In this document: piece after piece, positions 1-64,000 of the stretch
Numbering within the stretch: position 1 is the stretch's first letter
Layout of the letters: each line of letters begins with the position of its first letter
Sequence record: ON529858.1
Direction: 5' to 3' (one strand)
DNA length: 64,000 nucleotides
Program-made: the position numbers and the translations under genes
Notes under the pieces: generated by a model
Told to the model about the DNA's origin: nothing
Databases searched by the model: none
The model's input: only the letters and a program-made list of their open reading frames with translations

Positions 1-39
1 CCCCGTCCGTCCAACCGAACCGAGAGTGGTGATCCCAAC

Positions 40-1878
40 ATGGTCGCAATCTTTGCCGACTCCAACCGCGCGCGTATGCGCTACATCAAGGAATCCGACG
101 TCGCCTGGGGTGTGACCCCCGCGTCGGGCCGTGCGCGCGAACTGCGCTTCACGTCGTCCTCCATCAACGCCCAGAAGAACACCACGGTTTCCGAGGAAAT
201 CCGTGCTGACCGCATGGTGTCGGAAAACGTCGAAGTCGGCGCGAACACGACCGGCGAAGTCGGCATCGAGTTCTCGGCCGGCTCGCACGACGACTTCATG
301 GAGTCGTTCATGTTCGGCGCCTGGACCCGTCCGATGACCTTCGACTCGATCGAAGGCCCGTCGCTCGAATGGGGCGCCGCCGACACCCTCTACGTCAAGG
401 GCAAGGACGTCACCGACCTGTTCGACGCCGGCAAGCGCATCCGCACCCACGGGTTCGGCCTGCCCGCCAACAACGACTATTTCGAGATCGACACGATCAC
501 CTTCAACGCCGGCTCGAACCGGACCGAGATCGTGGTCACCGTCGCCTCGGCTGAACTGGAACGCGGTTCGTCCTACACCGCCCTGTTCGACGCCAACGAC
601 GTCATCGTCCTGAAGAACGAAGACATCCGCGCGGGCACCGCCGGCGCCTCGACGTTCGACTCGAACGGCACGGACGCCTTCGCCGCCGCCATCGCCGCCG
701 GCCAACTGGTCGCCGGTCAAAAGGTCTGGGTCGAAGGCCTGGGCTACGGCGTCGGCACCGTCACGATCACCACCGCTCCGCCCGTCGCCGGCGCTCGCGT
801 CACCGTCTTCGACGGCGTCAAGACCGTGATCTTCCAGTGGGGCGGTTCCGCTCCGCAGAACGTCACGATCGTGCCGATCGGCGCGAACCTGACGGCCTCG
901 GCCGCCAACCTCGCCGCCGCGATCAACACCAAGCGCGTGCGTGGTCTGCTCAACGTCTCGGCCACGTCCGCCGTCGGCGCCGTGACCCTGAAGAACCTGA
1001 ACCGCATCGGCGGCTCGATCGCCGAAACCGTCGCCGACGCCAACGTCGCCGTCGTGACCTTCGCTGATGGCGACGCCACCCTGGGCGGCGTCTACACCAT
1101 CGAGTCCGCGACCGACGACGTCCTCACGGTCTCGCCGGCTCCGGCCACCAACGCCAACGCCGGCACGCTCGGCGTGACCATCAAGGGCTCCATGCTTCGG
1201 AACCCCGGCAACCCGGACGACATCGTCCCGCAGTCGTTCACGATCGAAACGGCTCAGGAAGACGTCGACCAGTTCTTCATCGCCGATGGTCTGCGCGTGG
1301 GCTCCTTCGCCTTCAACGTCGCCGCCAACTCGATCCTGACCGGCTCGTATTCGTTCCAGGGCCGGGCCACCACCCGCCAGGGTTCGACCAAGCTGGGTGA
1401 CGATCTCGCCTACACGACCCTGCCGACGACCGCCACGCCTGTCGCCAACGCGACCGTGAACGTCGGTCAGATCGTCATGAACGGCGAAGAACTGTCGACC
1501 GCCCTCCAGTCGATCACGCTGAACGGCAACAACAACCTGCGCGACCAGAACGCGGTTGGCTACAAGTTCCCCGCCGGCATCGGCGCGGGCCGCATGGAGA
1601 TCACCGGTTCGCTGGTGGCCTACTTCGCCAACGGCGACCTGTGGGACAAGTTCATCGAGCACCAGACGGTGTCGGTGGCCTTCCGCCTCCAGGACGTCAA
1701 GGGTCACCGCTACGAGTTCACGATCCCGGCCGCCAACTTCGGCACCGACACCGTGAACCCCGCCGGCGGCAACCAGGACATCATGGAGAACCTGGAGTTC
1801 ATGGCGAAGCGTGACCCGGTCACGGAATGCCAAATCCAGATCGACCGCTTCTCCTGCGTTCTGCCGACCACCGCCTAA
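40..1878 (+). CDS. Major tail tube protein with internal beta-rich (Ig-like) insertion
   Basis: 612-aa ORF with phage codon bias; N- and C-terminal parts resemble tail tube proteins (ELRFTSSSI...EEIRADRM; GRMEITGSLVAYF); lies directly upstream of the chaperone and tape measure genes. Confidence 0.8.
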   Translation: MVAIFADSNRARMRYIKESDVAWGVTPASGRARELRFTSSSINAQKNTTVSEEIRADRMVSENVEVGANTTGEVGIEFSAGSHDDFMESFMFGAWTRPMTFDSIEGPSLEWGAADTLYVKGKDVTDLFDAGKRIRTHGFGLPANNDYFEIDTITFNAGSNRTEIVVTVASAELERGSSYTALFDANDVIVLKNEDIRAGTAGASTFDSNGTDAFAAAIAAGQLVAGQKVWVEGLGYGVGTVTITTAPPVAGARVTVFDGVKTVIFQWGGSAPQNVTIVPIGANLTASAANLAAAINTKRVRGLLNVSATSAVGAVTLKNLNRIGGSIAETVADANVAVVTFADGDATLGGVYTIESATDDVLTVSPAPATNANAGTLGVTIKGSMLRNPGNPDDIVPQSFTIETAQEDVDQFFIADGLRVGSFAFNVAANSILTGSYSFQGRATTRQGSTKLGDDLAYTTLPTTATPVANATVNVGQIVMNGEELSTALQSITLNGNNNLRDQNAVGYKFPAGIGAGRMEITGSLVAYFANGDLWDKFIEHQTVSVAFRLQDVKGHRYEFTIPAANFGTDTVNPAGGNQDIMENLEFMAKRDPVTECQIQIDRFSCVLPTTA

Positions 1879-2079
1879 GCCTTCCCCGCCTGGGGGCGCG
1901 CCCCCAGGCACCTCTCCCGCTCCGGCGGGGGAGCCCCATTCGCCCGGCGGTCCCCTCCGCCCGGCGCATAAGACCACCCCGACTGCTTTGGGTTTTCCCA
2001 GAGTCTCACCGGTGAGCAGGACGCGCGAGGAGTCGGGGCCTCGCGCGTCCACCCACCCAAACCCCGAAAGAAAATCATC

Positions 2080-2496
2080 ATGAGCACCGACGCTCTCGAC
2101 CTGTTTGAACTGTTCTCCGCCGACAAGGAATCCGAAGAGGAAGGCCGCTGGGTCGACCTCAACGACGTCACCGGCTTCAAGATTCGTGCTTTCGGCGCCA
2201 AGCAGGTCATCGACCTGCGCGAGAAGCTGATGCGCCCCTACGCCAACCTCCAGCGCGCGAACCTGCCGATCCCGGCGGACAAGAACGAAGAGGTCGGTCT
2301 GCGGGTCATCGCCGGCGCCGTCCTGGCCGACTGGAAGGGTGTGAAGATCGACGGTGAACTCGTCGAATACACCCCCGAGAACGCCTACAAGCTGCTGAAG
2401 AGCCTGAACCGTCTGGCGAACTTCATCATCTCGGCGTCCATGGACAGCCAGAACTTCCGGGACGACCTGCGCACGGATGGCGCGGGAAACTCCTAA
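2080..2496 (+). CDS. Tail assembly chaperone (lambda gpG analogue)
   Basis: 138-aa ORF between tail tube and tape measure; ends at a GGGAAAC slippery heptamer. Confidence 0.75.
   Translation: MSTDALDLFELFSADKESEEEGRWVDLNDVTGFKIRAFGAKQVIDLREKLMRPYANLQRANLPIPADKNEEVGLRVIAGAVLADWKGVKIDGELVEYTPENAYKLLKSLNRLANFIISASMDSQNFRDDLRTDGAGNS
2484..2490 (+). other. Programmed -1 ribosomal frameshift site (G GGA AAC)
   Basis: X_XXY_YYZ heptamer in the 0 frame two codons before TAA; the -1 frame is open from 2490 into the 2538..2933 ORF. Confidence 0.72.
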
Positions 2497-2933
2497 AGGC
2501 TCTGGAACACACCCTCGCTAACTCCGGCGGCTCCAAGGTGGAGCAGGACCGGAGGGCTTGGTTGGAAAGCGTAAAGGCGGCCCAGGCCGGAGGTGATACC
2601 TCCGACCTGGACGCCGAACTCGACGAGGAACCGGACGACCCGGAGCCGGCCGGTAACCAGCCCTTCCCAGACTTGATGTGGGCCTGGGACGGCTTTTGGC
2701 GCCTCTCGAACAAGCGACCCCAGGGCTTCAACGGCCCTCTGCGCATCCCCCTTACCGAGATCGAGTCCTTCGCGCGTCTGAAGGGCTGGGATCACGAGAA
2801 GCGCAACGATTTTCTCTTCTACGTCGACAAGCTGGACGAGGCCTACATGGTCCACGTCGCAGCCGAGATCAAGAAGCAGGAAGACGCCACCAAGATCAAC
2901 GCCGGACAGCCGCCCCCGAAGGGACGGCGGTAG
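2490..2933 (+). CDS. Frameshift extension of the tail assembly chaperone (gpGT analogue)
   Basis: Open -1 frame LLKALEHTLANSGGSKVEQDRR... containing WDGFWRLSNKR...RIPLTEIESFARL, typical of gpT-like segments. Confidence 0.7.
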   Translation, partial: LLKALEHTLANSGGSKVEQDRRAWLESVKAAQAGGDTSDLDAELDEEPDDPEPAGNQPFPDLMWAWDGFWRLSNKRPQGFNGPLRIPLTEIESFARLKGWDHEKRNDFLFYVDKLDEAYMVHVAAEIKKQEDATKINAGQPPPKGRR

Positions 2934-2939
2934 GGGACC

Positions 2940-5900
2940 ATGACCGAACAAACCAGCTTCAAGATCGACTCCAAGGGGGCTCAGCGCGACCTAGACGCGC
3001 TGGCCTCCGCACTCGATCGCGCCGCCGGCGCCGCTGGTCGGATGGACCGGGACTTCGCCAAGGCGGCGCAGTCGGCCGACAAGAACCTCAAGACCGCGTC
3101 GCGCGCGATGGAGCGCTACGCCCAGATCGCGACCCTGCTGTCGCGCATCAAGTTCGCCGGCGACGGCGCAGGCCAGATCGCCAAGTTCGGTCAGGCCCTG
3201 GACTCGCTTGGCAAGGCTCGCTCGATCAAGCCTGAAACCATCAAGGGCTTCGTCAACCTCATCGACGTCGCCGCCCGCGCTCAGCGCATCGCCTTCAATC
3301 CCGCTTTCGGCAACTCGATCCGCGACATCGCCTCGGCGATGGACTCGCTCGGCCGCGCGCGCCCGCTGCGCGACGGGACCCTGAAGTCGTTCGTCCAACT
3401 CATCGACGTCACGTCCCGCGCCCAGCGCGTGCGGATCGACCCTGGCTTCGCCGCCGGGATGAAGAACATCGCCGGCGCCATGGACTTTGTCGGCCGCGCC
3501 CGCGCCATCCGCCCGCAGACCCTGAAGTCCTTCGTCGACTTCATCGAGATCGCGGCCCGCTCCCAGCGCCTGAAGTTCGACCCGTCCACGGCCCAGAGCC
3601 TGCGGGCGTTCGGCGCTGCCATCTCGCAACTGAAGCCGCCGGGCAAGGCCGCCATCGAACGTCTGGACAAGATGTTCGTCGTGCTGGCGAACGCCAAGAA
3701 GATTCCGAACGCCGCCGCGATCGCGCGTGACCTGGACATGGTCGCCGCCGCCGCCGGCCGCGCCTCCAACGCCCTCGGCGCCCTGCCCGCTCGTATGCGC
3801 AGCGCTGGCGGCGGTGGCGGCGGACGTGCGTTCCAAGAGACGGCCGCAGGCGCGAACGCCGCGACCAAGGGCTTCTCCAACTACGCCTCCGGCGCCGAGA
3901 AGGCCGGCAAGGGGACCTACACCCTGGGCGAGCGCCTGCGCGGTCTGAACCACCGGTTCTCGATCGCCTATCAGGCCGGCACCCTGTTCACCTCCATGTT
4001 CGCCTCCTTCACGCTGGGCGGGTTCATCAAGGGCATCTTCGATGCCTCGATCAACCTCGCGAAGCTGGAGAAGTCCATGACCTTCGCGACGCGCTCGACG
4101 GAGGCCGGTCACCAAGCGACCATGCGCTTCATCGGCGCCGCCCAGGAAATGGGTCTCAGCCTGAACTCGGTCTCCGAGTCGTTCGGCCGCTTCTCGATCT
4201 CGTCGGGCGCCGCCGGCATGTCGCAGGCTGAGTCGTCGGAAGTCTTCATGTCCGTCGCCCGCTCGCTGCAAGTCGTCGGCGCGTCCGCCCAGCAGACCGA
4301 ATACGCGATGTATGGTCTGACGCAGATGATTCAGAAGGGCAAGGTTTCGTCCGAAGAGTTCAACCGTCAGATCGGTGAACAAATCCCCGGTAACGCCACG
4401 GCCGGCGCCATGGCGATGTCCAAGATTCTCGGCCGCAAGGTCGAACTCGCCGAGTTCTTCGACATGATGCGCAAGGGGCAAATCATGTCGAAGGAGTTCT
4501 CGATCGAGTGGGCGCGCGCCCTGAACTCGATGTTCGCTCCCATGCAGGGGATGCTCCAGAACCGTCCTGACCTCGCCGTCAACCGCCTGAAGAACGCCTT
4601 CACGATCTTCCAGCAGGAGATCGGCAAGAACCGCTTCATGACCGAGATCGGCGTCCAACTGAACCGCCTCGCGGGTCTGTTCGGCAAGGTCGAGAACGGC
4701 GTCTTCAAGCTGCATGACCCGGTCCGGGAACTTGCCAAGCAACTCGGCCACAACCTCGCCAACGGCGTGCGTGTGATCGGTGACGCCCTGGTCTGGGCGT
4801 TCGAGAACATGGACAAGCTGATCCTGGCCGGCAAGGGCATGGCTGCTCTCCTGGTCGGCTCGACCTTCTTCTCCTGGGGCAAGAGCGCGATCGAGGCCGC
4901 CGGCAAGATCATGCTGATGGTCGGCGCCATGCGCGCCGCCAAGGTTGAAGCCGCCGCGACCGCCACGGCGAAGACGGTCCAGGCCGCCGCCACCACGCCC
5001 GGCATCGTCGGCGCGGGTGCGTCGACGGCTGACATCATCGCCCAACGCAACATGCGCGGCATCGCGCCCACGGCGGTCGGCGGCTCTGTGACCACCGCTC
5101 AGAAGTTCGCCTCGAACAACGAATACGGCGTCAACACCTTCGCTCGCCCGACCGGTCCCGACGGCAAGCCCGCCCAAGGCATGGGCGCACGTCAGTTCGG
5201 CCGCCGCGCCCTGTCGCCCGCGCTCGCCAATGCCGGCGCGGCTTCCGCTGCTGCCTCGGGCGCAGGCCAGATCGCATCCGCCGGCACCGCCGCTGCGGGC
5301 GCGGCTCCCAAGGTGAACATGCTGAGCGGCGCCATCCGTGGCCTGGGTCTGGCGTTCGGCGCCTTCTCGCTCCTGGCGATCGCCGCCGTCGCAACCCTGG
5401 CCGTCTTCTCGGACAAGCAGGTCGAAGTCGCCGGCAAGTCCGTCAAGGGCGGAGACATTATGATGGGCTCGCTCGACGTCGTCGGGAAGTCCTTCAAGGA
5501 TTGGGCCAAGACCACCGGCGACAGCATCACCGGCGTGTCGGGTTCGTTCGACTGGCTGGACAAGAACGCCGGCGAACTGATGGTCGGCCTGATGGCGGCT
5601 GTCATCACGATCGGCAAGACCTTCCTGACCGTCTTCACCTCGATCGGCAAGATCATCGGCACCGTCGTCGCCAACATGATCATCCCGGCGATGATGGGTA
5701 TCTCCAAGCTGGCGAAGGGCGACATCATCGGCGCCGCCGAGACCTTCCTGAAGGAATCCTTCACCGGCAACGCCAGCCGCATGATGGAAACCGCCCGCGA
5801 GATCGGTGGAGACTTCGTCGCCGCCGCCGACTACGAAGGCACCGCCACCTCGATTCGCACTGCCGCGATCGGGCGCGCCACCGACCGCAACGCCGCGAAC

Positions 5901-8900
5901 AACGCCAACGACCTCGACCAGCAACGTCAGACCGACGCAGCCCTGCGTCAGCAGGACATCGACGCCGCCAACATGCAGCGCGAAGCCGCCGCGCGTCAGA
6001 TCGACGCCGCGCGCCGGATGCAGGAAGCCATGTCGCCGCCGTCGTGGCAAGCCCTGCGCACGCGCATCGTGGCCCTGGCTACGGGCGAATACGCCGCCTC
6101 GAATCCTGTCCGTGCTCCCGGCTCGGCCGCCACCGCGACCGTTTCGCCCACGGGCGCCACCGCCGGCAACACCCCTGCGGGTGCGACGGCTGCGCGCCCC
6201 ACCGGCGGCAACTCCGTCGAGATGGCGCGCAGCACGATCGCTCGGTTTGAAGGCTTCAGAAACACCGCCTATTGGGACGTCAACGCCCTGCGCGCAGGCT
6301 ATGGCTCGGACACCACCACCGACGCCGCGACCGGCCGCGTCTCGCGCATCACCCGTGGCTCCAACGTCAGCCGCGCCGACGCCGACGCCGACCTGAGCCG
6401 CCGCATCACCACCGAGTTCATGCCCGTCGCTCAGCGCGCGGTCGGAGCCGCCTGGGCGAACCTGGACGCGGCGACGCAAGCCGCCCTGACCTCGGTCACC
6501 TACAACTACGGCAACCTGCCCGGTCGCGTCGCCCGCGTCGTGCGCGCCGGCGGAACCACGGCTGAGATCGCCGATGCGGTCCAGGGCCTGGGCTCGGACA
6601 ACAACGGCGTCAACCGTCGCCGTCGTGCGGCGGAAGCCGGCATGATCCGCTCGGGCACCGGCATCGCAGCCGGCGGCGGGTCGGGAAACCCCGGCTCTGA
6701 CGACGACGTCCAGAAGCAATACGAGCAGGCCATGAACGACTACAAGTCGTTGCAGTCCTTCTCGGCCCAGAGCGGTCCCATGGGTGCTGCTCTGGCCTCC
6801 ATTGCGTCCAAGCTGGAGCCCCTGCGCGACATCATCGAACGCGACGAATCCCGTGTCGCCGGCGGCGCTCAGTCCCTCTTCACGCCTGAAATGGTGGCGC
6901 AGATGGACAGCGCCATGGCTGGCCTCATCAAGGAACTCGCCGACGCCGTCAACCCGTTCGCGGCCCTGGTTCGTAAGATGAACCAGTCCAACGATGTGAC
7001 GGCCATGACGCTTGCCGGCGGAAACGAGTCGAGCGTCGCTTGGCGTCAAGCCCTGAACGACCTGAAGGACCAAGGTTACGACCTGGAAGCCATGGAGGAC
7101 CCCACGGTCCTGCAATCGGCTCTGAACGATCTGCTCGGTGAAGAGCACTCCCTGCGGGTTCAAAATCTGGCCGACGCTCAGGTCGAGTTCGAACTGGCGC
7201 GCCTGCGCGGCAAGAACCTGCAAGCCGAAGTCGACCTGCTGCAAACGCGCAACGCCCTGACCGTCCAGAACATCGTCGACACGGGCTCGCGTCGCGAAGG
7301 CATCTTCGCGAACCTCGTGAACGCTTCGTCCGACGTCGGCTCCTATGAAGACAAGCTGATGGGTCTGACGGCTCAGCAGCGCGCCTCCATGGGCGCCAAC
7401 GCCGCCCTGCAAGACAGCGCCGCCGCGACCGCCGCTGCGCGCGACATCCGCGTGCAACTGTCGGAAATGCTCTCCAACGAGCACCTGACTCAGGCCCAGC
7501 GCAGCTTCCGCGAAACCTACAAGCAGGCCCTGGAGCAACTGACCGGACTGTCCGGCCGGACCCTGGGTCAACTGACCTCGCAAGCGACCGATTCGCAACG
7601 CGCCCTGGCTGACCAATACGCGAAGACCATCGAGCGCCTTGAAAACCCGCCGGGCTTCCAGGCCTGGGTCGACGGCCTGGAGCCGTTCGCCCGTCGCATG
7701 GAGAAGATCAAGACCGACTTCATGGACAACCTGTCCGACGGCATCACCGACTCGCTCATGGGTGAAGAAGTCGACTGGAAGGGTATGCTGAAGAGCATGA
7801 CCCGCGACTACCTGAAGGCTCAGGTCGATGAGCAACTGAAGGGCATCATGGGCTGGTTCGGCATCGGCAAGGGCGCTGAAGAAGCCGCAACGCCGGAGGC
7901 TCAAGCCCTGGTCGACGCCGGGACCAACCTGTCGCAAGTTGCAACGGCTCAAATCACGCCGGCTGCAACTGAACTGTCCACGGCCGGCACGGGCCTGCAA
8001 ACCGCCGCGACGGCGCTGAACGGCGCCGCCCAGGCGATCTCGGTTGCTGCGTCTTCGCAGGGCTCGATCGCGAATACCGCCATCTCCGCCATCTCGTCGG
8101 CGGCGACCGGCTCCATGGACACGCCTCTGGACCTGAACTCGCTGATGGACGGCACGCCTGAGAGCGCGGCTCGCCAGAACGCCATCACCAAGTCGCTGAA
8201 CTCGTCGTCGGCCGGCGTCACGCCGGCCAATGACAACATCCTGAGCGACATGCTCCAAGACATCGGAACGACGTCGTCGAAGAACCCGATGACGGAAGAC
8301 CAGATCACCCGGACCCTGCTGGCGTTCCAGAATGCGCCCTCCACTGAGCAGTTCGACTTCGGCGCGATGCTGTCGAAGATCATGGGCGGCACCGTTTCGG
8401 CTGAGGACAATAACGCCCTGCTGGCCGGCGACGTTAGTTCGCTCGCGGGCACGATCCTCAACCCCGGCGGTGGCGGCGGCCCGCTGCAAGCCCTCATGGG
8501 AATGTTCGGCATGGGCGGCGGCGGCGGCGGCCCGATGCAAGCCCTGATGGGAATGTTCGGCATGGGCGGCGGCGGCGGCGGCGGCGGCCCGATGCAAGCC
8601 ATCATGGGAATGTTCGGCGGCGGCGGCGGCGGTGCAGGCGGCCCCGGCCAAATGCTGTCGTCGCTGTTCGGCGGCGGCTCGGCGGGCAAGGGCGGCGGCC
8701 CGATGCAGATGCTGATGACGCTGGCGTCGCCTATTCTCGGCCAGTTCCTGAACAAGAAGAAGGAGCCCAAGACCGTCCGCGAACTGAATGTCGGCGGTCT
8801 GCTCAACCCCATGGGCGGCGTGACCACCGAGTTCACCGAGGTCGCAGCCCACGCCAACCCGATCGCTCAGATCGCCAACATGGCGCTCAGCGCCTTCACG

Positions 8901-9344
8901 GGCGGCTTCGGCAAGGGCGGCGGCATGTCGTTCGGCAAGACCATGGGGAACATGGGTTCGTCGATGTCGGGCAACTTCGGCAAGATCGGCAAGCTGTTCG
9001 GCGGCTTCCAGGAAGGCGGCATCGCGGGTTCGCCCGTCACCTTCCACTCGGCGGCGAACGTCGACTGGTCCACCGCGCCCCACTACGCAGAGGGCACGGC
9101 GAACACGTCGGGCGGAATGCCGGCGATCCTGCACCCCGAGGAAGCGGTGATCCCGCTGTCGCGCGGTCGCAAGATCGGCGTCGAAATGAAGGGCGGCTCG
9201 ACGGGCGGCATGACGAACGTGAACTCGAACATCACGATCGTCGCCCAGGACCCGAACGCCTTCCGTGCGTCGAAGGCCTCGATCGCTCGCAACCAAGCCC
9301 GCACGCTGAAGCGCGCGGCGGTCCGGAACCTCAACCCGCTCTAG
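2940..9344 (+). CDS. Tape measure protein with embedded lysozyme-like domain
   Basis: 2134-aa Ala/Gly-rich ORF; tape-measure motif GLTQMIQKGKVSSEEFNRQIGEQIPG; lysozyme-like segment IARFEGFRNTAYWD...AALTSVTYNYG; C-terminal PAILHPEEAVIPL. Confidence 0.9.
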   Translation: MTEQTSFKIDSKGAQRDLDALASALDRAAGAAGRMDRDFAKAAQSADKNLKTASRAMERYAQIATLLSRIKFAGDGAGQIAKFGQALDSLGKARSIKPETIKGFVNLIDVAARAQRIAFNPAFGNSIRDIASAMDSLGRARPLRDGTLKSFVQLIDVTSRAQRVRIDPGFAAGMKNIAGAMDFVGRARAIRPQTLKSFVDFIEIAARSQRLKFDPSTAQSLRAFGAAISQLKPPGKAAIERLDKMFVVLANAKKIPNAAAIARDLDMVAAAAGRASNALGALPARMRSAGGGGGGRAFQETAAGANAATKGFSNYASGAEKAGKGTYTLGERLRGLNHRFSIAYQAGTLFTSMFASFTLGGFIKGIFDASINLAKLEKSMTFATRSTEAGHQATMRFIGAAQEMGLSLNSVSESFGRFSISSGAAGMSQAESSEVFMSVARSLQVVGASAQQTEYAMYGLTQMIQKGKVSSEEFNRQIGEQIPGNATAGAMAMSKILGRKVELAEFFDMMRKGQIMSKEFSIEWARALNSMFAPMQGMLQNRPDLAVNRLKNAFTIFQQEIGKNRFMTEIGVQLNRLAGLFGKVENGVFKLHDPVRELAKQLGHNLANGVRVIGDALVWAFENMDKLILAGKGMAALLVGSTFFSWGKSAIEAAGKIMLMVGAMRAAKVEAAATATAKTVQAAATTPGIVGAGASTADIIAQRNMRGIAPTAVGGSVTTAQKFASNNEYGVNTFARPTGPDGKPAQGMGARQFGRRALSPALANAGAASAAASGAGQIASAGTAAAGAAPKVNMLSGAIRGLGLAFGAFSLLAIAAVATLAVFSDKQVEVAGKSVKGGDIMMGSLDVVGKSFKDWAKTTGDSITGVSGSFDWLDKNAGELMVGLMAAVITIGKTFLTVFTSIGKIIGTVVANMIIPAMMGISKLAKGDIIGAAETFLKESFTGNASRMMETAREIGGDFVAAADYEGTATSIRTAAIGRATDRNAANNANDLDQQRQTDAALRQQDIDAANMQREAAARQIDAARRMQEAMSPPSWQALRTRIVALATGEYAASNPVRAPGSAATATVSPTGATAGNTPAGATAARPTGGNSVEMARSTIARFEGFRNTAYWDVNALRAGYGSDTTTDAATGRVSRITRGSNVSRADADADLSRRITTEFMPVAQRAVGAAWANLDAATQAALTSVTYNYGNLPGRVARVVRAGGTTAEIADAVQGLGSDNNGVNRRRRAAEAGMIRSGTGIAAGGGSGNPGSDDDVQKQYEQAMNDYKSLQSFSAQSGPMGAALASIASKLEPLRDIIERDESRVAGGAQSLFTPEMVAQMDSAMAGLIKELADAVNPFAALVRKMNQSNDVTAMTLAGGNESSVAWRQALNDLKDQGYDLEAMEDPTVLQSALNDLLGEEHSLRVQNLADAQVEFELARLRGKNLQAEVDLLQTRNALTVQNIVDTGSRREGIFANLVNASSDVGSYEDKLMGLTAQQRASMGANAALQDSAAATAAARDIRVQLSEMLSNEHLTQAQRSFRETYKQALEQLTGLSGRTLGQLTSQATDSQRALADQYAKTIERLENPPGFQAWVDGLEPFARRMEKIKTDFMDNLSDGITDSLMGEEVDWKGMLKSMTRDYLKAQVDEQLKGIMGWFGIGKGAEEAATPEAQALVDAGTNLSQVATAQITPAATELSTAGTGLQTAATALNGAAQAISVAASSQGSIANTAISAISSAATGSMDTPLDLNSLMDGTPESAARQNAITKSLNSSSAGVTPANDNILSDMLQDIGTTSSKNPMTEDQITRTLLAFQNAPSTEQFDFGAMLSKIMGGTVSAEDNNALLAGDVSSLAGTILNPGGGGGPLQALMGMFGMGGGGGGPMQALMGMFGMGGGGGGGGPMQAIMGMFGGGGGGAGGPGQMLSSLFGGGSAGKGGGPMQMLMTLASPILGQFLNKKKEPKTVRELNVGGLLNPMGGVTTEFTEVAAHANPIAQIANMALSAFTGGFGKGGGMSFGKTMGNMGSSMSGNFGKIGKLFGGFQEGGIAGSPVTFHSAANVDWSTAPHYAEGTANTSGGMPAILHPEEAVIPLSRGRKIGVEMKGGSTGGMTNVNSNITIVAQDPNAFRASKASIARNQARTLKRAAVRNLNPL
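8466..8720 (+). repeat. Gly/Met-rich tandem peptide repeats (GGGGP-M/L-QA-L/I-MGMFG) in the tape measure
   Basis: Three near-identical DNA units plus two degenerate ones. Confidence 0.9.
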
Positions 9345-9787
9345 TAGCCGGGCGAGCCTGGGCCGTCGTCGCGGGCGAGCAGGATGTAGTTGCTGCGATC
9401 GCAGCCGGCGGCGCGCCAGTCCCTGATCTCCTGGGGCTGGGTGCTTCTGATCTGGGGTTCGATCAACAGGTCAGGCGCCGAGCGCATGATGAAGGACACC
9501 CACGGTCCGTTGTTGTATTTCACCGTGCCGCAGTAGGTCGTGCCGGCGCCGGGGCGAGTGAACAGGGCGACGTCGCGCACCTCGGTCGCGGCGCCCGTCA
9601 CATGGCTCAGGTCGCGTTCCATGTTGTCCAACAGGACATCGGCGCGCTGATCCCGGATTTCGCCAGACGAGTAGCCCAGCGGCCCACCCAGGTAGGTCTC
9701 CCTCGCCTGGGAGTTGGCGGCGTCGGCGCAGGCGGTCACGGCGATCGCGAGGCTGGCGACTGCGAGAAGTCTCGTGGTGCGGTTCAT
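9341..9787 (-). CDS. Lipoprotein encoded antisense within the tail operon
   Basis: Signal peptide and lipobox MNRTTRLLAVASLAIAVTA-C; RBS GAAGGAG; stop codon overlaps the tape measure stop. Confidence 0.72.
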   Translation of the reverse strand: MNRTTRLLAVASLAIAVTACADAANSQARETYLGGPLGYSSGEIRDQRADVLLDNMERDLSHVTGAATEVRDVALFTRPGAGTTYCGTVKYNNGPWVSFIMRSAPDLLIEPQIRSTQPQEIRDWRAAGCDRSNYILLARDDGPGSPGY

Positions 9788-9826
9788 GGGGGCTCCTTCC
9801 GTTAAGGGGTTGTCAATACTCTCACG

Positions 9827-9855
9827 CCAATACGATCCCTTTTTCTCCCTGTCAA
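9827..9855 (-). promoter_or_regulatory. Putative sigma70 promoter of the lipoprotein gene
   Basis: TTGACA-N17-TATTGG on the minus strand. Confidence 0.5.
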
Positions 9856-9861
9856 CTCTTT

Positions 9862-9887
9862 TGACGTTGAACGTCGTCGATCTTGAC
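9862..9887 (+). promoter_or_regulatory. Phage operator/promoter motif copy
   Basis: TGACG-TTGAA-CGTCG-TCGATC-TTGAC upstream of the DUF2460 gene. Confidence 0.7.
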
Positions 9888-9935
9888 GTTAACCACGATC
9901 TCTGTCATCCAAGGACCTCCCCAGCCGGACCCCTA

Positions 9936-12668
9936 ATGAGCGACTTCCACGAAATCCTGTTCCCGCCGACGATCTCCTATGGGTCGTCGGGCGGACCCCG
10001 GTTCAAGACCACGCTGTTCACCACGGACGCGGGCTATGAGCAGCGCAATATCGACTGGACGGAAGTCAGGCACGAATACGACGTGGCCCACGCCATGCGC
10101 GAGTTCGACGGCACGCTGAACGTCGCCGGCATCCACCAGCTTCACGCCTTCTTCATGGCGCGCGCCGGCCGGTCGCACGGCTTCCGCTTCAAGGACTGGA
10201 ACGACCACCGCGTCGACGACGGGCAGGTTCTGGGCTCCGGCGATGGCGGCACGACCTCCTTCCAGATCATCAAGACCTACTACGAGAAGCAGAACGAAAA
10301 CCAGTGGGAGTCGATCTTCGACCGCCGCATCACGAAGGTCGATTGGGACTCCGTGATCACCGTCCGCCTGGACGATGAGATCATCAATCCGATGTATTGG
10401 ACCCTCGACTACAACACCGGCATCCTGACCTTCCTCACGGCCCCGCCGGTCGGCGCTTCCGTCACCATCGACGGCGTCCTGTTCCACGTCCCGGTCCGTT
10501 TCGACACCGACTATTGCGACGTCACGGTCGAGTTCTGGAACGGCGGCTCCTGGCCGTCGATCCCGCTGATTGAACTGCGCCAGCCCAACGACGCCTACAA
10601 GATCAAGAGCCTGACGCTCAACGACACGATCCATGAGGTCCTGTTCCCCGTCGGTGTCTCCTGGGGCGCCTCGGGCGGACCGAAGTTCAAGACCGCGATC
10701 TATACGATCGACTCGGGCTACGAGGCCAACGTCCGCGACTGGACCCGCACGCGGGCGGAATACGAGTGCTCGCACGAGGTCAAGCACCCCGAGCAGATGA
10801 AGACCCTGACCGAGTTCTTCATGAACCGGCGCGGGATGGCCTACGGCTTCCGCTACAAGGACTGGTCCGACTACCGGCTCAAGCAGGAGAAGATCGAAGG
10901 CAAGGGCAACCACGCCCAGAAGATTTTCCAGATCACGAAGACCTACCGCAGCCACCGCGAAGGCGCGGAGCCGACGACCTACGTCCGCCGCATCACGAAG
11001 CTGGCCTGGAACACCATCGCCGGCGTCACCGTCGGCGGCGTCGTCGCCCGCCAGTCCAATGAAGGCGATTGGGGCGACATCACGGACTTCACCAAGCCCT
11101 GGTATCACGTCGACGTCGACAAGGGGAAGATCGAGTTCTACGAGGCCCCGGCCGGCCGCCGCTACGAAGGCGTGACCGACCGCACGCCGCTGACGCTGAT
11201 CACCACCGGCGGACTGTTCACGAACTCGGTTGCGACCAACATTGGCGGCCGGTATGTCTACGCCGATCCCGACGCCGGCTACATCTACATGCTGGGCGGC
11301 GGCGGCGGGCAGAACGGCATTCGGCGCGTCCGGATGTCTGACGGCGTCGAGGACTTCCAGGTGCGGTCCGAGACGATCGGCTTCCCCCTGACCAACGTCT
11401 CCTATGACGACCGCAAGATCAGTTCGTTCGTGGCGGCCGGCAACGGCTTCATCTACGTCATGGTCGGCGGCTTCAACACCCAGGTCCTCTATAAGATCGA
11501 CCTGAGCGACTTCAGCATCGCCGCGTCGCGCGGGACGGCCGCCGGCGGCCTCCCGTCCGGATCGCAGACTTCCGCCGCCCTCGCACCCGGCGCCGTCTCC
11601 AAGGACGGCACGCGGGTCATCCACCTGGGACAACTCGGCGGCGAAGACGCCGTCAACGTCTTCACCACCGAAGACCTGACCCCGGTGCGGACCTGCGACG
11701 TGGGCGGCTTCATCCCGATCGCGAACAACCCCCTGCGCGCCGCCTGCCCGCTCTACGAGGTCAACTTCGGCATCCTCCTGTCCTGGGACGTCAACTCCGA
11801 CAAGGGCGCCCTGGTCGAGCTGTGGGACGACGCCGGGCACAAGCTGCTTCAGTTCGAAGGCGTGGGCGACTGGATCGCTCGCGACGACGGGGCCACGCCC
11901 ACCGACGCCGGCGTCCTGGTCGGCTGGCACGACGCCGACGGCGTCTACATCTCCAAGTATTCCGAGGCCGAGCAGAAGGAAGTCTGGCGCGCCACTGTGC
12001 CCGTCCAGGGCGCGGTGTCCCCGCAGTCGCGCGTCGCCGGGCACATGGCCTATGCGGCGGATGACGTGATCATCCACATCGACACCACCACCGGCGAGGT
12101 GATCACCCGCGCCAGCGAGGTCGACAACTTCTCGTCGGCGCAGTTCTACGACCGCATCACCGACCGCATCTACGGCGTGCCCCAGATCAACGAGGTCGAC
12201 GGCTATCTGGACACCAGCGTCGAGGGGCTTCAGGTCCTGGATGCGGCTGAAATCGTCATCGGCACGGCCGAGTTCCACGTTCCGGTCCGCTTCGACAGCG
12301 ACCAACTGGACGTGACCCAGGACCACTTCAACGTCTCGTCGTGGCCGTCCATCAGCCTCGTCGAAATCCGCGATTGGGTCGAACTCGGGATCAGCGAGCC
12401 GCCGGCGCCGCGCGGCGTCAAGAGCCCCCACACCATCACGCCGGGCAAGCGCTGGCAGACCGTGCTCGCGAGCGGCGGCGTCGGCGCAGTCGCCTATTAT
12501 CCGACGGCCTACGCGGCGTGCCGCCGCCAGTGGGAAGAGTTCGCCAACACCGAGCGCACCGAGTTCATCGGCGCCACCGTGCTCGATAGCGGCAACGCCG
12601 TGTGCATGTGGTCCTACATCCCGGCCGATCCGCTGCCGGCCATCGTTTCTCTAGTTGACGACGTCTGA
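9936..12668 (+). CDS. DUF2460-family tail-tip protein, two DUF2460 units, the second split by a beta-propeller-like insert
   Basis: FHEILFPPTISYGSSGGPRFKT and IHEVLFPVGVSWGASGGPKFKT; two VPVRFD motifs; ATG at 9936 downstream of the promoter motif. Confidence 0.85.
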   Translation: MSDFHEILFPPTISYGSSGGPRFKTTLFTTDAGYEQRNIDWTEVRHEYDVAHAMREFDGTLNVAGIHQLHAFFMARAGRSHGFRFKDWNDHRVDDGQVLGSGDGGTTSFQIIKTYYEKQNENQWESIFDRRITKVDWDSVITVRLDDEIINPMYWTLDYNTGILTFLTAPPVGASVTIDGVLFHVPVRFDTDYCDVTVEFWNGGSWPSIPLIELRQPNDAYKIKSLTLNDTIHEVLFPVGVSWGASGGPKFKTAIYTIDSGYEANVRDWTRTRAEYECSHEVKHPEQMKTLTEFFMNRRGMAYGFRYKDWSDYRLKQEKIEGKGNHAQKIFQITKTYRSHREGAEPTTYVRRITKLAWNTIAGVTVGGVVARQSNEGDWGDITDFTKPWYHVDVDKGKIEFYEAPAGRRYEGVTDRTPLTLITTGGLFTNSVATNIGGRYVYADPDAGYIYMLGGGGGQNGIRRVRMSDGVEDFQVRSETIGFPLTNVSYDDRKISSFVAAGNGFIYVMVGGFNTQVLYKIDLSDFSIAASRGTAAGGLPSGSQTSAALAPGAVSKDGTRVIHLGQLGGEDAVNVFTTEDLTPVRTCDVGGFIPIANNPLRAACPLYEVNFGILLSWDVNSDKGALVELWDDAGHKLLQFEGVGDWIARDDGATPTDAGVLVGWHDADGVYISKYSEAEQKEVWRATVPVQGAVSPQSRVAGHMAYAADDVIIHIDTTTGEVITRASEVDNFSSAQFYDRITDRIYGVPQINEVDGYLDTSVEGLQVLDAAEIVIGTAEFHVPVRFDSDQLDVTQDHFNVSSWPSISLVEIRDWVELGISEPPAPRGVKSPHTITPGKRWQTVLASGGVGAVAYYPTAYAACRRQWEEFANTERTEFIGATVLDSGNAVCMWSYIPADPLPAIVSLVDDV

Positions 12669-14293
12669 TGAAGAATCTTTCCAAGCAAATGCTCGGCCGT
12701 CTGCGGCGTGGGGTCACCACGCTCTGCACCTGCATGACCATCCGCCGTCGCGACGGCAAGGTGCTGACCTTCACCGACCACGACCAGCCTGTCGATGTGG
12801 CCGGAACCCTCTTCCTGCCCTACCACTCCTTCTCGCGGACCTCGGTGTCCTCGACGCTGGAACTGGACGTCGACGGCCTGGAACTGATCGGCATCCTGAA
12901 CTCGACCGCCGTCTCGCGCGAGGACATCGCGGCCGGCGACTTCGACGGCGCCGACGTCGAGGTCTTCGTCGTGGACTACGAGATGCCGGAGATCGGCAAG
13001 GTCATCCTGCGCATTGGCACGATCGGCGAGATCGTGGCGAACGAAGACGGCACGTTCGAAGCGGAAGTGCGCGGCCTGAGCCAAGTCTACACCTTCCGGA
13101 TCGGCGAAAGCTACACGCCCGAATGCCGCGCCAACCTGGGCGATCGCCGCTGCAAGGTTCCGATCGAGCCCCCGCGCTGGCGCCCCGGCACGGCCTATCG
13201 CCGTGGCGACGCCGTCAAGGGCATCGTCAACCCGGCCTCCAACTACGAGAACCTGGGCTTCACCAACGGTTCGTTCGAGGACAGCGACGTCAACGAGCCC
13301 CTGCGCTCGATCCCTGGCTGGAAGACCTACGGCTCGGTCAACGGCCGCTGGGAGCCGCGCACCACGCTCGACGATCTGAACGGCGCGATCTCGGGCTCCT
13401 ACTTCATCGCCCACCGCAACCCGAGCGGCGACAGCGCCGACCTGGGCCTCACCCAGACCCTCTACTTCCAGGGGCAGGGCGTGGACCAGACCGCCATCGA
13501 CACCGGCCTGTCGCGCCTCACCTCTTCCGTCTGGATGGGCTGCACCAACCGCGACGCCAAGGGTCGGTTCCGTGTATCCGCAATCATCAACGGCGTCGCT
13601 GACGCGGTGATCTACGATTCTGGGGTCAAGGTAGGCCCGGTGGATCAGTGGTTCGTGGAGAACGGCTGCAAGGACGTCATCATCCCCATGGGGACGATCG
13701 GCCTGAAGTTCGACATCTACGCCACCAAGAAGGCCAACGACGAGACCGGCATGTGCTTCGACTTCGTCCAGGCCGCCGTCAACTACCCCAACGGCAACTA
13801 CGGCGGCAACGACCAGTTCGGCGACGTCGTCTTCCGGGCTCAGTCGAGCGGCACGACCGGAGCGACCGAACCGGACTTCTCCAACCTGATCGGCTCCGAG
13901 GTCAACGACAACGGCATCGTCTGGGCCGCGCAACAGGCCTGGACCCGCACGGCGACCGTCGAGGCTCCGGCTGTCGACAACCGCTCCTTCCTGGCCGAAG
14001 GCATCACCCAGCCTCCCGGCTACTATGATGGCGGGCTGCTGACCTGGGAGACCGGCTCCAACGCCGGTCATAGCCAGGAGGTCAAGTCCTGGAAGGGCGG
14101 AAGCGTCGTCTTCTTCCAGCGCCCCTATCACGCGATGCGTAGCGGCGATCGCTACACCATCCGCCCCGGTTGCGACAAGCGCCGGACCACCTGCGTCGAG
14201 AAGTTCTCGAACATCCTGAACTTCCGGGGCGAGCCCGACGTGCCCGGCCAGGACGAATACTACAAGACCCCCAACGCGACGGCGGAAGCATGA
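12668..14293 (+). CDS. DUF2163/BR0599-family tail hub protein with inserted beta-sandwich domain
   Basis: TTLCTCMTIRRRDGKVLTFTDHD, CRANLGDRRC, PGCDK...C..KFSNILNFRGEPDVPG. Confidence 0.85.
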   Translation: MKNLSKQMLGRLRRGVTTLCTCMTIRRRDGKVLTFTDHDQPVDVAGTLFLPYHSFSRTSVSSTLELDVDGLELIGILNSTAVSREDIAAGDFDGADVEVFVVDYEMPEIGKVILRIGTIGEIVANEDGTFEAEVRGLSQVYTFRIGESYTPECRANLGDRRCKVPIEPPRWRPGTAYRRGDAVKGIVNPASNYENLGFTNGSFEDSDVNEPLRSIPGWKTYGSVNGRWEPRTTLDDLNGAISGSYFIAHRNPSGDSADLGLTQTLYFQGQGVDQTAIDTGLSRLTSSVWMGCTNRDAKGRFRVSAIINGVADAVIYDSGVKVGPVDQWFVENGCKDVIIPMGTIGLKFDIYATKKANDETGMCFDFVQAAVNYPNGNYGGNDQFGDVVFRAQSSGTTGATEPDFSNLIGSEVNDNGIVWAAQQAWTRTATVEAPAVDNRSFLAEGITQPPGYYDGGLLTWETGSNAGHSQEVKSWKGGSVVFFQRPYHAMRSGDRYTIRPGCDKRRTTCVEKFSNILNFRGEPDVPGQDEYYKTPNATAEA

Positions 14294-14706
14294 CCCGAGA
14301 CGAGATCGTAAACGAAGCCCGGTCCTACCTCGGCAAGCCGTGGCGCCATCGCGGCCGGCTGCGGTCCGGGCTGGATTGCGCGGGGCTGCTGGTGCTCGTG
14401 TCCAACACGGTCGGCCACGAGGTCGAAGACGTCGAGGCCTATTCGCGCCTGCCCGACAAGGAGCGTTTCGTCGATCACCTGAAGGCGCAGTTCCAGCCGG
14501 CCTCGCTGCCGCTGAAGCCGGGCATGATCGTGGTCCTGCGCGACGGCATCCTGCCCTGCCACACGGGCATCCTGGGGTGGAAGCACGACCGCCTCACCCT
14601 CATCCACGCTTCGGCGACTAAGCGCATGGTCGTGGAGGAAGTCTGGGAACAGTTCTGGACCTCCAAGTTCCGTTGCGCGCTCGATTTTCCTGGTGTTGAA
14701 GACTAA
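14290..14706 (+). CDS. NlpC/P60-family tail peptidase
   Basis: IVNEARSYLGKPWRHRGR...GLDCAGL with downstream His residues; ATGA overlap with the upstream gene. Confidence 0.85.
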   Translation: MTRDEIVNEARSYLGKPWRHRGRLRSGLDCAGLLVLVSNTVGHEVEDVEAYSRLPDKERFVDHLKAQFQPASLPLKPGMIVVLRDGILPCHTGILGWKHDRLTLIHASATKRMVVEEVWEQFWTSKFRCALDFPGVED

Positions 14707-17700
14707 TGGCTGATCCTTTTTCCTTCGCAATCGCGACCGTCGCCCAGATCGGGATCGGCTACCTCTTCCCGTCTGAAGGCCCTCGCCTGAAGGACCTGAA
14801 GGTGTCGGCGTCGACCTATGGCGCCGCGATCCCCGAGGTCTTCGGGACCTGCCGCGTGGGCGCGAACATGATCTGGTCCGCGCCGATCGAAGAGCGCAAG
14901 CGCAAGCGGTCCGGCAAGGGCGGCGGCGCCTACAACGAATACACCTACTACTGCTCCTTCGCCATGGCGCTCTGCAAGGGTCCCGTCTCGATGGTCCGTC
15001 GCCTGTGGGCGGACGGCAAGCTGATCTATGACGCGACCGGCGCGTCGGAGGGCTTGCAGTCGGGCAAGATTCGCCTGCGTATCTACAACGGCACCGAAGA
15101 CCAGATGCCCGACGCGCTGATCGAGCGCCTGAGCGCCGGCGGCAAGCAGAACCAACTCATCCCGGCCCCGCCCGGCGACCAGATCACCCTCTACAAGAAC
15201 GGCAACTACGGCTCCAAGGCGCTGACCTACAGCACGTCGATCGCCGACATGAACAAGACCGGCCAGGGCCTGAACGACGGCGCCTCGTCGATCAAGACGG
15301 TCGGCCCGTGGGAGGTGTTCGAACACGCGGACTTCAAGGGCGCGTCGACGGTCATCAACGGCGACGTGCCGGACCTGGGCGCGATCGGCTTCAACGACAA
15401 GATTTCCTCCTTCCGTCCGGCCAACGACTACGCCGCCAGCGGCAACGTCCCCGCCTATCGCGACCTCTGCTATGTCGTGTTCGAGGACATGCCGCTGGCG
15501 GACTTCGGCGGCCGTCTACCGCAGATCGCCGCAGAGGTCTTCGCTGACGCCACCGGCGGCGGCACGCAAGGCGTTCCCACGACGATCGAAGTGGCCTCCA
15601 AGGACGAAGCGCACCCGCTCGACGGTTATCAGTCGGACTTCCTGGCTGACAACGACCGGGGCTACATCTACGTCCGCTCCACGAGCCCGGACGGCCTGCG
15701 CCGCATTCGAATGTCGGACGGCACCGAGGACCGGCAGGTGCTGGCCTCGCAGATGGGCTTCAGCCTGGACCCGACCAACGTCTACGACAGGGCGACGGTG
15801 GGTCCGCTCCTGTGCGTCACGCAGGACGGCTCCATCCTGGCCTTCAAGGGCGGCTCGAACAACTACAACGCCGTCGTCAAGATCGACCCGATCTCGCTCC
15901 AGGTCGTCGGTCAATACTCCCGCAACCACCCCTTCAGCGGCGGTCCTGCGCTGAACGGCCGCTACAGCGCCGCGTCCGGACCCTACGTCGCCTTCTACGG
16001 ACGGGTCGGCTACGGCCCTGGTCAGGTCCACATCCTGGATGAGAACCTGGGCCTTCAAGGTCCGCCCTTCACGGCGGACCTCGGCTCGCCCGCCGGCATC
16101 GTGGGTCGCAACGACGGCACGCCCGTCTTCTACGCCTTCGACAACGCCGAAGCCACCTCGACCACGGGCGCGACCGGCCTGCGGATCGTGAGGCTGGACC
16201 CGACCAAGAGCGAGTTGAGCGAACTCGTCTCCTTCACGCCCGATGACTTCGGCATCCCCACCCCGACGATGATGTGCCAGAGCGCGCACTACGATCCGTC
16301 GGATGGCGGTGTGCTGCTGCACCTGCGGGCAGGCTCCGGCTTTGGCGCGTCGTATCTGGCGAAGTTCTCCTTCGACACGATGAGCCTGACCTGGACCGGG
16401 GCTTACCCGGTCTCGCTCAACACCCGCTTCGTCTCGCCGCGCATTCTCAGTGGTGAGTTCGCCTGGGTCAACGACGACACCCTCTACGCCATCTCGACGA
16501 TCTCGGGCGCCTTCATCGACCGCGACGCCGACCTCTATGTCGACCCCGAGGACGACGCGAACGACCCGGCCTTCGACGACGGCGCGGCGGGCGTGCCGAT
16601 CGACGGCATCAATGGCGTCGCCGTCTCCTACGAGTCCTACGACAGCCTGCGCAACTCCGTGATCTGCTTTGGATCGGGAACGCCGGCGATCATCCGCACA
16701 GGCGCCGCCGCTACGCCGGGCACGACGCTCGGCTGGGTGGTCGAACAGATGCTGCGCAAGGGCGGCCTGACGAACAAGAACTTCGACCTCACCGCCCTCT
16801 ACACGATCCCGATCCGGGGTTACGGCTGGGCGTCAGGCACCGACATCAAGTCGATCCTGGACGAACTGTCTCGGGTCTTCCTGTTCGACCTGTTCGAGTC
16901 GAACGGCAAGCTGAAGGCCCGACTGCGCGGCGACGAGACGGTCACCGTCTTCTCGCAGGACATCACCGAGATCAGCCAGGACCTGCTTGGGTCGACCAGC
17001 GCGGAGACGATGGACTTCTGGAAGGAGACCCGCATGTCGGAGCAGGACCTGCCCGAGCGCGTGTCGATGACCTACATGAACGTCGACGACGACTTCGAAG
17101 TGTCGACGGCTCAGTCCCAGCGCATCTCCGAGCCCATCCCGACGATGTTCTCGCGACAGCAGGTCTCGATGCAGATCAACCTCGTGCTCACGCCCACCGA
17201 GGCGAAGAACATGGTCAATCGGATGCTCTACTCGCAGTGGAGCGAACGGACCAAGCACGAGACCCGTCTGCCCTGGGCCTATCTGAACCTGGACCCGGCT
17301 GATCTGATCAAGGTCAAGCTGAACGACGGCCGGGCCTATGTCGAGCGTATCCACCAAACGGAGTTCGGCGCCAACTTCTCGATCGAGGCCGAGACCTATG
17401 GACAGGACTCGGGCTCCTACGAGAGCGAGGCTGTCGGCGAAGGCGGTGGCTCCGGCCGGGTCGACGTCATCTACCTGACCAAGCCCGCCCAGGCCTTCGT
17501 CCTCAACACGCCTCTGCTGCGCGACCAGGACGACTCGGGCGGCGGCTTCTCGCGCTACTACACCGCCGTCGGCACGGCCGCGCCGGGCGTCTTCCAGGGC
17601 GCCGGCGTGTTCCGCTCGATCACCGGGCAGGACTACGACGAACTCTACGCCGAGACCACCGAAGTCGAATGGGGCGTTCTGGCCGGTGCGCTGCCGCCGG

Positions 17701-18482
17701 CGCCGCATGGGGCCTTCGCGCTCGATTGGGAGTCGACGGTCAAGCTGTTCCCTGGTTCCGGGGGCTTCGAACTGGAGTCCATCACCGACGACGAACTCTG
17801 GGCCGGCGGCAACCTCTGCGTCATCGGCGACGAGGTCATCCAGTTCCGCGACGCTCAGCAGGAGGAAGACGGCTCCTGGACCCTGCGCACCCTGGCGCGC
17901 GCCCGGCGTGGGACGGAATACGCTCACGACAAGCACAAGAACGGCGAGCGCTTCATCTTCCTGTCCTCGGAGACTGTCGAGAGCCAGGGCGATCTCGTCG
18001 ACTCGCGTGGTCAGGATCGCTACTTCAAGGCGGTCGGCACGGGCCGGACGGTCAGCGACGCCCAGGCGCTCAAGATCAACTACGAGCCCCGCGACCTGAT
18101 GCCCTACGCCATCACGGACCTGCGCCGCACGATCGACACGGTCACGCCGGCGATCACCTTCACCTGGGCGCGCCGCACGCGCCTGGGCGGGAACCTGCTC
18201 GACGAGACGGGCGACGTGCCGCTCAACGAAGCGTTCGAGCGCTACGAGGTCTACGTCCTCAACGAGCCCTTCAGCGGCGACGCCTCTCGCGGCCGAGCCC
18301 CCGACAGCTACAAGCGGATGACCGTCGTCGAGGGTCCGACCTGGACCTACAGCGCAGCAGATATGACGACGGACAACGTCGCCATTCTTGACACTCTGCA
18401 CGTTGTGGTCTATCAAATCAGTGCAGCCGTCGGGCGTGGATTCCCGACCGCACGCACGATCGAGCCCTGGCGCGAGTGGTGA
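14706..18482 (+). CDS. Central tail / host-specificity protein (GTA-type) with beta-gamma-crystallin and propeller-like inserts
   Basis: STYGAAIPEVFGTCRVGANMIW, VPAYRDLCYVVFEDMPLADFGGRLPQI, LARARRGTE motifs. Confidence 0.85.
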   Translation: MADPFSFAIATVAQIGIGYLFPSEGPRLKDLKVSASTYGAAIPEVFGTCRVGANMIWSAPIEERKRKRSGKGGGAYNEYTYYCSFAMALCKGPVSMVRRLWADGKLIYDATGASEGLQSGKIRLRIYNGTEDQMPDALIERLSAGGKQNQLIPAPPGDQITLYKNGNYGSKALTYSTSIADMNKTGQGLNDGASSIKTVGPWEVFEHADFKGASTVINGDVPDLGAIGFNDKISSFRPANDYAASGNVPAYRDLCYVVFEDMPLADFGGRLPQIAAEVFADATGGGTQGVPTTIEVASKDEAHPLDGYQSDFLADNDRGYIYVRSTSPDGLRRIRMSDGTEDRQVLASQMGFSLDPTNVYDRATVGPLLCVTQDGSILAFKGGSNNYNAVVKIDPISLQVVGQYSRNHPFSGGPALNGRYSAASGPYVAFYGRVGYGPGQVHILDENLGLQGPPFTADLGSPAGIVGRNDGTPVFYAFDNAEATSTTGATGLRIVRLDPTKSELSELVSFTPDDFGIPTPTMMCQSAHYDPSDGGVLLHLRAGSGFGASYLAKFSFDTMSLTWTGAYPVSLNTRFVSPRILSGEFAWVNDDTLYAISTISGAFIDRDADLYVDPEDDANDPAFDDGAAGVPIDGINGVAVSYESYDSLRNSVICFGSGTPAIIRTGAAATPGTTLGWVVEQMLRKGGLTNKNFDLTALYTIPIRGYGWASGTDIKSILDELSRVFLFDLFESNGKLKARLRGDETVTVFSQDITEISQDLLGSTSAETMDFWKETRMSEQDLPERVSMTYMNVDDDFEVSTAQSQRISEPIPTMFSRQQVSMQINLVLTPTEAKNMVNRMLYSQWSERTKHETRLPWAYLNLDPADLIKVKLNDGRAYVERIHQTEFGANFSIEAETYGQDSGSYESEAVGEGGGSGRVDVIYLTKPAQAFVLNTPLLRDQDDSGGGFSRYYTAVGTAAPGVFQGAGVFRSITGQDYDELYAETTEVEWGVLAGALPPAPHGAFALDWESTVKLFPGSGGFELESITDDELWAGGNLCVIGDEVIQFRDAQQEEDGSWTLRTLARARRGTEYAHDKHKNGERFIFLSSETVESQGDLVDSRGQDRYFKAVGTGRTVSDAQALKINYEPRDLMPYAITDLRRTIDTVTPAITFTWARRTRLGGNLLDETGDVPLNEAFERYEVYVLNEPFSGDASRGRAPDSYKRMTVVEGPTWTYSAADMTTDNVAILDTLHVVVYQISAAVGRGFPTARTIEPWREW

Positions 18483-18561
18483 TCCACCCACACCGCGCCT
18501 GACGCCTCCTGCCCTTCCTCCAGCCTTCCACAAGCGTGTGCTGCCACGCGAAAGAGACTCC

Positions 18562-20844
18562 ATGGCCGATACCCCCATCCTCAAGCTGCCGCAAGTCGCT
18601 CCTGGTCAGAACCAGAAGGAGTTGACGATCAACACCGCTCTGGCGATCCTGGAAGCGGCGATGAACGACAGCCTTGTCCACACGGGCAAGACGGCGAACT
18701 TCACGTTGAATGAGGATCAGTGGACCCGCTACTTCCTGCACCGGGTCTCGGGCAACACCACCGCCATCACCATGACCGTCCCGGCGCGGGAGCGCCTGTT
18801 CGTCGTTTCCAACGAAGGCACGGCGGCTCTGACGATCACGCCGGCCGGCGGCAGTGCCGGCAACTCGGCGGAAGTCCCGTTCGGCAAGATCGTCCTGTTG
18901 GTCAACGACGGCGTCAACATCTACGCCATTTCGTCCGGAGTCGGCCGCCTCCAGGACCTGTCCGACGTGGATGGCACGGGCGCCGTGGATGGGATGATCC
19001 TGTCCTATGAGTCGACGGGAGAGAAGTGGGTTCCGGTCACCGTCGCCAACCTCTTCAACCTCGCCTTCACCGGCCTGAGCGACACCCCGAACAACTACAC
19101 TGGTGCGGCCAAGAAGTTCGTGCGCGTCAACGCCGCCGCGAACGCCCTGGAGTTTTTCGTCCCCTCGCTGACCTCCCTGTCCGACGTCAATGAGACCCTG
19201 GCGCCCGATGACGGCGAGGTCCTGACCTTCCTGGACGGGAAGTGGATTTCGGCTCCCGTCGGCGCCGCCACCATCAAGTTCACCGATCTCAATGATGCGC
19301 CCGACAGCTTCACCGGGCAGGGTGGCAAGGCCGTCGTCGTCAAGGAAAGCGAAGACGGAGTCGAGTTCGTCGAGGTCGGCGGCAAGATCACCGTCCAGAA
19401 CGAAGGCACCGAGATCGCCGCAGAGGCTGCGGTCGTCGACTTCGTCGGGACCGGCGTCAACGCGACCTTCGCCGGCGGCAAGGTCACCGTCACCGTCAAT
19501 CCGACAGCGCTGACCGCCGCCCCTGATGTGCCCGACGCCCTCACCGGGCAGGCGGGCAAGGCCCTCATCGTCAAGGATACTGAGGACGGGTTCGAGTTCG
19601 GCGACACCGCCGGCACCTTCCTGGCGCTGACCGACACCCCCGCCGCCTATACGGGTCAAGCCGGCAAGGCCGCCGTGGTCAACGACGCCGAAACCGGCCT
19701 GGAGTTCGGCGACATCGCCGGCGTCATCGCGGTTCAGGAAGAAGACGCCCTGGTCCAGGCCGCCGTCACCACCCTCAACTTCGAAGGCGACGGCGTCTCC
19801 GTGTCCGATGACGGCGCCGGCAAGGTGACCATCACGGTCGGCCCCGGCGGCGCCGGCGTCGGCCCCTTCGGCGAGCACGCCTACTGGCGCGTCTTCTGCA
19901 CCTCCAGCCACGGCAACAACTGGTTCTCGACGAAGGAACTGGACTTCTATTCCGAACCCGGCGGCGCGGTCCTCAACACGGGAGGCACCCCGGTCGAAGG
20001 CGGGCACTACAGCGCTCAGGTCGCCGCCAATGCGTTCGACAACGACACGGCGACCGAATGGACCGCCCCGACCAACGGGACGAACACGGGAACGGCATGG
20101 ATCGGCTATCACTTCGCCGCCCCCGTCTCCGTCGTCGAGGTCAAGCTGCAAGCCTCCAACTCGCCGACGACTGAGTCCTTCAAGACGGGCTCGGTGCAGT
20201 ATTCCGACAACGGCGTCGACTGGACCGAGGCCTGGGATGTCGCGGATCAACCGAACTGGACGACCAATGAAATCCGGACGTTCAACTACCTGAGCGCGCC
20301 GACCGGCTTCGTCTCCCTGGGCGACACGCCGACCTCCTACCTCGGCCAAGCCGACAAGAAGGTTCGCGTCAAGACCGCTGAGTCCGGCCTGGAGTTCGTC
20401 GCCGACACCTTCCTGTCGCAGATCGACACGCCTTCGACCTACTCGGGCCAGGGCGGCAAGACCGTGCGCGTAAACAGCGCGGCGAGCGGCCTGGAGTTCG
20501 TTCTGGACACCCAGGCGGCAAACGTCGTTTCGTCCAAGACGGCGGCCTACACGCCGGTGCTGGCCGACGCCCAAGAGCGGACCGGGGTGATCCCGGTCAA
20601 CGTCGCCTCCACGGTCGATGTGACGATCCCGACCAACACGGCGGTCCCCTATCCGGTCGGCACTCAGATTTCGATCCTGCAAATCGGCGCCGCCAAGGTC
20701 GGCATCGTCGGCGCCGCCGGCGTCACGGTCAACAAGCCCGCCGCCTTCAACGCCAAGACCCGTGAACAGAACTCCCTCGTGATGGCGCTGAAGATCGCGA
20801 CCGACACCTGGGTTCTGCTGGGCGATATGGAAGTCGCACCCTAA
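18562..20844 (+). CDS. Tail fibre protein (DUF2793-like N-terminus, ~30-aa fibre repeats, discoidin/F5-8-like domain)
   Basis: MADTPILKLPQVAPGQNQKELTINTALAILE; six L.DTP..Y.GQ.GK.V.V...E.GLEF repeats; AANAFDNDTATEW...WIGYHFAAPVSVVEVKL. Confidence 0.8.
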   Translation: MADTPILKLPQVAPGQNQKELTINTALAILEAAMNDSLVHTGKTANFTLNEDQWTRYFLHRVSGNTTAITMTVPARERLFVVSNEGTAALTITPAGGSAGNSAEVPFGKIVLLVNDGVNIYAISSGVGRLQDLSDVDGTGAVDGMILSYESTGEKWVPVTVANLFNLAFTGLSDTPNNYTGAAKKFVRVNAAANALEFFVPSLTSLSDVNETLAPDDGEVLTFLDGKWISAPVGAATIKFTDLNDAPDSFTGQGGKAVVVKESEDGVEFVEVGGKITVQNEGTEIAAEAAVVDFVGTGVNATFAGGKVTVTVNPTALTAAPDVPDALTGQAGKALIVKDTEDGFEFGDTAGTFLALTDTPAAYTGQAGKAAVVNDAETGLEFGDIAGVIAVQEEDALVQAAVTTLNFEGDGVSVSDDGAGKVTITVGPGGAGVGPFGEHAYWRVFCTSSHGNNWFSTKELDFYSEPGGAVLNTGGTPVEGGHYSAQVAANAFDNDTATEWTAPTNGTNTGTAWIGYHFAAPVSVVEVKLQASNSPTTESFKTGSVQYSDNGVDWTEAWDVADQPNWTTNEIRTFNYLSAPTGFVSLGDTPTSYLGQADKKVRVKTAESGLEFVADTFLSQIDTPSTYSGQGGKTVRVNSAASGLEFVLDTQAANVVSSKTAAYTPVLADAQERTGVIPVNVASTVDVTIPTNTAVPYPVGTQISILQIGAAKVGIVGAAGVTVNKPAAFNAKTREQNSLVMALKIATDTWVLLGDMEVAP

Positions 20845-23486
20845 TGCTGCTGCTCGGAGCCACGGCCGCGTCCGGCCGACGTGTTACCTCGACCGGTCCT
20901 GGCGGCGGCGGCGGCGGGTCTGCGCTTCCCGTCCCGATGTTCGCGACGGGGCCTAAGCAGAACCCCGACGCCACCCTGAACGCGGCGAGCGCGACCCGCT
21001 ACTTCAGCCCCAACGGCTCCTTCACCGGCTACGCCAGCGGCGCGACGCAATGGAAGACCGCCGAAGGGACGTGGCGCCCGCGCATCCACGCGGCCGGCAT
21101 CCTGTCGAACTTCAGCCTCTACATCGGCACCAACGCGCGCACGACCCCGACGGTCTACACGCTCATGGTCAACGGCGTCGCCACCTCCGTCACCGCCACC
21201 GTCGCCGGCGGCGTGACCGGCTATGTCGACTTCACGGGCACCGCCGCCGTCGCCCAGGGCGACCTCATCTCCATGCGGGTCGTGACCGGCACGGGCACGC
21301 AGAACATCGTCCTGAGCGCGCTCATGGGCGTCTTCACCGCGACCGGGGCCGATACGGTCAACCACCTGTTCTGCGCGGGCGACTACCACTACTCCCAGCC
21401 GACCGAAACCGGCCAAGCCGTTTCCTCGGTCCACGGCTCCAACGACTCCAACACGTTCGGCACGGGCTGGTCCTTCGTCTCCGGGGGCGCATCGTCCGTC
21501 CAAAAGGGCGCCAACGTGATCGGGACGGCCGGCGTCATCAGCCGCTTGCAGGTCGACATCCCGGTCAACACCAGCACCTCGACCTATCGGATCGAGATGT
21601 ATAAGAACGGCTTGGCGACGGGCCTGTTCGTTCAGGTCGCTCCCGGCGCGACGGGCGTGTTCACTGACGACACCCACACCGTCACGGTCGCAGCGGGCGA
21701 CAACATCGAATACCGCCGCAATGCCCTGGCGAGCGGGACCGGCACGATCCAGATTGGCAATATGTGCTGCGGTCTGGTGACCACCGGCGGCTTCGACATC
21801 ATGTCGGCGCGCGGCACGGGTTCGACGCTCCAGGGCTATGCCGGCGTCAACAACTACCTCGGTCTCTCCCGGTTCGCCCCGGTCAACAACGACCCCGAGT
21901 TGATCGGATCGCGCCGGCACCGGATGCCGAAGCGCGCCAAGGCGACGAAGTTCATCGTCGACGCCAACTCCCAGAGCGCGACGGTGGCTTGGCCTGTGAC
22001 GCTGATCCAGAACGGCGTCGACACCGAACTGAGCGTGTCCGTCCCGCAGCCTGACAACCGCTATGAACTGAGCGACACCGGCGCGGTCCAGGTCGCGGCC
22101 AACGATCGCTTGAACGTGAAGTTCAACACCAGCGGCTTTTCGTCGACCCCCCACGCCTTCACGATCTCTTTCGTCGATCCGGGCATCGAGCAGTTGAAGA
22201 CCCCGATGTGGTCGACGACCCCCAATGCGTCGGTCAGCAGCGTCACCTTCCAGGCCGTCGCGCCCGGCTCGCGCTACTTCCGGCTGGGCGGCGCCCTGGC
22301 GCCCTACGCCGACTTCGCGTCGGTCCCCTACACCTCCGAGGGCGACTGGCGCTCGGCCGCCGGCGCGGCGGGCTCGATCTCGGGCCTGGGCGTGTTCGTC
22401 AGCCAGAACAACCGCACCGAAGCCTCCACCTTGACCCTGATGGTCAACGGCGTGGCCTCGACGACCCAGACGATCAGCATTCCCGCCAACGGCACGGGCT
22501 GGTTCTCGGTCGCCGTCGACACGGCGCAGGCGGTCGCCAAGGACGATCTGCTGTCCGTCCGCCTGTCCTACGCGACCGGAGACTTCGGCACGATCGGCAT
22601 CAACGCCCTGGAGGCCGCCTTCCTGGCGACCGACGGCACGGTGGCGCATCACTACCTCCACGGCGACTACAACTCCGGCTCTGCCGCCCGCATTGCAGTG
22701 GCGTCGTCACAGGCGGGCGCCCCTGTCTCGGGCTCGGTGGCGGGCAACAGCTTCTCGGCGGGCTGGGGCTCGGTCGTCACCCCGTCTGCGGCCTCCTTCT
22801 TCGCCTCGCAGTTCTACACGCCGGGTGAAATCGGAGCCCTGCGGGCGCACGTCTTCTCCAATACGGCGACGCAACGGACGCTCCTGACGCTCTACAAGAA
22901 TGGCGCCGCCACGGGGTTGAAGGTCGAAGTCCCCGCCGGCGCCACCGGCTTCTTCACCGACAGCATCAACCAGATCACGATCGCCACCGGCGACAAGTTG
23001 GAATGGCGCGTGCAGTTCCCGGACTTCGTCTCGGGCGACACGGGCGGCATCCAGTTCGGCAACATCCAGACCGTCGTCAAGACGGCGGTGGCCGCCTACG
23101 ACATCGTGGCGGGCCGGTTCGGCGAGCAGTTGGGTTCGGACACCGTCGACAAGTGGCACGGCCCATCGCGGATGCACCAGCGTGACGCCGACAACGTCTA
23201 TATGACCAACCTGCGGATGCCGGCGGCGGGCAAGGTCAAGCGGCTCTTCGGGTCCGCGAACAACTACTCGGCCGGCACCGCCCCCTGGAACACCACCCTG
23301 GTCAAGAACGGAACCGACACGGCGCTCAGCATGATCCGGCCGGCGACGGGCGACATTGCCTTCATGCTGGCGGACTCCGTCGAGGTCGCATTCGCCAAGA
23401 GCGATCGCTTCAACGTCCGCTACCGCACCAACGCCCCGGTCCAGGAACTGATGTCGTGGGGCATGACGATCGGGTCGGCCGAATAG
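20844..23486 (+). CDS. Second tail fibre / receptor-binding protein with a large internal duplication
   Basis: 880-aa beta-rich ORF; RYF...TLMVNGVA...LY/MYKNG.ATGL..VP.GATG.FTD occurs twice. Confidence 0.65.
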   Translation: MLLLGATAASGRRVTSTGPGGGGGGSALPVPMFATGPKQNPDATLNAASATRYFSPNGSFTGYASGATQWKTAEGTWRPRIHAAGILSNFSLYIGTNARTTPTVYTLMVNGVATSVTATVAGGVTGYVDFTGTAAVAQGDLISMRVVTGTGTQNIVLSALMGVFTATGADTVNHLFCAGDYHYSQPTETGQAVSSVHGSNDSNTFGTGWSFVSGGASSVQKGANVIGTAGVISRLQVDIPVNTSTSTYRIEMYKNGLATGLFVQVAPGATGVFTDDTHTVTVAAGDNIEYRRNALASGTGTIQIGNMCCGLVTTGGFDIMSARGTGSTLQGYAGVNNYLGLSRFAPVNNDPELIGSRRHRMPKRAKATKFIVDANSQSATVAWPVTLIQNGVDTELSVSVPQPDNRYELSDTGAVQVAANDRLNVKFNTSGFSSTPHAFTISFVDPGIEQLKTPMWSTTPNASVSSVTFQAVAPGSRYFRLGGALAPYADFASVPYTSEGDWRSAAGAAGSISGLGVFVSQNNRTEASTLTLMVNGVASTTQTISIPANGTGWFSVAVDTAQAVAKDDLLSVRLSYATGDFGTIGINALEAAFLATDGTVAHHYLHGDYNSGSAARIAVASSQAGAPVSGSVAGNSFSAGWGSVVTPSAASFFASQFYTPGEIGALRAHVFSNTATQRTLLTLYKNGAATGLKVEVPAGATGFFTDSINQITIATGDKLEWRVQFPDFVSGDTGGIQFGNIQTVVKTAVAAYDIVAGRFGEQLGSDTVDKWHGPSRMHQRDADNVYMTNLRMPAAGKVKRLFGSANNYSAGTAPWNTTLVKNGTDTALSMIRPATGDIAFMLADSVEVAFAKSDRFNVRYRTNAPVQELMSWGMTIGSAE

Positions 23487-23501
23487 GTCGTGAATCTTGA
23501 C
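23486..23501 (+). promoter_or_regulatory. Phage promoter motif copy upstream of the lysis cassette
   Basis: GGTCG-TGAATC-TTGAC. Confidence 0.7.
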
Positions 23502-23556
23502 GTTAACCCCGATTCGTGCCATGGTTCCGGGCTTTTCGAAAAGAGTCAATCCCCTC

Positions 23557-24198
23557 ATGCAAGTTTCCGCCAACGGCCTCAAGCTGATCCAGGCCTGGGA
23601 AGGCATCGAAGATGGCAACCCCGCCACCGTCGATCTCGAACCCTACATCTGCCCGGCCAAGGTCTACACCGTGGGCTGGGGTCACGTCCTGACGACGCCG
23701 GCCGGCGCCCAGATCGACGTTGACGTCTTCAAGCCGACCCGCGCGCGCCAACTGGCGGCGGAAGCGATGATCCGCACCTTCGGCAAGCCGGCGATCACCA
23801 TGGCCGAGGCCGAAGCGCTTCTGCGCCGCGACGTCGCCAAGTTCGAGCGCTACGTCGAGACCGCGATCGGCGCGAACAACGCCACGCCGGCGCAGTTCGA
23901 CGCCATGGTCTCCTTCACCTTCAACTGCGGACCGGCGAACTTCAACGCTTCGTCCATCAAGCGCCTGCACCTCCAGGGCAAGCGCACCGTCGGCGACGTC
24001 TCGCTGTCGACGATGTGCCGCGAGTCCAAGGCCAAGGCCGCGACCAACACCATCCCCCGCGCCTTCTGCGCGTGGTCGAACGCGAACAAGAAGTGGATGC
24101 TGGGCCTGTTCCGGCGCCGCGTCTCCGAACTGCTGATCTACGGCGGCCATGACGCCGCCACGGCGCTGCGCACGGCCCAGAACTTCAAGGGCTGCTAA
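23557..24198 (+). CDS. Endolysin, GH24 phage lysozyme
   Basis: NGLKLIQAWEG...PYICPAKVYTVGWGH...AQFDAMVSFTFNCG...GLFRRRVSE. Confidence 0.9.
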   Translation: MQVSANGLKLIQAWEGIEDGNPATVDLEPYICPAKVYTVGWGHVLTTPAGAQIDVDVFKPTRARQLAAEAMIRTFGKPAITMAEAEALLRRDVAKFERYVETAIGANNATPAQFDAMVSFTFNCGPANFNASSIKRLHLQGKRTVGDVSLSTMCRESKAKAATNTIPRAFCAWSNANKKWMLGLFRRRVSELLIYGGHDAATALRTAQNFKGC

Positions 24199-24202
24199 GC
24201 CC

Positions 24203-24709
24203 ATGGGGACCAGCTTCAAGCAGGGCATGTCGAAGATCGGGAAGTGGATCGCACGCACGGTCGACACCCTCTGCGACCGCCCGGATCACCTTCAACGTCT
24301 GTCGATCATCGGTTCGGGGATTTCGATCTTCCCGATGATCGCGTCGATGGTCGCCCTGCTGGTCTTCTTTGGCCTGCGGACCGACGTGCTCGCCGAGATG
24401 GTCGTGCCGATCCTGGGCTACGTCACCTATGGGATGCTGATGCTGTTCGCCCTGGCGCAGATCGCGCTCCTGGGGATCATCCGGGGCTTCCGGGTCAACG
24501 GCCCTGGCGGCTTCGGGGTCGAGATCGAGACCACGTCCGGTGATGACGACGACGCGCCAACGACCACGACGAAGGTCACCGTGCCGGTCGCCATTCCTGA
24601 GCCTATCCCTGCCCCCGTCACCCCGCGCGGCCGGCGTGAGGCGGAGGCGGCTGAAGACGCCACCTTCGATCGCACCGCCGAAGACCGCCTGCCGGAGATC
24701 AAGCCGTGA
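24203..24709 (+). CDS. Putative holin
   Basis: Two hydrophobic helices and a charged C-tail; lies between endolysin and spanins. Confidence 0.55.
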   Translation: MGTSFKQGMSKIGKWIARTVDTLCDRPDHLQRLSIIGSGISIFPMIASMVALLVFFGLRTDVLAEMVVPILGYVTYGMLMLFALAQIALLGIIRGFRVNGPGGFGVEIETTSGDDDDAPTTTTKVTVPVAIPEPIPAPVTPRGRREAEAAEDATFDRTAEDRLPEIKP

Positions 24710-25182
24710 TGCACCTGCTCTTCACCCTACTCTTCAACCCGGCGTCGCTGATCGTCTACGCCCTGGTGGCGGCGGCGTTCGTCGCCGTCTGGTTCATCCT
24801 GGGTCCGGTCCGGTTCTGGCTCATCGCCAAGAACTGGAAGACCTGGGCGCTGATCCTGGGCGCCTGCGCGATCGTCTCCTACTCGAACATGGCCGCCCGC
24901 GTCGACAAGGCCGAGGACAAGGTCGAGCAGGTCGAGATCATCGACGAGGCCAAGGACGACAACGCCGTCATCACCGCAAACCGCAACACCCAGCGCCAGA
25001 CCCGAAACACTGAGCGCGCCCGACAGCAAGAGGCCATCACCAATGCCGCACCCGGACAAGAACTCGACGACCTACTCGATGAGATCGCTCGCCAAGAAGG
25101 CCGCACCGCTCCTGGCGGCGGGAAGCCTGCTCCTGAGCCTGAGCGCGTGCGCGACGGCCCCGACGGGGTGGTTCTCCCCTGA
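24706..25182 (+). CDS. Putative inner-membrane spanin (Rz-like)
   Basis: N-terminal transmembrane segments followed by a coiled-coil-like region. Confidence 0.65.
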   Translation: MMHLLFTLLFNPASLIVYALVAAAFVAVWFILGPVRFWLIAKNWKTWALILGACAIVSYSNMAARVDKAEDKVEQVEIIDEAKDDNAVITANRNTQRQTRNTERARQQEAITNAAPGQELDDLLDEIARQEGRTAPGGGKPAPEPERVRDGPDGVVLP

Positions 25183-25447
25183 CGATCTCTATCCTGACGC
25201 GATCACCTCGTGCCAGGACCTGCCGACTGTCCCTGAGCGCCCCGCGCCCGGCGTCGCCCGCCCGCCCGAGGTCCAGGCCAACTACGTCGCCGATCTGCAC
25301 GGCACGGCCGTCGACTGCAAGGACACCGTGGGCGCCACGGCTGACCGCAAGCAGGCCTACGCCCGCCGCTACGAGCAGCACAACTACAACCTCGCTCAGC
25401 GCTGGTGGCGCCGGGCGACGGGTTCCGCAACCACCAACCAGGAGTAG
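25079..25447 (+). CDS. Putative outer-membrane lipoprotein spanin (Rz1-like)
   Basis: Lipobox LLLSLSA-C and Pro-rich body; overlaps the 3' end of the i-spanin in another frame. Confidence 0.7.
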   Translation: MRSLAKKAAPLLAAGSLLLSLSACATAPTGWFSPDDLYPDAITSCQDLPTVPERPAPGVARPPEVQANYVADLHGTAVDCKDTVGATADRKQAYARRYEQHNYNLAQRWWRRATGSATTNQE

Positions 25448-25451
25448 GCCC

Positions 25452-25643
25452 ATGGCCGGCGACAACGACATCATCACCCGCGAGGGCTGGGGCGGCAACG
25501 GCATCGGCGACGGTGGCGGCGGCTGCATCTCCCCGACCACCGGCGGCATCGGCGACGGCGGCACTACCTGCATCGGCGACGGCGGCACTACCTGCATCGG
25601 CGACGGTGGCACGGGCTGCGTGTCGCCGATCAAGGACGACTGA
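25452..25643 (+). CDS. 63-aa Gly/Cys/Asp repeat peptide
   Basis: RBS GGAG before ATG; phage codon bias; IGDGGxxC octapeptide repeats. Confidence 0.65.
   Translation: MAGDNDIITREGWGGNGIGDGGGGCISPTTGGIGDGGTTCIGDGGTTCIGDGGTGCVSPIKDD
25546..25617 (+). repeat. 24-bp tandem repeat x3 (GCATCGGCGACGGCGGCACTACCT)
   Basis: Two exact copies and one variant, plus a related copy at 25501. Confidence 0.9.
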
Positions 25644-25674
25644 CCTTTCCCACCTGCTTTTCCCTGAGCGCGCT

Positions 25675-25926
25675 ATGACCGACACCACGAAGCCGCGCGA
25701 TCCCCGCAGAGCCGAGACCCTAGACGAAGCGGCCCGCAACGCCGACGGCTCCTACAACGGGGCCGCGATGCTGTCGTGGCTCAGCGAATGCCTCCAGCCT
25801 GGGAACGGGTTGACCGAGACGGAGATCAGAGAGATTTTCGACGAGGTCCAGACCGGACAGGAACTGCTCACGCAGCAGTTCTACGTCAACCCCGTGCCGA
25901 TGAGCCGACGCAACACCGGCGGATAA
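25675..25926 (+). CDS. Hypothetical protein
   Basis: 83-aa ORF with phage-like codon usage. Confidence 0.5.
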   Translation: MTDTTKPRDPRRAETLDEAARNADGSYNGAAMLSWLSECLQPGNGLTETEIREIFDEVQTGQELLTQQFYVNPVPMSRRNTGG

Positions 25927-25930
25927 TCAG

Positions 25931-25956
25931 CGACGCATAGCGTCGTCGATCTTGAC
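25931..25956 (+). promoter_or_regulatory. Phage operator/promoter motif copy
   Basis: CGACG-CATAG-CGTCG-TCGATC-TTGAC. Confidence 0.75.
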
Positions 25957-25984
25957 AGCGAGCCCTTTTTAGTGTAGGCCTCAT

Positions 25985-26375
25985 CCTCTTGCTGGGGACC
26001 AACCTCTCCAGACACCGACAGGATGGCTCGTGCTCGTGCTTCGCAGGCGGGTTGCGACCAAAGCGGTAACCGGCAATCTGAAGCCGGCCACACGCGGGAC
26101 CCCGACTGGAACGTCGGGCAACCACATTTGAACAGGTCACTACGCCCCCAAGGGGCCTGTGTCTGCGGCGCTCCTGGAGTAGGCTCGGGGCTGTCCGCTA
26201 GAGGGAACTGAACGCTTGAGCGGCGCCGGCCGCGATAGTCCCTCGCCGCCCCAGACGTGGGGTTCACGCGCGATGCGGGATAAGGCACGGAAACTGCCAA
26301 AGTGTGAAGCGTGCCATCGTTGAGGGTTTCCCCCATACGATGAGGCCCGCCCGGTTCGCCGGGCGGGCCTTCTTT
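25985..26375 (+). ncRNA. Candidate ~390-nt structured RNA
   Basis: Bounded by the promoter motif and a + strand intrinsic terminator; no codon-biased ORF; several hairpins. Confidence 0.4.
26343..26375 (+). terminator. Intrinsic terminator
   Basis: AGGCCCGCCCGG-TTCG-CCGGGCGGGCCT followed by TCTTT. Confidence 0.8.
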
Positions 26376-26402
26376 CGTTCTGACAGCCGCGTTTCGTGAC
26401 TC

Positions 26403-27230
26403 TCAGCAGATGCCTATCTTGCCGATCACCGCGCCGAGGATGTTGATCTCGCCGGGCTCGACCTCGACAAAGGACCTGTCGGCCGAGTAGACCTTGTAGG
26501 GTCCGCCGCGCGCCGGACGGGAGACGTTCGCCGCCATCAACTGATCATTCCAGCCGAAGACGAACTCGGCCGCGCCGCGCCCAGGCTCTTCCTCGCGCCT
26601 GATGACCGCCATGTCGCCGGGCTTCAGGGTGGGAGAGAAGTCGTCGACCTGGGCCAGGACGATCTCGTGCGGCGCCGCGTCGAAACGCTCCTTCAGGAAG
26701 GCCGGATCGAACGACCACAGGCTCTTGCGATCGAAGTGGTCGAGGTTCGGCGTGCGCTTGGCGGCGTCGTCGGCGTCGACCGGCTCGAACGTGTCGACCT
26801 TGGGGTTGTAGGTGACCTGCTCGATCGGGTGCGGCTCGCCCTCGCCGGCGGCGATGTAACCGACGGTGGACTTGAGGGTTTTGGCGATCTGTGCGATGAC
26901 TGGAATGGTCGGTTTGACCTGATCAATCTCATACATGTTGTAAGCTGGCCGCGACAGACGAGTGGTCTGACCCTCGCGCTTGCCGCTCTTGTGCTCAAGC
27001 GTCACCGTCTTGGCGACGTCGTCGCTCTTGAGGCCCAGGGCCAGTCGAAGGGCGGTGATGCGCTGTCCGACGGTCTGCGGGTTCTCCAGAGCGGAGCCCT
27101 TGACGATCATGGACCCGACGCGGTGTGGCGTCTTCGTGGGCGGCGACATTGGCGGCTCCGACTTCCGGGAGCGGGTCGGCGCCTTGGCGCGGGCTCGCTT
27201 GGTGTTCGTTTCTTCAGCAGCTTGCATCAT
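26403..27230 (-). CDS. XRE-family HTH regulator with a degenerate S24/CI-like C-terminal domain
   Basis: VGQRITALRLALGL...YNMYEIDQVKPTIPVIAQIAKTL; C-terminal VDDFSPTLKPGDMAVI...ILGAVIG. Confidence 0.75.
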   Translation of the reverse strand: MMQAAEETNTKRARAKAPTRSRKSEPPMSPPTKTPHRVGSMIVKGSALENPQTVGQRITALRLALGLKSDDVAKTVTLEHKSGKREGQTTRLSRPAYNMYEIDQVKPTIPVIAQIAKTLKSTVGYIAAGEGEPHPIEQVTYNPKVDTFEPVDADDAAKRTPNLDHFDRKSLWSFDPAFLKERFDAAPHEIVLAQVDDFSPTLKPGDMAVIRREEEPGRGAAEFVFGWNDQLMAANVSRPARGGPYKVYSADRSFVEVEPGEINILGAVIGKIGIC

Positions 27231-27436
27231 GTCTATATACCCCTTTGCTCAGGCCGCCCACAACGTCAAGAAAACTACGCTCTCGACTGCCGGTTCCGAT
27301 CCTGTGTCAATAAAACTGTCAGAGCGGTATGTAGCCGATCCTTGGCAACACATCAAGGCCAAGGGCAAGAAAAAGTGCAGACCGACGTGAAAAAGGCGTT
27401 GACACGATGCCAACGCCTTGATTTCAAACGAAAAGA

Positions 27437-27457
27437 AAATCCACAGTCTGTGGATAA
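27437..27457. promoter_or_regulatory. Inverted pair of DnaA-box-like sites
   Basis: AAATCCACA (2 mismatches) and perfect TGTGGATAA in an AT-richer intergenic region. Confidence 0.5.
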
Positions 27458-27517
27458 CCGGCATACCGACGGTGCGTGTAACGGCGTTCTAACCCGTATG
27501 GGGGAGGTTCGGAGCGC

Positions 27518-28156
27518 CTACGATCCTGTCGAGCCGAACCCGCCCTGACCACGCTCGGTCGTGTCAAGCGCCGCGACCTCATCGGGTTCAGCGATGACGC
27601 ACTGCTCGAAAATGATCTGAGCGACGCGGTCGCCGGGCTGGATGACGAAGACCTCGTCGCGGGTGCCCGACACCAGGACGACCCTGATCTCGCCGGTGTA
27701 GTCGGCGTCGACCACACCGCCGATGACGTCCAGGCCCTGCTTGGCGGCGAGCCCGGACCGGCCGGCGATGCGCCCGTAGCAGCCCTCGGGCGGCGTCATG
27801 GCGATCCCGGTGGGGATGATGTGGCGCGAGCCGGAGTAGAACTCCAGCGGCGTGTCGCCGTCATAGTGCAGGTCCAGGCCGGCGGAGTTCGGCGAGCCCC
27901 GCGTCGGGATGGTCGCGGACGGCCGCACCTTCATGACCGAGAACTTGACCTTGCGCTCGTGTGGAATCATGGCGTCAATGGCCTCCCAGGTGAAGACGGC
28001 GACACTGCCGTCGATCTGGGCTACACCGACGCGGTCCTCGGCGCCATACAGAACCTCGACCGTGCCGTAGCCGGCCTCCCTCATCCGCTTGGCGAGACGG
28101 TGGGCGCGCTCCTGGTGGTCGATCCGCTTGAACGTGACGTAGCTGTTGGTCGCCAT
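27518..28156 (-). CDS. dut: Trimeric dUTPase with ~65-aa N-terminal extension
   Basis: SAGLDL, GRIAGRSGLA, GVVDADYTGEI, GDRVAQII, RGQGGFGSTG. Confidence 0.92.
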   Translation of the reverse strand: MATNSYVTFKRIDHQERAHRLAKRMREAGYGTVEVLYGAEDRVGVAQIDGSVAVFTWEAIDAMIPHERKVKFSVMKVRPSATIPTRGSPNSAGLDLHYDGDTPLEFYSGSRHIIPTGIAMTPPEGCYGRIAGRSGLAAKQGLDVIGGVVDADYTGEIRVVLVSGTRDEVFVIQPGDRVAQIIFEQCVIAEPDEVAALDTTERGQGGFGSTGS

Positions 28157-29460
28157 CAGGCGGCTCCGTTGACTTCTTGGGTGAAGGCGTCGGCGCCGCC
28201 AACGAACCGGATCACATCTCCGGACACGCTGTCGATCTCGAACACCATGGGAAACGTCTTCCAGCCGTCGTAGGCCTTCTTGATCTCTTCCCGCTTCAGG
28301 CGGTCGTCGATCTGGATGACCTCGTGCCGCAGGCCCTTGTCCGAGGCGAGCGCCTTGGCGCGAACGCAGTGCGGGCAGTCCGGCATCGTCAGGATGCGGT
28401 AGGTCGTCGCCACGCTCTTCTCGGTCGTGGTCCGCGTCAGCTTCTCGATCAGCAGGGCCTTGGAGCGATCGTGGTCCATGAAGGCGAAGGCCTTGTCCCA
28501 GCCCTTGACGCCGCCCTTGCCGTATTCGGTCGAGCGGCCTTCGAAGAAGTTGGTGTGCGTCGGCGCGTTCATGATCCAGTCGAGCCAGGGGAAGGGGTTT
28601 TCCTTCTGGCCGTAGTTCGGCTTCAGGCCGAGTTGGATCAGGCGGCGGTCGGCGATGTAGCGAATGTATTCCTTGGCTTGACCGATGGTGACGCCCATCA
28701 TGGTCTTCTCGCCCGACGCATCCACCTCGGCGAAGGTGTAGGCTTGGTCGATGAAGGCGTCTTCCAGCGTGACCATGTCGCGGCAGGCTTGGTAGATGCG
28801 CTTCTTGGTCTCGTCGTTCCAGGTGCGCGGGTGCTCCTTGACCACCGCGTGCATCAGCTTGATCATCGACGCGACGTGGTGCGACTCGTCGCGGATCGAC
28901 CACTCGACGATCGTGGTCATGCCCTTCATCAGGCCCTGGCGCTGGAAGTTCATCAGCAGCGCGAAGCTGGAGAACAACTGCATCCCTTCGCCGAAGGCCG
29001 AGAAGACGGCGATGTCGACGACCAGATCGGCGATCGACTTGCCGGTCTCGCGCTCCGCCATATACTCGTGCTTCTCGCGCATCGCTTCATAGGCCTGGAA
29101 GGCCTGATATTCGCTTTCCGGGATGCCGAGCGTGTCGATCAGGGTGGAGTAGGCGTGGATGTGGTTCGCCTCGGCCGTGGCGAAGGACGACAGCATCATG
29201 CGCAGTTCGGGGTGCTTGAACCGGGGCAGATACTTCTCGATGTATGCCGCCGCCACATCAACGTCAGCTTGTGTGAAGAACCTGAACAACTGAGTCAAGA
29301 ACTCGCGCTGAGCGACCGTCAGCTTCGTGTTCCAGTCCAGCAGGTCGTCAGCCATCGGGCTCTCGTGCGGGAGCCAGTGCATCGCCTGCATGACCTCGTA
29401 GGCCTCGAACGCCCACGGGTAGGAGAAGGGCTTGTAGAAGTCGCGGGATTCGAGAATCAT
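28156..29460 (-). CDS. nrdB: Class Ia ribonucleotide reductase beta subunit with C-terminal glutaredoxin fusion
   Basis: FFTQAD, EANHIHAY, EGMQLFSSF, RDESHH di-metal and Tyr motifs; C-terminal CPHC...TFPMVF glutaredoxin. Confidence 0.93.
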   Translation of the reverse strand: MILESRDFYKPFSYPWAFEAYEVMQAMHWLPHESPMADDLLDWNTKLTVAQREFLTQLFRFFTQADVDVAAAYIEKYLPRFKHPELRMMLSSFATAEANHIHAYSTLIDTLGIPESEYQAFQAYEAMREKHEYMAERETGKSIADLVVDIAVFSAFGEGMQLFSSFALLMNFQRQGLMKGMTTIVEWSIRDESHHVASMIKLMHAVVKEHPRTWNDETKKRIYQACRDMVTLEDAFIDQAYTFAEVDASGEKTMMGVTIGQAKEYIRYIADRRLIQLGLKPNYGQKENPFPWLDWIMNAPTHTNFFEGRSTEYGKGGVKGWDKAFAFMDHDRSKALLIEKLTRTTTEKSVATTYRILTMPDCPHCVRAKALASDKGLRHEVIQIDDRLKREEIKKAYDGWKTFPMVFEIDSVSGDVIRFVGGADAFTQEVNGAA

Positions 29461-29711
29461 GGTGTCGTTGTTGCCTTGGCGAGACCTGCACGCCGGCGCC
29501 GGCGGAGGTTATGGATGTGGAAGCCGCCGATGATGAATCCCTGAGCCAGGAGGAACCAGGAGTGGGTCATCAGCGCGAAGATGGTCCAGGGGATGATCGA
29601 ACCGAGGTTCAGCCAGAGCCCTAGACGTTGCTGCTCGCCGTCGCGGCCCAGGAGCCATAGTGACGTGATCACCATGACCGACCCGACCGCTTCGGCGATG
29701 TGGACAAGCAT
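29457..29711 (-). CDS. Small membrane protein between nrdA and nrdB
   Basis: 84 aa, three hydrophobic segments, overlaps both neighbours. Confidence 0.55.
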   Translation of the reverse strand: MLVHIAEAVGSVMVITSLWLLGRDGEQQRLGLWLNLGSIIPWTIFALMTHSWFLLAQGFIIGGFHIHNLRRRRRAGLAKATTTP

Positions 29712-32527
29712 CAGCCTTCGCAGTCGATGCAGGTGGCGTCGGCCATGGGGCTGAGAGCCAGTTGACGGGCTTCGTCCGAAGCCTGATCCGAGGCCTGGGA
29801 GGCGTCGGAGACGATCGTCTTGCGAGCGATCTTGGTGTTGGTGTTCTCGGCGCGCTTGGGCGTCGTCGAGCGCAGGTAGTAGAGGCTCTTCAGGCCGAGT
29901 TCCCAGGCCATCCAGTGGATTTCGGACAGGTAGGCGGCTTCGACCGAACCGTCGCCCGGCAGGAAGATGTTGATCGACTGCGCCTGACAGATTTCGGGAC
30001 CCCGGTCGGCCGCCAGGATGATGATCGCGCGCTGGTCCAGTTCCATCGCGGTCTTGAAGACCTTCTCGACGTGCGCCCAGACCACCGGATCGACGGTGAC
30101 GCCGATCTGCTCGAACGGGGAGGGGACGTCGTCGCCGTCTTCGTCGACGGTCGGCGTGTTCAGGCCGGCGACCGAGCCGTCGTTGCCGACGATCAGCTTC
30201 CAGACTTCCTCGGTGTCGATGCCGAGTTGAGCCAGCTTGGCCTTCAGGTAGATGTTGCGGACCGGGAAGGAGCCCGACAGCGTCTTGTGCAGGTAGGCGT
30301 TGGCGCGGTGAGGCTCGACGGACGGCGAGGTGCCGCCGCAGAGGATCGACGACGAGGCGTTCGGCGCGATCGCCAGCTTGTGGGCGAAGCGCTCGCCCGT
30401 GCCTTCCATGTCCGGGGCTTCACCACGCTCGGCGCCCAGCTTCAGCGAGGCGGCGTCGGCGTGCTGACGCAGGTGACGGAAGATCGCCTTGTTGACGACG
30501 CGGGCGTGCTCGCTCTCGAACGGGATGTCGTGCTTCTGGAGGTAGGCTTGGAAGCCCAGCAGGCCCAGGCCGATCGAGCGCTCGCGCATCGCCGAATAGA
30601 TGGCGTCCTTCATCTGCTCGGGCGCCGTGTCGATGAACACCTGGAGGGCGTTGTCGAGCATCCGCATCAGGTCTTCGATGAAGCGGGGGTCGTCCTTCCA
30701 CTCGTCGAACTTCTCGCCATTGGTGGACGACAGGCAGCAGACGGCGGTGCGCTTGTTGCCGAGATGATCCCGGCCGGTCGGCAGGGTGATCTCGGTGCAG
30801 TTGCCGGTCAGGTAGCCGTTGAAGACGATGCGGTTGCGGCCTTGCTCGGTTCCGCAGTAGGTGGCGGTCTTCCAGGGCAGGGGATGCAGGTCGGCGACCA
30901 CCGGCGACTTGAAGGGACGCTCGGCGCCGGGCGTGCGGACCTGGGTCAGGACGCAGCCAGCTTCGATCAGGGTGTTGACGTCCCAGGCGGGCAGGGCGAA
31001 GCCGTTCAGGGTGTCGGTCAGGCGGATGCGCGGCGTGAGGCCCACTTCCAGCGCCAGACGACGCATCTCGCGGATCAGGTCGCGATTGGTCGAGCCCAGG
31101 CTGAGCCACTTCACGCCGTCGATGTCGATCCAGTCGGCGCCGGCGTCCAGCGCGCCCGCCAGCCACATGCGGCGCGTGGCGTAGCTGAACTCGAACGGGA
31201 CATGGCCGGAGGCGATCGTCGTGGGCTCGTAGCGCACGGTCGTCAGGGCGTCGTCAGCCTCGGCGTCGACCGAGTGCGTGAACAGGCGCTTGAACAGGGC
31301 CTCGGGCGAGCCTTCGGCGATCGTGACCGCCAGACGGTTGCGGTCCTCGAACCCGGCCAGGGTGGCGTAGCCGGCGGTGTAGGCCTGCTCATCCGTGGGC
31401 TGGGCGTAGCCTTCGACCGACAGGGGCAGGTTGGGCGCCTCCAGTTCCAGGCCGATCGGCAGGGCGCCGGCGCGGTGCTCGACGCCGTCCTTGTCGTAGA
31501 ACTTGTGCTCGGGGGTGCAGTCCAGGAAGTCGCCGTCCTCGAACCAGACGCGGACCAGATCGGCGCTGTCGGCCGTCTTGACGATCTCGACGGGGCTCCA
31601 GTCCTGACCATTCCACAGGTCATGCGTCGAGCCGGCCAGGGCGCCGATCGGCATGTGACCGTTGCGGGTCAGGACTTCGGTGTCGCCGGTGACGCAGAGG
31701 TTGGACTGCTTGACCTTCAGGCCGAGACGCTTCTGGGCCTCGGGCAGCGCAGCGTTCGAATGATCGACGAAGTGCATATAGGGCTCGCCCGTCTGCATCC
31801 GGGTTTCGAGCATCAGGCGCCACAGGTCGCGGGCGCGCACGGTCTTGATGACCTCGCGGGTCTTGGGCGAGCGCAGGTGGAACGGGCTGTCCGAGCGCAC
31901 GGCGCGCATGAACTCGTCGGTGATGTTGACCGCGTTGTGCAGGTTCTCGATCTTGCGGTTCCGATCGCCGCCGGTCGACTTGCGGGCGACGATGAACTCT
32001 TCGATCTCGGGGTGGTCGATGTCGAGGTAGTTCGCCATGGAGCCACGGCGCGTGCCGCCCTGGGAGACGGCGAGGATCAGGCGGTCGTCGACGGCCTGGA
32101 AGGGCATCACGCCGGTGGACGACGAACCCTTGGAGGTCTTCTCGCCGGCCGAGCGCAGTTCGCCCCAATAGGAGCCGATGCCGCCGCCCATGGAGGACAG
32201 CCAGATCACTTCGTCGTAGTGGGCCGAGATCGACTCGCGGCTGTCCTCGACGGCCGTCAGGAAGCAGGAGATGGGAAGGCCGCGCCCGGTCCCGCCGTTG
32301 GACAGCAGGGGCGTGGCGAACATGAACCAGCCCTTGGAGACATAGTCATACAGACGCTGGGCGTGCGCTTCGTCGTCCGCGAAGGCGGCCGATGCACGAG
32401 CGAAGGCTTCCTGGGGCGACTTTTCGTCGCCGACAAGGTAGCGTTCCTTCAGGGTCTGGAGAGTGAAATCACTCAGAGCGTCGTCGCGCGAGAGGTCGAT
32501 GGTGATGGCGCGAGGGCTCACAGGCAT
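29711..32527 (-). CDS. nrdA: Class Ia ribonucleotide reductase alpha subunit, intein-containing, no ATP cone
   Basis: FATPLLSNGGT, PISCF, GGTRRG, QSNL/CTEI, APNASSS, LKSLYYLR, C-terminal CIDC. Confidence 0.95.
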   Translation of the reverse strand: MPVSPRAITIDLSRDDALSDFTLQTLKERYLVGDEKSPQEAFARASAAFADDEAHAQRLYDYVSKGWFMFATPLLSNGGTGRGLPISCFLTAVEDSRESISAHYDEVIWLSSMGGGIGSYWGELRSAGEKTSKGSSSTGVMPFQAVDDRLILAVSQGGTRRGSMANYLDIDHPEIEEFIVARKSTGGDRNRKIENLHNAVNITDEFMRAVRSDSPFHLRSPKTREVIKTVRARDLWRLMLETRMQTGEPYMHFVDHSNAALPEAQKRLGLKVKQSNLCVTGDTEVLTRNGHMPIGALAGSTHDLWNGQDWSPVEIVKTADSADLVRVWFEDGDFLDCTPEHKFYDKDGVEHRAGALPIGLELEAPNLPLSVEGYAQPTDEQAYTAGYATLAGFEDRNRLAVTIAEGSPEALFKRLFTHSVDAEADDALTTVRYEPTTIASGHVPFEFSYATRRMWLAGALDAGADWIDIDGVKWLSLGSTNRDLIREMRRLALEVGLTPRIRLTDTLNGFALPAWDVNTLIEAGCVLTQVRTPGAERPFKSPVVADLHPLPWKTATYCGTEQGRNRIVFNGYLTGNCTEITLPTGRDHLGNKRTAVCCLSSTNGEKFDEWKDDPRFIEDLMRMLDNALQVFIDTAPEQMKDAIYSAMRERSIGLGLLGFQAYLQKHDIPFESEHARVVNKAIFRHLRQHADAASLKLGAERGEAPDMEGTGERFAHKLAIAPNASSSILCGGTSPSVEPHRANAYLHKTLSGSFPVRNIYLKAKLAQLGIDTEEVWKLIVGNDGSVAGLNTPTVDEDGDDVPSPFEQIGVTVDPVVWAHVEKVFKTAMELDQRAIIILAADRGPEICQAQSINIFLPGDGSVEAAYLSEIHWMAWELGLKSLYYLRSTTPKRAENTNTKIARKTIVSDASQASDQASDEARQLALSPMADATCIDCEG
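30800..31696 (-). mobile_element. Intein (299 aa) inserted immediately before the thiyl-radical Cys of NrdA
   Basis: Begins CVTGDTEVLT and ends FNGYLTGN followed by C; removal restores QSNL-CTEI; LAGLIDADG-like remnant WLAGALDAG. Confidence 0.92.
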
Positions 32528-32616
32528 GTCAGGGATGTCCGAAGAAAAAGCCCTGAATAATCAGGGCTCTAGGGGAGGGTCAAAGGACGGTAACCATACC
32601 TAAGACGCGGCGGAAA

Positions 32617-32642
32617 GTCAAGATTCACGACGTCCAACGTCG
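32617..32642 (-). promoter_or_regulatory. Phage operator/promoter motif copy driving nrdA
   Basis: Minus strand CGACG-TTGGA-CGTCG-TGAATC-TTGACT-N17-TATGGT. Confidence 0.75.
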
Positions 32643-32667
32643 TGAGATATTGTTCTTGACGAGGGTC

Positions 32668-32916
32668 TTAGCGACCCTCGTCTGCGAACTTCATCCCGGC
32701 CGCAGCGAGGATGTCTTTGGTGTTGCAGGGCTTTCCGTCGAGACGGAAGCCTAGCTTAGTTTCGACGACCCGACCTTCCAGGGCGAGCAGGGCTCGCTCC
32801 AGAACGGTCAGGCCGTCACCCAGCGGGGCGATGATGGCGCCAGTCTCTCGGGGGAGCCGCTGCGCAAGGTTGGGGTTCTTCGGCGCCTTTGCCGGCTTCT
32901 GCTTAGGTGCGGACAA
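32668..32916 (-). CDS. Hypothetical protein
   Basis: 82-aa ORF overlapping the upstream gene. Confidence 0.55.
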   Translation of the reverse strand: MSAPKQKPAKAPKNPNLAQRLPRETGAIIAPLGDGLTVLERALLALEGRVVETKLGFRLDGKPCNTKDILAAAGMKFADEGR

Positions 32917-33253
32917 GGCCGGCGACCCCCGTGACGGCCTGGAACTTGGCGAGGGCTTCGTCGACAGCCTCGCCTTCGGCCAGGGCGGTGCTCAGATCGG
33001 AGATGGCCGCGTTGACCTTGTCGAGTTCTTCCTTGAAGAAGTCCGGCATCTCGCGCAGGATGTTGACCAGGGCCAGGATCACGACGTCGGTGACCGGCAG
33101 GCGCATTCCGCCGTCGCCCGAAGACGAGAAGGAGGCCAGGGACAGGCCGATGGTGAAGCCGCCGGCGTTGCCTTCTTGCTCGGTGAGCGAGAGGATCGAG
33201 TTGGCGAGCGCCGGGGTGTCGGCGACGATGGTGGGCTCAGACGGGTTGGACAT
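32903..33253 (-). CDS. Hypothetical protein
   Basis: 116-aa ORF with phage codon bias. Confidence 0.6.
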   Translation of the reverse strand: MSNPSEPTIVADTPALANSILSLTEQEGNAGGFTIGLSLASFSSSGDGGMRLPVTDVVILALVNILREMPDFFKEELDKVNAAISDLSTALAEGEAVDEALAKFQAVTGVAGLVRT

Positions 33254-33587
33254 TTTGCTCTTCTTGCAGCAGGAGGGTGATGCGGTTGTGGGCGTCGACC
33301 TCGGAGATCGGACCTTCGGCGAGCATCGCCTGGACCGTGTCGTTGAGGGTGCCCTGTTGGTCGAGAACCAGGATGGCGAGCCCGACCAGCAGCGCCATGG
33401 AGGCGTGCTTCTTGATGTCGGGCGGCCCCTGGAGGGAGACGATCATGTCGCAGTCGCCGCGATCGCCGCCGTCGGTCGGGTCGCCGGGAAAGCAAGCCAA
33501 CTGGAAGTCTGGGGCGTCGATGTCCGGCACGCCCTGGGGCGGGGTCTCGATGATCTTTTGGGGGTGGTCGTCGTGTTGGAGGGACAT
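33237..33587 (-). CDS. Hypothetical protein (start uncertain)
   Basis: Codon-biased 3' part of the 33237..34055 track ORF. Confidence 0.55.
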   Translation of the reverse strand: MSLQHDDHPQKIIETPPQGVPDIDAPDFQLACFPGDPTDGGDRGDCDMIVSLQGPPDIKKHASMALLVGLAILVLDQQGTLNDTVQAMLAEGPISEVDAHNRITLLLQEEQNVQPV

Positions 33588-33667
33588 CGGAACTCTGTCA
33601 CTAGGGGTGTCGGCTACGTCGCCGCTGTTGACGTTCGTGACAGGATTCACGACGTTCGTCAACATGG

Positions 33668-34603
33668 TTAATCGGCGGAAATGCGCTCGTGGGGGATGAA
33701 CTTGCGGAACTGCTCGAACCCGACCAGATTGCCGCAATAGGGCGAGCCGGCGTAGACCTGGGGCCGGCCCTGATGCTCGAACGGCGAGGCGTGGATCGGC
33801 TTGGAGCCCAGCTTCAGGAAGGTGCCGATGTCCTTCTCGATCGTCGCCTTCTTGCCGTCGAAGTTGTTGTAGGACGTCCGGGCGCAGCGGGCGGCCGAGC
33901 GCACCAGCAGCAGGCGGGTGACGGCGTCCAGGAACTGAAGGTTCTCGAACGCGAAGCCCGTCGCCGCCATCACCGCCCGGTTCTCTTCCGGCTGCTCGCG
34001 CACGAAGCGCGCGCTCTCGACGCGGTCTTCGTCCTTGATGAAGGGCAGATGCCATTCGCCGTAGGGCAGATGCTGGGGCACGGCGCCGGAGAGTTGAGCC
34101 CGGATCGCCTGGGCCTGCCAGATGATCTCATCCTGGGCGTCGTCATGGTCCCGCAGGCCCATGTAGTTCGTCCAGTCGGTGGAGGTGACGACCACGGTGA
34201 TGTAGCCGAACCACTCCAGCATCCGGTTCGTCCACTGCTTGTGAATGTTCAGGCCGTTCTTGTCCGCCAGGGTCCGGGCGGTCCGCTGGCAGTAGTCGGC
34301 GGCGTCGAGCCATAGCTTGGCGGCGATCTGCTGCTCTTCGGGCGTCAGGTATTCGCCCGGCTGCATCCCGGCCTTGTTCTTGCGGAAGGTGGGCGTGTAG
34401 GGGTCGTCCGCCAGGAGCGTGACCGACGGCATGGCGCGGCTCGACGACCCGTTGCGCGAGAAGACGCGGTGGGTCATGAAGTCGGCATGGACCATGCGTG
34501 GGTAGCGCGCCTTGACGGTGTCGATACGGGCGCCGGCCGACGTGATGGACGACGCGATCGACTCGGCCGTAACGGCGATGTGGCTGGGGGTGAAGTGAGG
34601 CAC
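33668..34603 (-). CDS. thyX: Flavin-dependent thymidylate synthase
   Basis: FMTHRVFSRNGSSSRAMP ThyX-type signature, HKQWTNRMLE, LRDHDDAQDEI, HASPFEHQ. Confidence 0.85.
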   Translation of the reverse strand: MPHFTPSHIAVTAESIASSITSAGARIDTVKARYPRMVHADFMTHRVFSRNGSSSRAMPSVTLLADDPYTPTFRKNKAGMQPGEYLTPEEQQIAAKLWLDAADYCQRTARTLADKNGLNIHKQWTNRMLEWFGYITVVVTSTDWTNYMGLRDHDDAQDEIIWQAQAIRAQLSGAVPQHLPYGEWHLPFIKDEDRVESARFVREQPEENRAVMAATGFAFENLQFLDAVTRLLLVRSAARCARTSYNNFDGKKATIEKDIGTFLKLGSKPIHASPFEHQGRPQVYAGSPYCGNLVGFEQFRKFIPHERISAD

Positions 34604-34604
34604 G

Positions 34605-35195
34605 TCAGTGGGCTCCCGTGATCTCGCGCACGATGGCGTGCAGGGCGGGGATCGTGCCGCCGTTGATGATGGTATGGTCCGGCTCGATCTTGTCGATCTC
34701 GGTTTCGCTGGCGTGCTGGGACGCGACGTCGTGCAGATCGACGTGCGGGTTCACGATCTTGATGATGGTGACCTCCGCCTCGGCGAAGAGTTCGCCCTGG
34801 GCCGGCGGCTCCGCCATCTCGCGCAGGGCGTCGGCTTCGTTGGGGAAGCGCAGGTCCGAGCACACGATGTGGCTGTATTCCTGGGCCTCGCGTTCGAAGC
34901 ACTTGACCCAGGTCTCATCGAGCGGCTTGCCGTCGTTGAACTTGGTCTTGCGGAACATATCGGTGCCGACGATCTGCATCAGTTCGCGCGGGCTCTTGAA
35001 CGGCCAGCGGTTCAGCACCTGCTCCTTCAGCACCGGGTCCAGCATCTCGTGCATCGAGACGCCGTAGACGATCTCGACGACCTGACGGACGGGGTCGCCG
35101 AAGGCGATGTTGCGATAGCCCAGCGCCTCTAGGGCGTCGGAGGCCGTGGACTTGCCGTGTCCGCGCTTGCCAGTGATGGCGACGATCTTCTTCAT
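34605..35195 (-). CDS. Deoxynucleoside monophosphate kinase
   Basis: AITGKRGHGKST, FGDPVR, PRELMQIVGTD, SDLRFPNEA, HASE. Confidence 0.88.
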   Translation of the reverse strand: MKKIVAITGKRGHGKSTASDALEALGYRNIAFGDPVRQVVEIVYGVSMHEMLDPVLKEQVLNRWPFKSPRELMQIVGTDMFRKTKFNDGKPLDETWVKCFEREAQEYSHIVCSDLRFPNEADALREMAEPPAQGELFAEAEVTIIKIVNPHVDLHDVASQHASETEIDKIEPDHTIINGGTIPALHAIVREITGAH

Positions 35196-35204
35196 CTCGG
35201 GCTC

Positions 35205-36536
35205 CTAGATCAGGACGGTGAGGGTCTTGGCGGCACGGGTGACGCCGGTGTAGAGGTGGTTGTCGGCGTCCTGTCGGAAGACGCTGGACTCGTCGATCAG
35301 CACGACGTCATCCCACTGCGACCCCTGGCTCTTGTGGACTGTGATGGCGTAGGCCCAATCAATCTCGATCGAGTTCTTGCGCGCGCGCCACGCCGTCGCC
35401 TGGGGCGCCGTGAAGCCCTTCGGCCCGTGGAAGTGCTCTTCGAACAGGCCCTGGAACACGCGCTTGTCGCGATACTCGATGCCGCCGTCGTCCTCGAACG
35501 ACAGTTGCAGCGTCGAGTCGCCGTCCACGAGGTCGGCGTTGGACGTCGCGATGCACTCGGTCCCGTTCACGAGATCGGGGTTGTCGCGGTTGTTCTTGCA
35601 GACGATCAGCTTCTCGCCGACCTGGGGTCCGATCTTCTGACCCGCGCGATCGACGATGCCGAACTCTTCGCGCAGCTTCTGATTGACCGACCACCGGGTC
35701 TTGTTGCGGCCGACCAGGAACTGCGGCGCGTCCTCGCGGTCGAAGACGTCCTCGTAGTCCTTGCGGCGCTGGACCTTGACGCCGTTGCCGTAGTCGGCGA
35801 TCGGCAGGTCCTTGCCCTGACGCGCCAGCGTCGAGAGGTGGATGATCGGGTTGTCGGCCGCCTGACGGTGGATTTCCGACAGGAAGAAGTCGGGGTCGCC
35901 GGCGAGCAGGCCGGGCTCATCCTCGACCGGCTTCAACTGACCGGGATCGCCCATGGCGAAGATCGGCACGCCGAAGTCTTCCAGATCGGTCCGCATCCGC
36001 ATACCGACCATGGAGGCTTCGTCGACCACGATCAGGTTCGCCAGCTTGATCGAAGAGTCGGGGTTGAGTTGGAAGTTGACCTTGTCCTCGCGGTAGGCCT
36101 GATTCAGTTCGTGCTTCAGGCGCAGGACCAGCTTGTGCAGCTTCATGACCATGCTGTCGGTCAGCGGGTCGCCGCCCTCGGACCGGCAGATCATCGTCGC
36201 CTCGGCCAGGGCCTCTTCGTTGTTGAACAGGTCGTCCTCAAGCGTCGCGATCGGCGCCGGCTTGGCGCGGTAGATCGCGCTATGGATCGTTCCCGCCATG
36301 GGGTTCGGGTAGCCCTGGTCCTTCAGCTTCTGGCGCATGACCTTGGCCGCCTTGCCCGTGGGCGCGACGAAGGCAATGGTCTCGGGTTGCCAGCCGAGCG
36401 AGTCGAGGATCGAGGGCAGGATGGTGGACTTGCCGGAGCCGGCGAACCCGGTCAGGGTCGTCAACGGCTGGCCGTCCTTGATGCACCGGATGATCTGGGT
36501 CCGGGCCTTCTCTTGTTGCGCGCTGAGCGTAGTCAT
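35205..36536 (-). CDS. RecD/Dda-like SF1B helicase
   Basis: TGFAGSGKST, APTGKAA, TIHSAIY, VVDEASMV, GDPGQL, YAITVHKSQGSQW. Confidence 0.9.
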   Translation of the reverse strand: MTTLSAQQEKARTQIIRCIKDGQPLTTLTGFAGSGKSTILPSILDSLGWQPETIAFVAPTGKAAKVMRQKLKDQGYPNPMAGTIHSAIYRAKPAPIATLEDDLFNNEEALAEATMICRSEGGDPLTDSMVMKLHKLVLRLKHELNQAYREDKVNFQLNPDSSIKLANLIVVDEASMVGMRMRTDLEDFGVPIFAMGDPGQLKPVEDEPGLLAGDPDFFLSEIHRQAADNPIIHLSTLARQGKDLPIADYGNGVKVQRRKDYEDVFDREDAPQFLVGRNKTRWSVNQKLREEFGIVDRAGQKIGPQVGEKLIVCKNNRDNPDLVNGTECIATSNADLVDGDSTLQLSFEDDGGIEYRDKRVFQGLFEEHFHGPKGFTAPQATAWRARKNSIEIDWAYAITVHKSQGSQWDDVVLIDESSVFRQDADNHLYTGVTRAAKTLTVLI

Positions 36537-36613
36537 GCGGGTGCCTGGACGGGGGTGAAGAAGGTCCCGCCCGCCGTGCGGACACGGCGGGCGGGCTCAG
36601 GCGTCAACGGTGC

Positions 36614-37774
36614 TTAGAAGCGACCGCGTCCGCGCGCCGGGGCAGCATCGCCGCCCGCGTCGTCGTCACGGCTCGAACGACGGGCCGGGCGTTCGTCTTC
36701 CGACGGCGCCGGACGGTCATCACGATCGTCACGCTCCGCCCGGCGAGCCGGGCGTTCTTCTTCATCACGCGAGGACCGGCTGTCGCGGTCATCGCGGTCG
36801 TCACGCGCCGGGCGACGGTCGTCATCCCGGTCGTCGCGAGCCGGACGACGGTCGTCATCGCGGTCATCGCGGGCCGGACGACGGTCGTCATCGCGGCTGG
36901 AGCGGTCGTCGCGGTCGTCGCGAGCCGGACGACGGTCGTCATCGCGGTCATCACGAGCAGCCGGGCGGCGCTCTTCACGGTCGTCACGCGCGGGGCGGCG
37001 ATCGTCTTCGCGGTCGTCACGGGCCGCCGGGCGGCGGTCGTCACGGTCATCGCGGGCGGCCGGACGACGGTCGTCATCGCGGCTGCGGTCCTCCAGAGCG
37101 GGAGCGCTCCGGCGGTCGTCATCGTAGGCTTCCTTGGAGTCGCCGACCAGAGCGGCCAGCTTTTCCTCGGATTCCCAGCGCACGATCTTGAACTCGGGCG
37201 CATACTTGGTGACCTTGCGGCCACCCTCGGTCTTGCCTTCGAACTCGCGCGCGGTCAGGCGCACGACCGGGACCTTGCCGGGGTTGGAGCGGAAGCCGTT
37301 GCCGAAGTCCTTCAGCAGGGCGGCGAGCGCCCGGCGCTTGGAGACGTTGTTGGCCTGGAAGACCATCTCGACGTGCGGCTCTTCCATCAGACGGAAGTCG
37401 ATCGTGTATTGCTCGACCGGGCCGTCCTCCTTGCCGTAGGGACCCTTATCGGGCAGGGCGCTCTTGGACGGCTGCGGGCCATCCTCCAGCTTCACCATCT
37501 CTTCGTGAACGACCTCGGAGTTCACCCAGATCACCCAGCCGCGCGCATAGGAGCGCGGGTTCATGGCGAACTCGGTGCCCGACCGGGCGTCGGTGTCCAG
37601 CGGATTGTCTTCGGCGCCGTAGGAGGCGGAGCCGTCGTTGCCGTCGAACTTCATGAAGGCCTTGCCGTCACCACCGCCCTTGAGGCCGGCAGCTTCCGAC
37701 GCCAGGGCGGCGAAGTAGTCATCGTTGGTGGACAGGTAGTTCCCGCCCGTGGTAGCCAGTTCGCGATTGCTCAT
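36614..37774 (-). CDS. Putative ssDNA-binding/annealing protein with a long Arg/Asp repeat tail
   Basis: Folded-looking N-terminal ~220 aa in the replication cluster, then ~150 aa of RDD/RRPA repeats ending RGRGRF; function inferred from position only. Confidence 0.55.
   Translation of the reverse strand: MSNRELATTGGNYLSTNDDYFAALASEAAGLKGGGDGKAFMKFDGNDGSASYGAEDNPLDTDARSGTEFAMNPRSYARGWVIWVNSEVVHEEMVKLEDGPQPSKSALPDKGPYGKEDGPVEQYTIDFRLMEEPHVEMVFQANNVSKRRALAALLKDFGNGFRSNPGKVPVVRLTAREFEGKTEGGRKVTKYAPEFKIVRWESEEKLAALVGDSKEAYDDDRRSAPALEDRSRDDDRRPAARDDRDDRRPAARDDREDDRRPARDDREERRPAARDDRDDDRRPARDDRDDRSSRDDDRRPARDDRDDDRRPARDDRDDDRRPARDDRDDRDSRSSRDEEERPARRAERDDRDDRPAPSEDERPARRSSRDDDAGGDAAPARGRGRF
36680..37110 (-). 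repeat. Imperfect tandem repeats encoding (RDDRDDDRRPA)n
   Basis: Visible in both DNA and translation. Confidence 0.9.
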
Positions 37775-37928
37775 CTGATCTAGGTCTTTTCTGTTTCTAG
37801 GACTGTTGGGTAGGCACGTCTTGCTTTCTCCCGGCGTCCTCGCGAGACGCCGGGAACCTAGCTAGGCTTCGTTCTGGTCTAAGCTGCTGCTGTCACTGTC
37901 ACTGTCTGACGGCTCCAGTCTGGTCGGC

Positions 37929-39044
37929 TCAGTCCGCGTCCGCTTTGGCTGGTCCTCTCTCCGAGATCGCCAGCCGGTCGTGGCCTTCGCCATCCTTCAT
38001 GAAGTCGTCCACTGGAATGCCGGCCTCGCGCATCGCCGGAACATCCAGCGTTTTGCGACCCTTGATCCAGGAGATGGAGGCCTTGATCATTCCGTCCGAA
38101 GACTTCGCGCTCTTGACCCCCGTGTCGCGGAACCACTGCTTCAGCTTCTCAGCCGTCGCTTTCTTTTCCGCTTCGGCCGCCTTCGCAGCAGACGCAGCGA
38201 CCCGCTCCGCCACCACGAGACGTTCGAACTCTGCCAGAAGGGGCGACGGCGTCGTCTTGGAGTTCGCCTCGCCCTTGGTGGGCGTCGCCTTCTGGTTTGT
38301 CTTGGCGCACACCACCTTGAAGGGGCAGTAGGTGCAGGTGCCGTCGATCTTCCCCTCGGCCATGATCGTAGCCGGGTCCTTGATCTCGAACACCGCTTCC
38401 GCGCGTTGTTGAGCGACGACGAACTCATCGTGGTTGTAGGGAACCACGAAGACTTCGATGTCGTCGAAGAAGGAACAGTCGATGTAGATGATGACCGCGT
38501 AGTTCGGCTTCCACGAGGTTTGCTTCCTCATGAGGCCCATCTGCACGATCGTCTGGCCCCTATGCACGCTCTTCTCTTCCTTGAGATTCACGCGAGGGTC
38601 GATCGACTTGATTTCGAACGCGAAGCACGCGCTCGGGTGATCCGGGTCGCCCTTGGTGCCGAGCGACGGGATGCCGTATTCCATCAGTGCGTCGTCGTCG
38701 GCGTAGATGACCAGACCATCGGGCGTCGCCGACAGGCGGCCGTCGATGAGGGTCTTCTGGTTGTCACCGCCCCAGATGAGCATCGCGTCCTTGGTCGTGT
38801 GCTCCAGGAACCACTTCGTCGCGGGCTCGACGAAGTGCTGCTCGATCAGGTCCCCGCGTTGCAAGGCGCCCCAGGACTGCTCATAGTCCGGGTCCTTCTC
38901 GGCGCCGTTCTTCTCGAACCACGCCTTGCGCAGACAGCCGAAGGCCGACGACGCACCGAGGCTCTGGGAGCGATCGTGCGCCCAAACCTTCTGATGGTTC
39001 GCGACGTATTCGTCGAAGCCGCGACGGAAGTTGATGGAGGCCAT
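37929..39044 (-). CDS. Cas4-like PD-(D/E)XK exonuclease
   Basis: CLRKAWF, TPDG, FEIKS, Q..VQMG, CTYCPFKVVC (four-Cys Fe-S staple). Confidence 0.82.
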   Translation of the reverse strand: MASINFRRGFDEYVANHQKVWAHDRSQSLGASSAFGCLRKAWFEKNGAEKDPDYEQSWGALQRGDLIEQHFVEPATKWFLEHTTKDAMLIWGGDNQKTLIDGRLSATPDGLVIYADDDALMEYGIPSLGTKGDPDHPSACFAFEIKSIDPRVNLKEEKSVHRGQTIVQMGLMRKQTSWKPNYAVIIYIDCSFFDDIEVFVVPYNHDEFVVAQQRAEAVFEIKDPATIMAEGKIDGTCTYCPFKVVCAKTNQKATPTKGEANSKTTPSPLLAEFERLVVAERVAASAAKAAEAEKKATAEKLKQWFRDTGVKSAKSSDGMIKASISWIKGRKTLDVPAMREAGIPVDDFMKDGEGHDRLAISERGPAKADAD

Positions 39045-39078
39045 TCAGGCGAACTCGGGGGCGGGGGTGGTCGGAGGG

Positions 39079-39231
39079 TTAGGCGGCGGCAGGGTTGTCG
39101 TCATCGCCGCCGGGCGGACCGGCGAGGAAGAGGATCACAAGCAGGAAGATGATGATCTCCCAGAAGACCCAGATGGCGGTCTTGATCTCAGCGGCGTGCC
39201 ACTGGCCCCAGAAGTCGATCTGCTCCCACAT
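39079..39231 (-). CDS. 50-aa single-pass membrane protein (not in ORF track)
   Basis: MWEQIDFWGQWHAAEIKTAIWVFWEIIIFLLVILFLAGPPGGDDDNPAAA*; start overlaps the upstream stop. Confidence 0.55.
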   Translation of the reverse strand: MWEQIDFWGQWHAAEIKTAIWVFWEIIIFLLVILFLAGPPGGDDDNPAAA

Positions 39232-39827
39232 CAGGCGGCGTGGGGGCGGCGGCCGGCGACGATGTCCTGGAGGGCATAGAAGCAGCGGCGGGTGGCGAGG
39301 ACATCGGAGATGGCGGTGTGAGCGCCGTCGAACTCTTCTCCGGTGAGATGCTGGTGCAGGGTCATCAGCTTGACCTTGCCTTGCGGGCGGCGCATCAGCG
39401 CGGCGCCGTTCGGCATGGTGTCGAAGATCGACTTGCCCTCGAACGGATCGAGGGTCGGCCGGCCCAGGACACGGCGCACGTTGGCGCGGACCATGTCGTT
39501 GTCGAAGCCCTTGATGTTGTGGCCGACGATCATGTCGGCGACCGCGACCATGTCGAGGAAGGCTTCAAGGGCGATCACCTCGGTCATGCCGACGCGGTCG
39601 GAGTGGGCCTTGGTGATGCCGTGGAACTTGGCGGCGCCGTCCCAGCCGTCGAGCACGACCTGGGGCAGGTCCGGGTGACGGATGATGACGTCGAGACGCA
39701 TGATCTCTTTGCCATCGGCGTCGTCGAGGACGGCGCCAAGCTGGACGATCCGGGCCTGATCTTCGTGATCAAGCGGCAGCTTCTTGTTCAGGAAGCCGGT
39801 CGTCTCGGTGTCGTAGGTGAGGATCAT
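39231..39827 (-). CDS. DEDDh 3'-5' exonuclease (DnaQ-like)
   Basis: YDTETTG, VGHNIKGFD, AHTAISDV. Confidence 0.88.
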   Translation of the reverse strand: MILTYDTETTGFLNKKLPLDHEDQARIVQLGAVLDDADGKEIMRLDVIIRHPDLPQVVLDGWDGAAKFHGITKAHSDRVGMTEVIALEAFLDMVAVADMIVGHNIKGFDNDMVRANVRRVLGRPTLDPFEGKSIFDTMPNGAALMRRPQGKVKLMTLHQHLTGEEFDGAHTAISDVLATRRCFYALQDIVAGRRPHAA

Positions 39828-39876
39828 CGGGGGCTTTCGGTCGGGGCTGATCTTGGTAACCAATCCCGTTAACTAT

Positions 39877-39902
39877 GTCAAGATTGGCGACGTAGAATGT
39901 CG
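39877..39902 (-). promoter_or_regulatory. Phage operator/promoter motif copy
   Basis: Minus strand CGACA-TTCTA-CGTCG-CCAATC-TTGACA-N17-TACCAA. Confidence 0.72.
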
Positions 39903-39910
39903 CGAAAAAC

Positions 39911-40192
39911 TTACGCCTCGGCGCAGATTTGCGAGATGCGCTGGCGGGAGACGCCATAGTCGGCGGCGATGTCGACCTGGGCGTCGCCGGCGATGAAGAA
40001 GCGCTGGCGAATGGTCTCCTTGGTCGCCTTCTTCCACGCCTTGCGAGCGACGGCGGCCTGGGGGTAGTGCAGGCGGATCATCTGGCGGAAGCCGCTCTCG
40101 GAGAGGTTGGCGACCTTGGCGCAGGCGGCGGCGTCGGTGCCGGTGGCGAAGAGTTCGGCCGCCTGATCGCGGATGGACGGGATGTCGGTCAT
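39911..40192 (-). CDS. Small HTH DNA-binding protein
   Basis: QVDIAADYGVSRQRISQI HTH and a second HTH-like N-terminal segment. Confidence 0.65.
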   Translation of the reverse strand: MTDIPSIRDQAAELFATGTDAAACAKVANLSESGFRQMIRLHYPQAAVARKAWKKATKETIRQRFFIAGDAQVDIAADYGVSRQRISQICAEA

Positions 40193-40234
40193 AGGAAGTC
40201 CTTCGCGGCACGACGGCCGCGTCACAGGGGTGGA

Positions 40235-42487
40235 TTAGTGGGTGTCGGACCAGCGCTGGCCGAACTTGACGGTCACATCGACGGGCAGGCGGAAGTCGAA
40301 GCGCTCGCCAGCGAGGCGGGCGGCCTCTTCCATGTTCTTCGAACAGATCATCCGGACGCGCGGGTCGTCGCGGACGGCGACCTGCATTTCGTCGTGGACC
40401 CACGCCAGGACCGCGAAGTCGCCGTCCCAGCCGCTCTTCAGGCCGTCTTCTTCGCAGAGTTGTTCGAACAGGACGCACCACGCCTTGGCGATCGTCGCGC
40501 CGGCGCCTTGCAGCAGCGTGTTCAGCGCCGAGTGCTTGGCCCGGACGTAGAGTTCGCGACCGTCGAGACCCAGGACGTAGCCGTGCTTCGCCATACGCTG
40601 CACGGCCTTGATGACCTGTTGCAGCGCGGGAATGCGCGTCATGATCCGGCGGCGCATTTCGGCGCCGAGAGCCTTGGCCTTCTGCGGGTAGAGCGAGACC
40701 GACGGATCGACGGTGCAGCCCAGCTTGTAGTCCTGGGCGCCGTAGATCATGGCGTAGATGAAGGTCTTGGCGAGGTCCCGGCTTTCCAGTTCCATCGCCT
40801 GCTGGTGGACGGCGTGGATGTCGCCGTTCAGCACGATCTCCCCGTAGGCGCCGCCGTCGAACTCCGCCATGAAGTGCGCCAGACAGCGCAGTTCGATACC
40901 GGCTTGGTCGGCGCCCATGAGCACCCAGCCCTCCGGCACATAGAACAGGTTCCGGCAGTCCCAGCCGTGGTCGCCCTCGCGGCCCTTCATCAGGACCTTC
41001 TTGGTCTTGACCTTGCCTTCGTCGTCCAGGATGAACTCGCCGGTCTCGGGGTCGCGGACCGGCTTGCCGAAGATTTGCTCGCCGTTCGGGCCAAGCAGCG
41101 GCGTGCCGTCCTCGTTGAACTGAGCCGGGCTCTTGAAGACGACGCGCGGGACCTGGGCGATGTTCGGGTTGGAGTGCGAGGCGCGGTTCGTGACCGTGCC
41201 GCCGACGACGATCCGGCCGTGAATCTTGCCGTCGCCGTTCCACTCTTCGCACTTGACCAGCCAGCCGTTCTTGCCGTCGACAAGCTGGCCGAGACGCTTC
41301 TTGAAGTAGAAGATTTCGGCGAGGTCTTCGCAGATCGGGATGACCAGACGGTTCGAGCCTTCCTCGCGCACCTGGGCGAGGTCGCGCAGGACCTCATCGT
41401 TCACCGACGGCGATCCGGCCTCGGTGAACTCCTGGGGCTCCCAGCCGTAGACCTTCTTCAGACGGTCGATGATCTGGGGGCGGGAGTTCGGGTTGAACTC
41501 GATCTTCTTGATGGCCGTGTAGGCGCAGCCGGCGGTGCGGTCGCCCCCGGAGACCTTGTTGTCCTTGTAGCGGATGTTCTTGGGCGGGACGGTGACCTCG
41601 CCCCAGAACTCGCGGCTCCCGTTCTCGCCGAACTCGGCACGCGGCCGGAAGCCCGGCTGGTCCTTCTCTTCCTTGCCGGTCTCGGGGTTCGTGTAGGTGG
41701 TCGAGTCGTTGACCTTCTTCCACTTCATGGGGACCCACCACGAGCCGAAGTGCTCGATGGCGGCCTCGGACAGCGCGTCCAGCGACGTCCGCAGGCTGGT
41801 CTCCAGGACGCGCGCCTGATCGCGGTCGAACGGGAAACCGTTGACCTGCACGCGCTCCATCATGTCGTGAACAAGGTGCTCCAGCTTGGTCGCGGTCTCG
41901 GACCACGGCTTCTGCTCGATCTTCGTCCAAAGCGCCTCGGTGACGGTGACGTCATTCTCGGCGTAGTCGTCCATCTCCTGATTCCACGTCGCCCAGACGT
42001 AGGTCATGATCTCTTCTTTGTCGGTCAGCCCGCGCGACTTGGCTTCCTCGATCTTGACGTCTGAATAGTCGCCCTTGGGGAAGCCGAGACGTTCGCCCCA
42101 GGCGCCGAGTTCGTGGGAGCCGATGTAGCCGCCGTAAAGCTGGCCGCGCTTCCACATCTTGAAGTCATTTTCCTTGATGTCTGCGAACAGCATCCGGGCC
42201 ATGACCATCGTGTCGCGCACGACGCCGCGCGGGTCGAAGTAGGACCCGTAGACCTTCCAGAGCGCCGGCATGTCGAAGCCGACGATGTTGTGGCCGACGA
42301 TCAGTTCGGCCTCGTTGAGCATGTCGATGCCGTCACGGATCGTGTCTTCACGATCGTTGCGACGGAAGCGCCAGACCTGACGGGTGTCGATGTCCTTGAT
42401 GACGATGATGTGGACGCGGGTCAGCTTGAGCAGCAGACCGTTCGTTTCGATGTCCCAAAGGAGGCGCCGGCCGCGAGGAATGATCAT
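40235..42487 (-). CDS. polA: Family A DNA polymerase, T7-type (3'-5' exo, thioredoxin-binding loop, Tyr at the 762-equivalent position)
   Basis: WDIETNG, GHNIVGFD, GADQAGIELR, AKTFIYAMIYGA, LNTLLQGAGA, WVHDE. Confidence 0.93.
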   Translation of the reverse strand: MIIPRGRRLLWDIETNGLLLKLTRVHIIVIKDIDTRQVWRFRRNDREDTIRDGIDMLNEAELIVGHNIVGFDMPALWKVYGSYFDPRGVVRDTMVMARMLFADIKENDFKMWKRGQLYGGYIGSHELGAWGERLGFPKGDYSDVKIEEAKSRGLTDKEEIMTYVWATWNQEMDDYAENDVTVTEALWTKIEQKPWSETATKLEHLVHDMMERVQVNGFPFDRDQARVLETSLRTSLDALSEAAIEHFGSWWVPMKWKKVNDSTTYTNPETGKEEKDQPGFRPRAEFGENGSREFWGEVTVPPKNIRYKDNKVSGGDRTAGCAYTAIKKIEFNPNSRPQIIDRLKKVYGWEPQEFTEAGSPSVNDEVLRDLAQVREEGSNRLVIPICEDLAEIFYFKKRLGQLVDGKNGWLVKCEEWNGDGKIHGRIVVGGTVTNRASHSNPNIAQVPRVVFKSPAQFNEDGTPLLGPNGEQIFGKPVRDPETGEFILDDEGKVKTKKVLMKGREGDHGWDCRNLFYVPEGWVLMGADQAGIELRCLAHFMAEFDGGAYGEIVLNGDIHAVHQQAMELESRDLAKTFIYAMIYGAQDYKLGCTVDPSVSLYPQKAKALGAEMRRRIMTRIPALQQVIKAVQRMAKHGYVLGLDGRELYVRAKHSALNTLLQGAGATIAKAWCVLFEQLCEEDGLKSGWDGDFAVLAWVHDEMQVAVRDDPRVRMICSKNMEEAARLAGERFDFRLPVDVTVKFGQRWSDTH

Positions 42488-43479
42488 GCCAGGGCCTCCT
42501 TGATGCGGGCGCCGATCCACGCCACCATCGGCACGGCCAGGGAGTTGCCGATCGCGTCATAGCGCTGCGTCGCCGACGCGCCGGGGATCAGGGTGTGGTT
42601 GTCGGGCATCCCCTGGAGGCGTTCGCACTCCAGCGGGCTCAGCTTGCGCAGGTCGCCCTCGGGGGTCAGGACCAGTCCGATCGAGCCGCCGCCGCCGGCG
42701 GTGCGCAGGCAGTTGGCGATGTCGTTGCCGACCTCGATCTGCTGGCCGCTGAAGTCGTTGATCGTGCGGCCTCGGATCGCTACACGAAGGGCGAGAGCGC
42801 CTTCTTCATCCGCGCCGATAGCGTTCGCCCGGCGCTGAGCGCGTTGCTCAAGAGAGTCGCCTTCCGCGTGTCCTTCATGAAGGATGTCGCGGGGATCGAC
42901 GCCCGAGGTTCGAGGACATGCGACAAGGACGACTCGCTTGCGAGATTGGGGGACACCGAAGTGTTGCGCGTCCAGGAGGCGCCAAGCGATGGTCCGTCGG
43001 GGGCCAGACACATAACCTGCGTCCGTCCACCCAGACCTTGGCGGCTCAAGAGGTCCGAACTCTCCGCAGAGCGCTCCCAGGAGATACCCGAAGGCGTTGT
43101 GATCATCGGTCAGTAGTCCTTCGACGTTCTCGTAGCAGAAGACCTTCGGGTCGATCTCGTCGACCAGACGGAGGCCGCCCAGGGTGAGGGCGCCGTTGGC
43201 GCCCATGATGGAGGCTTGCTTGCCCGCGACGGAGAAGTCCTGGCACGGGAAGGAGGCCCAGAAGACGTCGACCTTGTCGGCCCAGACCGTCCCGTCGATG
43301 CGGGTCAGGTCGCCGAGGTTCGGGACGTCAGGCCAGTGATGCTTGAGCACCGCGTTCGGGAAGGCCTCGATCTCGCTGTAGAAGATGGGTTCGAAGCCTT
43401 GGGGCTCCCAGGCGAGGGAGACCGCTTCGACGCCCGAGCAGACAGTGGCGAAGCGGATGGGGGCGGTGATGTCGGGCAT
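42484..43479 (-). CDS. C5-cytosine DNA methyltransferase
   Basis: VCSGVEA, FPCQDFS, YENVEG, AQHFGVPQSRKRV, ECERLQG, GNS. Confidence 0.9.
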   Translation of the reverse strand: MPDITAPIRFATVCSGVEAVSLAWEPQGFEPIFYSEIEAFPNAVLKHHWPDVPNLGDLTRIDGTVWADKVDVFWASFPCQDFSVAGKQASIMGANGALTLGGLRLVDEIDPKVFCYENVEGLLTDDHNAFGYLLGALCGEFGPLEPPRSGWTDAGYVSGPRRTIAWRLLDAQHFGVPQSRKRVVLVACPRTSGVDPRDILHEGHAEGDSLEQRAQRRANAIGADEEGALALRVAIRGRTINDFSGQQIEVGNDIANCLRTAGGGGSIGLVLTPEGDLRKLSPLECERLQGMPDNHTLIPGASATQRYDAIGNSLAVPMVAWIGARIKEALA

Positions 43480-43485
43480 GAATCT

Positions 43486-43514
43486 TGGTTAACCTACGTC
43501 GTGAATCCTGTCAA
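43486..43514 (-). promoter_or_regulatory. sigma70-type promoter with a motif half-site in the spacer; predicts a leaderless mRNA
   Basis: TTGACA-N17-TAACCA with ATG 7 nt downstream. Confidence 0.6.
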
Positions 43515-43535
43515 GAAATGTCGTCAGAGACGACG

Positions 43536-44282
43536 TCAGGGACGTTGCAGGTTCTTGCGTTCAGCCGCCGTCAGGACACGCGGGCAGGGCAGATCGCCCT
43601 TCCAGACCTTGTCGGCCAGACGCACGAGTTCCTTCGCCAGGAGGCGCTTGCCCTCGGGTCCGACCCAGGCGTTCAGTTCGGACGGCCAGCGGGCGGGGCG
43701 GCCGAAGAAGTGGATCGCCTGCGGGTTGGTCCACAGGTCGGTCGCGAACTCGGCGGCGTATTGTTGGTTGATCGCATAGGCGTGGTCGCCAAGCTGGCCG
43801 GCGCCTTCATGATCGTGGTAGCCCAGGCCGATCCTGATCTTGTTGATGCCGCTGTCGTAGGCGAGCCAGAACAGTCGGCCGTCGCCCAGGGACGCGATCT
43901 TGATGTCCCAATCCATCGGGTGGCCCCAGGCTTCGAAGTGCATGGCGCGCAGGGCTTCAGCGACCTTCTGGGCGATCTGGGGGCTCTGCTCGATCACGGC
44001 GCCCAAGACCTTTTCCTGGGCCGCGAAGGTCAGCGTCTCGCAATCCAGGAAGAGGGCTGCGAGGCGTCCGGTCTTGACGGCGAAGCCCGACATCTCGATC
44101 CCGTCCGCCATCTCGTCGCAGACCAGTTGATGGACCTTGGCGCCGTCGACGTGGGTCAACTGGAGGCCATTGGCGCTCTCGTGGCCGACCCCGATCTGGA
44201 TGTAGTTCGCGGCGTCCGGGTGCATCAGGTAGATGAAGGCGCCGGACGGTTGGGACTGGATGGGGATGCGCTTGTAGAGCAT
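43536..44282 (-). CDS. Hypothetical protein
   Basis: 248-aa ORF with phage codon bias. Confidence 0.65.
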   Translation of the reverse strand: MLYKRIPIQSQPSGAFIYLMHPDAANYIQIGVGHESANGLQLTHVDGAKVHQLVCDEMADGIEMSGFAVKTGRLAALFLDCETLTFAAQEKVLGAVIEQSPQIAQKVAEALRAMHFEAWGHPMDWDIKIASLGDGRLFWLAYDSGINKIRIGLGYHDHEGAGQLGDHAYAINQQYAAEFATDLWTNPQAIHFFGRPARWPSELNAWVGPEGKRLLAKELVRLADKVWKGDLPCPRVLTAAERKNLQRP

Positions 44283-44338
44283 GGGTCTCTTCGGACGGGG
44301 GTGACGGGCCGCACCCGGTGATGCGGCCCGGAAGGCGC

Positions 44339-44662
44339 TTAGGCTTGAGCGGCGGAACGGGCCTGCTCGGCGAGCGCGGCGGCGGCTTCGTCGCCCTTGA
44401 CGCTCAGGATCGTCACGCCCAGGCCGCGCAGGGCGTCGGCGCGACGTGCGGCAGCACGGAGCGTGGCGCGGATGGTTTCGAGTTCGGTGGCGGCGGCCGT
44501 GCCGATCTCACCACGCACGGCGGTGTGCTTCTTGTCGGCGGCCTGGACGCTGATCTCGTGGTCGGCGTCGGCCGCCGTCTTCAGGGCGATCAGCTTCTCG
44601 GCGGTGGTGCGCGGCTGGAACTTGTTGGCGAGCCGGGCGGCGACGGTGCGGGGCGTGAACAT
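44339..44662 (-). CDS. Hypothetical Ala-rich helical protein
   Basis: MFTPRTVAARLANKF...; RBS GGA upstream. Confidence 0.6.
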   Translation of the reverse strand: MFTPRTVAARLANKFQPRTTAEKLIALKTAADADHEISVQAADKKHTAVRGEIGTAAATELETIRATLRAAARRADALRGLGVTILSVKGDEAAAALAEQARSAAQA

Positions 44663-44697
44663 CGGGGGTTTCCTTGTTGATGTCGGGTGGGAGAGGC

Positions 44698-46386
44698 TTA
44701 GGCGGGGAAGCGCTGGTCGAGACGCCAGCGCCCGTTGCTGATGGTGATCAGCACACGTTGGCCGTTGGGGTATTGGCCGACGTGGGTGTGGGACCAGGAG
44801 GACGGCCCCGAGTTGTATCCGAGGTCCATCAGCGACGTGGTCCCGGAGGCGTAGACGCCGTCCTGGATCGCGCAGGAGTGGACGTGACCCATGGTGACCT
44901 TGGGTCCGATCTTGGTCATGCCGACCACCGAGCCGCGCGCGCCGTTGGGGCCACGGTGACCGTGGTTGGCGTGCTCGACGTTGCCGATGACCAGCGACTC
45001 GTCTTCCTGGAGGAAGCGGACGCCTTCGCACTTCCAGTCGGGGAACTGCTCGGTCAGCGCCCACTCGAACACCGAGAAGTCCTCGCCGCGACGGATGGCG
45101 CGGTAGATGCGCTTCTGGGCCGCCAGGAAGAACTCGGCGTTGACCGGGTCCTCACGGTAGTCGGAGGTCTTCAGCCACTTCAGCAGGGCTTGGTCGTGGT
45201 TCGACTCGACCACCACGACGTTCATGTGCGGGCGCCGGCGGGCGACCTGCGTCAGGAACATCGCCACTTCCTTCAGTTCGTTGAAGACGCTCTCCACGCC
45301 GTTGACGTGGTGGCGGAAGCGGGTGTGCGGGTCCTTGATCTCGTGGTGGTTCCGAGCCCGGAAGTCCGAGACGTCGTGGATGAACAGGTTCTCCGGCGCC
45401 AGGGCCTCGACGATCGAGGTGGTCAGCGCGTGCTCCCACTTCCGCTCGCCGTTCTTGCTCTTGTCCTTGGTCGGCGAGATGCCGAAGGTCATCGCGCAAA
45501 TCTCCGGGTCGACCTGGGCGACGTGGACATCGCCCGGCGTCAGGGCCGTCAGGGCGTGGCCGCGCGTGACCTTGCCGTCCTTGACGTAGGCGTCCAGGTC
45601 GTAGAAGGAGCCGTCGTCGTCATCGCCCAGCAGGTGCCGGGTGAAGAAGGTCCCATCCTCGTCGACCTCGACCAGGACGGCGCCGTAGACGTGGTGGAAC
45701 GCGGCCTTGATGCCGGCCTTCTTGGGGACGTAGTTCGGCTTGGTGACGCAGCCGGTGGTCATGATCTGCTTGGCCGGCGTGTGCTTCATCGTCGGCACGC
45801 TGACCAGTTGGACCTTGGCGTGCGGGAAGACGCCCCAGCGCTGGCGGGTGTAGGTGTGGAAGCCCGACAGCGGGTTCTCGGCCGTCGGCAAGGTGTTCAT
45901 CTCGCCGCAGAAGTCGAGCCTGTCCGCGATCCGGATGCGCTCGTTGGTCAGGTAGGGCACGATGCGGTCGTCGTAGATGATCTTCGACGACGTCTTGGAG
46001 TGCTCTTCGAACAGGCGCTTGGAGTAGGTGAACCCGGCGATCATGATCTCGCACGGGCAGTCCTCGGCCAGATAGTCCCGGTAGGCCTCCAGGTTGGCGA
46101 GGAAGGTATCGTGTATGCGGGACCCGTCCTGGGCCGACGAGAGGATGAAACGGCGCCGGCCCTCACCCTCGACCATCACCTCGCGCGCCTGCGGTGCAGG
46201 GCGATGGGTGAAGGGGTCCTTGCGCATGGCGTAGAGACGGTTCTGAAGCGTCGTGCGCTTCACGCCGTGCTTGCGGCTGAAGGCCCGCTGGCCCCCGGCG
46301 CGCTTGACAAGCCGCAGCAGTTCCTCGGGCTCGACCGCATAGAGGTCGAACGGCTCGGGCGCCGGCTTGGCGGTGGTGTCGGTCAT
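44698..46386 (-). CDS. N-terminal HTH plus calcineurin-like metallophosphoesterase
   Basis: FSRKHGVKRTTLQNRL; PGDVH, HDVSD, ESNHD, HGH, GHVHS. Confidence 0.75.
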   Translation of the reverse strand: MTDTTAKPAPEPFDLYAVEPEELLRLVKRAGGQRAFSRKHGVKRTTLQNRLYAMRKDPFTHRPAPQAREVMVEGEGRRRFILSSAQDGSRIHDTFLANLEAYRDYLAEDCPCEIMIAGFTYSKRLFEEHSKTSSKIIYDDRIVPYLTNERIRIADRLDFCGEMNTLPTAENPLSGFHTYTRQRWGVFPHAKVQLVSVPTMKHTPAKQIMTTGCVTKPNYVPKKAGIKAAFHHVYGAVLVEVDEDGTFFTRHLLGDDDDGSFYDLDAYVKDGKVTRGHALTALTPGDVHVAQVDPEICAMTFGISPTKDKSKNGERKWEHALTTSIVEALAPENLFIHDVSDFRARNHHEIKDPHTRFRHHVNGVESVFNELKEVAMFLTQVARRRPHMNVVVVESNHDQALLKWLKTSDYREDPVNAEFFLAAQKRIYRAIRRGEDFSVFEWALTEQFPDWKCEGVRFLQEDESLVIGNVEHANHGHRGPNGARGSVVGMTKIGPKVTMGHVHSCAIQDGVYASGTTSLMDLGYNSGPSSWSHTHVGQYPNGQRVLITISNGRWRLDQRFPA

Positions 46387-46424
46387 GGGTTAGTCCGGGG
46401 CAGTTGACGGGACGCTGACGGGGA

Positions 46425-47174
46425 TCAGCGGGCGTAGCGAAGTTCGGGCGCGATGACGGAGATGCCGGTAGCCGGATCGACCTTGGCCCAATCCCAGACG
46501 AACCAAGCGTAGGGGAACCGGGGCGAGCCGCTGCTGTCGGCGATCCAGCGCGGGCGATGCCGCAGCGTGATCTTCATGGCGAAGGCCGGGTGGTCGAAGA
46601 GGTCGGACCGGCTCTTGGCGCAGTCCCATTCGTGGCGGCAGAGCACGGCCACGAGACCGGCCTGGGGCTGCATCAGGTGCAGCGCGTGCCGGGTGATCGC
46701 CTCGGCGTCCTTGCCGTAGGGCGGGTTGGTGATGATCGCCGACGGCAGTTCGCCGTTGTTGCCGGGGCGGAGCGCGGCGAACTCGCTCAGGGTGATGGGA
46801 AATGCGCCGGCGGTCTCGACGTCGACGTTGTCGACGGCCCACTGGAGAAAGGCTTCGTCGCAGGCGGCGGTGTCGTCGTCGCGATAGATGCGCAGGAAGT
46901 CGATCAGCTTGTCCGAAACGAACCCATTCTGGGAGACGATGTCCGACGTGTAGACATCGCGCACCAACTCGCGCAGGGGCTCCGACACCGCACCGTCGCC
47001 GACGCAGGGCTCCCAGGCGATGTAGCCGGCGAGGTCGTCGCCGATGATCTGGAACAGACCGTCCAGCGCCGGGCGCGGGGTGGCGTAGAAGTCGTTGGCG
47101 ATGCGCTCGTAACCGGAGGTGCCGAGAGCGGACGGGTCCTTGCGGGGCGCGTCGGAGAGGGGTGCGGGGTTCAT
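46425..47174 (-). CDS. Amino (N6-adenine/N4-cytosine) DNA methyltransferase
   Basis: DFYATP, WEPCVGDG, IITNPPY. Confidence 0.82.
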   Translation of the reverse strand: MNPAPLSDAPRKDPSALGTSGYERIANDFYATPRPALDGLFQIIGDDLAGYIAWEPCVGDGAVSEPLRELVRDVYTSDIVSQNGFVSDKLIDFLRIYRDDDTAACDEAFLQWAVDNVDVETAGAFPITLSEFAALRPGNNGELPSAIITNPPYGKDAEAITRHALHLMQPQAGLVAVLCRHEWDCAKSRSDLFDHPAFAMKITLRHRPRWIADSSGSPRFPYAWFVWDWAKVDPATGISVIAPELRYAR

Positions 47175-47206
47175 GGTTAACGTCTGTCTCACACTCGGAG
47201 AAGGAC

Positions 47207-47222
47207 GTCAAGATTCACGACG
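47207..47222 (-). promoter_or_regulatory. Phage promoter motif copy
   Basis: Minus strand CGTCG-TGAATC-TTGAC. Confidence 0.72.
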
Positions 47223-47243
47223 TTCGAGGTCAAGAATCCTGCA

Positions 47244-47272
47244 TTGACGGCGTGAAACGCCCGATCTATAAG
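47244..47272 (+). promoter_or_regulatory. sigma70 promoter of the + strand RNA
   Basis: TTGACG-N17-TATAAG. Confidence 0.75.
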
Positions 47273-47277
47273 GGTGG

Positions 47278-47755
47278 CTCGAACCAGGGCGGTCCTGCTT
47301 CGCCATCCCCCAGCAGCGCAGCGCCGGGGTGGATCATCCGCCCTGGGGGAGACTGCCGACGGCGTCTAGCAGGACGTTGGGAGCGACAACAGGCTACGTC
47401 CGGAACCCCGCTGCGCCGTTGGGGGTGACCTTCCAAGCCGAAGTAGGAGTGGAGCAAAGCCTGGACCGGCCCTCCACGGTCGTCGCACGGGGCGGGGCCT
47501 ACAGACCGTGATGAGGCGAACGCCGGCCGAGACTAGGCAACCAGGGCGTGACAGCAGGCAGAGACCGCGCTATCCTTCATCGTTCGCAGAACGCTAGGCG
47601 TAGACACCGGACGGTGTCGGTAGCAGATCGGTGGTGGAGACGTCCGCTCCCACCGGCAACCCATCCCGAGGGTGGCAACGAGACGGATGACGCGGCGCCG
47701 GCCGAGAGAAGACGATGGCGATGAGAGCCCTGCTGGCGCGCCGGCAGGGCTTTTT
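47278..47755 (+). ncRNA. Candidate ~480-nt pseudoknotted structured RNA
   Basis: Promoter-to-terminator unit with no codon-biased ORF; several perfect interleaved helices. Confidence 0.7.
47726..47755 (+). terminator. Intrinsic terminator
   Basis: AGCCCTGCTGG-CGCG-CCGGCAGGGCT then TTTT. Confidence 0.8.
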
Positions 47756-47760
47756 CATGG

Positions 47761-47798
47761 AAAAGGCCATTTTCACCGCACAGTGAAAATGGCCTTTT
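47761..47798. terminator. Perfect 16-bp inverted repeat between convergent RNA units
   Basis: AAAAGGCCATTTTCAC-CGCACA-GTGAAAATGGCCTTTT. Confidence 0.7.
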
Positions 47799-47807
47799 GA
47801 GTGAAAC

Positions 47808-47894
47808 TGGAGGAATGTGGCGGAATCGAACCGCCGGGTCTCTCGACCATCACAGATTTGCAGTCTGTGGCCTTACCACTCGGTCCAACATCCC
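47808..47894 (-). tRNA. tRNA with GCA (Cys) anticodon and long variable arm
   Basis: GGGAUGU/ACAUUCC acceptor, ACAGA-CUGCAAA-UCUGU, GGCGG-UUCGAUU-CCGCC, U73, encoded CCA. Confidence 0.88.
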
Positions 47895-47897
47895 GAC

Positions 47898-47931
47898 CAA
47901 AAAGCCCGCTCGGCCGAAGCTGAGCGGGCTG
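47898..47931 (-). terminator. Intrinsic terminator closing the large minus-strand RNA
   Basis: AGCCCGCTCAG-CTTCGG-CCGAGCGGGCT-TTTT. Confidence 0.75.
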
Positions 47932-48096
47932 TTCCGGTAACCAGGGGAGTGCCGTAGCTGTCCCAAGGTGCTGAGCGACTTGTGCGAGGGCGATCCGCCA
48001 ACCTCACCAGACCCCGGCGCCGGGTTCTGGACCTCACGTCGGCCACCTCGAACTCCGAAGAGGGGGAAGCCGATGAGGGCATGTGGGTCCCAGGGT

Positions 48097-48165
48097 CCTC
48101 TCCCGCGCTATCAACCCGGTCGGTTCCCTGGTCAGGCCCTCTCCCGCGCTATGAACCCGGTCGGT
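48097..48165 (-). repeat. Two 28-nt direct repeats (1 mismatch) 13 nt apart inside the large RNA
   Basis: ACCGACCGGGTT(C/G)ATAGCGCGGGAGAGG at 48138-48165 and 48097-48124. Confidence 0.9.
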
Positions 48166-49025
48166 GCCTTCATAAATAGGAAACGCCGCCGAACCCGAGG
48201 GCGCGGCGGCGTGTCTTTCGATGCCCTGAGACGAAGCGGGCTATCCAGAGAGGCTTCCGGGATTATCGTTTCCCCAGGTCGTCCAGAAGGCTTTCACCTC
48301 CCTACCCCTCGAATGACGCTTTGTTTAACCGGGTGTCCCCGGAGGAAGTTGCTGCGCTCCCTGTCGTATTGGACCACTCACCTGCGTCCCCTTCCGAATA
48401 CAGCCGCTAAGCCGCACAAGGAAGTCTGTTCAAGCGGACCGTGCGCCTTGCAGGGCTAACACGGCGACCTTACGTCCGAAGACCAAGGCCAGGAGTCATC
48501 TGTCGTCCAACACCGGCAAGACTTTTGCTTCTTGACAAAAATGCCTGTTTGACACGGGCTACCTACCCGTCGAGGTTTATTCCAAGGACACGCTTACCTG
48601 GAGGTCCATCGGCTTTTGACCGACAAAATGCTCCGCGCCCCAATGTGAACCGAACAGCCCACGGTCTACAGGACGCCGCCGAGTTTGACCCCGACTTAAC
48701 CCTGGAGACTGGACGCCGCACTTAACCCATGTCGTGGGTCTCGCACTAAACGCCCTACGCCTTGGACCTCGATGGTTCTCTCGGAGGATTCCGGCAGCGG
48801 GAGCATCCCTGCTCTCACCTGAACCCATGGTGTTGCCATGAGCCTTGACCGGCCGAGGTAGCCCCTATCCCCCATACGCCTCCATCTCTGGAGCCATCTG
48901 AGGGACACCCTGGTAGGGTGGGTCCCGACGCTTGCTTCGAATGACCGACTTGCGCCGGCGCCGGACTGGAAAGTTCCGACTTCACCACCGGTTGCCCGGC
49001 GGCCTCGCTCCGAAGCGATGAGTGA

Positions 49026-49054
49026 GGTTTAGCGACGTCATTCGTCGCGGTCAA
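49026..49054 (-). promoter_or_regulatory. sigma70 promoter of the large RNA with the operator palindrome in its spacer
   Basis: TTGACC-N17-TAAACC; CGACG-N5-CGTCG at 49033-49047. Confidence 0.7.
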
Positions 49055-49084
49055 CAACATTTTTCGAGGGACCCGCCGCGAAGC

Positions 49085-49093
49085 TGTGGATAA
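49085..49093. promoter_or_regulatory. Perfect DnaA box between divergent RNA promoters
   Basis: TGTGGATAA. Confidence 0.5.
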
Positions 49094-49122
49094 CTTTTCT
49101 TGCTGCCTGGGTGTCAGGATTC

Positions 49123-49151
49123 TTGACACAGGGTGTCAACGAGCATATAGG
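49123..49151 (+). promoter_or_regulatory. sigma70 promoter of the tmRNA-tRNA operon
   Basis: TTGACA-N17-TATAGG. Confidence 0.8.
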
Positions 49152-49156
49152 GGAGA

Positions 49157-49570
49157 GATCGAGCAGATGCCTTCGGGCTGAAAACTGTGACATGAAAGAC
49201 GGGCCGGACTCGGGTGCGATTCCCGACGGCTCCACCAAAAGCGCCCATCCGGCATGTCAGACCTTCGGGTCGGTGTCAGGGGATGAGGCTAGTCCCCGGC
49301 GAAGAGGTGTCGTAGAACGCGCCCTCTACCGAAAGCCAGGGTGGACGCTTTTGTTGGGGCCGACCAGATTCGACGGGCGTTGGTAGTGAAGTGGGTTCGA
49401 TGGGTGGCTCCCCCAGCCAAGCACTGACAAATGTCGCTGCAAATGACAACGCTCCGTTCGCGGTGCGTGAAGCCATCGCCGCCTAATAAGCGGTAGAGGG
49501 GTGTCCGGAGGGGCGCCTGTCACAAAAAGCCACTCGCCTCCGGGCCGGTGGTTCCCTCCACCACCAGTTT
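49157..49570 (+). ncRNA. ssrA: Circularly permuted two-piece tmRNA (3' boundary approximate)
   Basis: Acceptor piece ending CUCGGG-UGCGAUU-CCCGA-CGGCUCC-A-CCA (49237) precedes the coding piece starting GGGGCCG (49356); G3-U70 pair; tag ORF ANDNAPFAVREAIAA* at 49439-49486; inter-piece pairing UGUGACA/UGUCACA. Confidence 0.93.
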
Positions 49571-49663
49571 CCAAAGGTGGGCTGCAACCTCCTACGTCGT
49601 GCTTCTCGGAGGCGACGGGTGGACCGCACCAAGCGCGGTCCTGACAAAGCGCAGCACATTTAT

Positions 49664-49742
49664 CGCGGGATAGAGGAGTCCGGTTGTCCTCGTCTGCCTC
49701 ATAAGCAGAAGATCGGGGGTTCAAATCCCCCTCCCGCATCCA
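49664..49742 (+). tRNA. tRNA-CAU, initiator-like (C1:A72, A11-U24) but lacking the three G-C anticodon-stem pairs
   Basis: CGCGGGA/UCCCGCA, UCUGC-CUCAUAA-GCAGA, GGGGG-UUCAAAU-CCCCC, U73-CCA. Confidence 0.92.
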
Positions 49743-49876
49743 TTCTCCTGACCCTCTCATCCGGTGCAACTCCGGGCGGGCGCAACCCGTGGGGGTATGG
49801 AGTGAAGCCCAGGAGCCGGAGCGATCCGTCCGCTGGGCTGGGCCGGTCCTGCGGGGCCGGCCCCGACTTTCTTAGG

Positions 49877-49961
49877 CGTGCGATGGCCGAGTGGTCTATG
49901 GCGGCGGGCTCATAACTCGCTGGAGCAATCCGCGTTGGTTCGAATCCAACTCGCACGTCCA
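49877..49961 (+). tRNA. tRNA-CAU with class II long variable arm
   Basis: CGUGCGA/UCGCACG, GCGGG-CUCAUAA-CUCGC, V-arm UGGAGCAAUCCGC, GUUGG-UUCGAAU-CCAAC, U73-CCA. Confidence 0.9.
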
Positions 49962-49970
49962 AGCCTTCCG

Positions 49971-50003
49971 AACCCCCGGCGCCGCATAGGCTCCGGGGGT
50001 TTT
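49971..50003 (+). terminator. Intrinsic terminator of the tmRNA-tRNA operon
   Basis: AACCCCCGG...CCGGGGGTTTT. Confidence 0.75.
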
Positions 50004-50008
50004 GCGTA

Positions 50009-50374
50009 TCAGGCTCGGCGGTCCGCCTGGGCGAGCCGGGCTTCAGCGCGCTCGTGCGAGCGTTGCTCGGCGGCGTAGCGGCTCATGTCCTTCAGGTGGG
50101 CGATCGCCACGGAGTCGGGCGCGCCGACGGCCCGGAACGGGACCTTGGGCGCCATCTCGACATAGCGATGCAGGAGAGGTTGGAAGGGGACCTTGTGCTC
50201 GATCGCGACGCGGGCCAGGGCGGCGGCGACGATGGCGACGATGATGGTCTCAGGCGTCCGGGTCGGTTCTATGTTCCACAGACCAGGAACCGACTGTCCT
50301 GGGTGCTGCGTCTGTCTCGATACGTCGTCTGCGGCGTAGCGGAACAGGTTCTCATAGGCAGTGCCCTGTAGCAT
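50009..50374 (-). CDS. Hypothetical protein
   Basis: ~121-aa ORF with GGA RBS. Confidence 0.55.
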   Translation of the reverse strand: MLQGTAYENLFRYAADDVSRQTQHPGQSVPGLWNIEPTRTPETIIVAIVAAALARVAIEHKVPFQPLLHRYVEMAPKVPFRAVGAPDSVAIAHLKDMSRYAAEQRSHERAEARLAQADRRA

Positions 50375-50436
50375 CAGCGGTCCTTGTCGTGTGTGGGTTG
50401 ACAAGGGGTAGCACTGTTTATGCTACGCTTCTAGCC

Positions 50437-50835
50437 CTAAAGTCGACCCGAGTTGTATTCGGCCCAGCGATCCGACCAGTATTCCTCGTAGTCCTCGGCG
50501 CAGTCCGTGCAGAGCCAGACCTTGTTCGGGTCGGGCTCGCCGCTCTTGGGGTCCCAGACGTAGCAGGTCATCGACCCAGGCTGATGCACGCCGTAGAAGG
50601 AGCCGCAGTTCTCGCAGCCGCCGAGCGCGGCGCCCTGCTCGGCGAAGTGACCGTTGATGGCCCAGCGCAGGCGGTTGAAGTTACCCCAGATCAGGTGCTT
50701 GAAGGCGTTCCGCAGGAACCACGTCCTGGTGCCGTATCGCACGGTCCAGCGCATCGGCTCCCAGGTGAAGACCTTGACCTTCTCGATCGTGACCGGGCCG
50801 ATCACGACCTTCTCAGGTGTCCATGATAGCGTCAA
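50437..50835 (-). CDS. Hypothetical Cys-rich (possible Zn-binding) protein; start uncertain
   Basis: CENC...C...CTDC pattern; Trp-rich. Confidence 0.55.
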   Translation of the reverse strand: MTLSWTPEKVVIGPVTIEKVKVFTWEPMRWTVRYGTRTWFLRNAFKHLIWGNFNRLRWAINGHFAEQGAALGGCENCGSFYGVHQPGSMTCYVWDPKSGEPDPNKVWLCTDCAEDYEEYWSDRWAEYNSGRL

Positions 50836-52711
50836 TGTTGTCCGCCTTTTCTTTCGAGGCTTGAGCGATCCGGGCGTCGAGCGACCCGTCCGCCATGAGG
50901 AAGAAGACCATGATCTTGAAGGCCGTCTGGCCGATTCTGCACGCCCGGTCCTCACATTGTTCCATGAGGGTCGGAGTCCAGTCTGCTTCCAGGAAGCACA
51001 CGTCAGACGCGCGTGTCAGCGTAAATCCAACCCCGGCGGCTTGCAGGTTGCCGATGAAGACGCGGCAGGATTCGTCCTCCTGGAAGCGGTCGACCTCGGG
51101 CTGACGCTTCTTCAAGGGCGTGCCACCGTAGACCACCGCCGGATTGTATTCGGCCAGGGCCTCCTTGACGGCGAGCACGACGTCGGAGTGGTAGGCGAAG
51201 ATCAGCAGCTTTTCGCCGCCCTCCAGGAAGTTCTTCAGCCAGGGGATGGCGGCCGACAGCTTGGCGAGGCCCAGGTCGCGGCGGACCTGGGCGATCTCTT
51301 CGAACATGACCTGGACCATGGGCTCGGACAGGCCGAGCACGGCGGCGGCGTAGGGCAGGTTGATGGCGCGGCTATTCGGCCGATCGGGGTCCCCGTCTTG
51401 ACCGACGGCGCGGTCGAAGCCCATCTTGAAGGCGTTGTCCATCGCCGACAGTCCCATGCGGATGTCGCGCTCTTCGGGCGTCTCATCCGCCGGCGCCAGG
51501 ACCGTCGACTCATAGAGCCGCATGGCCTGGGCGATCTCATCCTCGCGGGCGACGAGTTCCCTGATCTCGGGGCTGTCCAGGAGCACGACCTGACGGAACT
51601 TGTCGGGCAGTTCGGGCAGCACCTCCTTCTTCTGGCGCCGCACCATGAACATCTCGCGCAGCCGGGCGCCCAACTCTTCACGGTTCGACGACCCGGTGAA
51701 GTCGTAGGAGCCGCGCGGGCCGCGCATGGGGTCGAACCAGCCGTTGCAGTAGCGGTAGCCGAACTCCAGATAGTCGGAGCCCAGGCCGTCGGGATCGAAG
51801 GCCTTGACCATCGGCCACAGTTCGATCGGCCGGTTCATCATCGGGGTCCCCGACAGGAACAGCCGGCGCTTGGCGTCGATGGCGTTGAACCACTTCACAC
51901 CCTTCTTCTTGCGGGCCTTGCGTCGCGCGCCGGCGTCGCACTGAGCATCGCCCAGGACGAACAGGGTCCGGCCGCTGTCGGGCGTCTTCAGGACGTGGCA
52001 TTCGTCGCAGATCAGAATATCCCAGACGCGGTCCGCGATCGGGGTGCTGAAGCGCTCCAGGATGTCGTAGTTGATGATCACGACTTCGGTGTCAGGCCAC
52101 CACGTCTTATGCACCTCGGTCCGGAACTTGGGCTTGCCCTTGTTCTTGCCGGACTTGATCAGGCCGTCGGGAATCTTCTCGCGGTGCTGGGTCTCGGCGA
52201 TGCCGACCGACAGGCCCTTGGCGTCCCACTTCTCCCACTCGCGCTTCCAGTTGACCTTCAGCGAGGCCGGCACGACGACCAGGATTTGGCGGGCGCGGCG
52301 CAGGGCGTTCGCCACGCCGATCGCCTGGATTGTCTTACCCAACCCTGGCGGGTCTCCGAAGAGGGTGTCCTTGCGTCCAGGTTGTGTCGCGTAGTCGATC
52401 CCCGCCTTCTGGAACGGCTTGTAGTCGATCCCCATGTCGAGCAGCGCCTGGGGGATCGGCGGGTTGTAGGTGGTCGAGGCCTTGTAGGAGAGGTCGCGGC
52501 TGATCTCGGCGTTGCGCAGCCGATCCTCGATCTGCTGGATCGCGCGCTCGCTCCAGGTCGCGCCCTTGACGGCCTGCGCATCCTTCTGGCGCTGGGTGAT
52601 CCAGGCCTTGCGCCGGCTGCTGTAGGTGAAGCCGGCGCCCTTGAAGAGGTCGCGGTCCTCCCACGCACCGATGCCGTAGAAGAAGCCGTCGCTATAGTCG
52701 ATATGCGCCAA
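50813..52711 (-). CDS. SNF2/HARP-like SF2 helicase
   Basis: GDPPGLGKTIQ, DECH, SGTP, AAGVGFTLT, QCEDRACRIGQ. Confidence 0.92.
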   Translation of the reverse strand: MAHIDYSDGFFYGIGAWEDRDLFKGAGFTYSSRRKAWITQRQKDAQAVKGATWSERAIQQIEDRLRNAEISRDLSYKASTTYNPPIPQALLDMGIDYKPFQKAGIDYATQPGRKDTLFGDPPGLGKTIQAIGVANALRRARQILVVVPASLKVNWKREWEKWDAKGLSVGIAETQHREKIPDGLIKSGKNKGKPKFRTEVHKTWWPDTEVVIINYDILERFSTPIADRVWDILICDECHVLKTPDSGRTLFVLGDAQCDAGARRKARKKKGVKWFNAIDAKRRLFLSGTPMMNRPIELWPMVKAFDPDGLGSDYLEFGYRYCNGWFDPMRGPRGSYDFTGSSNREELGARLREMFMVRRQKKEVLPELPDKFRQVVLLDSPEIRELVAREDEIAQAMRLYESTVLAPADETPEERDIRMGLSAMDNAFKMGFDRAVGQDGDPDRPNSRAINLPYAAAVLGLSEPMVQVMFEEIAQVRRDLGLAKLSAAIPWLKNFLEGGEKLLIFAYHSDVVLAVKEALAEYNPAVVYGGTPLKKRQPEVDRFQEDESCRVFIGNLQAAGVGFTLTRASDVCFLEADWTPTLMEQCEDRACRIGQTAFKIMVFFLMADGSLDARIAQASKEKADNIDAIMDT

Positions 52712-52769
52712 GCGCTCAGTCCAGACGGCCGTTAACCATCCGGACTATGTCGCCTATCGCGACGTCTCT

Positions 52770-52785
52770 GTCAAGATTCGCGACG
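52770..52785 (-). promoter_or_regulatory. Phage promoter motif copy upstream of the helicase
   Basis: Minus strand CGTCG-CGAATC-TTGAC. Confidence 0.7.
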
Positions 52786-52992
52786 TTCCAGGATCACGCC
52801 GCCGGGCACGAACCGGATGCCCTCATGCGTCAGCGCCACCAGGATCGACGCCATCACGGCGCGGATCGGCTCACGGGCGCCGCGTTCGAAGTCGGCCAGG
52901 GTCGACAGACCGACGTTGGCGGCCTGCGCGAGGTCCGCCTGGGTCCAGTCCAGCAGCGCGCGCGCCGCCTTGATCTGGAGGCGGCCCGTCAC
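52771..52992 (-). CDS. Small XRE-family HTH protein
   Basis: QIKAARALLDWTQADLAQAANVGLSTLADFERG; GTGA overlap with the thioredoxin stop. Confidence 0.82.
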   Translation of the reverse strand: MTGRLQIKAARALLDWTQADLAQAANVGLSTLADFERGAREPIRAVMASILVALTHEGIRFVPGGVILERRES

Positions 52993-53324
52993 AGGCGAGC
53001 GGGGAACTTGGCTTCGCGGAGCCATTCGTCGAGGATTTCGCGCGTGGGCGCCCCGACCTTCGACGCGACCATCTGGCCGTTCCGGTAGAAGACGCAGGTC
53101 GGCAGACCCTTCACGCCCTGTTCCTCGGGCACGACCGGGCTGGCCTCGACGTCGATCTTGGCGACCTTGACGCGCCCGCGCAGATCGTAGGCGAGGTCTT
53201 CCAGGATCGGCAGCGCCATGCGCGCCGGGCCGCTCCAGTCCGCCATGAAGAAGGCGATCGTCGGCACGTCCGACTTCAGGACCTGCTTGTCGAAGCTGTC
53301 GTCGTTGACAATGATCGCGCGCAT
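52989..53324 (-). CDS. Thioredoxin-fold protein lacking both active-site cysteines (WSGPA)
   Basis: NDDSFDKQVLKSDVP...FMADWSGPARM...VKVAKIDV...GVKGLPT...SKVGA aligns by eye with TrxA. Confidence 0.88.
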   Translation of the reverse strand: MRAIIVNDDSFDKQVLKSDVPTIAFFMADWSGPARMALPILEDLAYDLRGRVKVAKIDVEASPVVPEEQGVKGLPTCVFYRNGQMVASKVGAPTREILDEWLREAKFPARL

Positions 53325-53752
53325 CAGTCGCCCCTTCTCAGTCCAAAATACGCCCACCAGTTCCGCTTGCGCTGGGCGGGCACAAACGAGGTCATCTGCG
53401 GTCCATTGGTGACCGGGTCAAGACCTTCCTTCTCCCAATGCGCCTTGTAGCGCTCGACCTGGGGCAGGGGATCGAAGGGCACGCCCCGGATCGCGGCGAA
53501 GACGCCGGCGGTCAGGATGCCCGAGATGTCGTCGGCATGGCCCAGGCCGAACCGCTCGCGGAAGTGCTTGACGATGGGCGAGTTGTCGTCCCACAGGCTC
53601 AGGTCGTTGCGGATCGACGTGCCGTAGCCGTGATGGACCGAGACGTGCGTGGTGATCTCGCGCTGCTTGATCATCATGCGCGAGGTCTCGGGCATCTCGA
53701 CCACCAGCATGTCGATGGCGTCTTCCATCGTCGTCGGAATCTTGGTGGTCAA
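53324..53752 (-). CDS. Hypothetical protein (resembles DUF6794)
   Basis: HHGYGTSIRNDLSLW...GHADDISGIL; recalled similarity, not searched. Confidence 0.55.
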   Translation of the reverse strand: MTTKIPTTMEDAIDMLVVEMPETSRMMIKQREITTHVSVHHGYGTSIRNDLSLWDDNSPIVKHFRERFGLGHADDISGILTAGVFAAIRGVPFDPLPQVERYKAHWEKEGLDPVTNGPQMTSFVPAQRKRNWWAYFGLRRGD

Positions 53753-54057
53753 GGCAGCGGTCCCTTGTGCTGGAAGTCCCAGGCGTCCATCTCATCGAGC
53801 AGCGCCAGCATGTGGGCGCGGTGGTTCGTCATCGCCGCCTTCAGCATCCGGTCGGCCCGGTCGCTGATCCCCCAGGTCCCAGGGTGCGCGTTCTGCGCCA
53901 GCCGCAGAGACTCGGCGGCATACTCGGCGTCGCCGGGGTCCAGCTTGCGGGCACGGGCCTCGCGCACCAGTTCGGAGAAGCCGATGCGGGCGTTCTCGAT
54001 CCGGCGGCGGAGCGCGCCGTCGCCGGGCGCCTTCAGGGTGTAGCGGACAAGGTTCAC
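53749..54057 (-). CDS. Hypothetical protein
   Basis: 102-aa coupled ORF. Confidence 0.6.
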   Translation of the reverse strand: MNLVRYTLKAPGDGALRRRIENARIGFSELVREARARKLDPGDAEYAAESLRLAQNAHPGTWGISDRADRMLKAAMTNHRAHMLALLDEMDAWDFQHKGPLP

Positions 54058-54551
54058 GCGGCCTCCTTGAACTTCGACGCCCGCAGCAGGCCCTCGGCCG
54101 TGATGCGGTAGCCCTGGGAGACGTGGTTCTCCGGAGCATAGTTCTGACGGTTGCCGTCGAGGAAGCCATGGACCTCGACGACCTGTTTGCGTTCCGCCAG
54201 ATAGTGCATCGGCGAGCCCCAGAACTTGCCCTCCACCTGGAAGAACTTCGCGGGCTCCGCCGCCATCTCCAGCAGCAGGGCCTTGCGCGGCGCCTCTTCG
54301 CAGTTGCGGCAGATGATCTCGGAGCCTTCCAGCTTCTCCGCCTCCGCCAGGGCGGCGGCGCGGGCGGAGCGGTGAACTTCCAGCACCGTCTTGACCGAGC
54401 CGTCCTCATTCTTGTTGAACGGGTTCTCGGTCTGCTCGACCGTCGCCTTGCGCTTGAAGGTCTTCTTGCAGCCGATGCAGGTGCAGGTATAGGGCGCGGT
54501 CTCCCGGCAGACCCGGAAGGTGTGGCGCGTGACGCGGCTGTAGCCTCTCAT
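54054..54551 (-). CDS. Hypothetical Zn-finger-like protein
   Basis: CTCIGC and CRNC motifs. Confidence 0.6.
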   Translation of the reverse strand: MRGYSRVTRHTFRVCRETAPYTCTCIGCKKTFKRKATVEQTENPFNKNEDGSVKTVLEVHRSARAAALAEAEKLEGSEIICRNCEEAPRKALLLEMAAEPAKFFQVEGKFWGSPMHYLAERKQVVEVHGFLDGNRQNYAPENHVSQGYRITAEGLLRASKFKEAA

Positions 54552-54614
54552 TCAGGACGCTCCCGCACGCTCGAACGCGCGCTTGTAGTGGTCGTCCTGC
54601 TTCTGGTCGGCCAT
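54552..54614 (-). CDS. Putative 20-aa micro-ORF (MADQKQDDHYKRAFERAGAS)
   Basis: Exactly fills the gap between two genes; TGATG overlap upstream, stop abuts the next ATG. Confidence 0.45.
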   Translation of the reverse strand: MADQKQDDHYKRAFERAGAS

Positions 54615-55063
54615 CAGATGTGCTCCTTCGCCATCTCGAACGCGCCCTTGACGTCGCCCTTGTCGAAGAGACGGCCGACCCGGATCAGGGCCGTCAGCTT
54701 GTCTTCGATATAGGTCATGGTCGTCGGCGCCCGCTTCGGCAGTTCCGAGATGCCCGTGCCGATCCCGTCGGTCGGCCAGATCAGGATGCCGCCGGCCTTG
54801 ACGTGCTCGAACGCCTTCTTGAAGTCCTGGTCGATGATCGCCTTCTGGGCGACGATGCCCTCGGGGCTCTCGTCGAAGTAGTCGATCTCGTCGTGCTCGG
54901 GCGAGCGCTTGGTGGCGATGCCGAGCGCGTTGGGCTCATTGCGCATCTCGGCCGCCTGCCCGCCCATGCCCCGGCGCATGATGTTGTCGCCGAAGATGTA
55001 GACCACGCCCCGGTTGCGGATCAGGTCTTCACGCTTGATGAACTTCTGGAAGAGAACCGGCAT
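54614..55063 (-). CDS. Conserved-looking phage protein (FGDN...GMGGQA motif, possibly macro-like)
   Basis: VYIFGDNIMRRGMGGQAAEMRNEPNALGIATK; fold assignment is inference. Confidence 0.6.
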   Translation of the reverse strand: MPVLFQKFIKREDLIRNRGVVYIFGDNIMRRGMGGQAAEMRNEPNALGIATKRSPEHDEIDYFDESPEGIVAQKAIIDQDFKKAFEHVKAGGILIWPTDGIGTGISELPKRAPTTMTYIEDKLTALIRVGRLFDKGDVKGAFEMAKEHI

Positions 55064-56559
55064 CAGTCGTTTTCCTCGGCGAAGCGCTTGCTGTAGCCGG
55101 TGGTGAAGCCCTGCTTGTAGAAGCTGTCGAACTCCGACGGGCAATCGCCCCATTCGTCGCCCTCGGACGGGTCGCAGTCGAACACGGTATCGCCGGCGGC
55201 GTAGGCGTAGCCGTCAGCCTCGCCGACGGTCCGGGCGCTCTCGGCGTCCCAGGCGCGGTCGGCCTCTTCCTCCGGCGCGGGGGCGTCATCCTCGTCGGCC
55301 TCGACCTCGGTGGCGTCCCAGCCCTCCTTGTAGGCGGCGACGAAGGCCACGACGTAGGCGTTGACGTCTTCGGCGGCGTCCAGGCCCTCATATTGCACGA
55401 GGTCGTAGGAGGGGTCGAAATCGTAGTCGAGGCGCTTGTCGTTGGCGCCCGCCTCCAGGCCGTCGGTGCGGCCCTTCTCGGTCCAGTCGATCGGCGCGAC
55501 GACGACCTCGCCGAAGCGAACGCGCATCGTGTCGGGGGCCAGCTTGTTCATTTCCTCGACATAGACCTGGGCCGAGTCGAGGTCGAAGCAGGCGTGACCG
55601 TAGACGGTCTGCCAGACGTTGTTGAGGAAGGCTTCGATGATGAAGGTGTTGGCCTCCAGGCTGTCGTCTGCGACATGCGCCTTGAACGGCTCCGCCTTGG
55701 GCTCGGGGGCGAACAGGCCCTTGAAGTAGCTGTCGGCCTCGCTCTCGGGGATGACGTTCATGACGTGCATCTTGGAGGTCCGCAGCTTGGCCTCGTGGTC
55801 GTAGGGGAAGGCCGTCAGTTCGGCGGGGTCGATCTTGACGTGGACGATCGTGCCGCGACCGTTGTGGAAGGTGCGCAGGTAGTCGAAGCCACAGGCGTGC
55901 AGGCCGACCGAGCAGGCCGATTGGCGCGACGGATCACACAGGTCGCGGGGCATCGAGACCCAGCCGCCGATCGGGTGCGGAATGCGGCCGGTGACTTCGA
56001 TCGTGAAGCCGTCCACCACATCCACGGCGCCCTCGCGCAGGGCCTCGGGGATGGCGTCGAGCGTCGGGTAGAAGACGGTGCAGGGCTCGCGGCCGGACGT
56101 GAAGGACCGGAAGTCCTCGTCGACCCGCTTGTAGAGGTGCAGCCAGCCCTCGTCGTCGATCGTGATGTTGTTCTTGCCGACGAAGTTGTAGAGGTCGTTG
56201 ACCAGTTCCTGGTTCGGGTTCAGGGCCACGCGCTCGATGAAGGCGACATAGCGCGCCATGTCGTGACCTTCCCTCCACAGGCGGATGAAGATCGGCGCCG
56301 AGATGTAGTTGATCACCTCGCCGTCGAGCCTGATCTGGTCCTTGTCGTCGAGCACGACGCGGCCGAAGGTCTGCTGCGCCATCCAGGCCGTGATGTCGGC
56401 GATCTTCCTGATCTCGTCGATGTCCTGGGGCTTGCGCTTGACGGCCTGGACCAGACGCTTGCCCGTCTCGGTGTTCACGTCGAAGGCGCGGTAGCGGCCG
56501 TCGAGCGTGATGGAGATGCGGTTGCCGCTGATCATGGCGGAGACGGAGGACTTGGTCAT
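55063..56559 (-). CDS. rIIB: rIIB-like protein
   Basis: LYNFV...ITIDDEGWLHLYKRV; MPR...D....CSVGLH; VKIDP; downstream of rIIA. Confidence 0.82.
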   Translation of the reverse strand: MTKSSVSAMISGNRISITLDGRYRAFDVNTETGKRLVQAVKRKPQDIDEIRKIADITAWMAQQTFGRVVLDDKDQIRLDGEVINYISAPIFIRLWREGHDMARYVAFIERVALNPNQELVNDLYNFVGKNNITIDDEGWLHLYKRVDEDFRSFTSGREPCTVFYPTLDAIPEALREGAVDVVDGFTIEVTGRIPHPIGGWVSMPRDLCDPSRQSACSVGLHACGFDYLRTFHNGRGTIVHVKIDPAELTAFPYDHEAKLRTSKMHVMNVIPESEADSYFKGLFAPEPKAEPFKAHVADDSLEANTFIIEAFLNNVWQTVYGHACFDLDSAQVYVEEMNKLAPDTMRVRFGEVVVAPIDWTEKGRTDGLEAGANDKRLDYDFDPSYDLVQYEGLDAAEDVNAYVVAFVAAYKEGWDATEVEADEDDAPAPEEEADRAWDAESARTVGEADGYAYAAGDTVFDCDPSEGDEWGDCPSEFDSFYKQGFTTGYSKRFAEEND

Positions 56560-56570
56560 GTGGGCTGGAC

Positions 56571-58685
56571 CTATTTGAACTTCATGGTGATGGGGACCAT
56601 CTTGGCGACAGTCATGAGGCATTCGACGGAGGCGATCAGGGCGTCCGTGTTGTCGATGTATTCGAGCCCGTTGATGAACCGGGTCAAGGGGTGCTGGTAG
56701 GCGTTCTTGATGGTGTCGTGGGCCTTGTCCCAGGCCTTGAAACGCTCGGTCTTCGGCGGCAGCTTGACGTAGTGCTCGTTGAGCGGCGTGTCGAGCAGGT
56801 CCATGACCTTCTTCTCGGGTTCCGAGAAGGTGCTGAAGCCCCCGGCGTGCATCGGGCGCAGCGCCTTCGCCATGGCGCCGACGGGCGACTTGGTCCTCTC
56901 CAGCTTGTCGTAGAGTTCGGGCGCCTTGGCTTGCAGCTTGGCGGTCATCGGCCCCAGCCCGCTCGACGTCGCCATGTTGCCCTTGAAGTGCTGGAGATCG
57001 GCCCAGGTCAGGCCCATCTCCCGCGCATGGGCGTCGATCGCCTCGCGCAGGTGCAGCACGCCGGCCTGGGTCACGATCGGCACGGCCGTGGGCGACGACA
57101 GGTAGAGCCGGGTGATGCCGAACCGCTTGGCGAAGGCGAAGACGTCGGACGGCCGCTTGCGGTAGTGATCGCTCTCGATCCAGGCGGCGTCGGCGAGATC
57201 GCCCGAGACCTGGGTCACCGGCGACTGGTCACCGGCCTTCAGGGCGAGCCCCAGGCCCCGGATCGGCGGCAGGCTGTCCTCGGAGAGCACCGGCTGGAGG
57301 CGCTTGGGCGCCGCGTCGCGCAGGTCGTCATAGCTGATCTTGACCCGCTTCACGTCGGTGAAGACGGCGCTCCAGACATCGTCGGAGAAGCCCTCGCCGA
57401 ACATGAAGAAGGCGTTGTTGCGGCCCTTCTTCTCCAGGAAGGCGCGGGTCAGGCGCGAGACGCGGCGCAGTTCGCTCTTGGAGAACTCGTTGAGCGAGAC
57501 CTTGTCGCGCGTGGCGTCCAGCAGGCCCTCGTAGTCCTCGATCCAGTAGACCTCGGTGACCGGCTTCCAGGTCTTGGCGTCGATCGTCGAGGCCTGCTTG
57601 AAGACCCAGCGGCTGCGGCTGGTCTCGAACGCGGCGTGGAACTGCTGCGCGTTGGACTTCAGGCGGATGTGCGTGCTGTTCAGGCCGGTGAAGGGGTGGA
57701 TGACCTCGCCCGTCATCCAGTTCGGCTTGATCTTCTCGTAGGTGGTGAAGAACTCGACCAGGGACTCGATGTCCTTGACCTGATCCCAGACCTGCGTCTT
57801 GACCTCTTCTTTCAAGGCGTTGATGCGGCCGTTCAGGTAGTCGACCACCTGCGGCGTATATTGGATCGACTCTCGCGAACCGATGACAGCGATCTGGCCG
57901 ATCTCAGCTTCGATCAGCCACTTCCGATCTCCGCTGTCGGACGGGACGTTGACCGGGTGCTTGATGGGGTAGATGACCGAACCCTGACGGACGCTCCACT
58001 GCTGCGGCAGCGAACTCTTGGTGTAGGCGGCCCAGCCCTCACCTTCGAACGCGATCTCGCCGCGCGAGTTCGTCAGGGGGATGTTGCTTTCGAACGTGGG
58101 GGTGACGTGCGCCAAAGAGGCGTTGTGGATGGCGGTGGCGAAGGCGGCGAAGTCCTTCTGCTCGACGGCGACCGTGACCCGCACGCCGCGCGGTTCGTCG
58201 TTGGGCTCCGTCCCCATCAGGACGACACGGGGCCGGCCCGAGGCCGTGATGCCGCAGCCATAGTGCCGCACGGTCTCGCCGTCATAGCAGGAGAGGGAGA
58301 ACTGATCGGAGTAGGCCAGCGGGGTCGCCTTGCCGAGCCCGAAGGCGCCGGTCAGGTCGTTGGTCTCATCCTTGTCGCTCTCGAACAAGGTGCGATAGAG
58401 CGTCATCACCTTGTGGTGATCCATGCCCGTGCCGTAGTCACGGACGAAGAACTCCGGCCTGATCTCGGTCGGCGCGTGAACAAAGAAGGGCTGGGTGTTG
58501 CCGGCGACGATGTGGCTGTCGGAGGCGTTCGACGAGATTTCGCGCACCGGCGCGCCGACCTTGTCGGAATACATGCCGTCGATCAGCATCCGGAACGCCT
58601 TGCCGGATGGATTGATGATGAAGTCCGCCTCTTCCAGAGCGTCGCCGATGGTCTCAAAGTGGATTTTCTCGGGGGCGAGTTTCAT
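56571..58685 (-). CDS. rIIA: rIIA-like protein with N-terminal GHKL ATPase
   Basis: YSDKVGAPVREISSNASDSH, VRDYGTG, TGAFGLG, GVRVTV. Confidence 0.88.
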   Translation of the reverse strand: MKLAPEKIHFETIGDALEEADFIINPSGKAFRMLIDGMYSDKVGAPVREISSNASDSHIVAGNTQPFFVHAPTEIRPEFFVRDYGTGMDHHKVMTLYRTLFESDKDETNDLTGAFGLGKATPLAYSDQFSLSCYDGETVRHYGCGITASGRPRVVLMGTEPNDEPRGVRVTVAVEQKDFAAFATAIHNASLAHVTPTFESNIPLTNSRGEIAFEGEGWAAYTKSSLPQQWSVRQGSVIYPIKHPVNVPSDSGDRKWLIEAEIGQIAVIGSRESIQYTPQVVDYLNGRINALKEEVKTQVWDQVKDIESLVEFFTTYEKIKPNWMTGEVIHPFTGLNSTHIRLKSNAQQFHAAFETSRSRWVFKQASTIDAKTWKPVTEVYWIEDYEGLLDATRDKVSLNEFSKSELRRVSRLTRAFLEKKGRNNAFFMFGEGFSDDVWSAVFTDVKRVKISYDDLRDAAPKRLQPVLSEDSLPPIRGLGLALKAGDQSPVTQVSGDLADAAWIESDHYRKRPSDVFAFAKRFGITRLYLSSPTAVPIVTQAGVLHLREAIDAHAREMGLTWADLQHFKGNMATSSGLGPMTAKLQAKAPELYDKLERTKSPVGAMAKALRPMHAGGFSTFSEPEKKVMDLLDTPLNEHYVKLPPKTERFKAWDKAHDTIKNAYQHPLTRFINGLEYIDNTDALIASVECLMTVAKMVPITMKFK

Positions 58686-58772
58686 CGGGGCTCCATCGTT
58701 TCGAACGTCGTTGGAAACAGCATCTAGCCGTCCTGACACCCGCCGTCAACACACAACGTCCAGTATCCACAA

Positions 58773-58788
58773 CGTCGTGAATCTTGAC
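58773..58788 (+). promoter_or_regulatory. Phage promoter motif copy at the strand switch
   Basis: CGTCG-TGAATC-TTGAC, immediately preceded by GTATCCACA (DnaA box with 1 mismatch). Confidence 0.72.
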
Positions 58789-58818
58789 GTTCAGGGCTGT
58801 TCATGCCATGTGTCGAGG

Positions 58819-59061
58819 ATGCGCAACGTCACCGAGGACTGTCCCCCGCCGAAGTTTGGCAAGGCCGATCTTTCGATGATGCCTGAGCGCGGCGTCGAGG
58901 GCTGCATCTGCCGCGAGCCCGGCGCCGACAAGCGGCGCGATTTCATCCTCCTGGCCGACCGGCGGGGGGAGATTGTTTGGTATGCGAGGAATACATGCCT
59001 GATCCACGGCCTAACGGCGACCGACCTGCCGGACAACAGCGGGGAGCCCTCCACGACCTGA
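58819..59061 (+). CDS. Hypothetical protein
   Basis: 80-aa ORF directly after the promoter. Confidence 0.5.
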   Translation: MRNVTEDCPPPKFGKADLSMMPERGVEGCICREPGADKRRDFILLADRRGEIVWYARNTCLIHGLTATDLPDNSGEPSTT

Positions 59062-59063
59062 TC

Positions 59064-59414
59064 GTGCGGGCGACGGCGCTGGACCCCCGCTACGAGCAGG
59101 AGGTCTCCAACGCCACCAAGGTTACCTACATCTGCGGCTGCATCGGCTATCCTGAGCCGGCCTTCGACCTGGAGACGCCCTTCCCGGTCGACGACTGGCT
59201 GATGAGCGAGGACAAGGGCCTCCTGTGCGCCGGCCTGTATCTGAACGACATGCGCGAGCAGTTCTACGCCCTGACGCTGAAGCGTGAGCCCGAGCGCCGC
59301 GTCGAACTGTTCGGCAAGCAGGGCGAGGCCGAGTTCTGGCGCCAGTCCTTCCACGTCCGGCTGACCCGGCGCGAGCGCGGCGTGGTGATTCCTGACTCGC
59401 GGGTCCTCCACTAG
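59064..59414 (+). CDS. Hypothetical protein (start uncertain)
   Basis: Codon-biased part of track ORF 58977..59414. Confidence 0.55.
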   Translation: MRATALDPRYEQEVSNATKVTYICGCIGYPEPAFDLETPFPVDDWLMSEDKGLLCAGLYLNDMREQFYALTLKREPERRVELFGKQGEAEFWRQSFHVRLTRRERGVVIPDSRVLH

Positions 59415-59795
59415 GTGAGCGACCGCATCCCTCTCTATGACGGCGCCCTGAAGGGCAATCGGGTCTCGTCGGTGGTCAAGGCCGGGCTGACGTTCGACTT
59501 CATCAAGCCGGGCTTCGACGCCCAGGGCCGCCGCCGCACGACCTGGACCCAGGTGGTCCACGCCGGCGTCCCCATCTATGAGGTGCGCGTCAACACCGCC
59601 CTCGACAACGTCCTGGACCGGTTCGACGCCGAGTGGGACAAGGTCATGGGCGACGACCGCGCCTTCATCGACAAGGCCCTGGCCTCGGTCAAGCGCGAGC
59701 GGCTGTCGAAGTTCATGGATGGCAAGAGCGGCGTCGAGCCGGCGCCCTCCCTGAGAGACGGCAAGGTCGCCTCTCCAAAAAAGATGCCCGCTTAG
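59415..59795 (+). CDS. Hypothetical protein
   Basis: 126-aa ORF abutting the upstream stop. Confidence 0.6.
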   Translation: MSDRIPLYDGALKGNRVSSVVKAGLTFDFIKPGFDAQGRRRTTWTQVVHAGVPIYEVRVNTALDNVLDRFDAEWDKVMGDDRAFIDKALASVKRERLSKFMDGKSGVEPAPSLRDGKVASPKKMPA

Positions 59796-59863
59796 ACGCT
59801 AAGTGTTGACAAGCATCCTATCGTGACATAATCAGGCTCCGACGACATCGAAAGGAGCCCGAT

Positions 59864-60514
59864 ATGCCGACCAACAGCAAGGCCGTGAAGGGGAAGCGCA
59901 CGCTTCTGATCACCAAGGCCAAGACCGTGAGCGCCGAGGACTTCGAAATGGTCCTGGCCGCCGCCAAGCGTGGTCCGCACGGGCTGCGCGACGAGGTCAT
60001 GCTGCTGCTCAGCTTCTATGCTGGGCTGCGTCCCCAGGAGATCGCCGGTCTGAAATGGAAGCGCAACGTCCTCGACGCGCGCGGCCGTCTGACCGATCAC
60101 GTTTTCGTGGACCGTGGCATCGCCAAGCGCACCGTCGAGCGGACGATCGAGATGCACCCGCGTCTGAAGGATGCCCTGTCGCGCCTGCGTGCTCAGCGTC
60201 CCAAGGACAAGTTCATCGTCTACCCGCTGGCCGCCCGCCGCGCCGACATCCCCGGCGTCGACCCCGAACAGGTCGCGCCGAACACGCTGGTGCAATACTT
60301 CGGGCGGCTGTATGATCTGCACGGTCTGGACGGCTGCACCAGCTACTCCGGCCGGCGATCGTTCATCACGCACCTGAGCCGGACCTGCAACCTCGCCGGC
60401 GCCTCGATCTATGACGTGGCGCGGGTGGCTGGTCACAAGTCGATCCAGACCACGCAAGGGTATCTGGAAGAGCAGCCTGACAAGGCCGCCCTGGTTGGGA
60501 TGATGTTCGCATGA
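59864..60514 (+). CDS. Tyrosine recombinase, catalytic domain only
   Basis: GLRPQEI, TSYSGRRSF, AGHKSIQTTQGY; own TTGACA promoter at 59806. Confidence 0.88.
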   Translation: MPTNSKAVKGKRTLLITKAKTVSAEDFEMVLAAAKRGPHGLRDEVMLLLSFYAGLRPQEIAGLKWKRNVLDARGRLTDHVFVDRGIAKRTVERTIEMHPRLKDALSRLRAQRPKDKFIVYPLAARRADIPGVDPEQVAPNTLVQYFGRLYDLHGLDGCTSYSGRRSFITHLSRTCNLAGASIYDVARVAGHKSIQTTQGYLEEQPDKAALVGMMFA

Positions 60515-60924
60515 CCGACGACAACGTGACCTTCATCACGAACTCGGCCGCCGTCGATCTGGAGGGCGCCGCTGAAGTTCTGGCCGGGACCCTTCGCAAG
60601 CGCAAGTTCAAGCTGGCGAAGGGGACCTGCCGGTGGTGCAAGGAGCCCAAGACCTCGCGGCGTGAGAACGCCAACTTCTGCTCGGACAAGTGCCGGACGG
60701 CGGCCCACAACCACTCCAAGAAGCAGGGCTACTCGGTCATCGCGATCGCGAAGCGCTGGAGACGCTACCGCCGGCCGGGGGACTTCGCTCTGTTCTCCAA
60801 GATGCTCGGCGAACTGATCCAGGAAGACAAGAACCTCGGGATCGACCACTACCCCGATCCACCGACCTCCGCCTACACGAAGGTCATCTGCAACAACGCG
60901 ACCGGCCGCAAGCGCGCGGCGTAA
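60511..60924 (+). CDS. Zn-finger (CxxC...FCSxxC) protein coupled to the recombinase
   Basis: CRWC...FCSDKC; ATGA overlap. Confidence 0.7.
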   Translation: MTDDNVTFITNSAAVDLEGAAEVLAGTLRKRKFKLAKGTCRWCKEPKTSRRENANFCSDKCRTAAHNHSKKQGYSVIAIAKRWRRYRRPGDFALFSKMLGELIQEDKNLGIDHYPDPPTSAYTKVICNNATGRKRAA

Positions 60925-60937
60925 CGAAGGAGATTTC

Positions 60938-61225
60938 ATGACGAATCAAGCCAAGACCACCGACGATCGCGGCACGCTGATTGTTGACCAGACCCGCGAC
61001 GGTCACCGCCTGCAAGTCTTCCAGACCCAGAACGACCAAGACGCCAGCATCACCGCCTGCGTCGGCTACTTCGACGGCCAGCGCTCGGTCACGGGCACGC
61101 GCCCCGACATCGTCGCGAACGCCCTGGTCAAGAAGCACCTGACGGCCATCCCGCCCAAGGATCGCGGCGTGGTGATCGACTTCGCCACCGCTCGTGCCCT
61201 GCGCAAGGGCGGCTATATGAACTAG
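60938..61225 (+). CDS. Hypothetical protein
   Basis: 95 aa, RBS AAGGAG. Confidence 0.65.
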   Translation: MTNQAKTTDDRGTLIVDQTRDGHRLQVFQTQNDQDASITACVGYFDGQRSVTGTRPDIVANALVKKHLTAIPPKDRGVVIDFATARALRKGGYMN

Positions 61226-61236
61226 GGGAGAATCGG

Positions 61237-61262
61237 CGACGTCCTACGTCGCCGATCTTGAC
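61237..61262 (+). promoter_or_regulatory. Phage operator/promoter motif copy upstream of the primase
   Basis: CGACG-TCCTA-CGTCG-CCGATC-TTGACA-N17-GATTGT. Confidence 0.75.
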
Positions 61263-61324
61263 AAAGGGGTGGGCTTGGGGGATTGTTCCCGTCGCCCAGA
61301 CCACCCCCGCCCCCACAAGGCTTC

Positions 61325-64000
61325 ATGTCCCAAAAGTTCGATCTCTTGGCCGCGCTGTTCGCGGCACACTCCGGTGATGTCCATTTCGAGACCGCCGATG
61401 GCAAGTCCCGCGTCACCCGCGATCGGGACTTTATCGAACTGGACGCCACCCACGTCAGCCCGCAACTCCCCGACCGGGACGTCGTGTTCGTCTTCGGCGT
61501 CGCCGAGGACGTGGCCGAAGACGACTATCTTTCCTTCCGCCTGAAGCCGACCACCGTCCTCTACAAGGACGGGATCATGCTGTCGGCCTGGGCCTTCGAA
61601 CAGCCCGTGTCCGAGGTCGCCGTCGCTGGGCTGGCGGGCAGTCTCGGGATGCAGTCGCTGGATGAGCCCATGCCGCTCCCGAGCGCCGCCGGCTGGCAAC
61701 TGGTCCACTTCGACGATCAGACCTTCTACACCCTGCCTGAGATGATCCGTGTATATGGAGAAGCGCAGGCCGTCGCTGGGCGCGAAGAGAGCCCGCCGTG
61801 GGACGAAGACGTCCCGGCCGCGCCCGAGCCCTCGCTGGACACCTATGGCGACGCCAAGGTCATCACGCCCTTCTTCGAGTCGAACCCCGTGCTGGCGCAG
61901 GAGATGGTCATCTCCCTGGGCGCCAACAAGGAGTCGCAGAAGTGGAAGCCCGCGACCCTGCCGATCGGCGCCTTCATGGCGAAGCTGGCGCGGCACGAGG
62001 TCGGCAACAAGGACGGCGCCTCCTACGTCCTGGGCGACATGGTCCCCGGCCGCCGGCTGAAGACGGCCGTCAAGGCGCTCTACGCCGTCGGGCTCGACGT
62101 CGACGTCGGCACGTCCACCGCCCAGATCGACGCCGCCCTGAAGAAGCTGGGCTGCATGGCGATCCGCTATTCGACCCACTCCCACCTCAAGTCGACCACC
62201 GAGTTCAAGCGCGACCGCCTGACGAAGTGGGCCGAGAAGGAAGCCAACGGCGACGACTTCGAACAGGAAGAGGTGCTGCACCGGTTCCTGCTGGAGGCCG
62301 AGAAGTGGGACCCCGAGATCGTCGCCTCCGCCACCTACAAGGGCGATGAGCACCAAGACCGGGGCATCATGGCGATCGTCGAGCACCGGGCCATGCCGAA
62401 GCACCGGATCGTGCTTCCGTTCGCCAAGCCGTTCGTCATCTCCGAGCAGACCGGCACGCAGGCCGAAGCGATGAAGAAGTGGGGCAAGGTCCCCACCGCG
62501 CTCGCGCTCGACCTGGGCGTGCCGCTCGACGAGTCCTGCCTGGACCCCTCGCGCCTGTTCTACTTCCCCCGTCACGCCAAGGGCAGGCCCTTCGACGCCT
62601 CCATCTTCGGCGGCCCTCTGTTCGACTGGACCTCGCTGGTTCTGGAGGACCCGTTCGAGGCCGAGATCGCCAAGCTGACCAAGGGCACGTCGAAGTCGCA
62701 GACCAACGAAGGTCGCGACCTGGGCCGCTGGTCGATGAAGCGCGCCCACGGCTTCCAGATCGTCCAGGCGCTGGAAGACAACTGCCCCGACAAGATGCGC
62801 AATCAGACCGGCTCCGGCTGGGAGATCGAATGCCCCTTCGACGAAGAGCACTCGAACCCCGGCGACCCGGACGACCGCGCCTGCATGGCGGTCAACGCCG
62901 GCGACGGCCCGTCGGACTGGTTCTCGGTCCGATGCCTGCACGAGACCTGCAAGTCGAAGACCAATCTCGACATGGTCGGCAAGATGGTCGCGGACGGCTG
63001 GTTCGCCCGCGAGGTTCTGGACGACGAGACCTACAACGCCGTCCTCGACAGCGACAACGCCCCGAACCCCGAGATCACCAAGAAGATCGAGGACCAGGAC
63101 AACGCCCGCGAGGCCTATGAGCAGGCGATCGAAGACCTGCCGCCGCGCGCCACCCAGAAGCAGATCGACGAGGTCCTGCGGGTCATCGCCGACGCCAGCC
63201 TGGGCGCCGTCGCCGAAGACTACGCCATGGGCCTGCTGAAGACCAAGCTGAAGTCGACCCTGGTCACCATCAAGAAGGCCATGAAGGCGGTCAAGATGGA
63301 GATCGCCCGCGAGCAGAACGAAGGCGGAGCCATCAAGGACCCGCACGGCCGGGCTGTCTTCTCCTACCAGGGCGAATACAACTTCGACGAAGCCTCGGAC
63401 ATCTGCAACCGCGCGCTGCTGGCCGCCAACCGGATCGAGGAAGAGCCGCTGTTCTCCTGCGCCGGCGACAAGCCCGTGCGCCTGACGCGCGACAAGTCCG
63501 GCCGGATCACCTTCGCCGAGATGTCGACCTCTCGCGCCATGTGGTCGGAACTGAACAACCGCGTCACCTTCATGCGTCGCGGCGACCAAGGCGACGGCGC
63601 CCGTGGCAAGGTCCCCGAGGAAGTGGCGAACCACGTCTATGAGCAGGCCTATCAGACCCTGCCGGTGACGCCCGAGATCATCTACACGCCGCTCTACACC
63701 TCGGAAGGCAAGCTGCTGCGCAAGCCCGGCTACTACCCGGACACGGAGATGCTGGTCGCCGACATCGGCTTCGACGTGCCGAAGGTCTACGCCGATCCGA
63801 CGTGGGAAGAGGTCGAGAAGGCCGTCGCGCTGCTGCGTGACGAAGTCCTGGGCGACTTCCCCTTCCTGGACTACGACCTGAAGGGCGTCGAGCGCCGCGA
63901 GCCGTCGCTGGCGAACGCCATGGCGATGCTGATCACCCCGTTCATGCGCCGCATGATCGACTCCTGCACGCCCGTCTTCTTCATCTCCAAGCCCGCCCCC
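61325..64000 (+). CDS. Primase (AEP/prim-pol type) with Zn finger, probably primase-helicase; truncated by the window end
   Basis: Open frame to 64000 (not in track); GLDVD, YSTHSH, KHRIVLP, DPSRLFYFP, CPFDEEH...CLHETC. Confidence 0.78.
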   Translation, partial: MSQKFDLLAALFAAHSGDVHFETADGKSRVTRDRDFIELDATHVSPQLPDRDVVFVFGVAEDVAEDDYLSFRLKPTTVLYKDGIMLSAWAFEQPVSEVAVAGLAGSLGMQSLDEPMPLPSAAGWQLVHFDDQTFYTLPEMIRVYGEAQAVAGREESPPWDEDVPAAPEPSLDTYGDAKVITPFFESNPVLAQEMVISLGANKESQKWKPATLPIGAFMAKLARHEVGNKDGASYVLGDMVPGRRLKTAVKALYAVGLDVDVGTSTAQIDAALKKLGCMAIRYSTHSHLKSTTEFKRDRLTKWAEKEANGDDFEQEEVLHRFLLEAEKWDPEIVASATYKGDEHQDRGIMAIVEHRAMPKHRIVLPFAKPFVISEQTGTQAEAMKKWGKVPTALALDLGVPLDESCLDPSRLFYFPRHAKGRPFDASIFGGPLFDWTSLVLEDPFEAEIAKLTKGTSKSQTNEGRDLGRWSMKRAHGFQIVQALEDNCPDKMRNQTGSGWEIECPFDEEHSNPGDPDDRACMAVNAGDGPSDWFSVRCLHETCKSKTNLDMVGKMVADGWFAREVLDDETYNAVLDSDNAPNPEITKKIEDQDNAREAYEQAIEDLPPRATQKQIDEVLRVIADASLGAVAEDYAMGLLKTKLKSTLVTIKKAMKAVKMEIAREQNEGGAIKDPHGRAVFSYQGEYNFDEASDICNRALLAANRIEEEPLFSCAGDKPVRLTRDKSGRITFAEMSTSRAMWSELNNRVTFMRRGDQGDGARGKVPEEVANHVYEQAYQTLPVTPEIIYTPLYTSEGKLLRKPGYYPDTEMLVADIGFDVPKVYADPTWEEVEKAVALLRDEVLGDFPFLDYDLKGVERREPSLANAMAMLITPFMRRMIDSCTPVFFISKPAP

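Follow-up and report, generated by a model that had tools for sequence, protein, structure and literature searches.

Textbooks and reviews hold that among bacterial tRNAs a long variable arm belongs to tRNA-Leu, tRNA-Ser, tRNA-Tyr and tRNA-Sec alone, and that it marks the identity of these tRNAs (PMC4033280, PMC9976931). Long arms on tRNAs with other anticodons have been described as selC* tRNA-Cys, as allo-tRNAs and, in nematodes, as nev-tRNAs. A long-armed tRNA-Cys can function in translation, as a selC* tRNA-Cys(UCA) was charged with Cys by engineered CysRS variants when tested for opal suppression in E. coli (PMC5389517). The same report describes allo-tRNAs as inserting Ala or Ser in E. 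coli according to their identity elements, and places some of them in phages (PMC5389517). No published description of a long-armed tRNA-Cys in phages was found in full-text literature searches, and the phiCbK genome paper lists and counts tRNAs without commenting on their structure.

A tRNA gene combining a long variable arm with the anticodon GCA lies in the stretch of 64,000 nucleotides analyzed here (the window), which matches Brevundimonas phage vB_BgoS-Bajun (ON529858.1) with 100% identity. This phage is a phiCbK-like siphovirus of 207 kb in the subfamily Dolichocephalovirinae. The gene occupies 87 nt at window positions 47808-47894, encodes its own CCA end, and runs on the minus strand, a strand that the first-pass annotation of this DNA had not named. 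Its existence is well established: it is called tRNA-Cys(GCA) by ARAGORN, matches the Rfam tRNA family RF00005 with 42.1 bits against a cut-off of 29, and already figures in the public annotation as the tRNA-Cys gene BAJUN_03110. Bajun carries 21 tRNA matches to Rfam; ARAGORN lists 24 tRNAs in the main cluster and three in the island that holds the tRNA-Cys, and one of the main-cluster calls, inside the annotated peptide deformylase gene, is probably spurious. The gene at 47808-47894 is the only Cys tRNA of the phage.

Read on the minus strand, the gene has every feature of an elongator tRNA. The acceptor stem comprises seven base pairs, with positions 1-7 at 47888-47894 and positions 66-72 at 47812-47818, and includes G1-C72, G2-C71 and the G3.U70 pair that the first-pass annotation had stated, formed by G at 47892 and U at 47814. 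The discriminator U73 is at 47811. The T arm (47819-47835; GGCGG/UUCGAUU/CCGCC) has a 5-bp stem and a loop that fits UUCRANY, and the anticodon arm (47852-47868) presents the 7-nt loop CUGCAAA with the anticodon GCA at 47859-47861, so that both the GCA and the U73 proposed earlier hold. The D arm (47870-47885) has a 7-nt loop with G18 G19 and a stem of G10-C25, C11-G24, C12-G23 and G13.A22; A14, G15 and the G18 G19 loop are normal, and the irregularity that had been noticed in this stem corresponds to one inserted A after G10, bulged at 47884 in the Rfam alignment. The Levitt pair is G15:C48 instead of G15:G48, relatives having C48 or U48. The variable region of 16 nt (47836-47851) consists of three unpaired nucleotides (GAU), a hairpin GGUC-GAGA-GACC with a 4-bp stem at 47837-47848, and one unpaired C. 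Being longer than 10 nt and forming a stem-loop, it places the molecule among class II tRNAs; the earlier remark that bacterial tRNA-Cys normally has a short variable loop, and that the long arm is abnormal, was correct. Four helices (acceptor, anticodon, variable and T) reappear in the minimum-free-energy fold, whose z-score for the single sequence is only -1.48.

Every member of the Dolichocephalovirinae that was sampled has a syntenic tRNA-Cys gene of 85-89 nt, and so do contigs from lake and viral metagenomes. Carriers include phiCbK, Magneto, Karma, Swift, Rogue, BL10, RBC63, Colossus and CcrPW, the Brevundimonas phages Kabachok and Marchewka (350 kb), and four contigs, three from lake metagenomes and one from IMG/VR. 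GCA, U73, G1-C72 and the D-stem bulge are common to all 12 distinct long-armed sequences, and the variable region measures 14-18 nt, its 3-4 bp stem always capped by a GNRA loop (GAAA, GAGA, GCGA, GCAA or GGAA). A37 and A38 are invariant in this family, as is U73, which is also shared by five short-armed relatives. In an alignment of 11 of these orthologues the shared fold goes far past what chance would give: 98.3% of cells are paired, and compensatory changes occur at 14 of 23 pairs. Six of seven acceptor pairs covary, three of five T-stem pairs carry compensatory changes, and the loop-closing pair of the arm is C-G in seven orthologues and G-C in four, which together with the predicted fold confirms the GGUC-GAGA-GACC stem read earlier. 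The D-stem bulge is A in 7/11 and U in 4/11, with no compensating change. None of 500 shuffled alignments matched the observed pairing values, and structures shifted by 1-3 columns scored far lower; the variable arm has therefore been maintained as a structure and is no artefact of the alignment.

The core of the molecule is akin to short-armed phage tRNA-Cys. The pattern of its D arm and anticodon loop was found in low-GC phage tRNA arrays (L024, L028 and L032), in 76-nt tRNA-Cys genes with a 5-nt variable loop, which also share the D-stem bulge of the long-armed family; a tRNA-Cys of Erwinia jumbo phages has the pattern and lacks the bulge. The same pattern had no match in one genome each of 185,579 prokaryote species, and a looser tRNA-Cys pattern had none in 401 Pseudomonadota genomes, which indicates that the hosts do not have this type of tRNA-Cys. 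Over positions 8-43, which cover the D and anticodon arms, long-armed and short-armed phage tRNA-Cys are 75-86% identical; among the tRNAs of the four fully sampled phages and the Rogue main cluster, the best value for any other tRNA is 76%, and for tRNA-Ser 72%. When the whole molecule is compared, its closest paralogues are likewise long tRNAs, namely those for Ser and the long Lys and CAU tRNAs, with identities of up to 76%. The simplest history suggested by these comparisons is that a hairpin was gained in the variable loop of a phage-type tRNA-Cys that already had the D-stem bulge, while descent of the long-armed tRNA-Cys from a class II ancestor is still conceivable.

These features make it probable that the gene encodes a genuine tRNA-Cys, charged by the host CysRS and fitted with a lineage-specific added arm. 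The major determinants of CysRS are U73 and the GCA anticodon, and in minihelices U73 suffices alone (PMC9976931). No CysRS gene was found in five phage genomes, so the host enzyme must act. Charging with Cys is inferred, from identity rules worked out mainly in E. coli, as are the acceptance of the arm by CysRS and whatever advantage it may bring. Counting against the Cys reading are the G15:C48 pair in place of G15:G48, the joint presence of G1-C72, G2-C71 and G3.U70, which form the alanine identity core, and the combination of a 16-nt variable region with a single unpaired 3' base, as in Bajun's own tRNA-Ser. The need for G15:G48 is species-specific and applies only to the E. coli and H. 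influenzae CysRS (PMC9976931). Several other identities were considered and rejected: LeuRS needs A73 and TyrRS needs A73 and U35, whereas this tRNA has U73 and a GCA anticodon; Gly identity needs C36, and the anticodon ends in A36. A tRNA-Sec-like or 8/4 fold was likewise discarded, as an eighth acceptor pair would set U8 against C65 and the 7/5 stems are supported by ARAGORN, Rfam and covariation. Class I synthetases, including CysRS, approach the tRNA with its variable region toward the solvent, and an added arm is thus plausibly tolerated.

The arm itself raises the question of serine. SerRS relies on the variable arm, G1-C72 and G2-C71 and ignores the anticodon (PMC9976931), and a Ser-accepting tRNA that places Ser at Cys codons could have descended from tRNA-Ser(GCU) by a single anticodon change. 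The Bajun molecule has both acceptor pairs, and in whole-molecule comparisons tRNA-Ser is among its nearest paralogues at 68-71% identity. In place of the G73 expected of tRNA-Ser it has U73, a base that phage tRNA-Ser(CGA) likewise carries; U73 is indeed present, as the first-pass annotation had noted in favor of Cys, but for this reason it is weaker evidence for Cys than that annotation implied. A SerRS with the arm-binding N-terminal domain is encoded by Kabachok, whereas Bajun encodes none. Elsewhere in the family, 8 of 12 orthologues have C2-G71 or A2-U71 instead of the G2-C71 pair, and the stem of 3-4 bp is followed by one to four unpaired 3' bases, in contrast to the 5 bp and one base of most phage tRNA-Ser. 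The sole exception to that tRNA-Ser design is the tRNA-Ser(GCU) of Kabachok, with 4 bp and three bases; the Bajun tRNA-Cys arm, at 4 bp and one unpaired 3' base, is not of the usual phage tRNA-Ser size. The D and anticodon arms are nearer to short-armed tRNA-Cys than to any tRNA-Ser, and the use of Cys codons described below also speaks against serine, making a Ser-accepting tRNA very unlikely.

Cysteine codons appear to be used normally in Bajun. Among the 15,162 codons of the window, Cys is encoded by 115 UGC and 9 UGU codons, and UGC encodes both the catalytic Cys of the C5-methyltransferase (FPCQ) and the metal-ligand Cys of the peptide deformylase (EGCLS). A comparison of the proteins encoded by Bajun, Magneto, Kabachok and Colossus covered 53 four-way orthologue sets, in which 16,549 columns were well aligned. 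Total Cys counts were 149, 148, 150 and 152, and 66 columns held Cys in all four phages. Singletons in which one phage has Cys where the other three share Ser numbered zero in each of the four phages. The corresponding Ala-to-Cys singletons amounted to 9/149 in Bajun, 6/119 in Magneto, 1/102 in Kabachok and 3/99 in Colossus; for Bajun against its three relatives (10/320) the odds ratio is 2.0 with p = 0.14, in a weak test to which low-level mischarging is invisible. An excess of such changes in Bajun, hinted at by a sample of nine genes, was not confirmed in this genome-wide comparison and is not counted in favor of Ala decoding. No trace of Cys codons changing meaning is seen in the Bajun proteins.

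Alanine enters through the acceptor stem. G3.U70 is the major determinant of AlaRS, and its transplantation gives Ala acceptance, including dual Tyr/Ala identity (PMC9976931). Natural long-armed allo-tRNAs with G3:U70 are efficient amber suppressors in E. coli, and Ala insertion is reported for them (PMC5389517). Of the 127 tRNAs of five phages, only the four tRNA-Ala, one tRNA-Arg and the Bajun tRNA-Cys have G3.U70, the last together with G1-C72 and G2-C71. It could be supposed that in Bajun and in the environmental GAGCC lineage the host AlaRS charges a substantial share of the molecules, with some UGC and UGU codons read as Ala alongside Cys. Within the long-armed family the pair is present in three of 12 orthologues, namely Bajun, mgL022/L023 and vrL031. 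The two environmental sequences mgL022 and vrL031 keep it at just 80% identity, so that it has persisted through much divergence. The other nine orthologues lack it: Kabachok, Marchewka and mgL025 have G3-C70, and all the Caulobacter phages have U3-A70. Since Kabachok is the nearest relative of Bajun, a separate origin of G3.U70 in Bajun and in the environmental lineage is suggested by the sequences. The pair is not a family trait; it is unusual but tolerated. The discriminator also argues against alanine, with A73 in the phage tRNA-Ala genes and U73 here, and the strong CysRS determinants would compete. To our knowledge, all known tRNA-Ala have A73. In the proteome comparison, Ala-to-Cys singletons amount to 6/119 in Magneto, whose tRNA has U3-A70, and UGC is the codon at the essential Cys positions. 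A dual identity on this scale is therefore considered unlikely. Mischarging with Ser or Ala, as put forward in the first-pass annotation, is not favored overall, given that most orthologues lack G3.U70 and have replaced G2-C71, that the arm is unlike that of most phage tRNA-Ser, that the core is nearest to short-armed tRNA-Cys and that Cys codons are normal; a partial mischarging with either amino acid may nevertheless occur in Bajun.

The gene belongs to an island of RNA genes. About 330 nt upstream on the same strand lies the conserved core of a GOLLD RNA (48223-48641, minus strand; Rfam RF02032), which scores 104 bits (E = 9.5e-28), under the gathering score of 150 for that family. On the strand of the tRNA-Cys, the core is followed by a short non-coding stretch, a GC-rich hairpin with a U run, the tRNA-Cys, and a second hairpin with a U run, while the opposite strand of the island carries a two-piece tmRNA and two CAU tRNAs. 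The first hairpin (47897-47930, minus strand), which ends 2-4 nt before the 5' end of the tRNA and has a similar counterpart at the matching position in Magneto, looks like the terminator of an upstream small RNA, in which case the tRNA-Cys would come from read-through transcripts. The second, a long hairpin just downstream of the tRNA (47758-47800, minus strand), is likely a terminator. Both were read from the sequence, and a consensus terminator scan listed neither of them. No Cys-rich leader peptide was seen upstream of the tRNA-Cys, where the only reading frames are one for a 13-residue peptide without Cys and one entering the tRNA.

This setting offers another role for the molecule, in which a tRNA-shaped RNA would serve mainly outside decoding, either as a decoy or spare against a tRNA-cleaving defence or as a partner or cargo of the GOLLD cage, docked through its GNRA loop. 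GOLLD genes often adjoin tRNA islands, and it has been proposed that the cage takes up phage tRNAs as cargo (bioRxiv 10.1101/2024.12.08.627333). Besides the nearby GOLLD core, the GNRA-capped arms added to several tRNAs of these phages are in keeping with such a role. The ordinary Leu and Ser tRNAs of these phages likewise have arms that end in GNRA loops, so the loop is no special mark, and the features needed for translation are intact and conserved (7/5 stems, T loop, G18 G19, A36 A37 A38, U73 and CCA) in what is the only Cys tRNA of the phage. A mainly non-decoding function is accordingly regarded as highly improbable.

For a genuine tRNA-Cys, the course of events may be pictured as follows. 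The island would be transcribed to give the GOLLD RNA, the small RNA, the tRNA-Cys, the two-piece tmRNA and the two CAU tRNAs, with the transcript that contains the tRNA-Cys reading through the upstream hairpin. The host RNase P would probably cut the precursor, the CCA end being encoded by the gene, and the host cysteinyl-tRNA synthetase would charge the product through U73 and the GCA anticodon. The resulting Cys-tRNA would then read UGC, the preferred Cys codon of this lytic phage, in its UGC-rich messages. The added arm would leave the amino-acid identity unchanged, and candidate gains from it are a more stable fold, a means for some factor to tell the molecule from host tRNA, or a contact to the GOLLD RNA.

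The tRNA-Cys is one of several tRNAs of this kind in these genomes. Long arms are also found on tRNAs whose anticodons belong to short-armed families, namely Trp(CCA) and Asn(GUU), both with G73, and Lys(CUU and UUU) and CAU, both with U73; the long CAU tRNA of Bajun lies at window positions 49877-49961. For the long-armed Trp, Asn and Cys tRNAs, the discriminator fits the amino acid of the anticodon. In the tRNA-Trp, the first gene of the main cluster, Magneto and Rogue have a variable region of 5 nt, Kabachok one of 8 nt, Colossus one of 14 nt and Bajun one of 16 nt, and the gene always has the anticodon CCA and G73, so that the size of the arm changes with no change in the identity marks. 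Outside this group, the low-GC phage array L028 holds a 94-nt tRNA-Asn and an 86-nt tRNA-Arg. Phage tRNAs thus seem to gain arms repeatedly and to tolerate them, and such a gain by itself is no sign of Ser or Leu identity. A more ambitious reading, and a quite unlikely one, is that the GNRA arm is a tag on the Cys, CAU, Trp, Asn and Lys tRNAs of phiCbK-like phages by which some phage or host factor tells them from host tRNAs, with the G3.U70 lineages being dual Cys/Ala acceptors in addition; such a tag may be read by a tRNA nuclease, by a repair enzyme or by the neighboring GOLLD cage.

A whole phage subfamily thus keeps a long-armed tRNA-Cys, often together with long Trp, Asn, Lys and CAU tRNAs, in which the amino-acid determinants proper to each are retained. 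If Cys charging holds true, synthetases of short-armed tRNAs tolerate such an arm in nature, and these molecules would provide natural scaffolds for orthogonal-tRNA engineering and raise the question of what use the arm is to the phage. The Bajun copy with its G3.U70 offers a ready test of U73 and GCA against the alanine determinant.

When set beside known tRNAs, the phage molecule agrees with short-armed tRNA-Cys of bacteria and phages in GCA, U73, G1-C72, the anticodon loop YUGCAAA and the D arm GG(N)CYGAR.GGUWAGGC, and differs from it in the variable region, which is a hairpin of 14-18 nt instead of 4-5 nt; its D-stem bulge is present in L024, L028 and L032 and absent from the Erwinia phage genes. 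With bacterial tRNA-Ser and tRNA-Tyr it shares the long arm, a 3-bp D stem with G13.A22, and G15:C48. Neither of those has GCA, however; in the tRNA-Ser of these phages the arm mostly has 5 bp and a single unpaired 3' base, and G1 G2 is present throughout; tRNA-Tyr needs A73 and U35.

Among the unusual long-armed tRNAs, selC* tRNA-Cys has the same U73, the same GCA (UCA in some selC*) and a long variable arm, and one selC* has been cysteinylated and was active in translation (PMC5389517). The selC* molecules are mimics of tRNA-Sec, with 8/4 stems and long D and anticodon stems, from anaerobes with Sec machinery, whereas the phage tRNA combines 7/5 stems with a D loop of the usual kind, and five phage genomes yielded neither a selB nor a cysS partner. 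Allo-tRNAs resemble it in combining a long arm with an anticodon outside the Leu, Ser and Tyr families and, in some cases, with G3:U70 (PMC5389517), but they are Ser-like molecules with 8/4 or 9/3 stems, unlike the 7/5 stems and tRNA-Cys core seen here. The nematode nev-tRNAs (PMC3333845, PMC4300185) likewise join a class II body to the anticodon of a short-armed family; they keep the Leu determinants and are leucylated, in contrast to the phage tRNA, in which U73 replaces A73 and the determinants retained are those of the amino acid specified by its own anticodon.

A second long-armed tRNA gene is present in the window, at 49877-49961 on the plus strand. This 85-nt tRNA(CAU) bears U73 and a variable-region hairpin, GGA-GCAA-UCC, and long orthologues in Magneto, Kabachok, and Colossus also carry U73. 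It would accept Met or, if modified to lysidine, Ile. Because the long tRNA(CAU) and the long tRNA-Cys of Colossus share 76% identity, these two genes may be paralogues.

Further long-armed tRNA genes occur in phiCbK-like phages. In Bajun these are an 88-nt tRNA-Trp(CCA) (L003:522-609, Bajun record 133321-133408) and an 86-nt tRNA-Asn(GUU) (L003:5086-5171, Bajun record 137885-137970), both with a GAAA-capped variable arm and G73. The syntenic tRNA-Trp of Magneto and Rogue is an ordinary 76-nt gene, and the Bajun tRNA-Asn is similar to phage tRNA-Leu(CAA) in its D arm and its arm flanks. In Magneto (L017:1951-2132), Rogue (L019:2066-2247), and Colossus (L020:2920-3009), tRNAs bearing the Lys anticodons CUU and UUU have a long arm, measure 87-90 nt, and carry U73, although the usual discriminator for Lys-anticodon tRNAs is A73. 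No counterpart exists in Bajun.

Outside this group, the low-GC phage array L028 encodes a 94-nt tRNA-Asn(GUU) (L028:11402-11495), adjoining a normal 76-nt tRNA-Asn, and an 86-nt tRNA-Arg(UCG) (L028:12517-12602). Long arms on short-arm families therefore extend beyond phiCbK-like phages. A sequence in another compared record, L026:7985-8085, resembles the 5′ two-thirds of tRNA-Cys, including a GCA loop and a D arm bulged as in the long tRNA-Cys, with an insertion of about 30 nt at the expected T-loop position; ARAGORN made no call on this sequence.

Upstream of tRNA-Cys, the stretch separating the GOLLD terminator from the hairpin preceding the tRNA gene contains a ~30-nt motif twice, as a direct repeat (ACCGACCGGGUU.AUAGCGCGGGAGAGG; window 48100-48175, minus strand).

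The main cluster of Bajun (L003, Bajun record 132800-138800) lacks a tRNA-Ala(UGC) gene; in Magneto, Rogue, Kabachok, and Colossus, this gene sits with the neighbouring Leu, His, and Ser genes of that cluster. Among the sequenced phages, it is also Bajun that has the G3.U70 wobble pair in the tRNA-Cys acceptor stem, and a functional link between the two features is not evident.

The discriminator base is usually G73 in bacterial tRNA-Ser. The phage tRNA-Ser(CGA) genes (L003:2766-2951; L017:2576-2663; L018:6012-6099) carry U73, as does the Bajun tRNA-Ser(GGA) (within L003:2766-2951). Among the genomes compared, a seryl-tRNA synthetase gene was present in Kabachok and absent from Bajun, Magneto, Colossus, and CcrPW. 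Its 435-aa product (L027:1094-2401, minus strand, Kabachok record ~114.4-115.7 kb) comprises Seryl_tRNA_N and class II core domains. As drawn by ARAGORN, the Bajun tRNA-Tyr(GUA) (L003:4468-4550) combines an 8-bp acceptor stem with a 4-bp T stem, an 8/4 arrangement known from some phage tRNA-Ser and tRNA-His and likewise from allo-tRNAs (PMC5389517).

Follow-up and report, generated by a model that had tools for sequence, protein, structure and literature searches.

Upstream of the tRNA-Cys gene of Brevundimonas phage vB_BgoS-Bajun (ON529858.1; 207 kb; Dolichocephalovirinae, phiCbK-like), two RNA genes very probably lie in tandem on the minus strand, a GOLLD RNA of ~844 nt and a separate small RNA, followed by the tRNA itself. 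GOLLD RNA (RF02032) is reportedly due to Weinberg et al. 2009. The window, i.e., the whole stretch of 64,000 nucleotides that was analysed, is numbered such that window position = record position - 143,261. The GenBank record is without any annotation at 47898-49019; it is blank from the tRNA-Cys (47808-47894, minus) to a two-piece tmRNA (49145-49577, plus), and the protein genes flanking the RNA region are on the minus strand. The tRNA-Cys (GCA; 47808..47894, minus) was found by ARAGORN and by the Rfam tRNA model (42.1 bits) and is annotated in GenBank; an earlier note on this DNA, which described a single giant structured RNA of ~1.1 kb next to a tRNA, was right about this adjacency, the tRNA-Cys lying directly downstream on the same strand (47894..47808). 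As is seen for GOLLD in phage genomes, the RNA thus has tRNA neighbours, the tRNA-Cys beginning ~280 nt 3' of the predicted GOLLD end with the small RNA gene between the two. On the other side the Bajun GOLLD is adjoined by the two-piece (permuted) tmRNA and then two tRNA-Met genes (49145..49577, plus; Rfam tmRNA_permuted 87.9 bits; ARAGORN); the tmRNA is divergent from GOLLD and has the tag peptide VAANDNAPFAVREAIAA (ARAGORN).

On covariance-model evidence, the RNA encoded at 48641..48223 is a GOLLD (RF02032). The 4-kb region 46500-50500 was searched on both strands with matches reported to E <= 10, and the RF02032 model matched 48641..48223 on the minus strand over its entire length (model positions 1-416 of 416, 104 bits, E 1.9e-27). 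The same search, to the same E-value, gave zero matches to ROOL (RF03087). The earlier note had suspected the GOLLD/ROOL class without being able to assign a family; the first name stands, with the full-length match and published coordinates behind it, and the second falls away; the search with Rfam models that had been proposed as a check was run, and the full-length GOLLD match puts the RNA in a known class. Among the base pairs displayed in RF02032, 80 of the 94 are standard in Bajun, three are non-standard and 11 are deleted, and 37 pairs have changed on both sides relative to the consensus with pairing kept. The GOLLD pseudoknot (square brackets in the Rfam consensus), formed by GUGUUGGAC with GUCCAAUAC, retains standard pairing in 9 of its 10 pairs; four of these nine deviate from the consensus, two at both nucleotides and two at one. 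At highly conserved positions of the model 90 of the 125 nucleotides are identical in Bajun. All four signature motifs (the UCAAAAG loop, GCAAAAGUCUU, GGGGAAA..AUAAUCCC, and UCUCAG) occur in the right order and with the expected spacing; the conserved 3' domain (48223..48641, minus) contains the UCAAAAG hairpin, a short tRNA-free linker, GCAAAAGUCUU, the pseudoknot, GGGGAAACGAUAAUCCC and UCUCAG, and its conserved core with the pseudoknot measures ~360 nt. Two of the hairpins previously picked out by eye, GGAGG-UGAAAG-CCUUC and CCU-GCAA-GG, are GOLLD consensus hairpins, but the third, CAAGA...UCUUG, falls into the GCAAAAGUCUU stretch, which is single-stranded in the model.

The GOLLD at this locus is already catalogued. 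Kretsch et al. (Nature 2025, PMC12286853) aligned GOLLD homologues with Infernal in their Supplementary File 3, and this alignment includes ON529858.1:c191902-191484, which corresponds to window positions 48223-48641 on the minus strand, the same interval as the Rfam match; it also has phiCbK, Karma, Magneto, Swift, the Ccr-series and Bertelyvirus phages (PMC12286853). Because Bajun and its phiCbK relatives are both in this alignment, the Bajun GOLLD adds little that is new. Nor do these phages represent a new host group for GOLLD, as had been expected in the event of a full-length match, for phiCbK-type Caulobacter phages have one in the same slot and above the Rfam cut-off: in phiCbK it scores 165 bits and occupies the slot between tmRNA and tRNA-Cys. 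In CcrRogue and CcrBL10 the slot is bounded by the same tmRNA and tRNA-Cys and contains no GOLLD. With the phiCbK slot filled and the slots of CcrRogue and CcrBL10 lacking GOLLD, the RNA behaves like a cassette, running from promoter to terminator, that is either present or absent.

The 5' domain (48642..49019, minus; ~378 nt) is the variable half of the RNA, lies outside the Rfam model and was delimited by comparison with relatives. Over its first ~160 nt it shares 66-67% identity with the 5' regions of the CcrSC and RB23 GOLLDs, and the junction GUCCUGUAGACCGUG..GGUUCACA, just 5' of the start of the Rfam model, resembles that of unrelated freshwater GOLLDs from IMG/VR (L171, L172). A consensus fold of five sequences (Bajun, CcrSC, RB23, phiCbK and BL57) comprises 82 pairs, of which 25 show compensatory change, in a MAFFT-based alignment that is noisy (covariation term +1.28). 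These pairs include a long-range helix, P1, in which GCUUCGG/UCGAAGC of Bajun corresponds to GCUUGAG/CUCAAGC of CcrSC. Covariation among related phages, which had been named as a further check, was thus found both here and in the small RNA (19 of 40 pairs, see below). The P1 helix also bears on the four C(UUCG)G loops that had been listed. Minus-strand CUUCGG is indeed present at exactly the four positions 47914, 48055, 48476 and 49010, i.e., four times in 1122 nt compared with a background rate of 0.66 per kb per strand in the whole window (Poisson p ~0.007, our own estimate). At 48476 it caps a conserved GOLLD hairpin and at 47914 it is a terminator loop, the case of 48055 is ambiguous, but at 49010 it is most likely one strand of P1, as covariation with a segment 70 nt away is seen at three positions in a row; a local hairpin is the alternative there.

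The limits of the RNA were placed by comparison with the same relatives. Housekeeping promoters of Caulobacter have the consensus TTGACGS-N10-14-GCTANAWC, and the element upstream of GOLLD, a predicted host-type (Caulobacter sigma-73-like) promoter read from the sequence at 49026..49054 (minus), fits it, with a -35 box TTGACCG at 49054-49048, a spacer of 14 nt, a -10 box GCTAAACC at 49033-49026 and a predicted start at ~49019. The layout TTGAC..-N14-(G/T)CTAnAAC, followed by the start (U)CAUCG(U)CGCUU, is kept before GOLLD in phiCbK (TTGACGA-N14-GCTAGAAC), BL57 (TTGACGA-N14-GCTACAAC) and CcrSC (TTGACCC-N14-TCTACAAC). Directly after the UCUCAG hairpin, at the 3' end of GOLLD, comes a terminator-like hairpin (48172..48215, minus; inverted repeat I2) with 17-nt arms (48215-48199 / 48196-48180) and then UUUCCUAUUUAU; the conserved CTATTTATG, which may be the -10 of the next gene, overlaps with this hairpin. 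Stronger terminators with U5 are found at the equivalent position in phiCbK (L002:5223-5256, then UUUUUGCUAUUUAUG) and CcrSC. In Bajun the U-tract is interrupted, so that termination may be less than fully efficient and read-through is possible. A scan for E. coli-type promoters and terminators called neither the Caulobacter-type promoter nor the imperfect terminators. Given that Bajun, phiCbK, BL57 and CcrSC share the positions of promoter and terminator, which enclose 844-918 nt, the Bajun GOLLD is ~844 nt long between its predicted ends (49019..~48176), 378 nt of which are 5' domain and the rest the conserved half; this length is normal for a GOLLD. The GOLLD studied by cryo-EM has 833 nt, with residues 1-420 as its 5' domain (Kretsch et al. 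Nature 2025, PMC12286853). The Bajun RNA had been taken for one longer than typical GOLLDs; the extra ~275 nt are those of the separate small RNA gene.

This second gene (47899..48171, minus; core 48060-47932), identified by alignment with relatives and by covariation, is predicted to be an independent small RNA gene of ~200-275 nt (48171..47899) that is not in Rfam (zero matches at E <= 10). It aligns with the sequence 5' of tRNA-Cys in phiCbK, BL57, CcrRogue and CcrBL10, and in CcrRogue and CcrBL10 it follows its own promoter, TTGCGGA-N14-GCTATAAG, without GOLLD. Its independence of GOLLD rests on this occurrence behind its own promoter in GOLLD-free phages. The relatives have in common a terminator hairpin, a CCGGCGCCGG-type hairpin and a near-invariant hairpin GGGA-CAGCUACGGCNC-UCCC; the Bajun copy has the CCGGCGCCGG-type one, and the near-invariant one in the form GGGA-CAGCUACGGCAC-UCCC. 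The consensus fold contains 40 pairs, 19 of which show compensatory change, in a comparison that comprises three independent lineages only. The intrinsic terminator (47899..47933, minus; inverted repeat I4), the stem of which covaries among the relatives, consists of GCCCGCUCAGC-UUCG-GCCGAGCGGGC followed by UUUUU and ends 5 nt before the tRNA-Cys. Two tandem copies of 34 nt (48094-48127 and 48135-48168, minus; repeat family D1; period 41, 91% identity) mark the 5' end of the gene; this extra ~80 nt is unique to Bajun, a gap being found in the relatives, and the 28-nt core of the copies has two matches in the window and none in 100 shuffles. Duplication of a promoter or leader may have given rise to the copies.

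A covariance model built from the core of the small RNA (R1) scores 113-128 bits in phiCbK-like phages only, and over 678 kb of loci it found no confident member outside phiCbK, Poindextervirus and the Bajun group. For the neighbouring A1-like DNA transfer protein, 49 metagenome loci with a relative were collected, few of which have nearby tRNAs or tmRNA (L129, L140, L144, L150); a regular expression for the GOLLD motifs found no GOLLD in these loci, and one of them, L144, has a divergent version of the small RNA, CCGGACAGCCACGGCUCUCCGG, with a compensatory stem change seen by eye.

The alternative that survives best, although we consider it unlikely, is a single transcript of ~1.1 kb, as the earlier note had it, in which read-through of a weak internal hairpin would extend GOLLD at its 3' end as far as the strong terminator at 47933-47900; the downstream element would then be an extra domain or would be cut off by processing, perhaps along with tRNA-Cys. 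The internal terminator, which has the interrupted U-tract UUUCCUAUUUAU and was missed by the terminator scan, would suit such a transcript, as would the contiguity of all elements on the same strand and the lack of any clear promoter signal for the Bajun small RNA beyond the -10-like CTATTTATG. It is opposed by CcrRogue and CcrBL10, in which the downstream element stands alone with its own promoter, by the strong U5 terminators at the matching GOLLD 3' end in phiCbK and CcrSC, by the GOLLD of CcrSC, which has no small RNA element after it, and by the UCUCAG hairpin, which is the end of canonical GOLLDs. The promoter-like element just 5' of 49019 and the strong hairpin at 47933-47900, which had been assigned to one unit, are thus both there, but they do not belong to the same one: the second terminator hairpin, at 48215-48180 and then CTATTTATG, divides the interval into RNAs of ~844 nt and ~275 nt. 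We therefore keep to two tandem genes, GOLLD and the small RNA.

That this is a giant phage RNA of a new class, neither GOLLD nor ROOL, is extremely improbable. Such a class would agree with the outcome of Rfam at gathering thresholds, at which only tRNAs and the tmRNA were called with zero matches inside 47898-49019, and with that of blastn at distant sensitivity, which among 50,697 phage records returned Bajun itself and no other phage; against it are the full-length RF02032 match, the retained motifs, pairs and pseudoknot, the listing of the locus as GOLLD in the published alignment, and the syntenic GOLLD of phiCbK. Default Rfam scans are silent on the Bajun GOLLD because its 104 bits lie below the gathering score of 150 bits, which is a curation threshold and no biological feature, and the low score itself comes from the deletion of a hairpin (see below) and a few insertions. 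As both the default cut-off and the GenBank record miss the Bajun copy, GC-rich GOLLDs are under-annotated. Motif searches were also made in IMG/VR and in genome contigs. The motif ARAAGCAAAAGTCTT alone hit 113 stretches in IMG/VR, nearly all by chance in AT-rich contigs, and was rejected; a pattern of three GOLLD motifs found seven true canonical GOLLDs (one close group) and one chance match in IMG/VR, and in the genome contigs three matches, all of them chance occurrences inside apparent coding sequences.

Positions 47898-49019 are non-coding. GC content is flat over codon positions 1/2/3 in 48176-49019 (0.58/0.60/0.62) and amounts to 0.62/0.70/0.66 in 47895-48175, compared with about 0.62/0.42/0.93 in the flanking coding sequences (third positions 0.89-0.93), and a Pfam search with the four longest ORFs of the region gave zero matches; the statement that coding-type third-position bias is absent was accurate. 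Missed protein-coding DNA (e.g., the 163-aa ORF on the plus strand or the 104-aa ORF on the minus strand) is hardly credible, since ORFs of 69-163 aa do exist but none reaches the genome-typical GC3 of ~0.9 (0.54-0.67 was found) or has a Pfam match, and at 61-65% GC long random ORFs are expected. A conserved ORF over the small RNA (frame DSYG[PT]PLVT, seen by eye) was considered and rejected: it reads across the terminator hairpin and on into the gene for the tRNA, and its composition is not of the coding type. The 844-nt RNA folds with a minimum free energy of -376 kcal/mol, compared with -341 +/- 10 kcal/mol for its shuffles (z = -3.45).

A structural departure of Bajun from other GOLLDs concerns an internal multiloop. 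In a canonical GOLLD (L171) and in phiCbK this multiloop carries two hairpins, the first with GGCC or UUAGCG in its loop and the second with CGCAAG; Bajun has the UUAGCG-loop hairpin only (as in phiCbK), and the CGCAAG-loop hairpin is absent. From the residue numbers given in the cryo-EM paper, the two hairpins appear to be those with the L21a/L21b loops that join the two half-cages in symmetric kissing contacts. If this mapping is correct, Bajun lacks one of the two half-cage kissing loops and its assembly could differ. The GOLLD env-38 forms a protein-free, closed cage that is a homo-14-mer by cryo-EM (Kretsch et al. Nature 2025, PMC12286853), and it is the one GOLLD for which cage assembly is known (PMC12286853). 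The literature has proposed that GOLLD encloses tRNAs or other molecules, or binds ribosomes.

By analogy, the Bajun GOLLD would be transcribed by the host RNA polymerase from the housekeeping-type promoter, fold as separate 5' and 3' domains and end at the terminator hairpin. By homology with the env-38 14-mer, its most likely mode of action would be protein-free self-assembly into a closed multimeric cage, with the 5' domains as caps, the 3' domains as rings and the linker pointing inward. It would be made in lytic growth, within a translation-related module beside tmRNA, tRNA-Met and tRNA-Cys, and the fixed slot in the tmRNA/tRNA cluster fits a translation-linked role at that stage. More speculatively, and we regard this as doubtful, the small RNA may be a new class specific to phiCbK-like phages that works with GOLLD or with tRNA-Cys, while the Bajun GOLLD, with its hairpin lacking, forms a particle different from, or more open than, the 14-mer. 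If so, this small RNA could be a 3' appendage made by read-through, could be carried in the cage or act as its partner, or could regulate the tRNA/tmRNA module. The phiCbK XRE paper yielded no relevant RNA-seq evidence.

Few natural RNAs are known to form a protein-free cage, and GOLLD is one of them; the phiCbK-like phages offer a comparison set in which the linker contains a tRNA (phiCbK) or none (Bajun), GOLLD sits at another locus (CcrSC), or the slot is empty of GOLLD (CcrRogue, CcrBL10). The hosts of these phages, Caulobacter and Brevundimonas, are genetically tractable and hence suited to knock-out tests of GOLLD function. Of modest interest are the two further conserved non-coding elements, previously undescribed, that lie beside the Bajun GOLLD.

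Among known systems, ROOL (RF03087) is likewise a large phage RNA near tRNAs and forms an RNA-only cage (PMC12286853), but it is unrelated to the Bajun RNA in sequence and fold. With the GOLLD class as a whole Bajun shares the conserved 3' domain, the signature motifs, the pseudoknot, the phage-encoded position beside tRNA genes, a 5' domain that is variable and measures about 380-420 nt, and an overall length of about 840 nt; it differs in its score (104 bits, below the Rfam cut-off of 150 bits), its high GC content (about 60%), its one multiloop hairpin and several insertions, including one of 34 nt where the model has 13. The closest sequence relatives of the Bajun GOLLD that we found are those of Bertelyvirus (CcrSC, RB23 and CcrBL9), in which the identity of 66-67% covers the promoter as well as the first ~160 nt, is about 58% in the 3' domain, and P1 covaries. 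These GOLLDs occupy another genomic place, near tRNA-Ser and tRNA-Trp, with no small RNA or tRNA-Cys after them. In the published list they stand near Bajun at the end, which we take to be its low-scoring end (PMC12286853). The GOLLD of phiCbK (Shapirovirus) agrees with that of Bajun in slot, orientation, promoter type, place of the terminator and the small RNA that follows, whereas its linker contains a tRNA-Gly and that of Bajun is without a tRNA, and its 3' domain, in which both multiloop hairpins are kept, has diverged too far from that of Bajun for blastn.

The slot between the divergent tmRNA and tRNA-Cys genes, which is occupied by GOLLD in Bajun, lacks this RNA in CcrRogue (L003:4621-5408) and CcrBL10 (L182), and both phages retain the tmRNA, the separate small RNA and tRNA-Cys. 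GOLLD is also absent from the metagenomic contig Ga0181343_1013228 (L144), which encodes the closest relative of the Bajun A1-like DNA transfer protein (78% identity); here a shortened variant of the small-RNA motif (L144:790-900, minus strand) is located immediately upstream of tRNA-Cys, followed by GCTATTTGT, with no separate terminator. Judging from CcrRogue and CcrBL10, GOLLD seems to have been gained or lost at the slot as a cassette extending from promoter to terminator.

On the other side of the slot, a two-piece (permuted) tmRNA of the alphaproteobacterial type (49119-49577, plus strand; tag peptide VAANDNAPFAVREAIAA) is preceded by the promoter TTGACAC-N14-CATATAGG and transcribed divergently from GOLLD, and two tRNA-Met genes follow downstream. 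Between the two tRNA-Met genes of phiCbK, a minus-strand segment (L002:3285-3352) gave a weak match (29.7 bits, E 0.011) to YrlA, a Y RNA-like family whose gathering score of 69 is much higher; this match may reflect a mere tRNA-like fold.

The ~630 nt between tRNA-Cys and the methylase gene (47175-47807) were classified as non-coding from the GC content by codon position (0.67/0.63/0.64). Open reading frames have been annotated at the equivalent place in phiCbK (gp290) and Rogue (gp307), but these are probably not real genes, because coding-type GC3 is absent from both. On the plus strand of the gap, a conserved element resembling a promoter (47244-47272, TTGACGG-N14-TCTATAAG; in phiCbK, TTGACTG-N14-GCTAGACA) lies upstream of a terminator (47726-47756), and the two together suggest a putative RNA of ~480 nt convergent with tRNA-Cys. 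Inside this candidate transcript lies a conserved motif (47516-47560, plus strand) with a near-invariant core of ~37 nt, GCGAACGCCGGCCGAGAnnnGGC.AC.AGGCGUGAC, followed by a hairpin with an AGAG loop. The hairpin covaries; no covariation was found in the core, where both substitutions detected in predicted pairs disrupt pairing. In CcrPW the motif is positioned ~35 nt ahead of tRNA-Cys, and the metagenomic contig L189 has two copies, each immediately upstream of a small ORF. The motif may be a promoter/operator or else an RNA element; no match to Rfam was obtained.

The GOLLD of Bajun differs in its internal multiloop (48440-48390, minus strand) from canonical GOLLD and that of phiCbK, both of which have two hairpins, whereas only one (loop UUAGCG) is present in Bajun. 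The hairpin missing from Bajun, with a CGCAAG loop, may provide one of the two loops whose kissing contacts hold the half-cages together. In phiCbK (GOLLD segment L002:4725-5211) the variable linker includes a complete tRNA-Gly (4789-4862), whereas the linker of Bajun is short and without a tRNA. The Bajun GOLLD is more similar to the GOLLDs of Bertelyvirus phages, which are encoded at a different locus, than to that of phiCbK.

Follow-up and report, generated by a model that had tools for sequence, protein, structure and literature searches.

The Bajun RNA island

The window analyzed here (the whole stretch of DNA under study, 64,000 nucleotides) is the final 64 kb of record ON529858.1, the genome of Brevundimonas phage vB_BgoS-Bajun, with 100% identity over bases 48500-50500. 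Bajun is a 207-kb phiCbK-like siphophage of the Dolichocephalovirinae, and its isolation host is Brevundimonas goettingensis LVF2. (An earlier note on this DNA, made from the letters alone, had argued from Caulobacter, but the actual host is Brevundimonas.) The replication module contains an RNA island of about 2.8 kb, free of CDSs, at about 47175-50009 of the window. In it lie a tRNA-Cys gene, a GOLLD-like RNA, a tmRNA gene, and two tRNA-Met genes. The tRNA genes are the conserved neighbors of the tmRNA.

47808-47894, minus strand: tRNA-Cys (GCA), conserved upstream neighbor
49664-49742, plus strand: first tRNA-Met (CAU), conserved downstream neighbor
49877-49961, plus strand: second tRNA-Met (CAU), conserved downstream neighbor

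We found no terminator-like site between the tmRNA gene and the first tRNA-Met gene. Therefore, the tmRNA and the two tRNA-Met genes are possibly cotranscribed. Bajun has 27 or 28 tRNA genes in all. ARAGORN finds 3 inside the window and 24 outside it, at record positions 133 to 138 kb, where the record itself lists 25, one more than ARAGORN. A peptide deformylase gene is located among the tRNA genes at 133 to 138 kb. Other Bajun genes encode RtcB (an RNA ligase), an alarmone-synthetase-like protein annotated as a GTP pyrophosphokinase, and a GcrA-like cell cycle regulator. There is no integrase in the annotation of the Bajun genome. A tmRNA fits this broad complement of translation-support genes.

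Identification of a permuted tmRNA gene

ARAGORN reported a permuted tmRNA (tmRNA*) on the plus strand at 49145-49577, with the tag VAANDNAPFAVREAIAA followed by two stops. The gene is already in the GenBank record as BAJUN_03120 (record positions 192406-192838), with annotated coordinates that are exactly those of the ARAGORN call, and the tmRNA call itself is routine annotation. Using the Rfam gathering thresholds (47 bits for RF04321 and 50 bits for RF01849), we found two matches. RF04321 (tmRNA_permuted) matched 49174-49486 with 87.9 bits (E = 1.7e-15), and RF01849 (alpha_tmRNA) matched 49119-49536 with 57.4 bits (E = 3e-13), spanning model positions 1 to 355. The alpha_tmRNA subtype assignment is marginal, because 57.4 bits is only a little above the cutoff of 50, and host genes score 223 to 243. 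The tmRNA gene is real, far beyond chance. The earlier note had described a phage-encoded permuted tmRNA of the alphaproteobacterial type, with its own tag and with the acceptor part ahead of the coding part, at 49157-49570. ARAGORN and both Rfam models bear out this description, including the gene order, and the range given was essentially the whole gene. The note had proposed ARAGORN and the alpha_tmRNA covariance model as checks, and both were positive.

ARAGORN proved unreliable on its own. It misses the tmRNA in phages CcrRogue, CcrBL10, Kikimora, Domovoi, and Kabachok, and for most Brevundimonas genomes it either makes no tmRNA call or reports a wrong tag. Therefore, we used Rfam and direct parsing for the relatives and hosts.

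Anatomy of the two predicted pieces

The gene has the permuted order of an acceptor (3') part, an intervening segment, and a coding (5') part, with the CCA end at 49237 and G1 at 49356. All pairings in the following list were verified by script on the sequence.

49123-49151, plus strand: promoter-like box read from the sequence (TTGACA at 49123-28, 17-nt spacer, TATAGG at 49146-51)
49158-49237, plus strand: acceptor piece (Rfam alignment and scripted pairing check)
49158-64 with 49395-401, plus strand: distal helix 2, AUCGAGC pairing with GUUCGAU (scripted check)
49169-78, plus strand: UUCG hairpin of the acceptor piece
49198-201 with 49378-81 and 49204-06 with 49374-76, plus strand: helix 2a, GACG with CGUU and CCG with CGG
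49207-09, plus strand: GAC motif of the acceptor piece
49210-26, plus strand: T arm (stem 49210-14/49222-26, loop UGCGAUU)
49227-37, plus strand: acceptor 3' strand CGGCUCC (49227-33), discriminator A (49234), and encoded CCA (49235-37)
49238-49355, plus strand: intervening segment, 118 nt, bounded by the CCA 3' end and the putative RNase P site before G49356
49356-49543 at minimum (ARAGORN extends it to 49577), plus strand: coding piece (ARAGORN, Rfam, and scripted check)
49356-62, plus strand: acceptor 5' strand GGGGCCG, forming the 7-bp acceptor stem with G3:U70
49370-73, plus strand: UCGA motif of the coding piece
49402-49418, plus strand: PK1 (S1 GGG 49402-04/CCC 49410-12; S2 GGCU 49406-09/AGCC 49415-18)
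49433-49489, plus strand: tag frame (GUC 49433-35, probable resume codon; VAANDNAPFAVREAIAA at 49433-83; UAA UAA at 49484-89)
49478-49494, plus strand: hairpin P5 (GCCGC 49478-82/GCGGU 49490-94; 7-nt loop with both stop codons)
49499-49543, plus strand: PK2 (S1 GGGUG 49499-503/CGCCU 49514-18; S2 CCGGAGG 49505-11/CCUCCGG 49537-43)

In the tRNA-like domain, the two halves pair to make the 7-bp acceptor stem; the T arm and both elbow motifs (UCGA and GAC) are also there. The alanine identity elements G49358:U49231 (G3:U70) and the discriminator A49234 (A73) are present, as is an encoded 3'-terminal CCA. PK1 precedes the tag and PK2 follows it, as judged by a hand comparison that was checked by script and had no statistical control. 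PK1 is minimal (3 bp plus 4 bp), and the long loop of PK2 contains an ACAAAAA motif. The two-piece tmRNA layout given in a review has the tag region flanked by PK1 and PK2, and the Bajun gene has the same layout. When the two pieces were cofolded by energy minimization, the result differed from the comparative structure. Therefore, the tmRNA structure rests on comparison.

The promoter-like box stops 6 nt short of the base at which pairing in the acceptor piece begins, and we infer the 5' end of this piece (about 49158) from the promoter position. A generic promoter scan missed the box because there is no T at position 6 of its -10 hexamer. A TTGAC(A/T)-N17-TA.. box occurs in all 10 of the clade genes listed. 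In nine of them (from six cultured phages and one uncultivated contig, L192), an (A/U)UCG start of helix 2 follows 6 to 7 nt after the box; the exception, L136, has GUUG instead. An inverted repeat over the -35 box, TGACAC-AGG-GTGTCA, was considered as an operator and rejected, being not above chance in the window and absent from relatives.

The intervening segment

The 118-nt intervening segment is presumably excised from the precursor. It folds into a long closing stem and three hairpins (-49 kcal/mol, z-score of -1.9), and its middle hairpin (GGGGAU-GAGGCUA-GUCCCC) is conserved. Intervening segments are 22 to 42 nt long in host genes (median 31, n = 94) and have a median length of 82 to 104 nt in the phage copies. 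A homologue of the Bajun element is present in the Kikimora tmRNA gene, and another lies 5' of the second tRNA-Met gene in CcrRogue and CcrBL10. We also considered that the core motif might represent a widespread RNA family. However, an IMG/VR scan matched just two isolate genomes, those of CcrBL10 and CcrRogue, and the core motif had no Rfam match at E values up to 1.

The tag reading frame

ACA AAU precedes GUC, the resume codon that we infer from this context, and the tag frame ends in GCC AUC GCC GCC UAA UAA; its two stops fall within the loop of P5. The earlier note had read the tag as ANDNAPFAVREAIAA, and this string is indeed in frame, followed by UAA UAA, at 49439-49489. However, its start is not the one that host genes favor. 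We parsed the tags of 94 Caulobacterales genes, 44 of them distinct. All 44 resume at a GCN codon that has A at -4 and U at -1. The sole Bajun codon in this context is GUC at 49433-35, two codons upstream of the GCA at 49439-41, which has C at -4. In CcrPW, the sequence is ACA AAU followed by GUC AAC GAC AAC, with GUC in the position that GCG occupies in hosts, which supports a Val resume codon in the clade. Because the resume codon context of the 44 hosts fits GUC alone, and ARAGORN agrees, the encoded Bajun tag is more likely VAANDNAPFAVREAIAA than the shorter string that starts at GCA. The appended peptide would be A-VAANDNAPFAVREAIAA, with the first A coming from the charged alanine.

Host tags are near-uniform 13-mers that conform to ANDNFA[EGQS][ED]..[LIV]AA in the 44 distinct genes. 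Those of Caulobacter are ANDNFAEEFA(V/I)AA, and the Caulobacter tag quoted in the earlier note, ANDNFAEEFAVAA, is correct against the parsed genes. Brevundimonas tags are ANDNFAGEV(R/A)LAA or ANDNFAEEYAVAA. Compared with these, the Bajun tag keeps AANDN and the terminal hydrophobic-A-A. Its spacer from NDN to the terminal AA is nine residues long, where that of the host has seven. The AA ending, and a tag distinct from that of the host, had both been claimed before and were borne out. However, a claimed difference in the adaptor-binding middle was not, because NDN is kept; what changes is a two-residue extension at the N terminus and a spacer that is two residues longer.

The NDN block is invariant in hosts and phages. 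Otherwise, phage tags are diverse, with 10 to 18 residues counted from the codon before NDN in the copies examined, none of which has a host-type tag. In every distinct phage tag found, the stop is preceded by L/I/V/M-A-A, an ending that speaks for a true degradation tag and against a decoy. The tag of CcrRogue is identical to that of Bajun, and phiCbK and CcrBL10 share its C-terminal REAIAA, which is fixed at the nucleotide level in all four phages. The P5 stem accounts for part of the nucleotide conservation at the tag end. Among 27 matching phage records, 19 are 100% identical over a 34-nt stretch here (49466-49499); apart from Bajun's own, these records are all from Caulobacter phages. Other phages have tags unlike that of Bajun (phiCbK, ...NDNDVVAFASAREAIAA; Kikimora, ...NDNFAAGERVLLAA; CcrPW, VNDNDAPVMEQRLAA).

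Relation to host tmRNA and absence of a phage SmpB

With one genome taken per species, the signature GGGUGCGAWUCCC..CG.CUCCACCA retrieves mainly Caulobacterales among the matches listed. The genera include Brevundimonas, Caulobacter, Phenylobacterium, and Asticcacaulis, together with Maricaulis-like genomes. In contrast, the T loop of V10 and RcXuper, both Rhodobacterales phages, is the general alphaproteobacterial one, unlike the Caulobacterales signature of Bajun. These observations fit an origin of the phage tmRNA in the host order or a coadaptation to it. BLAST similarity to host tmRNA genes is confined to 38 to 47 nt of the tRNA-like part, with 87 to 92% identity. Judged by these comparisons, the phage gene is old and diverged. 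Because it is syntenic across the whole subfamily, any capture would be ancient rather than recent. The earlier suggestion of capture from the host lineage is therefore plausible, given the Caulobacterales signature, but with synteny and a divergence of this size (57 bits, versus 223 to 243 for host genes) only as an ancient event.

The earlier note had reported no smpB in the window. This held, and it extends to the rest of the Bajun genome annotation. When E. coli SmpB was used as a tblastn query (E ≤ 0.01) against about 50,700 phage records, none of the 68 that matched was from a Caulobacter or Brevundimonas phage. Because the phage encodes no SmpB, its tmRNA must use that of the host.

Conservation in related phages

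The order of tRNA-Cys or tRNA-Gly, tmRNA, and two tRNA-Met genes was found in every related phage examined. Syntenic homologues are present in phiCbK, CcrRogue, and CcrBL10 (71 to 88 bits in Rfam), in Kikimora, Domovoi, Kabachok, and CcrPW (57 to 90 bits), and in the uncultivated contig L192. The upstream neighbor is tRNA-Gly in phiCbK and tRNA-Cys in the other six named phages. The phages with a syntenic tmRNA are Dolichocephalovirinae that infect Caulobacter and Brevundimonas. Most of these homologous tmRNAs are unannotated in their records, and according to the phiCbK genome paper, Rfam detected no RNA elements besides tRNAs. Ruegeria phage V10 and Rhodobacter phage RcXuper also have a permuted tmRNA (108 to 113 bits), but without the tRNA neighborhood of Bajun.

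Over the tag, P5, and PK2, Bajun is 94% similar to CcrRogue and L192 by BLAST. Helix 2, PK1, and the intervening segment of the homologues have diverged from those of Bajun past BLAST detection. Even so, compensatory changes preserve distal helix 2, PK1, P5, and PK2 in L192, CcrRogue, phiCbK, CcrPW, and Kikimora. By comparison, which for PK1 involved no statistical test, its order of a, b, a', b' is kept with other pairs in CcrRogue (UGGG/UCCA and GACC/GGUC), L192 (GUGGG/UCCAC and GAUC/GAUC), and CcrPW (UAGGG/UCCUA and GAUC/GGUC). S2 of PK2 covaries (CcrRogue, GGCGGA/UCCGCC; L192, GGCGGGC/GCCCGCC; phiCbK, CCGGGA/UCCCGG; CcrPW, GGUGGGG/CCCCACC).

We also scanned IMG/VR with the T-arm and acceptor signature, which gave at least 120 matches, and extracted 43 distinct tRNA-like domains from the phage copies among the matches listed. 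All 645 of 645 pair cells in these domains are standard, and both partners change in six of the pairs. The domains have a covariation score of 0.457, compared with 0.113 for shuffles (0 of 500 reach 0.457) and at most 0.061 for slid partners. Domains were extracted only if the acceptor stem was fully paired and no more than one of the five T-stem pairs was missing, so these stems are partly preselected, and the three helix 2a pairs, all of which covary, are the only ones free of this selection. G3:U70, UCGA, GAC, and ACCA are invariant in the 43 copies. (For the G:U pair, found in 43 of 43, U70 was set by the search pattern and G3 was free.) Together, these comparisons indicate that the tmRNA structure is under purifying selection.

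Proposed function and alternatives

The identity and completeness of the gene, the conservation of its structure, and the absence of a phage SmpB are directly established. We consider it quite likely that this is a working ssrA gene in a virulent phiCbK-like phage and that it supports translation during infection. Every step of the mechanism that follows is drawn from established tmRNA biology. Host RNA polymerase would transcribe the gene from a sigma-70-family promoter. Host tRNA-processing enzymes would then cut the precursor, with RNase P acting before G49356 and 3' trimming ending at the encoded CCA. Of the two products, the acceptor piece would measure about 80 nt and the coding piece at least about 190 nt, and the acceptor stem and helix 2 would hold them together. 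Host AlaRS would charge this RNA by way of G3:U70 and A73, and host SmpB and EF-Tu would bring it to ribosomes stalled on broken or stopless mRNAs. Translation of the tag frame would add (A)VAANDNAPFAVREAIAA. The ribosome would be freed at UAA UAA, and the terminal I-A-A would direct the tagged product to ClpXP-type proteases. Tagged peptides would carry ...NDNAPFAVREAIAA, and those made with a protease-resistant AIDD form would end in ...NDNAPFAVREAIDD. The likely benefit to the phage is a pool of free ribosomes and recycled amino acids during infection. This reading depends on host SmpB recognizing a diverged phage RNA. It also carries the caveats that the alpha_tmRNA match is marginal, that PK1 is very small, and that the resume codon is assigned from context alone.

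Rescue might proceed as usual while the selected function lies in the phage-specific tag, which, through its added N-terminal residues and longer spacer, would alter handling by the SspB adaptor and ClpXP or by other proteases. Host tags are almost uniform 13-mers, whereas those of phages are longer and diverse, none of the copies examined has a host-type tag, and REAIAA is nucleotide fixed across Bajun, CcrRogue, CcrBL10, and phiCbK. However, the P5 stem explains part of that conservation. Moreover, the tag keeps both known recognition blocks (NDN and the hydrophobic-A-A), from which one would most simply expect ordinary degradation, and we consider selection for a reprogrammed tag unlikely. 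Rather unlikely, in our estimation, is selection for counterdefense, in which an extra tmRNA would guard against stalling caused by mRNA-cleaving toxins, by abortive-infection nucleases, or by degradation of host mRNA by the phage. tmRNA relieves ribosome stalling after toxin cleavage, and Bajun also has RtcB, the alarmone-synthetase-like gene, and a near-complete tRNA set. However, no sequence feature links the tmRNA gene to a particular defense system, and counterdefense would be a reason for selection rather than a different mechanism. A broader proposal makes the tmRNA a takeover device. Its tag, extended by V-A at the front and by two residues in the spacer from NDN to AA, would alter handling by adaptors or proteases or counter mRNA-cleaving defense toxins, and the unusually long intervening segment would be a separate stable RNA. 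We consider this quite unlikely. tRNA-processing enzymes could release the segment as an independently functioning RNA of about 118 nt, and a homologous element precedes a tRNA-Met gene in CcrRogue and CcrBL10.

Timing, raised in the earlier note, provides another, more speculative explanation, namely, that the phage supplies tmRNA when its dimorphic host has degraded its own copy. Host SmpB protects tmRNA and is itself cell cycle regulated. According to reviews, Caulobacter tmRNA is degraded by RNase R in a cell cycle-dependent manner, probably with entry at the free 3' end that two-piece tmRNA has. Bajun encodes a GcrA-like cell cycle regulator, and the predicted promoter of its tmRNA gene looks constitutive. 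However, a two-piece phage RNA would give RNase R the identical 3' entry point. Having no SmpB of its own, the phage tmRNA should share the fate of host tmRNA, which weakens the idea. The host here is also Brevundimonas and not Caulobacter, and we regard uncoupling from the cell cycle as very unlikely. Finally, the RNA might be a decoy that titrates host SmpB away from trans-translation, or else a decaying host fragment or attachment site remnant, because ssrA fragments do occur in temperate phages. However, the tag frame and degron are intact, which led us to reject the decoy. We likewise rejected the prophage attachment site or host fragment, since the gene is complete, has its own promoter-like box, and belongs to a phage with no annotated integrase. 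The purifying selection on the structure and its conservation across the whole subfamily also speak against both, and we consider them highly improbable.

Caulobacter and the phiCbK-like phages form a classic model system, and the role of Caulobacter tmRNA in cell cycle timing is well studied. Being conserved at one site in every phage of the subfamily examined, the phiCbK-like tmRNA lends itself to asking how a ribosome rescue RNA without SmpB benefits a virus and whether a virus-specific tag alters the fate of tagged proteins.

Comparison with known systems

The two-piece tmRNA of Caulobacter crescentus was reportedly described by Keiler, Shapiro, and Williams in 2000. Two-piece tmRNAs of Caulobacterales (RF01849) and that of Bajun have in common the permuted order, the T-loop and acceptor signature, G3:U70, ACCA, UCGA, and GAC. 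They also share the arrangement of PK1, tag, P5, and PK2, the A(-4)/U(-1) resume context, NDN near the start of the tag, and a hydrophobic-A-A end. However, the Bajun tag has 17 encoded residues from Val, whereas host tags have 13 from Ala, and the Bajun tmRNA is virus encoded without smpB.

Phage tmRNAs are documented in the literature. Buchholz et al. (2022; PMC9004378) counted 402 tmRNA-carrying phages, with 53 unique two-piece forms, and the tmRNA database (PMC11915505) holds 79 phage sequences; the supplement of the database paper has no Brevundimonas or Caulobacter entries. Examples of the two-piece form are OM43 phage Melnitz and the pelagimyophages (PMC9004378). Like Bajun, they carry a permuted ssrA gene of the alphaproteobacterial type that was found by ARAGORN, lies close to tRNA genes, and follows an early-type promoter. 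In contrast, the Melnitz gene has a glutamine riboswitch, and none was detected at the Bajun gene, which resides in large GC-rich siphophages of Caulobacterales and has a different intervening element. Mycobacteriophage tmRNAs also rely on host SmpB, but they are one-piece RNAs with the standard, unpermuted gene order. That of mycobacteriophage DS6A has no tag frame and acts as an inhibitor, whereas the Bajun tmRNA has a full tag frame.

Because two-piece phage tmRNAs are documented and this gene is annotated in its own record, the Bajun tmRNA is a known kind of gene. The papers searched contain no description of its conservation across the subfamily (phiCbK included), of a Val-initiated extended tag, or of a long structured intervening segment. 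Subfamily conservation, the extended tag, and the structured intervening segment are refinements of that known kind.

Permuted tmRNA genes missing from phage and Brevundimonas annotations

Nine other phages carry a permuted tmRNA gene that is not annotated in their public records. The genes lie at the following positions in the loci that we extracted.

CcrRogue: L002 1240-1558
phiCbK: L003 1203-1521
CcrBL10: L004 1203-1521
Kikimora, Domovoi, and Kabachok: L005-L007, from 1179 to 1524 or 1434
Ruegeria phage V10, Rhodobacter phage RcXuper, and CcrPW: L008-L010, from 1169 to about 1470

ARAGORN did not detect the permuted tmRNA in five of the nine. The B. pondensis phage paper reports that tmRNA was not detectable.

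Most Brevundimonas chromosomal tmRNA genes also defeat ARAGORN, which either makes no call or returns an implausible tag, such as GGNDGRAPAPVLGPGRRA. The affected loci include L013, L021, L026, L033, L036, L065, and L070, among others. The same genes score 223-233 bits with Rfam, and parsing them directly gave the tag ANDNFAGEV(R/A)LAA.

Brevundimonas-type permuted tmRNA with the tag ANDNFAGEVRLAA was also found on two contigs filed under other names, L051 and L071 (Rhizobium sp. Q54, which is a metagenome-assembled genome, and Pseudanabaena biceps). Their tmRNA sequence suggests mis-binning or contamination of these two assemblies.

A structured element in the tmRNA intervening segment

The segment between the acceptor and coding pieces of the Bajun tmRNA is a structured element of ~110-125 nt, with three hairpins, a long closing stem, and the conserved core CAGGGGAUGAGGCUAGUCCCCGGC. 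Copies were found at these positions.

Bajun: window 49238-49355
Kikimora: L005 1242-1367
CcrRogue: L002 1963-2077
CcrBL10: L004 1943-2054

In Kikimora the element occupies the same place as in Bajun, whereas in CcrRogue (28 nt identical) and CcrBL10 it is instead directly upstream of the second tRNA-Met. All copies have a tRNA-type 3' end on one side and an RNase P site on the other. Therefore, judged from its sequence context, the element might be excised as an independent RNA molecule. It had no match in Rfam, and a scan of IMG/VR found it only in two isolates, CcrRogue and CcrBL10.

Repeat at the putative promoter, flanking tRNAs, and other translation-related genes

The putative tmRNA promoter region (window 49110-49139) has two direct copies of GGTGTCA, at 49110-16 and 49132-38. 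Between them, an inverted copy, TGACAC, overlaps the -35 hexamer and forms TGACAC-AGG-GTGTCA. The motif did not recur above chance elsewhere in the window, and we did not find it conserved in relatives.

Three tRNA genes flank the tmRNA, and all are unusually long for their type.

Window 47808-47894, minus strand: tRNA-Cys, 87 nt
Window 49664-49742, plus strand: first tRNA-Met, 79 nt
Window 49877-49961, plus strand: second tRNA-Met, 85 nt

Their counterparts in relatives are comparably long (85-89 nt). In the first tRNA-Met, the initial C and the terminal GCA give a C1:A72 mismatch, and the counterpart of this gene in the CcrBL10 record is labeled tRNA-fMet.

Outside the window, the Bajun record has a cluster of tRNA genes (24 according to ARAGORN, 25 as annotated), which encloses a peptide deformylase gene. 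There are also genes for an RtcB RNA ligase, a small GTP pyrophosphokinase, and a GcrA-like cell-cycle regulator. Together, these features occupy L252 14100-14684, 17923-19161, and 30523-31230 and L254 33321-38347. ARAGORN called an extra tRNA-Arg (L254 36349-36432) inside the annotated peptide deformylase coding sequence. The tRNA set lacks tRNA-Ala.

A GOLLD-like RNA beside the tmRNA

One further feature, not annotated in ON529858.1, lies in a gap free of coding sequences, with tRNA-Cys on one side and the tmRNA on the other.

Window 48223-48641, minus strand: GOLLD-like large RNA, matching Rfam RF02032

The match is full length (model positions 1-416; E value of 1.7e-27), and its 104 bits are below the gathering score of 150. 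GOLLD RNAs that reach this score also adjoin the permuted tmRNA in phiCbK (L003 208-694; 165 bits), where a tRNA-Gly is embedded in the GOLLD, and in Ruegeria phage V10 (L008 543-976; 151 bits). GOLLD alongside tRNA clusters of phage origin has been described previously.

Follow-up and report, generated by a model that had tools for sequence, protein, structure and literature searches.

An initiator-type tRNA and a probable long-armed elongator tRNA-Met in the tmRNA module of Brevundimonas phage vB_BgoS-Bajun

We propose that the two CAU tRNA genes of Brevundimonas phage vB_BgoS-Bajun encode the phage's own initiator tRNA (tRNA-1, or M1) and a long-armed elongator tRNA-Met (tRNA-2, or M2). We place the probability of this reading at roughly 0.6, with the charging of tRNA-2 predicted from sequence. 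tRNA-1 can be recognized as a phage copy of an alphaproteobacterial-type initiator tRNA. tRNA-2 has a class II-shaped body, and by the textbook rule a long variable arm is confined in bacteria to the tRNAs for serine, leucine and tyrosine (plus selenocysteine). The phage tRNA type to which tRNA-2 belongs is widespread in phages and appears to be new relative to the literature searched: none of it, the phiCbK genome paper included, was found to describe phage tRNAs for Met, Cys or Lys with a long arm, in a search whose coverage was incomplete.

The window, i.e., the whole stretch of DNA analysed here, is the last 64 kb (64,000 nucleotides) of record ON529858.1, the 207,261-bp genome of a phiCbK-like member of the Dolichocephalovirinae, with which BLAST aligns the region at 100% identity. 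Both tRNA genes, each labelled just tRNA-Met in that record, are called in agreement by ARAGORN and Rfam RF00005 (56.4 and 54.3 bits, against a gathering score of 29), and the CCA end is encoded in each (Table 1). They are the only CAU tRNAs of the phage. ARAGORN assigns its tRNA set to 18 amino acids, without Ala, Lys and Phe, and the peptide deformylase gene sits within the main tRNA cluster.

The two genes belong to a module with the order methylase, long tRNA-Cys, tmRNA, M1, M2, small ORFs and helicase, which recurs in ten other phages (phiCbK, Karma, Rogue, RBC8, CcrBL10, Colossus, CcrSC, Kikimora, Marchewka and Kabachok). ARAGORN calls the tmRNA of the module in four of the 11 phages, and tRNA-Cys(GCA) is long-armed in ten of them. 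Orthologues of tRNA-2 were located by gene neighbourhood and not by sequence match; a BLAST search of tRNA-2 against the phage collection returned only the self-match, and no full-length cellular BLAST match to tRNA-2 was found. Because orthologues of both tRNAs lie at the matching neighbourhood in ten other phages, neither gene is a chance hit. For comparison with cellular tRNAs we used three alphaproteobacterial genomes (G125, G081 and G384) as proxies for the host class, rather than the host genus, chosen by their two-piece tmRNAs with ANDN-type tags.

Table 1. Features of the tmRNA/tRNA module and flanking signals, in positions of the 64,000-nucleotide window.
Feature	Position	Strand	Basis
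tRNA-Cys(GCA), 87 nt, long-armed body like that of tRNA-2, U73	47808..47894	-	ARAGORN, Rfam
Permuted two-piece tmRNA, close upstream of tRNA-1	49145..49577	+	ARAGORN tmRNA*; RF04321, 87.9 bits; RF01849, 57.4 bits
tRNA-1 (M1), initiator-type, CAU, 79 nt with CCA	49664..49742	+	ARAGORN, Rfam, phage orthologues
G+C-rich hairpin of 10 pairs, then CGACTTTCTT; ends 4 nt before tRNA-2	49840..49872	+	Consensus match only
tRNA-2 (M2), class II-shaped, CAU, 85 nt with CCA	49877..49961	+	ARAGORN, Rfam, RNAalifold
Inverted repeat CCCCCGG...CCGGGGG, then TTTT; 12 nt past tRNA-2	49973..50003	+	Read from sequence; loop beyond the limit of the hairpin scan

The acceptor stem of tRNA-1 contains a C1xA72 mismatch followed by G2:C71, C3:G70 and G4:C69, and is identical to that of the G125 initiator. 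The D stem (GAGG/CCUC) yields A11:U24, the anticodon stem (UCUGC/GCAGA) yields U29:A41, G30:C40 and C31:G39, and the discriminator is U73. In each proxy genome, one 77-nt initiator tRNA aligns with tRNA-1 over its full length at 77-80% identity. Shared with these alphaproteobacterial initiators are the CAU anticodon, the C1xA72 mismatch with its three neighbouring pairs, A11:U24, G30:C40 and a pyrimidine at position 73; the cellular tRNAs differ in A29:U41, G31:C39 and C73, while tRNA-1 has a D loop that is 2 nt longer and a D stem of its own sequence. Three consecutive G:C pairs at 29-31/39-41 are not found in tRNA-1, and the proxy cellular initiators hold two of the three. A two-G:C stem and pyrimidine 73 are thus both normal in these proxies of the host class and do not indicate a loss of initiator identity. 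The C73 and A29:U41 of the proxy initiators are a departure from the E. coli rule (A73, three G:C pairs).

Across the 11 phages, G2:C71, C3:G70, G4:C69 and G30:C40 of the tRNA-1 family are invariant, and position 1:72 (C:U, C:A or U:A) is mismatched in nine phages and U:A in two. Formyltransferase determinants comprise the C1-A72 mismatch, helped by A73, G2-C71, C3-G70 and G4-C69 (PMC9976931), and in the E. coli initiator G30:C40 is the essential one of the three anticodon-stem pairs (Shetty et al., PMC5389676). We thus picture tRNA-1 as a host-class initiator copied into the phage and slightly degenerated, which would be methionylated via its CAU anticodon, formylated owing to C1xA72 backed by G2:C71, C3:G70 and G4:C69, and accepted at the ribosomal P site via G30:C40.

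The C31:G39 pair of tRNA-1 occurs in Bajun alone among the 11 phages. We view it as a lineage-specific deviation that may carry some efficiency cost. Alternatively, tRNA-1 could have lost initiator function in Bajun through this pair and persist as a weak or elongator-like Met tRNA; in E. coli, an initiator variant with cg/GC/cg at 29-31 sustains growth, but poorly (PMC5389676). Such a loss is improbable, as the acceptor-stem formylation determinants are all present together with G30:C40, and one of the three G:C pairs is already missing from the host-class initiator. The retained C1xA72 mismatch also speaks against it, since this mismatch bars elongation use in E. coli.

tRNA-2 is built on a 7/5 cloverleaf with C1:G72 (G1:C72 in orthologues), G4:C69, G18 G19, a TTCGAAT T loop and discriminator U73 (C73 in the Kikimora orthologue). 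Its anticodon loop, CUCAUAA, has the canonical 7 nt with CAU, U33, A37 and A38, and the anticodon stem includes G29:C41, a G30.U40 wobble and G31:C39. The D stem has 3 bp, and the D arm matches those of tRNA-Ser in the proxy genomes (similarity 0.85-0.9 for Bajun). The variable region of 13 nt, U-GGA-GCAA-UCC-GC, folds into a hairpin of 3-4 bp capped by a GCAA loop.

M2 measures 84-89 nt in all orthologues but that of CcrSC, in which M2 and tRNA-Cys are 77 nt each and have normal variable loops of 5 nt. In each of the 11 M2 orthologues the acceptor, anticodon and T stems preserve all of their 17 pairs, with several pair types at many positions. RNAalifold, applied to the seven distinct long-armed sequences, returns the cloverleaf together with a variable-arm helix, and compensatory (two-sided) changes occur at 10 of the 23 consensus pairs, the extra arm included. 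Across orthologues the arm has 3-5 bp, mostly followed on the 3' side by three unpaired bases, and its helices (GGA/UCC, GGG/CCC, GGGA/UCCC, AGGG/CCCU and AAGGC/GCCUU) vary in sequence while the pairing stays constant. This conservation and covariation rule out a pseudogene or chance hit, and by the same comparative evidence tRNA-2 is a real tRNA under selection. The G29-G30-G31 run is restricted to Bajun, Kikimora and, as A29, G30, G31, CcrSC; the remaining orthologues have C31:G39, so the run is no conserved initiator feature.

These structures agree with the initial annotation of positions 49664-49961 in everything it described: two CAU tRNAs, U73 in place of A73 in both, C1:A72 and A11-U24 without a G29-G31 stem in tRNA-1, and C1-G72, a Ser/Leu-like D-loop and a class II variable arm in tRNA-2. 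Its G29-G30-G31 run in tRNA-2 is also present, with the nuance that 30:40 is a wobble pair. The interpretation built on them fared less evenly. A class II-shaped CAU tRNA that is real, conserved and unusual stands; the idea that the two genes split initiator identity does not, given that tRNA-1 is ordinary within its initiator-type family and that most M2 orthologues lack the G29-G31 run. The charging of tRNA-2 by LeuRS and its modification by lysidine, both suggested at the same time, are likewise not upheld by the evidence on discriminator and codon usage given below.

With bacterial elongator tRNA-Met, tRNA-2 shares the CUCAUAA loop and a paired position 1:72. MetRS recognition is anticodon-driven, to the extent that tRNA-Val given a CAU anticodon is as good a substrate as tRNA-Met (PMC9976931). 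Internal AUG codons make up 374 of the 16,378 codons (22.8 per 1000) in the 46 annotated genes of the window. The proxy elongator tRNA-Met (5' strand GGUUCGG) further shares G2:C71, U3:A70, C5:G68 and G6:C67 with tRNA-2. It differs in having a class I body with a 5-nt variable loop and A73, against the 13-nt variable hairpin, 3-bp D stem, Ser-like D loop and U73 of tRNA-2. No proxy tRNA matches more than 9 of the 14 acceptor-stem positions of Bajun tRNA-2. Among the M2 orthologues, those of phiCbK, Kikimora and Marchewka match the proxy elongator tRNA-Met at 11 of 14 positions, and five of the seven pairs in phiCbK and Kikimora are as in that tRNA.

We therefore favor the following model, in which we infer each charging, formylation and decoding step, for tRNA-1 as for tRNA-2, along with any benefit of the arm. 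tRNA-2 would be methionylated by the host MetRS reading the CAU anticodon, kept from formylation by its paired 1:72 and so left free for elongation, and used to decode internal AUG codons of the phage. The extra arm would be the mark of a common phage body type and would not redefine the amino acid. U73 would keep LeuRS and TyrRS off tRNA-2, and the short arm would disfavor SerRS. Together, tRNA-1 and tRNA-2 would be components of a near-complete phage tRNA set.

The case against LeuRS and TyrRS comes from the discriminator. E. coli LeuRS requires A73 but neither the arm nor the anticodon, and TyrRS relies on A73 and U35 (PMC9976931). A73 is present in all 18 phage tRNA-Leu and both tRNA-Tyr parsed, and tRNA-2 departs from them with U73, which argues against charging by either enzyme; the LeuRS route of the initial annotation is accordingly unlikely.

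SerRS is the one serious rival, because it ignores the anticodon. It could charge tRNA-2 with serine, alone or beside methionine, such that serine would enter at some AUG codons. Serine identity lies chiefly in the variable arm (PMC9976931), and the class II-shaped body of tRNA-2, its Ser-type D arm, G2:C71 and C11:G24 are all in keeping with it, as are the acceptor stems of the Marchewka and Colossus orthologues, which match proxy tRNA-Ser(GGA) at 12 of 14 positions, G7.U66 included. Nor is U73 a bar to SerRS, since the two tRNA-Ser genes of Bajun have U73 as well. The geometry of the arm points the other way. In phage and proxy tRNA-Ser the arm takes up 16-20 nt, its helix of 5-6 bp flanked by a single unpaired base on either side; the 3-4 bp in 13 nt of tRNA-2 fall short of this, and the three unpaired bases 3' of the arm in most M2 orthologues resemble tRNA-Tyr. 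The CcrSC orthologue, which has U73 and agrees with Marchewka and Colossus in acceptor pairs one to four, is armless, and its class I body makes it no SerRS substrate. In the same phages, the tRNAs for Lys, Asn, Trp and Cys have long arms as well; serylation of all of these would wreck translation. Finally, when the phage ribonucleotide reductase alpha is compared with four cellular homologues, its AUG positions coincide with M (16), F/I/L/A (33) and S (2), i.e., with Met or hydrophobic residues and not Ser, in a check that covers one protein and cannot detect low-level misincorporation. Serine charging of tRNA-2 is, in our assessment, unlikely.

tRNA-2 might instead act outside translation and, as a decoy or sponge, occupy a nuclease or toxin that the host directs at tRNAs. 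Some phage tRNAs are known to counter anticodon nucleases, and a phage-restricted long-armed body without an explained purpose would suit such a role. However, the features of tRNA-2 under selection are those of translation (7/5 cloverleaf, anticodon loop, U33/A37, G18 G19, T loop and CCA), and it fills the sole elongator-Met slot of a near-complete tRNA set. The short arm, the class I orthologue of CcrSC and the long-armed Lys, Asn, Trp and Cys tRNAs disfavor serine charging and the decoy role alike, and we give the latter little credence. A tRNA-Ile2 role, in which TilS converts C34 to lysidine and AUA is read as isoleucine, would fit the CAU anticodon with A37 and A38, the paired 1:72 and the fact that many phage CAU tRNAs are of the Ile2 type, but it is very improbable, because AUA is almost unused (3 of 16,378 codons in the 46 window genes, or 0.18 per 1000) and the role would be purposeless, and because proxy tRNA-Ile2 (GGGCC.., C4:G69, C5:G68, A73) differs from tRNA-2 (G4:C69, C5:G68, U73).

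As a long-armed elongator, tRNA-2 would stand apart from the known class II tRNAs (Ser, Leu and bacterial Tyr). It shares with them the long variable arm and 3-bp D stem, its D arm being near that of tRNA-Ser, and departs from them in its CAU anticodon, in U73 rather than the A73 required by LeuRS and TyrRS, and in an arm shorter than that of tRNA-Ser. Allo-tRNAs, whose identity is reportedly serine, offer a second comparison. They too combine a long arm with an anticodon other than those of Ser, Leu or Tyr; their acceptor/T stems are 8/4 or 9/3 (PMC5389517), whereas tRNA-2 has the standard 7/5 and is predicted to carry methionine.

The body type of tRNA-2 and its kind of location within phage tRNA clusters are shared with other long-armed phage tRNAs (Lys, Asn, Met and Cys). 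Within the subfamily, the complete tRNA complements of six phages were parsed. Every tRNA-Lys found in the main clusters of phiCbK, Colossus, Kikimora and CcrSC is long-armed (87-91 nt), and all four phages have U73 in this tRNA; tRNA-Lys of the proxy genome has A73. Long-armed tRNA-Asn occurs in four phages and long-armed tRNA-Trp in two, all with G73. The discriminators of the long-armed Asn, Trp and Cys tRNAs suit their own amino acids, with Lys (U73) as the exception. In the proxy genome G125, long arms are found on Leu, Ser and Tyr tRNAs only. Bajun tRNA-2 lacks the stem-GAAA-stem-CAU arm motif that most of its long-armed phage counterparts have.

Beyond this subfamily, a search of IMG/VR with a pattern of CAU loop, long spacer and T loop matched at least 119 loci. 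Among the 119 matches listed, ARAGORN identifies 53 CAU tRNAs with a variable region of at least 10 nt; 31 of these 53 have a 1:72 mismatch, 24 have an initiator-type acceptor stem, and most have A73, unlike Bajun tRNA-2 with U73. The mismatches and initiator-type stems indicate that long-armed initiators exist in phages too. Many unrelated viral contigs of IMG/VR were observed to carry long-armed CAU tRNAs with a 1:72 mismatch, G2 C3 G4 and up to three G:C pairs at 29-31. When 401 bacterial genomes sampled from the class of the proxies were searched, the pattern matched 13 times, never in a tRNA, and a reversed control gave 16 matches. We also considered U73 as a general guard against LeuRS. 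It would fit the phage Lys and Met tRNAs; it fails on the A73 of most long-armed IMG/VR CAU tRNAs listed and on the M2 of CcrSC, which has U73 on a class I body.

A tentative and rather doubtful extension is that the extra arm is functional and distinguishes a class of tRNAs specific to phages (Met, Lys, Asn, Cys and Trp), by which phage tRNAs keep working when host tRNAs are attacked (e.g., by escaping defence nucleases or toxins) or are recognized by a phage factor. If so, Bajun tRNA-2 would be a defence-proof methionine tRNA. If long arms mark a phage-restricted and conserved set of tRNAs for Met, Lys, Asn, Cys and Trp, one may ask how synthetases blind to the anticodon, most of all SerRS, are kept from charging its members, and what advantage the arm confers. 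The set also bears on annotation: the two "tRNA-Met" labels in these phage records mask an initiator and a probable, unusual elongator, and isotype predictors may misread a long-armed elongator such as that proposed for tRNA-2.

Several signals accompany the genes. The hairpin that precedes tRNA-2 is terminator-like and may be a processing or attenuation element; the region contains 3 sites of this type, where shuffled sequence would lead one to expect 2.6. The inverted repeat past tRNA-2 likely marks the end of the tmRNA/tRNA transcription unit, opposite a convergent gene. No sigma-70-like promoter was found near tRNA-1 or tRNA-2, and no Met-rich leader peptide ahead of M2 in 10 phages. The Karma/phiCbK version of the locus is present in four RNA libraries, only as contigs of 10-19 kb, which report the presence of the phage and not transcription or maturation of the tRNAs. 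A motif, GTCAGGGGATGAGGCTAGTCC..CGGC, recurs in the tmRNA gene of Bajun (window positions about 49270-49300) and in the M1-M2 spacers of phiCbK-type phages and CcrSC, and the spacers of Kikimora, Marchewka and Colossus contain T-arm-like segments.

The main tRNA cluster (record positions 132800-138800) holds further unusual genes, given here in positions of the cluster: a long-armed tRNA-Trp(CCA) of 88 nt at 522-609, a long-armed tRNA-Asn(GUU) of 86 nt at 5086-5171, and a tRNA-Gln(UUG) at 4953-5030 whose D arm is Leu-like. In the tRNA-Asn, both the D arm and the variable arm are very similar to their counterparts in the phage tRNA-Leu(GAG). This pattern suggests that these genes arose via remodelling of class II tRNA genes. 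The tRNA-Arg(CCG) called by ARAGORN at 3550-3633 of the cluster is probably false; it overlaps the start of peptide deformylase, has a poor acceptor stem and is without CCA.

Two other observations concern the window. Its tRNA-Cys(GCA) has G3.U70 in Bajun only, with U:A or G:C in the other phages. Because alanine identity depends mainly on G3:U70, the Bajun tRNA could conceivably be charged with both Cys and Ala. Compared with its cellular homologues, ribonucleotide reductase alpha (29711-32527, minus strand) has an insertion of some 300 aa, at residues about 279-576, for which Pfam reported no intein family. The insertion starts with CVTGDTEV after SNL and ends with ..LTGN before CTEI, and it looks like a putative intein in the active-site motif.
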